Shown: piece by piece, positions 1 through 64,000 of the stretch
Numbering within the stretch: position 1 is the first letter of the stretch
How the letters are laid out: the number at the start of each line of letters is the position of its first letter
Assembly (NCBI RefSeq): GCF_004010195.1
Contig: NC_057753.1
Location: 8,910,806 to 8,974,805, forward strand
From: Chiloscyllium plagiosum
Lineage: Eukaryota
Reading direction: 5' to 3'
Length of the DNA: 64,000 nt
Notes under the pieces: generated by a model
What the model saw: only the letters and a program-made list of their open reading frames with translations
What the model was told of the DNA's origin: nothing
Database searches by the model: none
Translations under genes and position numbers: made by a program

Positions 1-235
1 TTTTGTTGTACATTGTGTGTGTTTTACCTGATTTTCTGTTGCTGTCATTTCCATTAGGGTGTGTGAATTCAGTACCAGATAATAGTCTCAGTTCTGAATT
101 ATCCTTGAGGATTGGTGTAGAACGTAGAAAGTGTCAGTCATAATGGAAGAAGCTCTACTGTTTATTTAACCCTTTGCTGTCATTGTCCTGGGACTGAATG
201 AATGGGGAAGTGTAGAGGCAGTTTTGCTCTGTATC
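1..235 (+). repeat. Direct paralog of 24548-24795
   Basis: Shared gattttctgttgctgtcatt...ggcagttttgctctgtatct. The second copy runs into the 500-N gap. Confidence 0.9.
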
Positions 236-1524
236 TCACCCAATGCTGTCTTTGTCTTTGCAGTGTTTGTTGGGGACAGTGTTGAGGTAGCTTCACTTTC
301 AATTTAAGTGTAGCGGAAGCTTTATTCTGATTGTAATCCCATGCTGTCCTTGTCCTGAGAGTGTGAGATGGCATCTGTAATTGAAGTGAATGCAGACTTG
401 CTGTGGGAGTGGAGGGGACTTCTACCTGAGCACACCCATCTTTGAGATTGCTGTGCTGATCAAGGCACTCTCAGACACCTTCATTCACTTTTCCAACCAA
501 CCACAGGGTGGTTAAAGATGGTATAAATGCAAGCATTGCCAGCGATGCCCACACCCCATGCATGAATAAATAATTTTTGTTTAAAAGTTACATTCACGTT
601 CCAAACTCTCTAATGTATGATTACTTCCATGGAAAATTCCTGTCTGTTTGGAATATCATTTTAAAACATAGGAATGTATCAACCATGTAGAAATATAACA
701 AGAACAACAAATGGAGAAGTTAACAGGTAATGAGCAGGACCAGAATGCTGAGTCAGTCTGACCTCCATGGCTGAGAGAGTTCTCCCAGATGTTGAAGTTA
801 CACCAGTGCCTTTTACTCTTGTAGCTTCCCCAAAAGTTTGTCCCCGATGTAAGATCATTCAATGACCCGAAGAACTAACTGTTTTTATCTCCATAGCTGC
901 TGCCAGACTTGCTGAGTAATTCCATCCCTTCTGCTTTGTTCTTTTATCGGATTTGAGCTTCCCTAAGTCAGTGTAATAAAGAACTGCAATGCTGGAGATC
1001 TGAAACACAAAAATGCACCAATTGCTGGAGAAACTCAACAGGACTGGATGCACAAGTGGAGAGAGAAGCAGAGTTAGCATTTCCAGTGCTGTGACCCTTC
1101 TTCACAACTGTTCTGGACGCAGGCCAGGATATTGACTCTGTTTCTTTCTCTCTGTCTCCACCGGTGTTGCCAGACCGGCTGAGATTCTCCAGCAGTTTCT
1201 GTTCTGACACTTTCACAAGGTTATCCATCCCTAAGTGCAAGGTGTTTTGCTTATGCCAATTCAGAGGGCAATTTAAGAGTCAACCACATTGCTGTGGGTC
1301 TGGAGTCACATGTAAACCAGACCAGGTAAGCATGGCAGTTTCCCTCCTGAAAGGACAATGGTGAACTTGGGCTTTTATGACAATTGGCGTCAGTGCCATC
1401 GATACCATACTGAGACTAACTTTGTGTTCTGCATTTATGATTTGAATTATTCACATCTCACCTCTTGCTGTGTTGGGATTTGAACTCATGTTCCCTGGAT
1501 TACTCATCCTGTGACATTACGACT

Positions 1525-2800
1525 ACACTGTTGTTTCCCATTCTTTGTTATTTTGTGTTTTGCTGTTTACGTCTTTGTCCTCTGATGTTTGGGAAATTGA
1601 ACCTGTTTGAAAGATTGCCCTAAACCTGCCCCTTTGACCAAGTGTTTGGTCACCTGTCCTAATCTGTGCTCCGCTCTTGTGATTTTTAAAGGAATTATCA
1701 TTATGTTCACGTGAAGTACTCTGAGATAGTTTACTATACAGGTGTCATTTGAATGCAGCTTGTATCCCTATCTTAATCAGGAACTAGGAGAAGACAGAAA
1801 TGAGGATGATTCCTTTTCTCGCTGAGGGTTGTGTGTCTTCCTCAAAAGGCAGTGGATTCAGAAATTTTTAGGCAGAGGTAGATAGGTTCTTGATAACCAA
1901 ATGGATGAAAGATTGTCGGGAATGTGCCTATTGGGAGCAGGCACATTGTAGCAATTGCAGTATTTTTTGTGTAAATTTTGTTGCTTCTTACTCAGTGTTG
2001 CTGAGAATCTTCTAAATAAAAACCAAAACACTTCTATTATTATCGCACCAATGGAAGTGTTGGTTTGGATGTAACATTGTTGAATTAGCCATTCCCATCT
2101 TTTCCAGAATTCTGTGTTTAAAGGCCTCGAGTCAGGTTTCCATCCCTGAAACAGTTCTTATCAAGGACACTGTTGTTTCCCATTCTTTGTTATTTTGTGT
2201 TTTGCTGTTTACGTCTTTGTCCTCTCATGTTTGGGAAATTGAACCTGTTTGAAAGGTTGCCCTAAACCTGCCCCTTTGACCACGTTTTTGGTCACCTGTC
2301 CTAATCTGTGCTCCGCTCTTGTGATTTTTAAAGGAATTACCATGATGTTCACGTGAAGCACTCTGAGATAGTTTACCATACAGGTGTCATTTGAATGCAG
2401 CTTGTATCCCTATCTTAATCAGGAACTAGGAGAAGACAGAAATGAGGATGATTTCTTTTCTCGCTGAGGGTTGTGGTTCTTCCTCAAAAGGCAGTGGATT
2501 CAGAATTTTGTAGGCAGAGGTAGATAGGTTCTTGCTAACCAAATGGATGAAACATTGTCGGGAATGTGCCTATTGGGAGCAGGCACATTGTAGCAATTTC
2601 TTGTGTTAATTTTGTTGCTTCTTACTCAGTGTTGCTGAGAATCTTCTAAATAAAAACCAAAACACTTCTATTATTATCGCACCAATGGAAGTGTTGGTTT
2701 GGATGTAACATTGTTGAATTAGCCATTCCCATCTTTTCCAGAATTCTGTGTTTAAAGGCCTCGAGTCAGGTTTCCGCCCCTGAAACAGTTCTTATCAAGG
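1525..2800 (+). repeat. Tandem duplication, ~640 bp x2
   Basis: 1525-2166 and 2167-2800 both run from acactgttgtttcccattc to cttatcaagg, with few substitutions. Confidence 0.95.
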
Positions 2801-3150
2801 TCATGTTTGACATCCTTTCTAATGGTGACAGGGATAAACATTCCCTCGTCGACCTGCGGACAGCCTTGATCAGGGTTAATGACAGTACTGACCCTCTCCT
2901 GCATCACTCTATCCTCTGGGAGGGTCTGCTTTTGGCGTCTTCCGTTCTGAGTTGTTTAACCGTAGCTGCTGGTGTTGGCATCTATACTGATGATATCCAA
3001 CTGTGCCTGAACACCACTTCTCTCCCGACTCCTCTGTCATTCATAATTTACCAATAATTTCTTCTGAATGTCTGCCCGATTTCCAGCATTGGATAACCAT
3101 AAACATTCCCTTTGTTAAATATTGTGAAGGGTGAAGCCATTGTTTTAGTC
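2770..3150 (+). mobile_element. Old L2/CR1-clade RT fragment
   Basis: ETVLIKV.FDIL..D and IYTDDIQL remnants. Confidence 0.55.
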
Positions 3151-3529
3151 CCCAAGTTCGACCTGAGCACCCACCCTCCCCCATCCCAGTAACTCTTCAT
3201 GTCACATTAAAACTAGGATCGATAGATCTGTGATCAGTCAGGGGATGAGCAGTTACAGGAAAAGGGCAGGAAAGTGGACATGGGGAATCTAAGGTCAGCC
3301 TCAATCCTACTGAATGGAGGAGCAGGCTCAAAGGGTTGAATGGCATTTTCCTATTCCTATTTCTTATGGTTCCCGAGCCCTTACCTCTGATACAGGGCCC
3401 TCGCTTCAGCATGTGCCATTACTGAGAGTGCTGATGTTCCCTTGTGTCATATCAACAACTTAGAGCTGCTAAAACCTTTTGGTCCTTTGTTACCTCTAAA
3501 CATAATATGCCAATGTGTTCTGTGGAGGC

Positions 3530-3772
3530 GATGGCCGACTTTATAGTCACCAGACTATTCACCCAAGTAATGTTCTGGGGACTTGGGTTCAAAACCTGCC
3601 ACGGCAGATGGTGGAATCTGAATTCAATATAAATCTGGAATTAAGAGTCTAATGATGAAACCGTTGTGATTTGTTGTAAAAACATATCTGGTTTCCTGCT
3701 GTCCGAACCTGATCTGATCTACATGTGATTTCAGATCCACTGTCAGCTGGTTGAATCTTCACTGCCCTTTCA
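3530..3772 (+). mobile_element. tRNA-derived SINE, DeuSINE-like; others at ~1260-1525(-) and 60598-60845(-)
   Basis: B-box-like gggttcaaaacc followed by ctacatgtgatttcagatcc...ggttgaatcttcactgccc, resembling the Deu-domain SINEs. Confidence 0.55.
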
Positions 3773-5181
3773 GCCAATTCTTAAAGCTCACCTTTTTTAA
3801 CTATGATGTTGCCAGAATGATTTATTCTGGCTGGGATTTTTTTCACTGGAGTGTGGAAGGTTGAGGGTGTTGGTTATGGAGGTTTATGAAGTCATGAGGG
3901 ACAAAGATAAGGTGAATAACCAGTGTCTTTTCCCGAAGGGTAGGGGAGTTCAAAATTTGGGAGTATATTTTTAAGATGAGAGGGAGAAGATTTAAAAAGG
4001 ACGGAGGTGGGGGGCAGCGTTTTTCACATTGAAGGTGGTTCGTGTGTAGAATGAACTGACAGAGGAAGTGGTAGATGCAGGTAATGTTACAATGTTTAAA
4101 ATTATTTGGATAAGTTCATATGAGCCAAACACAGGCAGGTGTGTCTAATCTTCCCCCCAGATATTCAATGGGACAGCCAGTCAGAGGGGGGCAGCGTCAC
4201 GCCTATCGTTGTTGTGTGGCATGTGTGACAGCTGCAACAAGACGTCCCAACTCCTGTGCTCAATGCTCTGACCAAGAAAAGCAAGCATGCCAAAAGCCTT
4301 CTTCACCACCTGTCTACCCACGACTCCATTTTCGAGGAGCTAATAACCCGCAACCCTAGATCTCTTGGTTCAAAATACTGCATATGAAGCAGATTTGGTG
4401 CTTGTTGATAGACGTTAATATTTGGTGCATATCTCTCCTCTAATTTGGTACCTTATACTGAATGCCATCACTGATGAAGTCCAATGTGCCAAATCCTGAA
4501 CTTTAAAATCCCTCTGTTCAACTACACTCAAGGTCCTACCATTCACCATGTAAATCCTACCTTGGTTTGACTATACAAAATGTAAGACCTCATACTTAGC
4601 TATATTAAACTCCATTTGCCAATAATTTTAAACTTATGCAATCTCGTTCCAGACTCTCCAACCCCAGGTAAAAGACCTTTCCTATTTACCCTATCCATGC
4701 CCTCATGATTTTATAAACATCTATAAAGTCACCCCTCACCCTTCAAAACTTCCGGGACAATGACCCCAGTCGATTCAGCCTCTTCCTGTAGCTCAAACCC
4801 TCCAACCCTGGAAGCATCCTTGTAAATGTTTTCTGAACCCTTTCAAGTTTCACAACCTCCTTCCTGGAGCAGAGAGCCCAGAATTGCATGCAGTATTCCA
4901 ACAGTGGTGTAATCAATGTCCTCTCTGAAGAGGACTTTAAAAAATATAACTACAAGCAAATCAGGTTAGTTGGGCATGACTTTCCCATAGCAATTTGTTT
5001 TGGCTGTTCCTCATTAATCTATGTTTTTTTTCAGTTTTGAGAAAATATTTTGTTGGATGTGATGATTGCGAGCACATCCAACATTTGCTCATTGTACCTC
5101 ATGGCCCTGGACAGACTAATTGTGACTACATGCTAGAAGGCAGTTGAGAGTCAACCACATTATAGTAGGTCTGGAGTCACA

Positions 5182-5183
<2 letters not shown>

Positions 5184-5218
<35 letters not shown>

Positions 5219-5260
5219 TGTGTGTGTGTGTCTGTGTGCACGCGTGTGCGCACGTGCATA
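5184..5260. repeat. (GT)n microsatellite
   Basis: Seen directly. Paralogs at 53810-53842 (short) and 58900-58984 (runs into gap). Confidence 0.95.
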
Positions 5261-8200
5261 CGTGCATGCAGGGTTCATGAATGATAGATTTCCTGCCTTA
5301 AAAAGGACAGTTTCTGGAGAAACACAATAGTTCTGGTAGCATCTATGAAGAGACAACAGTGTTCCTGCTTTGAGTCCAGTGGTCCTTCAAAACTTCGCTG
5401 GATTCAAAACATTAACTGGTTTCTCTCCACAGATGCTGCCAGACCTGCTGTGTTTCCCCAGCAATTTTGCATTTTGTTGCTGATCTCCAACATCTGCAAT
5501 TCATTATTTTAGTGAATAACTGTTTCCTGGTTGCCAGGACCGAGAGAAACTTTCACTTCCAGATCTTTTTATTAGTTGAACATAAATTCCACCAGAAGCC
5601 ATGATGGGATTTTAAATTGTGTTCTCAGAAAACCGAAATCTCTAGGTTGCTCAACCATCATCGCTAGATCCCAATCTTCCCTTCAAAGGCAACTTTCTCC
5701 TGTCTATTGTCCTATATTCATTCGTGGGAGATCGCACTTTGTCTCCCACTATTGTTCTGGTTAACATCAACTTCACATTCCCACTGTTTCCCCATTATCC
5801 TCAATTCCCTTTCTGATTTAAAAAAAAAAATCTTAGTTTTGAATGCACTTAACAATCCAGTCTCAACAGCTGTCCTAAACATGCAATCCCTTATTTGCAG
5901 GTTCTGCCCTTTGGTTCTAAACTCACCCACAAGGGTAAACTTTCCCACATCTAGCCTGTCACGTCTCCTCAGAATCTTGTTTGTGACAATAAGGTTACCT
6001 CGAAATCTTCTAACTTCTATTAACCACAGGCACAACCTATTCATTTCTCCTCATAAGACATTATTTCCACCCCTGATATCATCCTGGTCAACCTTCTCTG
6101 GACTGTCTCCAATGCCAGTATATCTTTCCTGAGCTAAAAGGCCGACAACTGTTCCCAGTGTTCAGTTCTGGCATAATTGGTGTCTTAATTACCTATTACT
6201 CACTGAACTTGGATGAAGTGTTCATGGATGCGAGCTTGCAAATCCTCCTATTCAGCAGCTTTCTCCATTTAACATTCAGCACTTTTCCTCCTGGCAAAGT
6301 GCACAACCTCATTTTCCCACATTCTATTCAATCGGCCAAGGTTTTGCTCATTTGCTTAACCTGTCGATATCCCTCTCCATGTCATCCTCACCACCTGCAT
6401 TCCAATCAACTGTCTCTACTGCAATCTTGGCAATAGTACATTCATTTCACATATCCAAGTAATTCATATACATATTGTAAATAATTTTGGTCCCAGCACT
6501 GATCCCTGTGGCACATTGCTAGTTACAAGTTGCGATCCTGAACATGCCCCTTACCCCTACTGCATCATTGGTTAGCCAATCATCTATCCATACGCTTAGA
6601 GTGTCTCCAATATCATGTGAATATCATTGGCTCTGCCAGCAAGTCTTCCCAAACCGTCCTTGAAAAGGTGATGGTGAGTTGCCTCTTAAATTGATTCACA
6701 AATATGATGTGGTCTATAATAAAGGTTCAGGAGCGAGTTCCAGGATTTTGATCAATAACATCAAAGTAATGCGTATATGTCACAGTTGGAATGTTGTGTT
6801 CACACTTATCTCCTCTTGGTGGTTGAAGTGATGGAGTGGAAGTTGCTTTTGAAGAGCTGTCGCTCATATAATCAAGCCAGACAGATCGATTGTGGCCAGA
6901 GACTCTGCCATTTTGACTTCTCATCAATCTACATTCTTTCCATCCAAGTTTTAGTCACATCAAACTGCCACGCAATGCTGTTATGGCCTCAGTAAACTAT
7001 AATAACGTTAAGATCGCTGGGATGATTTTCTACATCCGACTGCAATATAAACACAGATCACTGTTTCCAGTTTTGGTGGAACAAAAGACATCGTATTGGT
7101 GGATAATTGCAGTTAGTGCAAACACAGCTCGCCATCGATTAAATATTAATCCTGTTCACTTCAATGGCCAAATTTCAATTCAGAAACAAGTGCTGCTTGT
7201 AACATAGACAACATGACAAAATGGCTCATAGGAGGAGAAATGGGGCATTGAGGAGGAGTGAAATGTTTGCTTTTGGTCACCTCCACAATTGTTAGAAAAA
7301 CAGTTTGAAAGGATTCTTAAAATGTGGCTGAAGTAGTGATGTGGCATAACACTTCAGACAGCGCAAAGTGGAAGACCACTTTCTAGTGGAAGAAAAAGAC
7401 ATTTCTTATTTCTGAAGGAACTGGGAAAGAGACGAGGGGATGAAATCTGACTTGGGAGCTATTTCCTATTTGTTGAGGAAGTTGCTTTATCACAGTCTCG
7501 GTTTCGAGCATAAGCTCTCCACCAGGATTAAAGGGTTGCCCAAGGGGGCTGATAGATCAATGGGAAGGAAGTGGGGCAGGAGGGAAGGCAACAGGGAGTG
7601 CAACAGATAGATGGAGGTAGGGATTGATGGTGATAGATCAGAGATGAGGGTGGAGCAAATAGGTGAGAAGCAAGGTGGACAGGGCCTGCAGGTCAAGAGG
7701 TTGGTATCGAATTGGAAGGTTGGATCTGGGACAAGGTGGGGGAGAGGAAACTGATGAAATCTACATTGATCCCTTGTAGTTGGAGGGTCCCAAGGCAGAA
7801 GATGAGGTGTTTTTCCTACAAGCGTCGGGTAGCAAGAGTTTGGCAGTGGAGGAGACCCAGGACTTGCATGTCCTTGGTGGAATGGGAGGAGGAGATAAAG
7901 TGTTCAGCACAGGCGGTCGGTCGTTCAATGACCCAGAGCTGTTCGGTGAAACATTCTGCTTGTTGGCGTCCAGTTTCCCCAATGTGGATGAGACCATATT
8001 GCGAGCAATGGACATAATATTATAAATAGATTGCATAAATCTTAGCCTGCCGGAGTTATTTTCTTGAAGTAAATTAAAGAAAACTTTAATTAAATTGGGT
8101 GACTGCATGAAACGGTTTGATGGTCAGATTTGAATCATCACTCCCAAATGAGACAATGCCATGAATATCAGTGAACTGCTCTTTTGTTAAAAACCACAAG

Positions 8201-8768
8201 TTCTTTGTGTTTTCACAACTTATTGGTATTTACACCTGCACATTCAATGTAAAACTCTGACATCAGAAATGAAATTACATTTAATTTCAGCTTTAATTTT
8301 GACTTACAATATTCGAACAAACAAATTAATAGCACACAGTGAATACCAAGTCTGATCAATATGAAATTAAGCTTGACCAAAAAAAAATAAAATCAAGATG
8401 GGAGATAAGAAATGGGGGAAGGGCATAAGGCAAGAAATGCAGTATCATAGAGGGTGCTCCTCCAGGGAGTGTATTTCACGAACTACCACTGCTAAATATA
8501 AACACTCTGAGATGATCGTCCGATTTTAATGTAAACCATAGCCCAATACAGTAGGTACCATAGAAATGAATTAATAGATGCAAGTCTTGAGCAAATCCAG
8601 CCTCCAGCCTTAGCCCCCGCTTCTTGGAGCTCGGACCTTCCTCCAGCTCCGGGGAATTGCTGCTACTGCCACTCCTCCACTGAAGAAGCTTTCAGAAGCA
8701 GATGTAAAGGCAAGATACAGAACAGAGCACCTTTGCAAATGAAAGCAGCTTACAGAGACATTGAGCAA

Positions 8769-8840
8769 TAGCATCACATGGTTTTGACCCATCGACCTCT
8801 GGGTTATGTGACCAGCACATTCACGCAGCACTACTCTGCT
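8769..8840 (-). pseudogene. Initiator tRNA-Met(CAT) pseudogene
   Basis: rc AGCAGAGTAGTGCTGCGTGAATGTGCTGGTCACATAACCCAGAGGTCGATGGGTCAAAACCATGTGATGCTA matches the vertebrate tRNA-iMet body. Acceptor stem and B box are damaged. Confidence 0.85.
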
Positions 8841-9759
8841 TCTGGGCACCCAGCAACTGGATTGTGGATCAGTTTAAAGTAGGTCCTATATCTCTGATTA
8901 CATTGGTACACAAGGCAGTCAAGAAAGGTTTCAGCACACTGGCCTTCATCAATTAGGGAATAGAGTATAGATGTTGGCAAGTGATGTTGTAGTTGTACAG
9001 GACGTTGATGAGGCTGCACTTGGAATATTGCGATCAGTTTTGTCCCCTTGGTGTTCTGACTTCTGACTTCTTCAACTCTGGCTTTGTGTTGAACTTGATG
9101 GGATACTTTGTGCAACTCAGCATGTTTAAACAGTATCTCTCAGAGGGATTCATTTGAAACTTTTCAGGGGATTTGTTCAACAAGATTGAACTATTCAAAG
9201 TTACTTGGACTCTATTTTAAACTTCCATCAGGACCAGTAGTCAGAGACACGTACAACATGGAAACAAACCCTTCGGTCCAACTTTTCCATGCTGGCCTGA
9301 TATCCTAAATTAATCTAGTCCCATTTGACAGCACCTGACCCATATACGCTGGCAGCTCATTTCATATATGTACCACCCACTGCATGAACAAGTTGTCCCT
9401 TTAATATATTTCGCCTCTTACCCTACACCTATGCCCTCTAGTTCTGGACTCCCACATCCCAAGGAAAGGACCTTGTCTATTACCCTGTCCATGCCCCTCA
9501 TGATTTTGTAACCACTATTAGGTCACTCCTCTGCCTCCGATGCTCCAGTGAAAACAGCTGCATCCTATTCAGCCTCTCCCTGTAGCTCAAACCCTCCAAT
9601 CCCCAGCAACATTCCCGTAAATAGTTTCTCATGGAGAAGTTAACGTTTCAGTTCTGCAGAAGGGTTAATACCCAAAACACTGACTACTCCACATCCTGGT
9701 GCTGCCTGGCTTGCTGTATTCTCCCAACCTCCTGCTTGCCTACTTCGGGTTGCAATATG

Positions 9760-10062
9760 TAGTGGCTCAGTGGTTACCACTTCAGACTCACAGCGCCAGG
9801 GACCCAGGTTTGTTTTCAGCCTTGGGTGGCTGTCTGTGAGGAGTTTGCACTTTCTCCCAATGTCTGCGTGGGTTTTCTCTGGGTGGTCCTGTTTTCTTCC
9901 ATAAACCAAAGATGTGCAGATCATCTGGATGGGCCTTGCTTAATTGCCCATAGAGTTAGGTACATTAATCAGAGGGAAATGGGTCTGAATGGGTTCGTCT
10001 TCGGAGGGTCGGTGTGGACTTGTTGGGACAAATGGCCTGTTTCCACACTGTAGCTAATCTCA
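9760..10062 (+). mobile_element. Older HE1/V-SINE copy; others at ~19845-20150, 23780-24040, 36425-36715, 48985-49275, 57105-57400
   Basis: SINE head, V domain and ggcctgtttccacactgtag tail. Confidence 0.8.
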
Positions 10063-10599
10063 TCTGCACTACTTTTGTCACTAACGAATGGCAGAATAGA
10101 CTAAACAGGCCGAATGGCCTAACTTCTGCTCCGATGGTCTTGCGGTCTTAGGTTGCTCTGGATCATTTCATTGGCAGTGTGCAGTCCCGGGCTTAATGAG
10201 CAGCAATGTGCACTGAAAGCAAAACTCATAGGATCGTAGAACTCCTACAATGTGGAAATAGGTCCTTCAGCCCAACACATCTGCACTGATCTTCTGAAGA
10301 GTAACCCAATCAGATCCATTTTCCAACCCTCCATAAATTGCACACAGACCCCCAAGGGTGGAATTATTCCTGGGTTCCTGGTGCCATGAGGCAGCAGTGC
10401 TAACCCTCAGCCACCATGGGAGCTGAGATGATGGATAGATCAGCCATCATCTGAATGAATAGTGGAGCAGTCTCGCCTGTCCTCGGATGCTGCCTGAATT
10501 GCTGTGCTCTTCCAGCACCACTAATCCAGATCCTACTCTCCCACTGCACCAACTGTGAGAACTGGCAGCAAGTTCAGTTCTGGGGGGTGACCCAAGGAC

Positions 10600-11050
10600 G
10601 CATCACCAGTGGGATCTGATTGCTGGGAGCGCTGGTGCTTCCGCAAGTTGCAGGAAAACATGAACCTCTTCCCGCACTCAGGCCAACTGAAGGGCTTCTC
10701 CACGGTGTGGATACATTGGTGCTTCAGTCGGGTGGAGGAATTGCTGAAGGCCTTCCCGCACATAGGGCAACTGAACGACATCTGACCAATGGGCCAGTAG
10801 GTCGGAGGAAAGAGCAAAGCCATTCCTGCACTCGGGGCAGAAGAACAGCCTCTCCTCAGTGTGGATCCACTGGTGTCTCAGCAGGTGGGAAGAACTGCTG
10901 AAAGCCATCTCGCACTTGGGGCCAGAGATCAGCCTTCCCCGGTGTGGACCAACTGGTACGTCAGCAGGGCAGAGGAATCACTGAAGGCCTTCCCACACTC
11001 AGGGCAGTAGAAGGGCCTCTTCCCTCTGTGGACCCATTGGTGCTTCAGAA
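10600..11050 (-). pseudogene. C2H2 zinc-finger pseudogene (5'-truncated, frameshifted)
   Basis: [13 protein letters not shown] motifs are split across ORFs 10929-11204, 10678-10908 and 10533-10823. Confidence 0.9.
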
Positions 11051-12400
11051 TCCTTTCAAATTTCACAGTATCCTTCTGATAGGAGGGAGACCAGAATTGC
11101 ACACGATATTCCCAAAGTGATCTAACCAATGTCCTCTTCAGCCACAACATAACTTCCCAACTCCAATACTCAGTCAAAGGATTGCAAAAGCTTTCAAAAC
11201 ACACAAAAAAACAAACAGGAAAGAATGGTGGGACAAACCGAATTTTTGAAAGTCAGCTTAGAAGCATCAATGAGAAATCGGCGGACTGGGTTTATTGGGT
11301 ACCCGTTCTACTTAAATACACTATATACGTATTTCTCTTGTGTTCTTCGTAGTTTCTCTGAGCTGCAGTGTGTAGTGGCTCATTAAAATAATGTCCTGAT
11401 GCAGCTTCGTTTGTGGGTGTTGGGATGATTGCTTCTGTGGTTAAGCACTTGGTTTGTGCGTGTTGTTTTTCTGTAGACGCTAGTTTGAAGTTCCCCATTG
11501 ACTGTTCGCTCCACTGTGACATCTAGGAATGGCACTTTGTTGCTGTTCTCCTCCTCTTCAAACCAGAAGCCCCCCTCAGGCCATAGTCTCACTAATTGGA
11601 ACACCAATATACAGACTAGTCAAAGGCCTCCACTGAAGACTAAAACACCAAGTCAAGATTCACGCCACTCCAGTTACTCCATCCAAGAATTCCTGAACAC
11701 CAAAGACACCAAGATAGAAGAGGATGGAATAATGATGTCCTTTGACACAACAGCCCTATTCACATCCATTAACATCAACGTGGCCAAAGAAAACTGGAGA
11801 CACTACTCGAAGAACCAAAGACACAAACACAGCACCAACTTCATCAGCAAAGATAGCACTATCCAGCTCGTGGAACTGTGCCTTACCTCCCACTTCATAT
11901 TCAGTAACTAGCCCTACAAGAAAATGAACGAAATACCCATGATACCACCAGTATCAGGATTCCTAGCAGAAGCAATAATGCAGAGGCTCAAACAAACAGC
12001 TCTTCCAACGATCCAACCCAAACTTTGTTGTCCGCCACAGTGATGACACTTCTGTCATCAAAAAATGAAGCAAATTAGAGAAAACCTACAACACCTTCAA
12101 CAATATCCTTACTGGGATAAAATTCAAAAAGGAAAACAACAACAAAGTGCCATTTCAAATGTCACAGTCGAGCGAACAGTCAATGGTAAATTCAAAACAG
12201 CGTCTACAGGAAAACAACACACACGAACCAAGTACTTAGCTACAGAAGCAATGATCCCTCCACATACAAACAAGCCTGAATCAGGACACTATTTCAACGA
12301 GGCACGACACACTGCAGGAGCCAGTAACGACGAAGACCAATAAGTAACTGAACAGCGCATTTAAGGAGAATGGGTAGGCAAAAGATCCACTGATACTTGC

Positions 12401-12500
12401 TTCGCTGACCGGGAATCGAACGCGGGCGGCAGCGGTGAAAGCGCCGAATCCTAACCACCGAATCCTAACCACTAAATCCTAACCACTAGACCACCAGGGA
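12401..12500 (-). pseudogene. tRNA-Glu(TTC) pseudogene with internal D-arm triplication
   Basis: rc starts TCCCTGGTGGTCTAGTGGTTAGGATT. aatcctaaccac occurs three times; anticodon TTC. Confidence 0.9.
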
Positions 12501-12537
12501 GACAGCCGCGCCGTATGACAGATGTACTGAAAATTGC

Positions 12538-12578
12538 TTCCCTGCCCGGAAATCGAACCCAGGCCACGATCGTGAGAA
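12538..12578 (-). pseudogene. 3' half of tRNA-Glu(CTC); paralogs at ~46441-46468 and ~54828-54865 (+)
   Basis: rc reads CTCACGATCGTGGCCTGGGTTCGATTTCCGGGCAGGGAA, followed by gcaatttt. Confidence 0.8.
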
Positions 12579-13253
12579 GGCTTCCACCAATGTCATTGGT
12601 TGTATCCATTGCTCCCGATGCGGTCTCCTCTACATTGGGGAGAATGGAGACTCCTCGCAGAGTGAAGTCACAGCGCTTGAGGGAACATCTCCAGGACACC
12701 CGCACCAATCAACCCCATCACCCTCTGGCCCAACATTTCAACCCACCTCCCACTCTGCCGAGGACATGCAGGTCCTGGGCCTCCTCCATCGCCGCTCACT
12801 CCCCACCACATGCCTGGCGGAAGAACGCCCCATCTTCCGCCTCGGATAAATTCAACCCCAGGACATCAATGTAATGTGGACTTCACCAGTTTCCTCATTT
12901 CCCCTCCCCCCACCTTACCTCAGTTCCAACCTTCCAGCTCAGCGCTGTCCTCATGACCTGTCCTACCTGCCAATCTCGCTTCTCAACTGTCCGCACCACC
13001 CTCCCCTCTGACCGGTCACCTCCATCCCCACCCCCATTCAACTATTGTACTCTTTGCTACCTTCGGCCCAGCACACCCCACACCCAATTTATCTCGCCAC
13101 CCCTTGAAGTGTCCTGCCTCTATTCCTGATGAAGGGCCTTTGCCCGAAACGTCGATTTTCCTGCTCCTCGGAAGCTGTCTGACCTGCTGTGCTTTTCCAG
13201 CACCACTCTGATTTAAACTCTGGTTTCCAGCATCTGCAGTCCTCACTTTTGCC
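12579..13253 (+). mobile_element. 3' part of a second Penelope-like family (GIY-YIG remnant plus terminal region); related pieces at 7490-8000, 25296-25560, 45772-46420, 51000-51530, 63880-64000
   Basis: STNVIFCIHCSRC..IGET and LREHL..HF remnants. The terminal region carries a hammerhead-like motif. Confidence 0.75.
13122..13157 (+). ncRNA. Minimal hammerhead ribozyme motif (Penelope-associated)
   Basis: CTGATGA-AGGGC-CTTT-GCCC-GAAAC-GTC: catalytic boxes, stem II and a GUC cleavage triplet. Confidence 0.65.
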
Positions 13254-14413
13254 TACCCAATAAACCCAGTGTGACGATTTCACATCAACAAACTGACACA
13301 AGCAGACACAACGTCTGCAGAAACCCTCGCCACATTACTTTACATTAAAGACATCTGTGAAATGATTTCCAGACAACTCAAGCCTCTCAGCATTAAACAA
13401 CGGCTAGTGAACCTTAAATAACCTACACAAACAACCAGCAAACGAATGTTATTTACAAAATACCATACAAGGAAATATATACATGAACTCTGCCGCACAG
13501 TTCTCTGTGGCAAGAAATGCTGGGATGAGATAAGGAAGATTTTTTCAGCCAAAACGAATCGGCACTAACTGGACAGCCATTTACAATCACCCCTGTCAGC
13601 CCAGGATGGAAGACCCGAAGGGATGAACAGTTTTCTTATTTCCTGAAGATTTACAAAGCTGAGACTGGGTTTTGGCGTTTCTTCCCTTTCCACTCCCAGG
13701 AGCCTCAGTGGTTGGGGCGGTGAGTAGGCGAAAGTGAAATGTGCCCGTGAGCAGCGTGTGGGGCTATTTCAGCTTCCCCTTCTCTGACAGCGCTGTGACG
13801 TGCCTCTGATGTTCTCAGGGACACTTACTGACGCGAGACAGTGAAAAGAGTCTGGTTCCTGCAGATCAGGAATTCAAACCTTATGCCGGCTTCAGGACAA
13901 TGAGAAAGATTAATTGGGGTGTGAGAAGAAGCTGTGAGCTGCATTTCAAACAGGAAGGTGGAGTCAGATGCGTCTCCATTGCGCCCCTGGCACTGTGCGT
14001 ACCTGACGCCGCCATGATGCAGAGTTCTGACGTTACAACGGACATGCACAGCAATGGGAACATTGACAAGGTGAACAGCCAAAGATAATCACCGTCACTG
14101 CTTCCCTTCCATCGTCCCAACTTTGTGAAGCAGTATCTTTCACTGGCAAATAAAACACCTTTGACCTCAGGTGCCTGCTTCATTTCGATCACGACTTCAC
14201 TCCCCTCACTGTTCTAGTCTCATTTCCAAACACTTGGCTCATAGCCTCAAAACCAGCTCTGTGGGTATCTGCTTGTTGCACCCTGACAAGCAGTGGGTTG
14301 CAGATTCCCGACCAGTCCCAATGTGATTGAAATATTTCAACCCCTTCACTGATTTGCATCTTTAAAAAAAAACGTGGAGCAATCTCCCTTTCTTTTTGAC
14401 GACAGTTCTCAAC

Positions 14414-14496
14414 TGTACTCGGCAGGGTTCACACCTGCGTGGGGAAACCGCAATGGATTTCATGTCCATCGTATTCGCCATTCGGCCCACCAATAC
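14414..14496 (-). pseudogene. tRNA-Ser(TGA) pseudogene
   Basis: rc contains GATGGACATGAAATCCATTGCGGTTTCCCCACGCAGGTGTGAACCCTGCCGA, a Ser body with long variable arm. B box degenerate. Confidence 0.8.
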
Positions 14497-14991
14497 AGAA
14501 CCACACTGACAGCTTCATTTCCCAGGTCTCTCTGCCTGTGGAGCTGAGAAAGAGTGAATCATTGCAGAGTTTGTTTGAATCCAATCACTTCACAGGTTTC
14601 GAAAGGGTTAAATATCTGCAAATGGCGTGTCTGGGTGTTTCATCCCGAAAGATGAAATGGACGATCAGTTAAAAACAAAACCAGAAATGGCAGGAGCAAC
14701 TCAGCAGGTCAGGCAGCATCTGTAGAAAGAGAATCAGAGACAACATTTCAGAACTCTTTTTTTTCCTCATCCAGGTACAGCCAAACCTACTGAGTTGCTC
14801 CAGCAGTTTCGCTTTCTGTCTCGGACTCTCAGCATCCGAAGTCCTTTTCGTTAGAAATTCAATCAATTCAGAAACCCCTTTGTGCTTCCTCAGTGGAAAA
14901 GATTTCCGTTTGAGAAACATTTTCCTGACACCATTAAAAACGCGCATCTTTGCAGCCAATAAAGCCGTAGGAGCGAGAACAACAAACGCTC

Positions 14992-15065
14992 CGTCCCTGG
15001 GTGGTCTCGAATCACCAACCTTTGGCTTAACAGCCGAACGCGCTGACCAATTGCGCCACAGAGAC
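14992..15065 (-). pseudogene. tRNA-Asn(GTT), probable pseudogene
   Basis: rc GTCTCTGTGGCGCAATTGGTCAGCGCGTTCGGCTGTTAAGCCAAAGGTTGGTGATTCGAGACCACCCAGGGACG; anticodon-stem mismatches. Confidence 0.85.
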
Positions 15066-16439
15066 AGGTCCGAGCCGTCCTCCACAGTCTCGTTGAGGAA
15101 GCTACTATTCAATTCATAATTCAACCTGCCCCGCCCAGAATTACCATTGCCTTCTGTCAGTTTTACTTTTCATAATAAAGCCTTGGACATTCATTGTGGA
15201 GACATGGGGTCAGTCTGATCCCACCATCTGCAGGCACATCCATGTCACGAGGAACTAGCTCTCCTACACCGGGGCCATCGCCCTCCGATCCTTTCAGTGT
15301 TTTGCCTCTTCCCGAATTTTCTTATTGGCCCCGAGCCGAGAAGGGGTTTGAATTCCTGATGTGCAGAGTATTCTTTCAATGCCTCGGGTCACTTCATGTC
15401 CTGAGAATATCAGAGTCAATATCCCGGCCTCTTTAACAAGGGGACAGTGTCAGGACTGTCTCTGCTCAGTCGGACAGTTCATCTTTCTTCTCCTCGAATT
15501 CCACTTCCCAAAGAGTTTCCAAAGATGCACAAAGCTGGAGACTGGGATTTCTGTTTTACTTCCTGAACATTATTCCACCTGCTAACTGACAATATTTTGA
15601 CAAAACCGCTTCCCCATTGTAACATTTGCATCATGTCCAGGGGTGAGCAATTTCCATTTTGTGGAGACATCCCAAGTTTGGAAATGTTCTCTTTGGAGCA
15701 AAGAAGGTTAACTGGAGATTTCCAGAGGCTTTTGTCAATGATGGGAGAAGACGTGGTGGGAATGGGCAGGTTAATGATCAGAAGAACCCATTGCCACTGA
15801 CTTGGGTCAGTAACCAGAGGACAAGGATGAAGTTCTTTAATGGAAAGCAGCACTTGTGTAGAACAAACACAACGAATACTGCAGAAAGCCAACGGGTCGA
15901 GCAGCGTCTGTGGAAAGGTAAACAGAGCCGACGTTTTGAGTGTGCTACGGCTTTTGTTCAGAACTCAGTGTTTTGCCTCTTCCCGAAGTTGGTCCAGGTC
16001 TGTATCTCAATTGGCAAACACATGGCAAGTGCAGTGCCGCAATGTGAAGTTATAGCCTTTGCTGTTTTAAAAAAAGAAGTGCATTGTTTAAATGGTGAGA
16101 TATTGGAATGTGGAAAAAGTGAGGACGAGAGGTGAAAGTCGAAAAATGTGGTACTGGAAAAGCACAACAGGTCAGGCAGCATCTGAGGAGCAGGACAATG
16201 AACGTTTCGGGCACAAGCCCTTCAACAGGAATGATGTATGGATGTACAAAGGGGTCACAGAGTCCCTCCACACCAGTCAATGCCTGTTGTCAGGCAGATG
16301 CAGCAGGCAATGAGCAAGGCAAGTGGTATATTACGAAGAGGAATTCAGTTCAGAAGTGGGGTCATTGAGTTTTGAACAACAAGAAGTTCATGGTTATGGG
16401 GGGAGGTAAGAAAATGGTTTTAAGACCAGTACAGGTCAG

Positions 16440-17990
16440 TCACAGAGTCAGACAACACTGAACAGACCCTTCATCCAACTTGTCCATGCTGAGTGTGTTC
16501 TCAAACTAAACTCGTTCCACCTACCAGTGTTTGGCCCATAAACCTTCGAACCTTTCATATTCATGTACTTATCCAAATGTCTTTTAAACGTTGGAACTGT
16601 ACGTGTATAAAATCATGAGGGGTATGGATAGGATAAATAGACAAAGTCTTTTCCTTGGGGTGGGGGAGTCCAGAACGAGAGGGCATTAGTTTAGCGTTAG
16701 AGGGGAAAGATACAAAAGAGATCTAAGGGGCAACTTTTTCACGCAGAGGATCGTACGTTTATTGAATAAACTGCCAGAGGAAGTGATGAAGTCGAGTACG
16801 ATTGCAACATTTGAAATGCATTTGGTTAGGTATATGAGTAGGAAGGGTTTGGAGGGATATGGGGCCGTGTGCTGTCAGGTGGGACTAGATTGGGTTGGGA
16901 TAGTTGGTCGACATGGACAAGTTGGACCAAACAGTCTGTTTCTGTGCTGTACATCTCTATGACTCTATGACTTCCTCTGGACATTCATTCTGCACTCAGA
17001 CCACTCTCTTAAAAACAATCCTTGTCCTGTCTTTATAAAAGCTTTCTCTACTCACTTCAAAATATTTGCTCCCAGATCCTGAAACCCCAAGCTGAGGGAA
17101 AGGACACCGGTTGTTCACCTCATCCGTATCCCTCATGATTTTATAATCCTCTCAATCTCCTATGTTCCAGTGAGAAAAGTTCCAGCATATCCACCCTAGA
17201 TGTAGTTATACTCATATCCAGTTATTTTTTTTTTAGATTAGATTACAGTGTGGAAACAGGCTCTTCGGCCCAACAAGTCCACACCGACCCGCCGAAGCGA
17301 AACCCACCCATACCCCTACATTTACCCCTTACCTAACACTACGGGCAATTTAGTATGGCCAATTCACCTGACTCTGCACTATGAAGTGTTCAATGCTGGT
17401 GCAGGCTGGAAAGATCAAGTGGTCTACTCCTGCTCCCAATTTATCCTGGCTGCTACGTTTCTCAGCCCCATTCTCCCATTTTCTCCCCGCAACTCTCAAC
17501 CCTTGATACTCTATCTCAGTGTTAAACATACTCAGTGACCTGGCCTCCACACCTTTCTGTGACAATTAATTCCATAGATTCACCACTCCCTAGCGAAAGA
17601 AATTTCTCTTAATCTCCATTCTCCCTTTATGCTTAGGCTATGCCCATGGGTATTAGTCTCTCCTCCCAATGAAAACCTCTTCACAATGTCCACTATGTCC
17701 AGGCCGTTCAATATTCTGTACGTTTTAGTTAGATCCCCCTTGAATGTGGGTCTGTTAATCAGCATGAACCAAACCCTTCAGGATGAGGACAGCAGGGATT
17801 AGGTTCAACAAAATGAGAATGGAGGGTGAGTGTGTGGGATGGAGATTTTCAGCTTTTAGGGAATAAGATGGGAAATTTTTTTTAATATAAATTATAATTG
17901 ATCAGATGAGCCTATGGGCCAAGGAGTAGTGGACGGAGTTTAATTTAGACAAATATGAGCTGTTGGATTTTGATGAGGCAAATCAGGGCT
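16440..17990. mobile_element. Cluster of CR1 3'-end fragments in both orientations (paralog 41150-42570); similar fragments at ~3840-4920, 5860-6600, 8900-9620, 20280-20650, 40610-41250
   Basis: RRLRGDL, NFFTQRVV..WN.LP motifs and (ctctatga)n tails. Confidence 0.85.
17226..17379 (-). mobile_element. 5'-truncated young HE1-like SINE
   Basis: Near-identical to the 3' half of 27168-27481. Empty site in the right arm at ~41768. Confidence 0.85.
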
Positions 17991-20900
17991 TGACCTATGT
18001 GGTTAATGGTAAATTAATGGAATTCTGTGCTCAAGGAAGCAGTAGAGGCATTTTCATTAAGACACTGTTGGATGGGTTTTTGCGTGGTAGCGGAATTAAG
18101 GGTAGTTGAGATAATGCAATTTGGAGGAGCTGAGATGATTGACAGATCAACCATGATTTTAATGAATGGAAGAACAGGGTCGATGGGCCAAATGGCCTAC
18201 TCCTTCTATTACTTTGAAACTATAACCCTGTGTTTCCCATGGCTAACCTACCTAACCTGCACATCCCTGCACACTGGGCAATTTAGCATGGCCAATCCAA
18301 ATCAAGGCCAGTGAGCAATGTCGTGATGTGGAAATCAAATATCAGAGAATGATAGAAAGTGACAAGGAGAATAAATGTACTAGCAATCAAAACTGGATTC
18401 TAACCATCACAAAAAATAAAACTAAAAGCTCAGTATGGGAATGTGTGCTGCATTGTAACAAAAGCGAATTAATTGTCTGCACACGTTGAAGAGAATAATT
18501 ATGATCTGAGACTCCTTACAGAGATATGGCTTCAGAATGACATGGATTGGATCCGGAATATCGAGGGGATACGTAGCATTCAAGTCGAGTGAGAGGCTCA
18601 GTGAAGGTAGAGGGTGGGCACTGCTAATCAAAGCACTGATAACATGGTAGTCTGGTGTCAGCTCGGATTTCAGGTCCCGATTTCTCTGTCCTCTGGTCTC
18701 CCTGTTCCCACAGAGTTAAATGTTGTCTGTTCTCAGCTCTGCTCGATTTCTGCTGAGTCTTTGACCCCCTTTTACACCTTCTGGAGCAATAAAATATTCT
18801 GAGCCTCCTGGAAATGACACCTTATCTCTTCCTCTCTTGATTTTAAAAATCTCTATAAAGTTATCTGTCAACTTGCTAGGCTCCGTTGGAAAAATGTCCC
18901 AGCTTCTTCTTAACTCAAACCCTCCATTCCCAGCAGCACGCTGGTAAAGTAGGGAATAGCGAATTGTATCAAATCACATAAATGTACTGTCTGAAATAAT
19001 CTGGCTGTGTTCTTGGCTGAGATATTGAGAGTCCCTGGTGTAAGTAATTACGAATGCAGTTATTTTGGTCACAGAATTGAACAATCATTTTGCAACAAAG
19101 GGGTCTACTCTGATAAGGAGGCAGTGGTCATTTCTAGGGTAAGTGAACAGTTTGTAGATCAGGGAGATGAAGTTCCAGACACTTGGGAAAGGCAAGAAAT
19201 GACTGTGATAAATAAGACAAAGAACTGTGGATGCTGGAAATCTGAAACAAAAACTGACAACACTGGAAAAACTCAGCAGGACTGGAAGCATATGTGGAGA
19301 GAAAGCAGAGTTAAGGTTTCCAGTCCAACAACTCCTCTTCAGGATTCTGAAATAGTTTGTGAGAACCTCTTGAGACTACTGCTCCGCTTTAAGACCATAA
19401 TACACAGGAGCAGGATGAGGCCAGTTGGCCCATCGAGCCTGCTCCACCAGTCGATCATGGCTGATATATTTCTCCATCCCATTCTGCTGCCTTCTCCTCA
19501 TAACCCTTGACCCCTTACTAATCAAGAACCTATCTCTGTCTTAAATGCCCTCAATGACTTGGCATCCTCAACCCTTCTCCTAGTGGAAACATCATCTCCA
19601 CATCCACACTATCCGGTCATAGTGTAGCACAGCGCTGCCTGACCCACTGTGATCTTCAGCATTTCTTGTTTTCAGGAAGGATTCCAGCATCTACAACAAC
19701 GCGCTTCTAAATTTTGTACCCAGTTGGTTAGCTCTCCCTGGATCCCGTGAGATTTAACCTTACTCAACAATCCACTGCGTGGTACAATTAACAAAGTTCC
19801 CAGTCCCCACCTCTTTTTGCACACGTAAGTAGCATGATGGATCAGTGGTGAGCACTGCTGCCTAACCGCACCAATGACCCGCGTTCGATTCCAGCCTTGG
19901 GGCGACTGTCTGTGTGGAGTTTGCACATTCTCCCTGCCGTGTCTGCGTGGGTTTCCTTCGGCTGCTCTGGTTTCCTCCCAAAGTCTAACGATGTGCAGTT
20001 TCGGGAGAAGTGACCATACTAAATGGGCCCATAGTGTGCAGTAAGTGTAGTGTAATGGGATAGGGGAACGTGTCTGCATGGGTTACACTTTGGATGGTCG
20101 GTGTGGACTTGTTGGGCTGAATGGCGTGTGTCCAAATTGTAGGAATTCTACGTGGCATTCCCCCAACTCCAGAGTCTCAGCACTCTTGGCTTTTCCCATG
20201 GGCAATGTTGGCGAGGGAAACAATGTTTTACACGGGAGGAAGCTTCGGTGAGTGTGAAGCTAAAGGTACACGCAGTGCATTGCTTGAGCTGTTTTCCCCG
20301 GCATACCAGAGGCTGAGGGGTGACCTTACAGACGTTTATAGAGTCATGCGAGGCATGGATAGGTTAAATAGACAAGGTCATTTCCCTGGGATGGGGAAAG
20401 TCCAGAACAGGAGGGTAATATGTTTGGGGTGAGGGAGGCAAGTGTCAGGCATGATCTGCCGGAGGAAGTAGTGGATGTAGGTCCAATTATAACATTTGAA
20501 AGGCGTCTGGATGGATATATGAATAGGAAGAGTTCAGAGGGATATGGGCCAAGTGCTGGTAAATGAGACGAGATTAATTTAGGCTATCTGGTCGGCACGG
20601 ATGAGTTGGACCGAAGCACCAGTTTTTGTGTTGTGTATCTCTATGACTCTGGCTTGCCCGTAATGTTTGCCATGTCTGTATGTTCAGTTTCTGTCTGGTG
20701 TCGGTGCCAATGCCTTGATATCTCATTTCCTCCACCTCCCCAGATGTTAACCATTGCGTATCTGGTTGTTTCTCAAGAAGCTGCATTGAAGGTTCATCCT
20801 GAATTGATACTTTTTTTTGCTTCCCAAAATCAGACTTACTCACTTCTAGATGTCGTGAAAGATACTAACTTTCAGGTGGAGGTATCCAAATTTCAGAGGT

Positions 20901-21454
20901 GTCTGTCTTGATGTTTTCACTTTTTGGTCTCTGTAAGATCCTGAATCAGTACCATCGGGAGAATTAATTTGAGTGGGGTGAGAATAGAGGGGTGAGAGGG
21001 GGTGGGATGGTGCTTTCAATTTTGTGGAAAAAGAAAAAAATGATCTGCGGAAAGTAGAATTGCTTGTTTGGAATTTCTAACCTGGACTGACAGTGATGAC
21101 TTTTGTAATCTCTTTTTACAGATTATTTGTAGATCTGAAGACGGAAGTTTCAATATCAATAGCTGAAGGGCTTTGCCTGAAACATTGACTCGACTGCTCC
21201 TCAGATGCTGCCTGATCTGCTGTGATTTTCCAGCATTGCACTTTGACTCTGACCTTTCAGCATTTGCAGTCCTCAATTTCACGTCAATGTCTGACAGTCA
21301 CTGAATCCATCGGGACTATAACAAATTTCGACTATGATTCTGTGAGAAGGAACCAAGCTTTTTGGTTCCTGTTTCAGTACGTTTTCAACATCAGTGATGA
21401 ATTCACGGCAGAGAGGTGCTGTACACGCGTTTGTGTGCAGGTGAAGCTTCGGTC

Positions 21455-22114
21455 ATGGAGAAACCTAAGGAATCCCGTCCCGTGGAGAAACCGCGGAAGT
21501 GTGGCGACTGTAGGAAAGGCTTCCGTTTTCCATCTGACCTGGAGACTCATGGGCGCAGTCACACCGGGGAGAGACTGTTCTCCTGCTCTGAGTGTGGAAA
21601 GGGCTTCAGCAATTCCACCCGCCTGATGAGCCATCAGCGGATCCACATTAGAGAGAGGCCCTTCAGCTGCCCAGAGTGCGGGAAGACCTATATCAATTGC
21701 TCTGTACTGCAGAGGTAACAGCAGGTCCACACGGGCGAGAGGCCATTCTCCTGCCCCGAATGCGGGAAGGCCTTCTGCTATTCCTCCGTCCTGTTGACCC
21801 ACCGCCGGGTACACATATTGGAGAAGCCCTTCAGCTGCTCCAAGTGCGGCAAGGCCTTCAACGATACCTCTGTCCTGCTGATGAACCAGCGTGTCCACAC
21901 CGGGGAGAGTCCGTTCTCCTGCCTCAAGTGCGAGAAGGGCTTTACCCAGGCATCCCACCTTCGGGCCCATACGGGGGAGAGGCCCTTCCCCTGCCCCGAG
22001 TGCAGGCGGAGGTTCTCATGATTCTGCACCTTGCAGAAGCACCAGCGGGCACACCAGTGCTCCCAACAATCTGATTCTGCTGGTGAAACTGCTGTGAGTC
22101 ACTGCGAGGACTGA
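21455..22114 (+). pseudogene. C2H2 zinc-finger pseudogene, 7 fingers in one frame, two in-frame stops
   Basis: MEKPKESRPVEKPRKCGDC...[14 protein letters not shown] repeats. TAA at 21716 and TGA at 22019. Finger 6 is shortened. Possible splice acceptor tgtgcag at 21440. Confidence 0.9.
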
Positions 22115-23260
22115 ACCCTGCCCATTCTGACAGTGCTTATAGTGGGAGAGTCGGTCGGATTTTTTTGTTTTATGCCGTCGTGCTCCCCCACCCCCGCAAC
22201 TTTGCTTCCAGTGGGCACTGCTGCTCGTTGAGACCAGGAGCTGTTCTCTCTAGTTTTTTTCTGTCCAGTTAAAGAATTATTGGCTCTGTCTGGGAACGAG
22301 CTCCAGTCTGAAAGAAATTGCTGAATACTTCAGGGTATCCATTCACATTCAGCAGTGACTTTGAAATTAAATTTACGGTTATGTGCCTGTGAACAACTCA
22401 TATTCGAAGGATTGCCCAACGGCTTGGCAATCCATTGTCGGGAACTGATTGCTGCAATTGATAATTTTAAAAATTCTCTTCCTTAATTTACCCCTTAAGT
22501 TTCTGTCTATGGGATGGTGGAGGACTTGATCATAAGGCTTAAATCATTGCTATTAACTGGATTATCTTGTTTAACTTTGCCCTAGTAAATTTGCGGTATT
22601 CATAATTGTTTGTTCTTGTTTAAATTATAATTCTGGTGTGCAAGATCTGTTCATCAAGTGTGGTCGTCTTGATGAACTGCTGTGGGTCACTCCCAGGACT
22701 GAGCCCCTGTGCATTCTGACAATGTGTGTGCAGTGGGAGAGTCAGTGGGCTTTTTTGTTTTATGCCCTTGCCCCACCCTGCCCCGCCGCCAACTTTGCTT
22801 CCATTGGGCGTTGCTGCTTGTTGAGCCCAGCAGCTGTTCTCTCTAGATTCTACTGTCCAGTTAAAGAATTGTTGGCTCTTTCTGGGAATGAGTCCCAGCC
22901 TGTAAGAAATGGCTGAATGCTTTGCGGTGTCTGTTCACATTCAGGAGTGACTTTTAAATTAGATTTACAGTTACGTGTCTGTGAAAAACTCATAGTCCAA
23001 GTATTGCACAAAGGCTTGGCGATACATTGTGTGAAACTGTTTGTTTGAATTGGTAAGTTTTTTAAAAAAAATCTTTCTTAATTTGCCGCTTAAATTTCTA
23101 TCTCTGAGATGATGGGGGACTTGATCAAAGGGTTTAAATCATTGCTATTAATTAGATTATCGACTTAACTTTGCCCTAGAAAAGTTGCTGTATTTATTAT
23201 TGTTGGTTTTTGTTCAAATTATAATGTTGATGTGAAAGATCTGTTCTTCATCAAGTCTGG
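22085..23260 (+). repeat. Older tandem duplication (~590 bp x2) of the ZNF 3' end and trailer
   Basis: gaaactgctgtgagtcact...ctgttcatcaagt at 22085-22660 is repeated at 22672-23257 with many substitutions. Confidence 0.85.
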
Positions 23261-26200
23261 TTCGGAACAGTTGAGAAATTGAGGGACATTGCATGTTTTA
23301 ATTTCACTGTGTTGTGAATCTGGTGACAGTGCCATTCATTTGTATTGGGTTGCTTACCCTTAATTGTAATGTCTTTCAGCCCAACTATTCACTATGAGAG
23401 TGAGTTCCACAGTCTCACCACACTCTGAGGTTTTTCATGAAATCCTTAGTACAAAATTGGAAGGGAAAATGTCGACGAGGGCAAAATATAGGGTCTGAAC
23501 TGCAAAAGCCAGGAAGGCATTCGACAAAGTAAAACCATGACAATGTAGGGACAAAAAAGGAACTTTGACAGCAATGAAGAGGTCACACGTCAGATTTCAA
23601 GATAATGGTCATGACAAAAAGAAAAAGTACTCTGCCGATATTGGATATTGTAATTAAGCAAGTTTCGAGATGCTGAAGAGATGAAATAACCAAAACCACG
23701 AATGTAATTTGATGTCGGTAACCATAAAGCAAGTGTATATTATTGATTGATATAGGTCAATTGCGTGCAAGTAGGCATTCAGCACATCGAGTCAACATTG
23801 ACTGACCGTCCCACCCAGACCCAGTTCGTTACCCTATCTCTGTCACCCTGCATCTCCCATGGTCAATCTACCCACACCTGCACATCCTTTAGACTGTGGG
23901 AGGAGGCCAGAGCACCAGAGGAAACCCACGCAGGCACAAGGGGAGAATGTGCAAACTCCACACAGACAGTCGGCCCGAGGGAGGAATGAAACCCAGATCA
24001 CTGATGCCGTGAGGCAGCAGTGCTAACCACCGCGCCACCACATGCTGCTCTCTAAAGAAGTGAATTTCAAAGATTCGGGAACACTTGAGAGAAAAACAAA
24101 ACTCTCCTATCTTAAATGAGAGGCTAGTCTCTGGCTAGAAATGAGTGACAATACATTTACCTTAAGTCCTCTCCAGATGTTATACAGCTCCATCAGATCA
24201 TCTGTTTCTTCTAAACTCAAACTGATACAAGCCCCGCCTGACATCCCCTTGTCCCCGATTATAAGTTGAGTAAATCAGCGACCCTCGACCTCACTGGCAT
24301 GACACAGGATGCCCTCAAGCCAAGTTGACCTTAATTGTCTAACCTCTTGACGCCCACGCCACCATGTGGTCAGCCGCAACTCAGCCCTGAACGAGAGCAG
24401 AGGAACTGAATAGACAGCAGTGAGGTGGACATTGCATTCCCAGAGAATATTGTTCAAGTGAGAATGTTGTTCAGCTCACATTCGGATCATTGCAGGGACC
24501 ATGACTCCTGTCATTTAAATATCTTTGATCCCAATAACAGTCTAGTTTTATTGTACATTTTTTGTGTTTTATCTGTGTTTCACTACATGATTTTCTGTTG
24601 CTGTCATTCCCATTAGGATGTGTGAATTTAGTACCAGATAGTAGTCTCAGTTCTGAATTTCCCTTGAGGATTGGTGTAGAACATACTAAGTGTCAGTCAT
24701 AATGGAAGAAGCTGTACTGTTTATTTAACCCTTTGCTGTCATTGTCCTGGAACTGTATGAACGGGGAAGTGTAGAGGCAGTTTTGCTCTGTATCTNNNNN
24801 NNNNNNNNNNNNNNNNNNNNNNNNNNNNNNNNNNNNNNNNNNNNNNNNNNNNNNNNNNNNNNNNNNNNNNNNNNNNNNNNNNNNNNNNNNNNNNNNNNNN
24901 NNNNNNNNNNNNNNNNNNNNNNNNNNNNNNNNNNNNNNNNNNNNNNNNNNNNNNNNNNNNNNNNNNNNNNNNNNNNNNNNNNNNNNNNNNNNNNNNNNNN
25001 NNNNNNNNNNNNNNNNNNNNNNNNNNNNNNNNNNNNNNNNNNNNNNNNNNNNNNNNNNNNNNNNNNNNNNNNNNNNNNNNNNNNNNNNNNNNNNNNNNNN
25101 NNNNNNNNNNNNNNNNNNNNNNNNNNNNNNNNNNNNNNNNNNNNNNNNNNNNNNNNNNNNNNNNNNNNNNNNNNNNNNNNNNNNNNNNNNNNNNNNNNNN
25201 NNNNNNNNNNNNNNNNNNNNNNNNNNNNNNNNNNNNNNNNNNNNNNNNNNNNNNNNNNNNNNNNNNNNNNNNNNNNNNNNNNNNNNNNNNNNNNNTTTGC
25301 GGGCAGAATTGAGATGTTCTGCGAAACATTCACCCAGTGTATGCATCATGCTACGTTGGGGAAACGACACTGTGAGCAGCGAATGCCGTAGACTAGGTTG
25401 TGGCAAATGTGCAGGCAAAGTGCTGCTTGACCTGGCAGGTATGTTAGAGCCCTTGGATATTCAGGAGGGAGCAGGTAAATGGGCAGGTGTTTCACATTCG
25501 GCGGTTGCAGGGGAAAGTGCCTTGGGACTATGGGAGGTGGGTGTGGTTGTTGAGAGTGAAGGAAGAGTGGACCTGAGGTGTAAGCCCTGCCCATTTACCT
25601 TCTCTTTTACATAAATCGTGAAGTTGGAAGAAAGTTCCATAGAATGATTCAGTACCATGTGACTCATGAACTAATTTGTATTCATGTTCCGGGCCAGCAT
25701 CATTATTGTGTCACAGCAGCTGCAGGCCATCACCGGGGGCCCGCCGTATGACGTCACGGTACGGCTGGAAGCCTCGGGACAGTTTATCAAAGGAACCTCC
25801 CTGTGGGTCAGGGCAACCCTGCATCGGAAAGCACTGAGATGGTCAACCACTACCAGTTAACATGGGGAACACATCTCCACATTACGCAGTCTCGAGGCAA
25901 ACTTCCCGTCTTTCCACTTAAAGCTCAAGAGCACTCAAAACGAAATTCCCCAGGTAAGTTTGGAAGAATTTTTTCCAGGTGTTCGCAAAGTATATCTATG
26001 AGCACTTTGTTAAAGTTTGAAGTTTGCAAGTGTTGAAATGTTGTGCTTTTGAGCGAAATCACAGTTCGAAAAAACAGAATGTGGGAATTTAGACAGAGTT
26101 TACATTTGCGCGTCGGCAATATGTCTGCGGGTGCGTGATGGGAGCATCACACAGAAGGGAAACCATCTCTCCTATTCACTCAATGTCCTCTTTAGCAGCT

Positions 26201-26570
26201 TTCCCGTATAACGGCGCACTGTTCTGCACCTCGCCTCCTCATCTGCTTCCCAAAACACTTCGACATAAATATTTCACATTGATATACTGGCCCAATGTGC
26301 ACAGTTGAGATGACACACTCGTGGAGGTCTGCGGGGTCTTCTCCTGTTCTCTGTTGAGGAGGACAATGCTTGTCACTGGTCACTCAGGTGTCAGAGAAAA
26401 GTTTAGAAACAAAACGGCTTAATTTTCTGCCAGTAGAGAGGGGCCGGTTCCTGGAGATGGAACAAATGACAGCAGGGAGACAGAATGAGAAGCAGCTGTT
26501 CTGGAAATTCTTTGCCTGACCCCATTCAAAACAGACAACTTCACAACTGGAGGGAGAACAGCAAACAGAC

Positions 26571-26644
26571 CGCCCCGGGGCGGGCTTGAAACATCAAACT
26601 TTAAATTAACAGCCGAACGTGCTGACCAATTGCGCCACAGAGGC
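26571..26644 (-). pseudogene. tRNA-Asn(GTT) pseudogene
   Basis: 5' half matches Asn; 3' half degraded. Confidence 0.8.
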
Positions 26645-27167
26645 AAGGAACCACGCCTCCTTCCCCATCGCTTAGGGGAGGCTATGAGTGAATTCATAAT
26701 TCAGCTTGCCCATCCGAGAATTACAATTGGCGTCTATCAGTTTTCCTTTTCCTTGATAAAGCCACCATGCTGCAGAGTTCTGACGTTAACACGGACATGC
26801 GCAGCAATGGAAACACTCACAACGTGAACAACCAAAGATAATCACCGTCACTGATTCCCTTCCACAGGCCCAATTTTGTGAAGCAGTATCTTTCACTGGC
26901 AAAGGAAACACCCTTGTCCACAGGTACCTGCTTCATTTCGATCACGATTTCATGCCCCTCACTGTTCTAGTCTCATTTCCAAACACTTTGCTCACAGCCT
27001 CAAAAGAAGTTCTGCGGGTATCTGCTTGTTCCACCCAAACAGGCAGTGGGTTGCCGATTCCCACCAGTCCCAATGTGAGTGAAATTCTTTTCCCCCTCCA
27101 CTGATTTGAATCTTGAAGAAGAAGCCGGGGAGCAAGCTCCCTTTCTTTTCGACGACATTTCTCATTT

Positions 27168-27481
27168 ATGGGCGGCACGGTGGCACAGTGGTTAGCACTA
27201 CTGCCTCACAGCGCCAGAGACCCGCGTTCAATTCCCGCCTCAGGCGACTGACTGTGTGGAGTTTGCACGTTCTCCCCGTGTCTGTGTGGGTTTCCTCCGG
27301 GTGCTCCGGTTTCCTCCCACAGTCCAAAGATGTGCAGGTCAGGTGAATTGGCCAAGCTAAATTGCCCGTAGTGTTAGGTAAGGGGTAAATGTAGGGGTAT
27401 GGGTGGGTTGCGCTTCGGCGGGGCGGTGTGGACTTGTTGGGCCGAAGGGCCTGTTTCCACACTGTAAGTAATCTAATCAAA
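27168..27481 (+). mobile_element. Full-length young HE1-like V-SINE with TCATTT target-site duplication
   Basis: tRNA-like head GGCGGCACGGTGGCACAGTGGTTAGC, V domain TGTGTGGAGTTTGCAC, and (TAATC)n tail. TSD at 27162-27167 and 27482-27487. Absent from the paralogous sites at 30861 and 34186. Confidence 0.9.
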
Positions 27482-27487
27482 TCATTT

Positions 27488-27569
27488 TGTAGTCGGCAGG
27501 GTTCACACCTACGTGGGGAAACCGCAATGGATTTCAAGTCCATCGCATTAACCACTCGGCCCACAAAAA
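27488..27569 (-). pseudogene. tRNA-Ser(TGA) pseudogene
   Basis: rc GCCGAGTGGTTAATGCGATGGACTTGAAATCCATTGCGG...GCCGACTACA. The 5' acceptor strand is eroded and TTCGA has become TGTGA. Confidence 0.85.
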
Positions 27570-28035
27570 GAGAACCACACTGACAACTTCACTTCCCAGG
27601 TCTGTCTGCCTGTGGAGCTAAGAAAGAGTGAATCATCGCAGAGTTTGTTTGAATCGAATCACTTCACATTGTTTCGAAAGGCTTAAATATCTGCACATGG
27701 TGTTTGCAGATATTTAGGTGTTTCATCCCAAAAGATGAAATGAACTTTCAGTTAAAAACAAAACTAGAAATTGCAGGAGGAACTCAGCAGGTCAGGCAAC
27801 ATCTGTGGAAAGAGAATCAGAGACAACATTTCAGGATTCTGTTTTCTCCGACAGGGACTGTCAAACCTGCCGAGTTTCTCTTTTTGTCCCGGCTTCTCTG
27901 CATCCGCAGTCCCTTCCGTTAGACATTAATTCAATTCAGAAACCCCTTTGTGGAGAAGATTTCCGTTTGGGGAACATTTTCCTGACCCCATTAAAAGCGC
28001 ACGGCTTCGAAGCCAAGGAAGAACAGCGAACACAC

Positions 28036-28109
28036 GGCCACTGGGTGGGCCCGAAGCACCAACCCTTCGGTTAACAGCCGAACACGCTGACCAATCGCGC
28101 CACAGAGAC
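28036..28109 (-). pseudogene. tRNA-Asn(GTT), probable pseudogene
   Basis: Anticodon arm TTCGGCTGTTAACCGAA intact; acceptor and T-arm mismatches. Confidence 0.8.
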
Positions 28110-30866
28110 AGACGACAGTACGCTCTGCGCCATCGCTTAGGGGAGGCTATTAGTGAATTCATAATTCAGCCTCGCCGCCCAGAATTACAATTGTCGTCTA
28201 TCAGTTTTACTTTTCCATAATAAAGACTGGAAGATTCATTGTAGAGACACCGGGGACAGTCTGAAGACACATCCATGTCAGGAGGAACTAGATTTCTTAC
28301 TCCGGGGCCGTCGCCCTTCGAGCCTTTCACTGTTTTGCCTGTTCCCGAGTTCTCGCATTGGCTCGGAGACGAGAAGGGGCTTGAATTCCTGATGTGCAGG
28401 AACGACAATTCTGTCAATGTCTCAGATCAGTTCATGTCCCGAGAACATCAGAGTCAATCTCCCGGCCTCTTCAACAAGGGGACGGTGTCTGGACTGTCTC
28501 TACTCAGTCGGACAGTTCATCTTTCATTCTCCTCTAAATACGCTTCCCAAAGAGTTTCTAAAGATTCACAAAGCTGGAGACTGGGATTTCTGTTTTGCTT
28601 CATGAACATTTTTCCATTTCCCAACTGAGAATATTTTGCCAAAATCTCTTCATAATTGTACCCCTTCCGTCATGTCCAGGGATGAGGAATTTCCATTTTA
28701 GAGACACATTCCCAAGGCTGGGAATGTTCGCTTTGGAGCAAAGAAGGTTAACTGGAGATTTCCTGGGGCTGTTGGTAATGATGGGAGAAGAAGCGGTGGG
28801 AATGGGCAGATTAATGATCAGAAGAATCAATTGCCACTGACCAGAGTCAGTTACCAGAGGACAGGGATTGAAGTTCTTGAATGAAAAGCAGCACTTGTGA
28901 CTAATAAACACAGAGAATATTGCAGAAAGCCAACAGGTCGAGCAGCATCTGTGCAAGGGTAAACAGAGCTGACGTTGTGAGGCTGGTACGTTGTTTGTTC
29001 AGAACCCGAGTTTCCTGCATGGCAATCAATTCCCAGACATGAGAAAACGGGACTTTATTGAGACGGGTTTTGTGAAGTTTGAGCGATAATGCAACCAACA
29101 GGAAGTCATTTAAAATCGCCAGCGAAGAAAGCATAGTCAGCAGTTTACCACCCTGGGCGGGGTAGCCCCAAAGGATCTCTACGCCAACACCTTAAGTGTT
29201 CGGCCACAACTACACGCCCAAAGTTGTGGTGTAAAATTTCTCATGGAATGGTTCGAACAGGAAAGGTGAGTATTGGGCTTGTCCTGTCCGCGACATAGCC
29301 CCAACGTAGCCTGTTCCCCTGGATTTGATCAGGACAGAGGAGGTTGATGGGAGATCGAATTGAACTACACACATTGAAGAGGGATAGAGCGGGTGGGGAG
29401 GATCCATTCCCATGCGGAGAGAGATTAATAATCAGGGCCGAAAATAAGGAGCCACTTCAAGAAATTTGGGATTCATTCAGCAAAGCTAATGTAGAACTGT
29501 TCACAGAAAATTGTGATGAAAGTCTCTCGAGTCATTTTGATGAGTAGTGTTGATGATGCTAATACAATCGATAGGATGAACGTAGATTGGTAAATGTATT
29601 TGGTGACAGTTCTGTTCTCGTCCTGTGAGCGAAACCTGGATCTGAAAGAATAAAAGGGGCATTAACAACATCGATCTGAAATTGGATACGTGACAAAAAA
29701 ACAGAGCCATCATTAACAGTTGGCTTTTGAACTGGAAAAGCTTTCTCGTGAAATCAGCTTGAGGCTTGAGTTCTGCAAGGTCAAGATAATTTAAGTAAAA
29801 CACGGAAACGCTAGCCTCATTAGCAGACAGTGAAAGGATTACAAGACGCAAATTAAACATTTTCTACAAGTGATATAGTGGACTGGGAAGATAAGTATTA
29901 TAACCTGTGAACAACAAAGTTCTGGAGCACAACACTTACATTTCAAATACCGAAAACATCCAGGTCCTGATTAATCAGATTGCATTGTCATGCTTTTCTG
30001 CAAAACATCCACTTGCAATGTCCTACAAAAGAGTGACAAAACCCATCCCTGTCAGCCCAGGATAGAAAATCCGAAGGGATGAACGTTTGCTGATTTTCTG
30101 AAGATTCACAAAGCTAAGACTGGGTTTTGGTGATTGTTTCCTTTCCACTCCCAAGAGCCGCAGTGGTTGAGGCGTTGAGTTGGGGAAAGTAAAATGTGCC
30201 CGTTAGCAGCATGTGGGGCTATTTCAGCTTCCCCTCCTCTGACAGCGCTGTGACGTGACTCCGATGTTCTCAGGGACATTTGCTGATGCGAGACAGTTAA
30301 AAGATTCCCATTCCCGCAGATCGGGAATTCAAACCGTATGCCGGCTTCAGGACAATGAGAAAGCTTAATTGGGGTGTGTGAAGAAGCTGTGAGCTGTATT
30401 TCAAACAGGTAGGTGGAGTCAGATGCGTCATCCATTGCGCCCGTGACCTGTGTGTATCTGACGGCACCATGCTGCATAGTTCTGACGTTATACACATGCG
30501 CAGCAATGGGAACCTTCACAAGGTGAACAACCAAAGATAATAACCGTCACTGATTCCCTTCCACAGGCCCAACTTTGTGAAGCAGTATCTTTCACTGGCA
30601 AAGGAAACACCCTTGTCCACAGGTGCCTGCTTCATTTCGATCATGATTTCACGCCCCTCACTGTTCTAATCTCATTTCCAAACACTTTGCTCACAGCCTC
30701 AAAAGAAGTTCTGCGGGTATCTGCCTGTTCCACCCGAACAGGCAGTGGGTTGCAGATTCCCACCAGTCCCAATGTGAGTGAAATGCTTTTCCCCCTCCAC
30801 TGATTTGAATCTTAAAGAAGAAGCCGGGGAGCAAGCTCCCGTTCTTTTCGACGACATTTCTCATTT

Positions 30867-30949
30867 TGTACTCGGCAGGGTTCACGTCTGCGTGGGGAAA
30901 CCGCAATGGATTTCAAGTCCATCGCATGAACCAATCGGCCCACGAATAC
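30867..30949 (-). pseudogene. tRNA-Ser(TGA) pseudogene
   Basis: Array paralog; anticodon arm ATGGACTTGAAATCCAT intact. Confidence 0.8.
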
Positions 30950-31413
30950 AGAACCACACTGACAGCTTCACTTCCCAGGTCTGTCTGCCTGTGGAGCTAA
31001 GAAAGAGTGAATCATCGCAGAGTTTGTTTGAATCGAATCACATCACAGTGTTTCGAAAGGCTTAAATATCTGCACACGGTGTTTGCAGATATTTAGGTGT
31101 TTCATCCCAAAAGATGAAATGAACTTTCCGTTAAAAACAAAACTAGAAATTGCAGGAGGAACTCAGCAGGTCAGGCAACATCGTGGAATGAGAATCAGAG
31201 ACAATATTTTAGAATTCTGTTTTCTCCGACAGGTACTGTCAAACCTGCCGAGTTTCTCTTTTTGTCTCGGCTTCTCAGCATCCGCAGTCCCTTCCGTTAG
31301 ACATTAATTCAATTCAGAAACCCCTTTGTGGAGAAGATTTCCGTTTGGGGAACATTTTCCTGACCCCATTAAAAGCGCACGGCTTGGAAGCCAAGGAAGA
31401 ACAGCGAACACAC

Positions 31414-31487
31414 CGCCCCAGGGTGGGCTCGAACCACCAACTCTTCGGTTAATAGCCGAATGCGCTGACCAATTGCGCCACAGAGAA
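31414..31487 (-). pseudogene. tRNA-Asn body with ATT anticodon
   Basis: rc ...TTCGGCTATTAACCGAAGAGTTGGTGGTTCGAGCCCACC...; B box intact, acceptor stem mismatched. Confidence 0.8.
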
Positions 31488-34191
31488 AGGCGACAAAATG
31501 GGCTGCGCCATCGCTTAGGGGAGGCTATTAGTGAATTCATAATTCAGCCTCCCCGCCTAGAATTACAATTGCAGTCTATCAGTTTTACTTTTCCATAATA
31601 AAGCCTGGGAGATTTATTGTAGAGACACTGGGGACAGTCTGAAGACACATCCATGTCAGGAGGAACTAGATTTCTTACTCCGGGGCCGTCGCCCTTCGAG
31701 CCTTTCACTGTTTTGCCTGTTCCCGAGTTCTCGCATTGGCTCGGAGACGAGAAGGGGCTTGAATTCCTGATGTGCAGGAACGACAATTCTGTCAATGTCT
31801 CAGATCAGTTCATGTCCCGAGAACATCAGAGTCAATCTCCCGGCCTCTTCAACAAGGGGACGGTGCCTGCACTGTCTCTGCTCAGTCGGACAGTTCATCT
31901 TTCATTCTCCTCTAAATACGCTTCCCAAAGAGTTTCTCAATGTTCACAAAGCTGGAGACTGGGATTTCTGTTTTGCTTCATGAACATTTTTCCATTTCGT
32001 AACTGACAATATTTTGCCAAAACCTCTTCCCAATTGTACGCCATGATTCATTTCCAGGGATGAGGAATTTCCATTCTGGGGAGACATTCCCAAGGCTGGG
32101 AATGTTCGCTTTGGAGCAAAGAAGGTTAACTGGAGATTTCCTGGGGCTGTTGGTAATGATGGGAGAAGAAGCGGTGGGAATGGGCAGATTAATGATCAGA
32201 AGAATCAATTGCCACTGACCAGAGTCAGTTACCAGAGGACAGGAATTGAAGTTCTTGAATGAAAAGCAGCACTTGTGACTAATAAACACAGAGAATACTG
32301 CAGAAAGCCAACATGTCGAGTAGCATCTGTGGAAAGGTAAACAAAGCTGACGTTTTGAGTCTGGTACGTTGTTTGTTCAGGACTCGAGTTTCCTGCATGG
32401 CAATCAATTCCCAGACATGAGAAAGCGGGACTTTATTGAGACGGGTTTTGAGAAGTTTGAGCGATAATGTAACCAACAGGAAGTCATTTAAATTCGCCAG
32501 CGAAGAAAGCATAGTCAGCAGTTTACCACCTTTGGCGGGGGAGCCCCAAAGGATCTCTACGCCAACACCTTAAGTCTTCAGCCACAACTACACGCCCAAA
32601 GTTGTGGTGTAAAATTTCGCATGGAATTGTTCTAACAGGAGAGGTGAGCACTGGGCTTGTCTTGTCCGCGCCATAGTCCCAACGTATCCTGTTGCCCTGG
32701 ATTTGATCAGGACAGAGGAGGCTGATGGGAGATCGAACTGAACTACACACATTGATGAGAGATAGAGCGGGTGGGAAGGATCCATTCCCATGCGTAGAGA
32801 GATTAATAATCAGGGCCGAAAATAAGGAGCCACTTCAAGAAATTTGGGGTTCATTCAGCAAAGCTAATGTGGAACTGTTAACAGAAAATTGTGATGAAAG
32901 TCTCTCGAGTTATTTTGATGAGAAGTGTTGATGATGCTAATACAATCGGTAGGATGAACGTAGAATGGTAAATGTATTTGGTGACAGTTCTGTTCTAGCC
33001 CTGTGAGCGAAACCTGGATCTGAAGGACTAAAAGGGGCATTAACAACATCGATCTGAAATTGGATTCGTGACAAGAAACAGAGCCATCATTAACAGTTGG
33101 CTTTTGAACTGGAAAAGCTTTCTCGTGAAATTAGCTTGAGGCTTGAGTTATGCAAGGTCAAGATAATTTAGGTAAAATACGGAAACGCTATCCTCATTAG
33201 CAGACAGTGAAAGGATTACAAGACGCAAATTAAACAGTTTGGACAAGTGATACAGGGGTTTGGTAAGATAAGTATTATAAACTGTGAACAACAAAGTTCT
33301 GGAGCACAACACTTACATTCAAAGACCGAAAACATCCAGGTCCTGATTAATCAGATTGCATTGTGGTTCTTTTCTGCAAAACATCCACTTGCAATGTCCT
33401 ACAAAAGAGTGACAAAACCCTTCCCTCTCAGCCCAGGATAGAAAATCCGAAGGGATGAGCGTTTGCTGATTTTCTGAAGATTCACAAAGCTAAGACTGGG
33501 TTTTGGTGATTGTTTCCTTTTCATTCTCAGGAGCCGCAGTGGTTGAGGCGTTGAGTTGGGGAAAGTAAAATGTGCCTGTGAGAAGCGTGTGGGGCTATTT
33601 CAGCTTCCCTTCATCTGACAGCGCTGTGACTTGACTCCGATGTTATCAGGGACATTTATTGACGCGAGACAGTGAAAAGATTCCCATTCCCGCAGATCGG
33701 GAATTCAAACCGTATGCCGGCTTCAGGACAATGAGAAAGATTAATTGGGGTGTGTGAAGAAGCTGTGAGCTGTATTTCAAACAGGTAGGTGGAGTCAGAT
33801 GCGTCATCCATTGCGCCCCGGCCCTGTGCGTATCTAACGCCACCATGCTGCAGAGCTCTGACGTGGACATGCGCAACAATGGGTACATTTACAAGGTGAA
33901 CAAACAAAGATAATCCCCTTCAACAGGCCCAACTTTGTGAAGCAGTATCTTTCACTGGCAAAGGAAACACCCTTGTGTGCCTGCTTCATTTCGATCACGA
34001 TTTCATGCCCCTCACTGTTCTGGTCTCATTTCCAAACACTTGGCTGATAACTTCAAAAGAAGCTCTGCGGGTATCTGCTTGTTCTACCCGAACAGGCAGT
34101 GGGTTGCAGATTCCCACCACTCCACTGATTTGAGTCTTAAAGAAGAAGCCGGGGAGCAAGCTCCCATTCTTTTCGACGACATTTCTCATTT

Positions 34192-34274
34192 TGTACTCGG
34201 CAGGGTTCACACCTTCGTGGGGAAACCGCAATGGATTTCAAGTCCATCGCATTAACCACACGGCCCACGAAAAG
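34192..34274 (-). pseudogene. tRNA-Ser(TGA) pseudogene
   Basis: Array paralog. Confidence 0.8.
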
Positions 34275-34731
34275 AGAACCACACTGACAACTTCACTTCC
34301 CAGGTCTGTCTGCCTGTGGAGCTGAGAAAAAGTGAATCTTCGCAGAGTTTGTTTGAATCCAATCACTTCCCAGTGATTCGAAAGGGTTAAATATCTGCAC
34401 ATGGCGAATCTACGTGTTTCATCCCAAAAGATGAAATGAACTTTCCGTTAAAAACAAAACTAGAAATTGCAGAAGGAACTGAGAACGTCTGTCGACATCT
34501 GTGGAAAGAGAATCAGAGACAATATTTCAGAATTCTGTTTTCTCAGACAGGTACTGTCAAACCTGCCGAGTTTCTCTTTTTGTCTCGGCTTCTCAGCATC
34601 CGCAGTCCCTTACGTTAGACATCAATTCAATTCAGAAACCCCTTTGTGGAGAAGATTTCCGTTTGGGGAACATTTTCCTGACCCCATTAAAAGCGTAGAG
34701 CTTCGAAGCCAAGGAAAAGCGTCGAGCACAC

Positions 34732-34760
34732 CGCCCCTGGGTGAGTTTGAACTACCAACT
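34732..34760 (-). pseudogene. 3' fragment of tRNA-Asn, truncated by a Penelope-like sequence
   Basis: cgcccctgggtgagtttgaactaccaact lies at the expected array position, then switches abruptly to GIY-YIG-coding DNA. Confidence 0.75.
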
Positions 34761-35004
34761 TCATTCTGGACGAAGGACCGATACCCAACATGAGCAAGAC
34801 GAATGTAGTGTTCAAAATACCATGCAAGGACTGCACAAAACACTATATAGGACAAACAGGAAGACAGCTAACAATCCGCATACATGAACATGAACTAGTC
34901 ACGAAACGACACGACCAGCTATCCTTAGTAGCCACACACGCAGACCACAAGCAACATGAATTCGACTGGGACAACACTACCATTATAGGGCAAGCCAGAC
35001 AGAG
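34761..35004 (+). mobile_element. Penelope-like GIY-YIG endonuclease fragment, open frame
   Basis: NVVFKIPCKDCTKHYIGQTGRQLTIRIHEH is a PLE-type GIY-YIG motif with CxxC; CpGs retained. Confidence 0.85.
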
Positions 35005-37462
35005 GAGAAAGTGAGTCTGCAGATGCTGGAGATCAAAGTTGAAACTTTATTGCTGGAACAGCACAGCAGGTCAGGCAGCATCCAGGGANNNNNNNNNNNN
35101 NNNNNNNNNNNNNNNNNNNNNNNNNNNNNNNNNNNNNNNNNNNNNNNNNNNNNNNNNNNNNNNNNNNNNNNNNNNNNNNNNNNNTTTTGGGGAGACATTC
35201 CCAAGGTTGGGAATGTTCGCTTTGGAGCAAAGAAGGTTAACTGGAGATTTCCTGGGGCTGTTGGTAATGATGGGAGAAGAAGCGGTGGGAATGGGCAGAT
35301 TAATGATCAGAAGAACTAATTGCCACTGACCAGAGTCAGTTACCAGAGGACAGGAATTGAAGATCTTGAATGAAAAGCAGCACTTGTGACTAATAAACAC
35401 AGAGAATACTGCAGAAAGCCAACAGGTCGAGCAGCATCTGTGGAAAGGTGAACAGAGCTGTCGTTTTGAGTCCGGGACGTTGTTTGTTCAGGACTCGAGA
35501 TTCCTGCATGGCGATAAATTCCCAGACATGAGAACATTCTTTTCTTTTTCCACAAAATTGAAAGCACTATCCCACCCCCTCTCACGCCTCTATTCTCACT
35601 CCGCTCAAACTAAATCTCCCGACGGTACAGATTCAGGATCTTACAGAGACCGAAAAGTAAAAACATCAAGGCAAACACCTCTGAATTTTGGATACCTCCA
35701 CCTGAAAGTTAGTGTCTTTCCAGACATCTAGGAGTGAGTAAGTCTGATTTTGGGAAGCAAATAAAAGTGTCAATACAGGATGAACTTTCAATGCAGCTTC
35801 TTGAGAAACAACCAGACACGAAATGGTTAATATCTGGGGAGGTAGAAGTGGGGAGATGGGGGAAATGAGATATCAAGGCATTAGCACCGACACCAGACAG
35901 AAACTGAATATACAGGCATGGCAAACATTACGGGCAAGCCAGAGTCATAGAGATACACAGCACAAAAACAGGTCCTTCAGCCCAAATCATCCGTGCCGAC
36001 CAGATAGCCTAAAGTAATCTCGTCTCATTTACCAGCACTTGACCCATATCCCTCTGAACTCTTCCTATTCATATACCCATCCAGATGCCTTTTAAATGTT
36101 ATAATTGGACCTACATCCACCACTTCCTCCGGCAGACTATTACTTACACTTGCCTCCCTCACCCCAAACATATTACCCCCCTGTTATGGACTTCTCCCAT
36201 CCCAGGGAAATGACGTTGTCTATTTACCCTATCCAAGCTTCTCATGACACTATAAATGTCTGCAAGGTCACCTCCTCAGCCTCTGGTATACCGGGGAAAA
36301 CAGCTCAAGCACTGCGTTTACTTTTGGGTTCACATTCACTGAACCTTCCTCCCATGTAAAACATTGTTTCCCTCCCCAACACTGTCCAGGGAAAAGCAAG
36401 GAGTTTGGAGGGTTGGGGGAATGCCAATTAGAATTCCTACAATGTGGAACACGCCATTCTGCCCAACAAGTCAACATTGACCATCCAAAGTGTAACCCAT
36501 GCAGACACATTCCCCTATCCCATTACTCGACATTAACTGTACACTGTGGGCCCATTTCGTATGGCCACTTCAGCCAAAACTGCACGTTGTTAGATTTTGA
36601 GAGGAAACCCACGCAGACACGGCAGGGAGAATGTGAAAACTCCGCACAGACAGTCGCCCCAAGGCTGGAATCGAACGCGGATTTTTGGTGCTGTAATACA
36701 GCAATGCTAACCACTAATCCATCGTGCTACCTCCGTGCACAAAAAGAGGTGGGGATTGGGAACTTTGTTAATTGTATCACATAGTGGATTGTTGAGTAAG
36801 GTTAAATTTCACGGGATCCAGGGAGAGCGAACCAACTGGGTACAAAATCTAGAAGCGCATTGTTGTAGATACTGGAATCCTTCCTGAAAACAACAATGCT
36901 GGAGATCACAGTGGGTCAGGCAGCGCTGTGCTACACTATGACTGGATAGTGTGGATGTGGAGATGATGTTTCCACTAGAAGAAGGGTTGAAGATGCCAAG
37001 TCATTGAGAGCATTTAAGACAGAGATAGATTCTTGATTAGGAAGGGGTCAAGGGTTATGCGGAGAGGGCAGCAGAATGGGATGGAGAAACATATCAGCCA
37101 TGATCGACTGGTGGAGCAGACTCGATGGGCCAAATGGCCTCATCCTGCTCCTGTGTATTATGGTCTTAAAGCTGGGCAGATGCCTTAAGGGGTTCTCACA
37201 AACTATTTCAGAATCCTGAAGAGGAATTGTTGGACTCGAAAGTTTAACTCCGCTTTTTCTCCACATATGCTTCTCGTCCTGCTGAGTTTTTCCAGTGTTC
37301 TCAGTTTTTGTTTCAGATTTCCAGCATCCACAGTTCTTTGTCTTATTTATCACAGTCATTTCTTGCCCTTCCCAAGTGTCTGGAACTTCATATCTCTGAT
37401 CTACAAACTGTACACTTACCATAGAAATGAACACTACCTCCTTATTAGAGTAGATTCCTTTG

Positions 37463-50247: not shown

Positions 50248-53200
50248 TTGCTCAATGTCTCCGTAAGCTGCTTTCATTTGCAAAGGTGCTCTGTTCTGTA
50301 TCTTGCCTTTGCATCTGCTTCCCAAATCTTCTTCAGTGGAGGAGTGGCAGTGCCAACAATCCCCCGGAGCTGGAGGAAGGTCCGAGCTTCAAAAAGCGGG
50401 GGGTAAGGTTGGAGGTTGGATTTGCTCAAGGTTTGTATCTATTAACTTATTCAAATGGTACCAACTGTATGGTGCTATGGTTTACATTAAAACTGGAGGA
50501 TCATATCAGAGTGTTTATATTTAGCAGTGGTAGTTCATAAAATGCACTCCCTGGAGGAGCACCCTCTATGATGCAGCATTTCTTGCCTTATGCCCTTCCC
50601 CCATTTCTTATCTCCCATCTTGATTTTATTTTTTTTTTGGTCAAATTAATTTCATATTAATCAGTCTTGGTATTCACTCTGTGCTATTAATTTGTTTGTT
50701 CGAATATTGTAAGTCAAAATTAATGCTGTAATTTCATATCTGATGTCAGAGTTTGACATTGAATATGCAGGTGTGAATACCAGTAAGTTGTGAAAATGCA
50801 TCAAGAACTTGTGGTTTTTTAACAAAAAGGGCAGTTCACTGATATTCATGGCATTGTCTCATTTGGGAGTGATGATTCAAATCTGACCAACATACCGTTT
50901 CACGCAGTCACCCAATTTAATTAAAATTTTCTTTAATTTAGTTCAAGAAAATGGCTCCGGCAGGCTAAGATTTATGCTATCTATTTATAAGATTATGTCC
51001 ATTGCTCTCAATATGGTCTCATCCACATTCAGGAAACTGGACGCAAACTTGCGGAATGTTTCAGGGAACAGCTCTGGGACTGTGAAACTAAACGACCGAC
51101 CGCTCTGTGGCTGAACACTTTACCTCCCCCTCGCATTCCACCAAAGACATGCAAGTCCTGGGACTCCTCCACTGCCAAACTCTTGCTACCCGACGCTTGT
51201 AGGAAAAACACCTCACCTTCTGACTTGGGACCCTCCAACCACATGGTATCAATGTAGATTTCATCAGTTTCCTCATTTCCTCTCCCCCAACTTGTCCCAG
51301 ATCCAAACTTCCAATTCGACACTAACCTCTTCATCTGTCATACCTGTCCACCTTGCTTCTGACCTATTTGGACCAACTTCATCTCTGATCTATCACCATC
51401 AATCCCTACCTCCATTTATCTATTGCACTCAAAGTTACCTTCCCTCCAGCCCCACTTCCTTCCCATTTATCTCTCAGCCCCCTTGGGCCACCCTTTATTC
51501 CTGATGAAGAGCTTATGCTCTAAACCAAGACTGTGATGAAGCAACATCCTCAACAAATAGGAAATAGCTCCCAAGTCAGATTTCATTCCCTCTTCTGTTT
51601 CCCAGTTCTTTCAGAAATAAGAAAATGATCTTCCACTTTGCGCTATCTGATGTATTATGCCACATCACTACTTCAGCCACCTTTTAAGAATCCTTCCAAC
51701 CTGTTTTTCTAACAATTGTGGAGGTGACCAAAAGCAAACATTTCACTCCTCCTCAATGCCCCATTTCTCCTCCTATGAGCCACTTTGTCATGTTGTGTAT
51801 GTTACAAGCAGCCGAGTGCACTTGGTTTCTGAATTGAAATTTGGTCATTGAAATGATCAGGATTAATATTTATCGATGGCTAGCTGTGTTTGCACTAACT
51901 GTAATTGTCCACTAATATGATGTCTTTTGTTCCACCAAAACTGGAAACAATGATCTGTGTTTATATTGCAGTCGGATGTCGAAAATCATCCCAGCGATCT
52001 TCACGTTATTGTAGTTTACTGTGGCCATAACGGCATTGCGTGGCAGTTTGATGTGACTAAAACTTGGATGGAAAGGATGTAGATTGATGAGAAGTCAAAA
52101 TGGCAGAGTCTCTGGCCACAATCGATCTGTCTGGCTTGATTATGTGAGTGGCTGCACTTCAAGAGCAACTTCCACTCCATCACTTCAACCAGCAAGAGGA
52201 GATAAGTGTGAACACAACATTCCAACTGTGACATATACGCATTGCTTCGATGTTATTGATCAAAATCCTGGTACTCGCTCCTGAACCTTTATTATAGACC
52301 GCATCATATTTGTGAAGCAATTTAAGAGGCAGCTCACCACCATTTTTTCAAGGACGGTTTGGGAAGACTTGCTTGCAGAGCCAATGATATGCACATGATG
52401 TTGGAGACAGTCAACTCGTATGGATAGATGATTGGCTAACCAATAATACAGGAGGGATAAGGGGCATGTTCAGGATCGCAACTTGTAACTAGCAATGTGC
52501 CACAGGGATGAGTGCTGGGGCCAAAATTATTTACAATATGGATAGGAATTACTTGGATAAGTAAAGTGAATGTACTCTTGTCAAGACTGCAGTAGAAATA
52601 GTTGATTGGAATACAGGTGGTGAGGATGACATGCAGAGGGATATCGACAGGTTAAGCAAATGAGCAAAACCTTTGCCGATGGAATAGAATGTGGGAAAAT
52701 GAGGTTGTGTACTTTGCCAGGAGGAAAAGTGCTGAATGTTAAATGGAGAAATCTGCTGAATAGGAGGATTTGCAAGCTCACATCCATGAACACTTCATCC
52801 AAGTTCAGTGAGTAATAGGGAAGGCAAATGGGAGGTTGGCCTTTAAATGGAGTATAAAAGTAGGGAGGTTATAGTGAACCTATATCAGACACCAATCAGG
52901 CCACAACTGAACACTGGGAACAGTTTTGGGCCTTTTAGCAAAGGAAAGATATACTGGCGTTGGATGCAGTCCAGAGAAGGTTGACCAGGATGATATCAGG
53001 GATGGAAATAATGTCTTATGAGGAGAAATGAATAGGATGTGCCTGTGGTTAATAGAAGTTCGAAGATTTCAAGGTAACTTTATTGTCACAAATAAGATTC
53101 TGAGGAGACGTGACAGGCTAGAAGTGGGAAAGTTTCCACTTGTGGGTGAGTTTAGAACCAGAGGGAATAACCTGCAAATAAGGGATTGCATGTTTAGGAC

Positions 53201-54900
53201 AGCTGTTGAGCCTGGATTGATAAGTGCATTCAAAACTAAGATTTTTTTTTAAATCAGAAAGGGAATTGAGGATTATGGGGAAACAGCGGAAAAGTGAAGT
53301 TGATGTTTTCCATAACAATAGTGGGAGACAAAGTGCGACATCCCATGAATGAATAAAAGAAAGTATTCAGGAAAAAAATTGTCATTGAAGGGAAGATTGG
53401 GATCTAGTGATAATGGTTGACCAACCCAGAGATCTAGGTCTTCTGAGAACACAAATTGAAATCCCATTATGGCTGCTGGTAGAATTTATGTTCAACTCAT
53501 AAAAAGACCTGGAAGTGAAAGTTTCTCTCGGTCCTAGAAACCAGGAAACAGTTATTCACTAAAATAATTAATTGCAGATATTGGGGATCAGCAACAAAAG
53601 GCACAATTTCTGGGGAAACGCAGCAGGTCTGGCAGCATCTGTGGAGAGAAAACAGTTAATGTTTTGAAACCAGCCACGTTTTGAAAGACCACTGCACTCA
53701 AAAACGTAACACTGTTGTCTCTTCATAGATGCTACCAGAACTGTTGAGTTTCTCCAGAAACTGTCCTTTTCAGTGCACGAAATCTACCATTCATGAACCC
53801 TGCATGCATGTATGCACGTGCGTGCGCGCGCGCACACACACACCTTGTGACTCCAGACCGACTATAATGTGGTTGACTCTCAACTGCCTTCTAGCATGTA
53901 GTCACAATTACTGTGTTCAGGGCCATGAGGGACAATGAGCAAATGTTGGATGTGCTCGCAATCATCACATTCCACAAAATATTTTCTCATAACTGAAAAA
54001 CAAAACATAGATTAATGAAGGACAGCCAAAACAAAGTGCTATGGGAAAGTCGTGCCCAAATAACCTGATTTGCTTATAGTTATATTTTTAAAAATCCTCT
54101 TCAGAGAAGACATTGATTACACCACTGTTGGAATACTGCATGCAATTCTGGGCTCTCTGCTACAGGAAGGAGGTTGCGAAACTTGAAAGGGTTCTGAAAA
54201 CATTTACAAGGATGCTGCCATGGTTGGAGGGTTTGAGTTAAAGGAAGAGGCTGAATCGACTGAGTTCATTTTCCCGGAAGTTTTGAAGGGTGAGGGGTGA
54301 CTTTATAGATGTTTATAAATTCATGAGGGCATAGATAGGGTAAATAGGAAAGGTCTTTTACCTGGGGTGGGAGAGTCCAAAACTAGATTGCATAAGTTTA
54401 AAGTTATTGGCAAATGGAGTTTAATATAGCTAAGTGTGAGGTCTTACATTTTGTATCGTCAAATCAACGTAGGATTTACATGTGAATGGTAGGACCTTGA
54501 GTGTAGTTGAACAGAGGGATTTTGAAGTTCAGGTTTTGGCACACAGGACTTCATCAGTGATGGCATTCAGTTTAATAAACCAAATTAAAGGAGAGATATG
54601 CACCAAATATTAACGTCTACCAACAAGCACTTGCATGTCCCCGGCAGAGTGGGAGTGGGGGTTGAAATGTTGGGCCATAGGGCGATGGGGTTGATTGTTG
54701 CGGTTGTCCTGGAGATGTCCCCTCAAGCGCTGTGACTTGATTCTGCGGGGAGTTTCCAGTCTCCCCAATGTAGAGGAGACCCCATCGGGAGAAATGGATA
54801 CAAGAAATGATATTGGTGGAAGCCTTCGAACTCCCGTGGCCCGGTTTCGATTTCCGGGCAGGGAAGCAATTTTCAGTTGAGCTGTCCAGCTGTCCCTGTC

Positions 54901-54972
54901 TCCCTGGTTGTCTAGTGGTTAGGATTCGGCGCTTTCAGCGCTGCGGCCCGGGTTCGATTCCCCGTCAGGGAA
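54901..54972 (+). tRNA. tRNA-Glu(TTC), possibly functional or a young pseudogene
   Basis: Full cloverleaf with anticodon TTC, one T-stem mismatch and T at position 9. Followed by gcaaTTTT terminator. Confidence 0.7.
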
Positions 54973-55976
54973 GCAATTTTCCATGCGTATTTTGGCTCCC
55001 CATTCTTCTCAAATGCGCTGTCCAGTTACTTATTGGTCTTCGTAGTCACTGGCTGCTGCAGTGTCCTCATTCAGATTTGTTTGTATTTGCAGGGATGATT
55101 ACTTCTGTAGGCAAGTACTTGTTTCGTGTGTGTTGTTTTCCTGTAGAGGCTGTTTTGAATTTACCATTGACTGTTCGCTCTACTGTGACATCGAGAAATG
55201 GAACTTTGGTGTTGTTCTCCTCTTTTGTGAATTTTATGCCAGTAAGGATATTGTTGATGGTGTTGTAGGTTTCCTCTAATTTGTTTCATTTTTTGATGAC
55301 AGAAGTGTTTCATGGGTATTTCGTTGACTTGATTGCAGGGCTTGTTACTGAATATGAAGTGGGTGGTAAGGCACAGTTCCACGAGCTGGACACTGTTATC
55401 TTTGCTGATGAAGCTGGTGCTGTGTTTGTGTCTTTGGTTCTTCGAGTAGTGTCTTCAGTTTTCTTTGGCCACGATGATGTTAATGGATGTGAACAAGGCT
55501 GTTATATCAAAGGACAACATTATTCCATCCTCTTCTATCTTGGTGTCTTTGGTGTTCAGGAATTCTTGGATGCAGTAAATGGAGTGGAGTGAATATTCGA
55601 CTTGGTGTTTTAGTCTTCAGTGGAGGCCTTTGACTAGTCTGTATATTGGTGTTCCAAGTAGTGAGACTATGGCCTGAGGGGGGCTCCTGGTTTGAAGAGG
55701 AGGNNNNNNNNNNNNGAGAACGGGTCCCCAATAAACCCAGTCCGCCGATTTCTCAGTGATGCTTGCAACCTGACTCTCAAAAATTCGGATTGTCCCTCCA
55801 TTCTTTCCTGTTTGTGTTTTGTGGGTTTTGAAAGCTTTCACAATACTCTAACTGAGTATTGGAGTTGTGAAGTTATGTTGTGGCTGTACAGGACATTGGT
55901 TAGACCATTTTTGGAATATTGTGTGCATTTCTGGTCTCCCGCCTATCAGAAGGATATTGTGAAATTTGAAAGGGTT

Positions 55977-56640
55977 CTGAAGCTCCAATGGGTCCACAGA
56001 GGGGAAGAGGCCCTTCTGCTCCCCTGAGTATGGGAAGGCCTTCAGTGATCCCTCTGCCCTGCTGACGCACCAGTTGGTCCACATCGGGGAAGGCTGTTCT
56101 CCGGCCCCAAGTGCGAGATGCCTTCAGAAGTTCTTCCCACCTGCTGAGACACCGATGGGTCCACACTGAGGAGAGGCCATTCTTCTGCTCCGAGTGCAGG
56201 AAGGGCTTTGCTCTTCCCTCCGACCTACTGACCCATGGGTCGGATGTCGTTCAGTTACCCTATGTGCAGGAAGGCCTTCAGCAATTCCTCGGCCCTGCTG
56301 AGGCACCAGTCCATCCACACCGGGGAGAAGCCGTTCTCCTACCCCGAATGTGGGAAGGTCTTTACCCGCTCCTCCACACTGCTGAAGCACCAGCTGGTCC
56401 ACACGGGGGAGTGGGGGTTGGGGAGGCCATTCTGCTGCCCTACGTGCGGAAGGCCTTCAGCAATTCCTCCTCCCTGCTGAAGCATCAATGTGCCCACACC
56501 GGGGAGATGCCCTTGAGTTTGCCCGAGTGTGGGAAGAGGTTCAAGTTTTCCTACAACTTGCGGAAGCACCAGCGTGGGCACCAGCGCTCCCAGCAATCAG
56601 ATCCTACCAGTGACGCGGCCTTCGGTCACCCCCCAGGACT
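55977..56640 (+). pseudogene. C2H2 zinc-finger pseudogene (paralog, most fingers retained)
   Basis: ORFs 56111-56683 and 56235-56480 contain [14 protein letters not shown] and related motifs; frameshifted. Confidence 0.9.
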
Positions 56641-57337
56641 GAACCTCCTGCCAGTTCTGACAGTGGGTGCAGTGGGAGAGTAGGTGGGCTGTTTTTGTTT
56701 TCTGCTGGACTGCAATAGCCTCCCCCACCCCCCATAACCACAACTCATGGTGGCTCAGGTTTAGCATTGTTGCCTCATGGCACTAGGAACCCAGGAATAA
56801 TTCCACCCTTGGGGGTCGATGTGCAATTTATGGAGGGTCGGAAAGTGGATCTGAGTCGGTTACGCTTCGGAGATCAGTGCAGATGTGTTGGGCTGAAGGA
56901 CCTGTTTCCACATTGTAGGAGTTCAACCATCCTTTGAGCTTTGCTTTCAGTGGACACTGCTGCTCATTGAGCGCGGGACTGCACATTGCCAATGAAATGA
57001 TCCAAAGAAACCTAAGACCGCAAGACCATCGGAGCAGAAGTTAGTCCATTCGGCCCGTCGAGTCTACTCTGCCATTCGTTAGTGACAAAAGTAGTACAGA
57101 TAAGATTAGCTACAGTGTGGAAACAGGCCATTTGTCCCAACAAGTCCACACCGACCGTCCGAAGAGTAACCCATCCAGACCCATTTCCTTCTGACTAATG
57201 TACCTAAGTCTATGGGCGATTAAGCATGGCCAATCCACATAACCTGCACATCTTTGGTTTATGGAAGAAAACAGGACCACCCAGAGAAAACCCACGCAGA
57301 CACTGGGAGAATGTGAAAACTCCTCACAGACAGCCAC

Positions 57338-57630
57338 TCAAAGTTGGAATCAAACCTGGGTCCCCGCACTGTGAGGCTACATGGTAAAAACTGACCAACT
57401 AAATATTGCAACCCGTAGTAGGCAAGCAGGAGGTTGGGAGAATACAGCAAACCAGGCAGCACCAGAATGTGGAGTAGTCAGCGTCAAAGTTGGAATCAAA
57501 CCTGGGTCCCCGCACTGTGAGGCTACAGTGGTAAAAACTGACCAACTAAATATTGCAAGCCGTAGTAGGAAAGCAGGAGGTTGGGAGAATACAGCAAACC
57601 AGGCAGCACCAGAATGTGGAGTAGTCAGCG
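57338..57630 (+). repeat. Tandem duplication, 146 bp x2
   Basis: tcaaagttggaatcaaacctgggtcccc...gtagtcagcg occurs at 57338 and 57484. Single copy in the paralogs at ~49220 and ~9680. Confidence 0.9.
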
Positions 57631-58466
57631 TTTTGGGTATTAACCCTTCTTCAGGACTGAAACGTTGACTTCTCTATGAGAAGCGATTTACGGGAATGTT
57701 ACTGGGCGTTGGGAGGATTTGAGCTACAGGGAGAGGCTGAATAGGCTGGGGCTGTTTTCACTGGAGCATCGGAGCAGAGGAGTGACCTAATAGAGATTAC
57801 ACAATCACGAGGGGCATGGACAGTGTAATAGACAAGATGTTTCACTGGGATGGGGGAGTCTAGAACTAGACGGCATAGGTGTAGGGTAAGAGGCGAAATA
57901 TATTAACGGGACAACTTCTTCATGCAGAGGGTGGTATATATATGAAATCAGCTGCCAGAATGTATGGGCCAGGTGCTGTCAAGTGGGAGTAGATTAATTT
58001 AGGATATCAGGTCAGCATGGACACGTTGGACCGAAGGGTCTGTTTCCATGCTGTACGTGTCTCTGACTATTGGTCCTGATGTAAGTTTAAAATAGAGTAC
58101 AAGTAACTTTGAATAGTTCAATCTTGTTGCGCTCACCTCCTGAAAAGTTTCAAATGAATCCCTCCAAGCGATCCTGTTTAAAAATGCTGAGTTGCACAAA
58201 GTATCCCATCAAGTTCAACACAAAGCCAGAGTTGAAGAAGTCAGAAGTCAGAACATCAACGGGAACAAACCTCATCACAATATTCCAGGTGCAGCCTCAT
58301 CAACGTCCTGTATAACTACAACATAACTTGCCAACATCTATACTCAATTCCCTAATTGATGAAGGCCAGTGTGCTGAAACCTTTCTTCACTGCCTTGTGC
58401 ACCGATGTAATCAGAATATAGGACCTACTTTAAACTGATGCACAATCCAGCTACTGGGTGCCCAGG

Positions 58467-58538
58467 AGCAGAGTAGTGCTGCGTGAGTGTGCTGGACACG
58501 TAACCCAGAGGTCGATGGGTCAAAATCGTGTGATGCTA
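58467..58538 (+). pseudogene. tRNA-iMet pseudogene (anticodon mutated to CGT)
   Basis: Third paralog, same body. Confidence 0.8.
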
Positions 58539-58905
58539 TTGCTCAATGTCTCTGTAAGCTGCTTTCATTTGCAAAGGTGCTCTGTTCTGTACCTTGCCTT
58601 TGCATCTGCTTCCCAAAGCTTCTTCAGTGGAGGAGTGGTAGTGGCATCAATCCCCCGGAGCTGGAGGAAGGTCCGAGCTCCAAGAAGCGGAGAGTAAGGC
58701 TGGAGGCTGGATTTCCAGCATCTGTGGAGAGAAACCAGTTAATGTTTTGAATCCAGCCAAGTTTTGAAAGACCACTGGACTCAAAGCAGTAACACTGTTG
58801 TCTCTTCATAGATGCTACCAGAACTGTTGGTTTCTCCTGAAACTATTCTTTTTAGGGCAGGAAATCTACCATTCATGAACCCTGCATGCATTTATGCACG
58901 TGTGC

Positions 58906-58938
<33 letters not shown>

Positions 58939-61479
58939 GAAAGGCACACGCGCACAGACTGAGAGGCGTGCGCACACAGAGACANNNNNNNNNNNNNNNN
59001 NNNNNNNNNNNNNNNNNNNNNNNNNNNNNNNNNNNNNNNNNNNNNNNNNNNNNNNNNNNNNNNNNNNNNNNNNNNNNNNNNNNNNNNNNNNNNNNNNNNN
59101 NNNNNNNNNNNNNNNNNNNNNNNNNNNNNNNNNNNNNNNNNNNNNNNNNNNNNNNNNNNNNNNNNNNNNNNNNNNNNNNNNNNNNNNNNNNNNNNNNNNN
59201 NNNNNNNNNNNNNNTCAACTGCCTTCTAGCATGTAGTCACAATTACTCTGTCCAAGGGCCATGAGGGACAATGAGCAAATGTTGGATGTGCTCGCAATCA
59301 TCACATCCCACAAAATATTTTCTCATAACTGAAAAAAAACCATAGATTAATAAAGGACAGCCAAAACAAAGTGCTATGGGAAAGTCATGCCCAACTAAGT
59401 GATTTGCTTATAGGTGTATTTTTTAAAATCCTCTTCAGGGAAGACATTGATTACACCACTGTTGGAATACTGCATGCAATTCTGGGCTCTCTGCTGTAGG
59501 AAGGAAGTTACAAAACTTGAAAGGGTTCAGAAAACATTTACAAGGATGCTGCCATGGTTGGAGGGTTTGAGCTAAAGGAAGAGGCTGAATCGACTGGGTT
59601 CATTTTCCCGGAAGTTTTGTAGGGTGAGGGGTGACTTTATAGATGTTTATAAATTCATGAGGGCATGGATAGGGTAAATAGGAAAGGTCTTTTACCTGGG
59701 GTGGGAGAGTCCAAAACTAGATTGCATAAGTTTAAAGTTATTGGCAAATGGAGTTTAATATAGCTATGTGTGAGGTCTTACATTTTGTATCGTCAAATCA
59801 ACGTAGGATTTACATGTGAATGTTAGGACCTTGAGTGTAGTTGAACAGAGGGATTTTGACGTTCAGGTTTTTGTACACAGGACTTCATCAGAGATGGCAT
59901 TCAGTTTAATAAACCAAATTAAAGGAGAGATATGCACGAAATATGAACGTCTACCAACAAGCACCAAATCTGTTTCATATTCCGTATTTTGAACCAAGAG
60001 ATCTCGGGTTTCGGGTTATTAGCTCCTAGAAAATGGAGTCGTGGGTAGACAGGGTGGTGAAGAAGGCTTTTGGCATGCTTGCTTTCATTGGTCAGAGCAT
60101 TGAGCACAGGTATTGGGGCGTCTTGTTGCAGCTGTCACACGCCACACAACAACGATAGGCGTGACGCTGCCCCCCTCTGACTGGCTGTCCCTTTGAATAT
60201 CTGGGGGAAGATTAGACCCACCTGCCTGTGTTTGGCTCATATGTACTTATCCAAATAATTTTAAACATTGTAACATTTCCTGCATCACCACTTCCTCTGA
60301 CAGTTCATTCCACAGATGAACCACCTTCAATGCAAAAAACGTTGTCCCCACCCGCACCCCGTCCTTTTTAAATCTTCTCCCTCTCATCTTAAAAATATAC
60401 TCCCAAATTTTGATCTCCCCTATCCTTCGGGAAAAGACAAAGGTTATTCACCTTATCTTTGTCCCTCGTGACTTCATAAACCTCCATAACCTCCACCCTC
60501 AACCTTCTACACTCCAGTGAAAAAAAGTCCCAGCCAATGCCGTCTATAAATCATTCTGGCAACATCATAGTTAAAAAAGGTGAGCTTTAAGAATTGACTG
60601 AAAGGGCAGTGAAGATTCAACTAGCTGACAGTGGATCTGAAATCACATGTAGATCAGGCCAGGCTCGGACAGCAGGAAACCAGAAACGTTTTTACAACAA
60701 ACCACAACCGTTTCATCATTAGACTCTTAATTCCAGATTTATATTGAATTCAGATTCCACCATCTGCCGTGGCAGGTTTTGAACCCAGGACCCCAGAACA
60801 TTACCTGGGTGAATAGTCTGGTGACAATAAAGTCGACCATCACCTCCCCAGAACACATTGGCATATTGTGTTTAGAGGTAACAGAGGAGCAAGAGGTTTC
60901 AGCCGCTGCTAAGTTGTTGATGTGACACAAGGGAACATCAGCACTCTCAGTAATGGCACATCCTGAAGCCTGGACCCTGTTTCAGAGGTAAGCGCTCGGG
61001 AACCATAAGAAATAGAAATTGGAAAATGCCATTCAGCCCCTTTAGCCTGCTTCTCCATTCAGTAGGATTGTGGCTGACCTGACATTTCCCACATGCACTT
61101 TCCTGCCCTTTTCCTGTAAGTGTTCATCCCCCGACTGATCACGAATCTATCGATCGTAGTTTTAAATGTGACATGAAGGCTGTCAATAGAGTTACTTGGA
61201 TGGGGGAGAATGGGGAGGGGGGGGCGGGGGGGGGGGCTCAGGTCGAACTTGGGGACTAAAACAATGGCTTCACACTTCACAATATCTAACTAAGGGAATG
61301 TTTATAGATGATAGTTAAAATTTCCTGAAGAAGGGCTTATGCCGGAAACGTCGGTTCTCCTGCTCCTTGGATGCTGCCTGATTTGCTGCGCCTTTCCAGC
61401 AACACATTTTCAGCTCTGATCTCCAGCATCTGCAGTCCTCACCTTCTCCGAGAGAGTCCCATGGAGTCTCACAGAGTGA

Positions 61480-63620
61480 CACAGATGTACAACACGGAAA
61501 CAGACTCTTCGGTCCAACTCGTCCATGCAGCCTCGATATCCTAACCTAATCTAGTCCCACTTGCCAGCACTTGGCCCAAATCCCCATAAAGCCTTCCTAT
61601 TCATTTACACATCCCGATGCATTTTAAATGCTGCAATTATACACCCTCCATCACTTACTCCAGTAGCTCATGTCGTACATGCATCACCCTCTGCGTGAAA
61701 TGTTTGCCCCTTAAGTTCATTCTATATCTTTCCCCTCCCCTCCCTAAAACTATGCCCTCTAGTTCTGGGCTCCTCCATCCCAGGGAAAAGAACTTGTCAA
61801 TTTGCCCTCTCCAAATCCCTCATGATTTTATAAACCTCTATAAGGTCACCCCTTAGCCTCCGATGCTCCAGAGAAAACAGTCTATTCAGCCTCGCCCCAC
61901 AGCTCAACCCTCCAACCCTGGCAAAATCCTTGTAAATCTTATCTGCACCTTTTCTAGTTTCCCAACATTTTTCCGATAGGAAACAGACCATAATTACATG
62001 CAATATTCCGAACGTGGCCTGACCAATGTTCTGTACAATGGCAACATGAGCTCCCAACATCTATCCTCAATGCTCTGACCAACAAAGGAAAGCACACCAA
62101 ACGCCTTCTTTACTATCCAATCTGCCTGCGTCTCTACTTTTAAGGAACTATCAACCTGAACTCCAAGGTCTCTTTGCTCAGCAACACTTCCAATGAACTT
62201 ACCATTAAGTATAAAAGTCCTGCTCTGATTTGTTTTTTCCTAAATGCAGCACCTCATATTTATCTACATTAACATCCATCCGCCACTTCTCAGCCCATTG
62301 GCCCATCTGCTCAAGGTCCCGTTGTAATCTGAGGTAACCTTCTTTGCTGTCCACTACACCTCCAATTTTGGTGTCATCTACAAACGTACTAACGATACCT
62401 CCTCCGTTTACATACAAATCATTTATATAAATGACAAAAAGTAGCGGACCCGGCATTGATCCTTGTGATACACCATTGGTCACAGGCCTTCAGTCTGAAA
62501 AGTAACCCTCCATCACCACCCTCTGTCTTCTGCCTTCTAGCCAGTTCTGCATCCAAATGGCTAGTTGTCCCTGCATGCCATGAGATTAAACCTTGCTCAC
62601 CAGTCTCCCATGAGGAACCTTGATTAACGCCTTCCTGAATTCCATATAGATCACGTCCATCGCTCTGCCCTCATCAATCCACTTTGTACTTCTTCAAAAA
62701 ACTCAATCAAATTCGTGAGACATGGTTCCCCAAGCATAAAGCCATGCTGATTATCCCTAATCAATTCTTGCCTTTCCAAATACATGTAAATCCTATCTCT
62801 CAGGATTCTCTCCAAAACCTTGCCCATCACAGATGTCACGTTCACCGGTCTATGGTTCCCTAGCTTTTCCTTGCCACCTTTCTTAAATAGTGGCACAACG
62901 TTAGCCACCCTCTAGCCTTCCGGCATGTCACCTGTGACTATTGATTATAGAAATATCTCAGTGAAAGGCCCAGCAATCACTTCCCCAGTTTCCCACAGAG
63001 TTCTAGGGTACTCCTGATCAGGTCCTTGGGATTTATCCACTTTTATGCATTTCAAAATATCCAGCAATTTCTCATCTGTAATATGGGCATTTTTTCAACA
63101 TGTCACCATCTACTTTCTCACATTCTATATCTTCCATGCCCTTCTCCACAGTAAACACTGATGCACNNNNNNNNNNNNNNNNNTGCAGCTCCACACAAAG
63201 GCCGCCTTGCTGATCTTTGAGGGGCCCTATTCTCTCTCTTGTTATCCTATTGACCTTAATGTATTTATAAAAACCCTTTGGGTTATCCTTAACTCTATTT
63301 GCCAAAGCTATCTCATGTCCCCTTTTTGTGCTCATGATTTCCCTCTTAAGTATGCTCGTACTGCCTTTATAATCTAAGGATTCACTCGATCTCTCTTTCG
63401 ATACCTGACATATGCATCCTTCTTTATGTTAACCAAAATCTCAACTTCTCTAGTCATCCTGCATTCCCTACACTTACCAGCCTTTCCTTTCACCCTGACT
63501 GGAATATACTGTGTTTGGACTCTTGTTGTCTCATATTTGAAGGCTTTCCATTTTCCAGCAGTCCTTTAACCTGCGAACATTTGCCCCAAATCAGCTTTTG
63601 AAAGATCTTGCCTAATACCT
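61480..63620 (-). mobile_element. 5'-truncated CR1-clade LINE ORF2, degraded
   Basis: ANVVPLFKKG, NQHGF, GVSQGSMPGPLLFVIYINDL, FVDDTKIGG and LFSLEHRRLRGDLIEVYKI occur in successive broken frames, followed by a 3' UTR. Confidence 0.95.
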
Positions 63621-64000
63621 GAGTCTTCCTCAATTTTAGAACTTCACCTTTAAATCTGACATATTATTTTCAATCATGTTAATAGAATTATGGTTGCTGG
63701 CCCTTAGGTTTTGCACCTCGCCAGTATGTACATCTACATTGTGAATTAGAAAATTACCTTGTACACAGGCCTTCAGTCTGAAAAGTAACCCTCCATCACC
63801 AGCCTCTGTCTTCTGCCTTCTAGCCTGTTCTGCATCCAAATGCAAATTCCTCTATTTGGCGGATAAGTAAATGGGCAGGAGTACACCTTGGGTCCACTCT
63901 TCCTTCATTCCCATCAACCCTAACCCCATTCCCACCCCAATAGTCCAACGGCACTTTCGCCTGCAACTGCCGAATGTGTGACAGCAGCCCATTTACCTGC

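What the first reader, a model, noticed from the sequence alone, without database searches (positions are those of the whole stretch)
12375..13255. 877-bp tRNA-Glu-carrying cassette with TA duplication and 8-bp inverted termini inside a Penelope RT
Seen: the RT sequence aatgggTA|cccaataaac is split by 12377-13253, which begins GGCAAAAG, ends CTTTTGCC and has TA on both sides. The uninterrupted site is visible in the element's own inverted copy (rc aacgggtacccaataaac at ~11290; also ~47670). The cargo is one full and one half tRNA-Glu plus a Penelope 3' end with a hammerhead motif. Inference: this is either a non-autonomous TIR-type cassette that mobilised tRNA genes, or a Penelope-mediated transduction with short inverted termini. 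Paralogs (45772-46602, ~54995) keep ggcaaa-like ends but have lost the clean TA.
Basis: partly seen in the sequence, partly recalled or inferred. Interest (0 to 1): 0.72.

Follow-up and report, generated by a model that had tools for sequence, protein, structure and literature searches.

The report
tRNA genes co-inserted with Penelope retrotransposon
A Penelope-type retrotransposon piece and one and a half backwards-facing tRNA genes seem to have been pasted together, once, into an older retrotransposon in a shark-like genome and then copied along with the surrounding DNA; it is not a new DNA transposon, but it may show a retrotransposon creating a working tRNA gene copy.

Summary
The 877-bp insert is real in copy A: TA on both sides, 8-bp inverted ends, splitting a Penelope-like RT. 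It is not a TIR cassette. All three copies in the window sit at the same host site inside 85-90% identical segmental duplicates, so they record one old insertion. The right end is in register with the normal 3' end of a second, Neptune-type Penelope family (4 of 5 independent insertions). The left 'inverted terminus' lies in a 13-nt zone that is 51% identical among the copies, against 90% in the host; B and C match it 3/8 and 6/8. That zone matches the host sequence right of the insert at 24/39 positions, suggesting a decayed ~15-bp target-site duplication. The data favour this over a true inverted end only mildly (odds 0.3-5 with all copies, 19-97 without A). The cargo is a tRNA-Glu 3' half starting in the anticodon loop, plus a whole gene with genomic leader and trailer, antisense to the element. 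It resembles twin-primed tRNA/LINE-1 chimeras, here with a Penelope element. A's 'full' tRNA is broken by a 28-nt duplication; B's is intact.

The parts
11245..11552 (-). Inverted arm of the older (host) Penelope/Poseidon-type element; holds the uninterrupted target site (NGY-PIN codons)
   Evidence: 78% identical to 12130-12389; tblastn to P0003 aa 196-296; translation
11553..12374 (+). Host element, decayed RT, left of the insertion
   Evidence: tblastn to P0002/P0003/P0006, E down to 1e-58. The same segment of paralog B finds RVT_1 proteins named for Stegostoma tigrinum at 63-64%
12375..12389 (+). Probable left copy of a ~15-bp target-site duplication, heavily mutated; contains the 8-bp 'inverted terminus' of copy A (12377-12384)
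   Evidence: The 13-nt zone matches the right-flank host at 8, 7 and 9 of 13 in A, B and C; 5/13 invariant columns against 609/693 in the host, P=3e-5
12390..12400 (-). Genomic 3' trailer of the whole tRNA-Glu gene (T4 terminator, decayed in all three outer copies); no CCA
12401..12500 (-). Whole tRNA-Glu gene; in copy A a pseudogene with a 28-nt tandem duplication in the D-arm region
   Evidence: blastn to the B gene, alignment; not called by ARAGORN or Rfam
12501..12537 (-). Trailer of the half gene (with intact T4) and ~25-nt leader of the whole gene
   Evidence: Trailer 39/39 and leader 30/68 pairwise identity among A, B, C (bin edges about 2 nt off)
12538..12577 (-). 3' half of a second tRNA-Glu gene, positions 33-72, starting in the anticodon loop, head-to-head with the Penelope fragment
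   Evidence: blastn positions 33-72, 87.5%; ungapped comparison
12578..13253 (+). 5'-truncated second Penelope-like element (Neptune-type by the Cys-rich linker of its relative): GIY-YIG remnant, 3' UTR/pseudo-LTR, natural 3' end
   Evidence: Relative P0007 (RT + GIY-YIG, named Chiloscyllium punctatum), 54% identity; 3' end in register with other insertions
13126..13150 (+). Hammerhead-like core motif in the pseudo-LTR; activity untested
   Evidence: pattern match; the stem between the two core motifs folds in B; no Rfam hit
13254..13268 (+). Right copy of the target-site duplication (host sequence, well kept)
   Evidence: Positions 3-15 identical in A and B; 27/30 over the 30-nt flank
13254..13470 (+). 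Host element continues (RT thumb/linker to the start of its endonuclease)
   Evidence: tblastn to P0003 aa 277-350
45772..46601 (-). Paralog B of the insert, at the same host site; intact tRNA-Glu(CTC) at 46506-46577
   Evidence: 10638-14500 aligns to 48361-44517 at 85.8%; ARAGORN call and Rfam 51.7 bits
54626..54996 (-). Paralog C, left part only; tRNA-Glu(TTC) at 54901-54972
   Evidence: 12046-12776 aligns to 55308-54626 at 81.5%

Best explanation
One old retrotransposition event. A Neptune-type Penelope-like element nicked an older Penelope RT at the NGY-PIN site on both strands about 15 nt apart. It copied its own RNA from its natural 3' end and stopped inside the endonuclease gene. In the same event a tandem tRNA-Glu segment (3' half, trailer, leader, whole gene, trailer) was joined in antisense, head-to-head. 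The most likely route is twin priming: the second nick primed reverse transcription on a read-through tRNA precursor near its terminator, and copying ran to the anticodon loop of the upstream gene. The locus was then triplicated by segmental duplication. The tRNA flanks mutated fast, erasing the left TSD copy, which in copy A came to mimic an 8-bp inverted end. SHOWN: anatomy, single site, natural right end, hypervariable zone. INFERRED: the 15-bp TSD (about 0.7), a single event (about 0.85), and the route (twin priming about 0.35, 5' transduction about 0.27).
For: Same host site and junctions in 3 of 3 copies. Right end in register with the family end in 4 of 5 independent insertions. Zone versus host right flank 24/39, reached by 2e-4 of window 13-mers; B+C alone 16/26, 4e-4. 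Parsimony on ((A,C),B): the TSD costs one extra step over 13 columns (2e-4 of random 13-mers), the inverted end one extra step over 8 columns (7e-3). TSD:ITR odds 19-97 without copy A, which prompted the finding. Independent tRNA-Asn paralogs fall to 14/47 and 24/50 identity just upstream of the gene, as described for active tRNA genes (PMC6130373). [quoted passage not shown] A purified Penelope protein cuts and extends both strands (PMC11167929). Pol III read-through at tRNA genes is common (10.1101/2025.10.17.683076).
Against: With copy A included the odds are near even: 0.06-0.8 with no stem branch, 0.3-5.3 on the (A,C) tree. In simulation a TSD ancestor gives a perfect 8/8 inverted end in about 1e-4 of trials, so this reading needs a coincidence. 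All three copies share G at the first zone column, where the host has C. B was scored ungapped; two indels would give it 6/8. The Asn control is much less variable at the matching 3' distance (76-86%) than the Glu zone (51%). Penelope TSDs in the paper read are 8-10 bp (PMC3846280), and TSDs of the other short copies here were not readable. The cargo extends about 3 nt past the terminator and holds a 3' half, whereas the L1 chimeras mostly hold nt 1-37. The TSD test was devised after seeing the three copies.
Confidence: 0.6

Rival explanations
1. Same single event and TSD, but the cargo came by 5' transduction. A truncated Penelope first landed in the anticodon loop of a genomic tRNA-Glu array. 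An antisense read-through RNA crossing the tRNA genes into that fragment was later mobilised in trans through its pseudo-LTR and truncated just past the trailer. (Counted inside the 0.6 above as the other route.)
For: The cargo has genomic leader and trailers and no CCA. Pseudo-LTRs can carry host DNA in trans in Adineta (PMC3846280). The window holds an in-place analogue: a tRNA-Asn 3' piece in its native flank, head-to-head with a truncated Penelope-type fragment at 34735-35005.
Against: Both cargo ends fall at tRNA-meaningful places (anticodon loop, about 3 nt past the terminator), which random truncation would seldom give (my estimate, not computed). No donor locus in the window.
Confidence: 0.27
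2. The 8-bp inverted end is real and made by Penelope: the second nick first copied a few bases of the element's own 3' end (a minimal inverted pseudo-LTR), then switched to the tRNA template; the TSD is only TA.
For: A matches 8/8 and C 6/8; first eight columns 17/24, reached by 3e-4 of window sequences. An inverted-end ancestor is 130-2900 times likelier than an unrelated one with all copies. Inverted 5'-truncated partners are typical of these elements (PMC8557442), and the host here has one.
Against: B+C alone give 9/16, and only 3-15 times over unrelated. It leaves five further columns unexplained that match the host at 10/15; an ITR ancestor reaches 24/39 against the host in 2-6e-4 of trials. 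It needs an extra template switch and a 2-bp TSD. Inverted arms in the paper read are about 180-210 bp.
Confidence: 0.2
3. DNA-level event: a piece of a tRNA array that already held the Penelope fragment was pasted into a staggered break by repair synthesis or ectopic recombination.
For: The cargo is genomic in character, and the window is a mosaic of rearranged duplicates.
Against: The right junction falls on the element's natural end, which a repair patch has no reason to do.
Confidence: 0.1
4. Non-autonomous cut-and-paste (TIR) element with TA duplication that carries tRNA genes.
For: Copy A alone has TA on both sides and perfect 8-bp inverted ends.
Against: No copy at a second site (3 of 3 at one site). 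One end is a retroelement end. The inverted repeat is only 8 nt, with no subterminal similarity, and B and C lack it.
Confidence: 0.03

Closest known systems
Twin-primed tRNA/LINE-1 chimeric insertions (PMC13174262; passages and section 11 read)
   Same: tRNA piece antisense at the 5' end of a retroelement, break near the anticodon loop, one event; their TSDs (9-19 bp) bracket the 15 bp inferred here
   Different: The partner is a Penelope-like element, not L1. The cargo is a 3' half plus a whole second gene with genomic leader and trailers; L1 chimeras mostly hold nt 1-37 of one tRNA. The whole gene is intact in two copies.
Penelope-mediated mobilisation of host genes in Adineta vaga (PMC3846280; parts 1-3 of 5 read)
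   Same: Host DNA carried with pseudo-LTR sequence into a new site with a TSD; Penelope inserted into Penelope
   Different: There the cargo is framed by two or three pseudo-LTRs, with an 8-bp TSD and a verified empty allele. Here there is one pseudo-LTR, a Pol III cargo and no empty allele.
Inverted 5'-truncated partner copy of Penelope-like elements (PMC8557442, PMC2377424; passages)
   Same: Head-to-head geometry at the 5' end; the host element here shows it (11245-11552)
   Different: The inverted partner is a tRNA tandem, not a second element copy
Tc1/mariner-type non-autonomous elements with TA duplication (recalled, not from a call)
   Same: TA on both sides and inverted ends, in copy A only
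   Different: No dispersed copies, only 8 nt of inverted repeat, a retroelement 3' end, not conserved in paralogs
tRNA-derived SINEs with a LINE-type tail (recalled, not from a call)
   Same: tRNA sequence 5' of a retroelement 3' end
   Different: The tRNA is antisense, so its promoter cannot transcribe the unit; one insertion site only

Membership tests
Non-autonomous TIR DNA transposon (TA-TSD type) | Copies at unrelated insertion sites with both ends | tested here: not met
   3 of 3 copies in the 64-kb window lie at one host site; the rest of the genome is not held
Non-autonomous TIR DNA transposon (TA-TSD type) | Terminal inverted repeats conserved among copies | tested here: not met
   8/8, 3/8 and 6/8 in A, B and C ungapped; no extension past 8 nt
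Non-autonomous TIR DNA transposon (TA-TSD type) | Cognate transposase with matching ends | not testable with these tools
   No genome held
EN+ Penelope-like element (inserted fragment) | GIY-YIG endonuclease C-terminal to an RT | tested here: met
   The fragment matches aa 350-486 of P0007, which has RVT_1 and GIY-YIG hits, both below Pfam's cut-off; the window fragment alone had no Pfam hit
EN+ Penelope-like element (inserted fragment) | Hammerhead in the pseudo-LTR | tested here: inconclusive
   Core motif in A and B; no Rfam hammerhead hit
Neptune clade (inserted) versus Penelope/Poseidon clade (host) | Cys-rich linker between RT and EN in Neptune; RT phylogeny | tested here: inconclusive
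   Linker seen by eye in P0007 and not in P0006 (criterion from PMC3846280); no tree built
Twin-primed chimeric retro-insertion | Cellular RNA piece antisense at the 5' junction | tested here: met
Twin-primed chimeric retro-insertion | One TSD flanking both parts | tested here: inconclusive
   24/39 match; odds over a true inverted end 0.06-5.3 with A, 19-97 without
Twin-primed chimeric retro-insertion | Cargo derives from RNA, not DNA; no donor locus with the same junction | not testable with these tools
   No CCA, and genomic flanks present: fits a precursor RNA or DNA equally
tRNA-derived SINE | Sense-oriented Pol III head driving the unit; many dispersed copies | tested here: not met
   Antisense orientation; one site

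The most novel reading that the evidence does not exclude
A Penelope-like element used its two-strand priming to copy a read-through, two-gene tRNA precursor as the inverted partner of its own RNA, and so planted a complete tRNA gene, with leader and terminator, that went on being transcribed at the new site (intact genes in B and C, eroded leaders). That would be a retrotransposon route to working tRNA gene copies and a genomic sign that the inverted arm of Penelope insertions is primed on a separate RNA.
Probability: 0.25. Interest if true: 0.55.

Novelty: new variant of a known kind. Interest (0 to 1): 0.3.

Why it matters
How Penelope-like elements make their inverted 5' arms is still open in the papers read. 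A host RNA standing in the place of that arm would point to separate priming at the second nick, and can be tested in the existing in vitro system. A whole tRNA gene moved this way, and apparently used afterwards, would add a route for tRNA gene gain in shark repeat clusters. The practical lesson holds either way: fast mutation beside tRNA genes can erase a TSD and fake 'TA + TIR' signatures, so paralogs must be checked. It is one old insertion, not an active family, which limits its weight.

Tried and rejected
Whole-genome search: no genome is held. Scan of metagenome contigs with the element's last 24 nt: 0 matches, uninformative for a shark repeat. Sequencing-run search: 20 of 24 listed rows hold part of the stretch, best share 0.40, none half; no RNA holder listed; no read or contig evidence was obtained, so none is used. 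Rfam for the hammerhead: no hit at gathering or E<=10. Pfam on five window frames: one weak RVT_1 hit, four blank. TSDs and empty sites of the five other short family copies (four insertions): no readable TSD beyond a 5-nt candidate at 21.2 kb, and no spanning empty site. TSD of the host element: nothing above 7 nt. The idea that the left TTTT is the tRNA terminator: rejected, since the terminator lies in the trailer nearer the gene. The idea that the left zone is native tRNA spacer: the internal spacers match it poorly by eye, but the true array flank is unknown. RNA ligation or simple template switching: rejected because they give sense orientation (PMC13174262). Earlier scan notes by place, words and sequence: nothing on this locus. 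Paper searches listed no title or abstract start on a Penelope/tRNA chimera; the library is limited to open-licence PMC and bioRxiv.

Full report
Observation. The inverted match stops at 8 nt inward and runs 6 nt outward only because the target site is palindromic. The insert splits a decayed reverse transcriptase at its NGY-PIN codons. The uninterrupted site is seen in three copies of the host's inverted arm; these are 78%-identical paralogous arms, not an empty allele. Two details need correcting. A's 'full' tRNA-Glu has a 28-nt internal duplication and is called by neither ARAGORN nor Rfam, while B and C hold intact genes with CTC and TTC anticodons. The hammerhead is a core motif only: 2 matches against 0.49 expected, and no Rfam hit.

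Setting. Relatives of the host RT are named for Stegostoma tigrinum (63-64% identity), and the one relative of the inserted endonuclease for Chiloscyllium punctatum (54%), so this is most likely a carpet shark (inference). One relative of each element has RT followed by GIY-YIG, with sub-cut-off Pfam scores (P0006, P0007). They are different families (35% identity in the endonuclease). P0007 has a Cys-rich linker, which PMC3846280 gives as the Neptune mark; no tree was built. The window is a mosaic of segmental duplicates: the block holding A aligns to B at 86-88% and to C at 82-93%. All 3 copies of the insert lie at the same host site with the same inner junction, so they record one insertion, not mobility. 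A and C share an 11-nt deletion that B lacks; B keeps codons matching P0007 there, which suggests ((A,C),B).

The right end. Five independent insertions of this family could be compared (seven sequences; A/B and 16k/42k are duplicate pairs). Four end in register at the same CC; the fifth is too decayed. Only A and B carry the exact letters CTTTTGCC; the others carry a close variant. So the right 'terminus' is the retroelement's own 3' end in a subfamily spelling. I could not confirm that spelling outside this locus (one search found nothing).

The left end. Pairwise identity among A, B and C is 850/949 in the host RT, 463/530 in the endonuclease remnant and 196/216 in the tRNA body, but 20/39 in the 13 nt after the left TA and 30/68 in the tRNA leader. 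Only 5 of those 13 columns are invariant (P=3e-5). Against the inverted end, the copies score 8/8, 3/8 and 6/8. Against the 13 host bases that follow the right TA they score 8, 7 and 9 of 13, a total reached by 2e-4 of window 13-mers. That suggests a ~15-bp target-site duplication whose left copy has eroded. The case is not closed. With all three copies the odds of TSD over inverted end are 0.06-0.8 without a stem branch, 2.4-3.9 with one, and 0.3-5.3 on the (A,C) tree. Without A, the copy that prompted the finding, they are 19-97. Either reading needs a coincidence of order 1e-4, B was scored ungapped, and I devised the TSD test after seeing the copies. I weight the TSD at about 0.7 because it explains 13 columns at the cost of one parsimony step where the inverted end explains 8, and because it needs no extra template switch (inference).

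Control. Four of the five whole tRNA-Asn paralogs were aligned (five pairs, the near-identical pair set aside). Identity falls to 30/50, 14/47 and 24/50 in the 30 nt upstream of the gene, against 76-96% further out. This fits the flank divergence of active tRNA genes in PMC6130373 (passages). Against my reading, the Asn 3' flank at the distance of the Glu zone stays at 76-86%, and the 25/45 dip at the half-tRNA junction is not explained by that pattern. Gene conversion from other tRNA-Glu genes could also vary leaders and anticodons.

Cargo and mechanism. Read on its own strand, the cargo is tRNA positions 33-72, trailer with T4, a ~25-nt leader, a whole gene and a second trailer, without CCA. 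It is antisense and head-to-head with the truncated element. [quoted passage not shown] A purified Penelope protein cuts and extends both strands and starts internally on RNA without homology to the target (PMC11167929, parts 1-2 of 4). Read-through at tRNA terminators is common in human cells (10.1101/2025.10.17.683076, passages). I therefore commit to twin priming on a read-through precursor (about 0.35). The close rival is 5' transduction from a donor array (about 0.27): pseudo-LTRs carry host DNA in Adineta, with 8-10-bp TSDs (PMC3846280, parts 1-3 of 5), and the window has a donor-like junction, a tRNA-Asn 3' piece head-to-head with a truncated Penelope-type fragment at 34.7-35.0 kb. A true minimal inverted arm (0.2), a DNA-level patch (0.1) and a TIR element (0.03) follow. 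Inverted 5' partners are described in PMC8557442 and PMC2377424 (passages). PMC9977147 and 10.64898/2026.07.22.740005 were seen as passages and added only that such TSDs vary in length and that sharks carry these hammerhead repeats. No supplements were opened.

Novelty and verdict. Six searches listed no paper on a Penelope/tRNA chimera, within a library of open-licence papers and judged from listings. The parts are all known: antisense tRNA chimeras for L1, host-gene carriage for Penelope, fast-mutating tRNA flanks. The combination, with a whole gene that may have stayed active, is a new variant of a known kind. It is a single old event, its mechanism is inferred, and no genome or read data were available to test other flanks or a donor locus. 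Interest 0.3; the boldest reading has probability 0.25 and would merit 0.55.

Noticed in passing
window 34735-35184: The 3' piece of a tRNA-Asn paralog, in its native duplicated flank, abuts head-to-head a 5'-truncated Poseidon-type endonuclease fragment (34778-35005), which is itself hit by a 3' end of the second Penelope family and then an N gap; the missing tRNA half could lie in the gap.
   Followed up: partly
window 14992-15065, 26571-26644, 28036-28109, 31414-31487, 43958-44031: Five tRNA-Asn paralogs; called anticodons differ (GTT, ATT, TTT called 'Lys', one enlarged loop), and the 20 nt upstream are near-random among copies while further flanks are 76-96% alike.
   Followed up: partly
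window 11245-13470: The host element has a typical inverted 5' arm, but both its outer ends are internal to the ORF and no TSD was found; the arms are 78% alike.
   Followed up: partly
window 12568-12582 and paralogs: The half-tRNA/Penelope junction is hypervariable (25/45) although it lies about 70-80 nt upstream of the whole gene, while the trailer between is invariant (39/39); unexplained.
   Followed up: no
window 46506-46577 and 54901-54972: Paralogous tRNA-Glu genes from one insertion differ in anticodon (CTC in B, TTC in A and C): point change or gene conversion.
   Followed up: no
window 10530-11050, 21560-22195, 47927-48610, 55977-56730: Internally repetitive arrays that look like C2H2 zinc-finger coding sequence on the minus strand (by eye and self-alignment; no family search run).
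   Followed up: no
window 61322-61449, 42799-42919, 16113-16232, 21160-21283: Short solo copies of the second family begin within a few bases of the hammerhead core, suggesting a preferred 5' end there.
   Followed up: no
window 7501-8019 and 50993-51525: A further, more diverged Neptune-type fragment pair, about 70% identical to the insert's Penelope part and ending at the hammerhead core.
   Followed up: no
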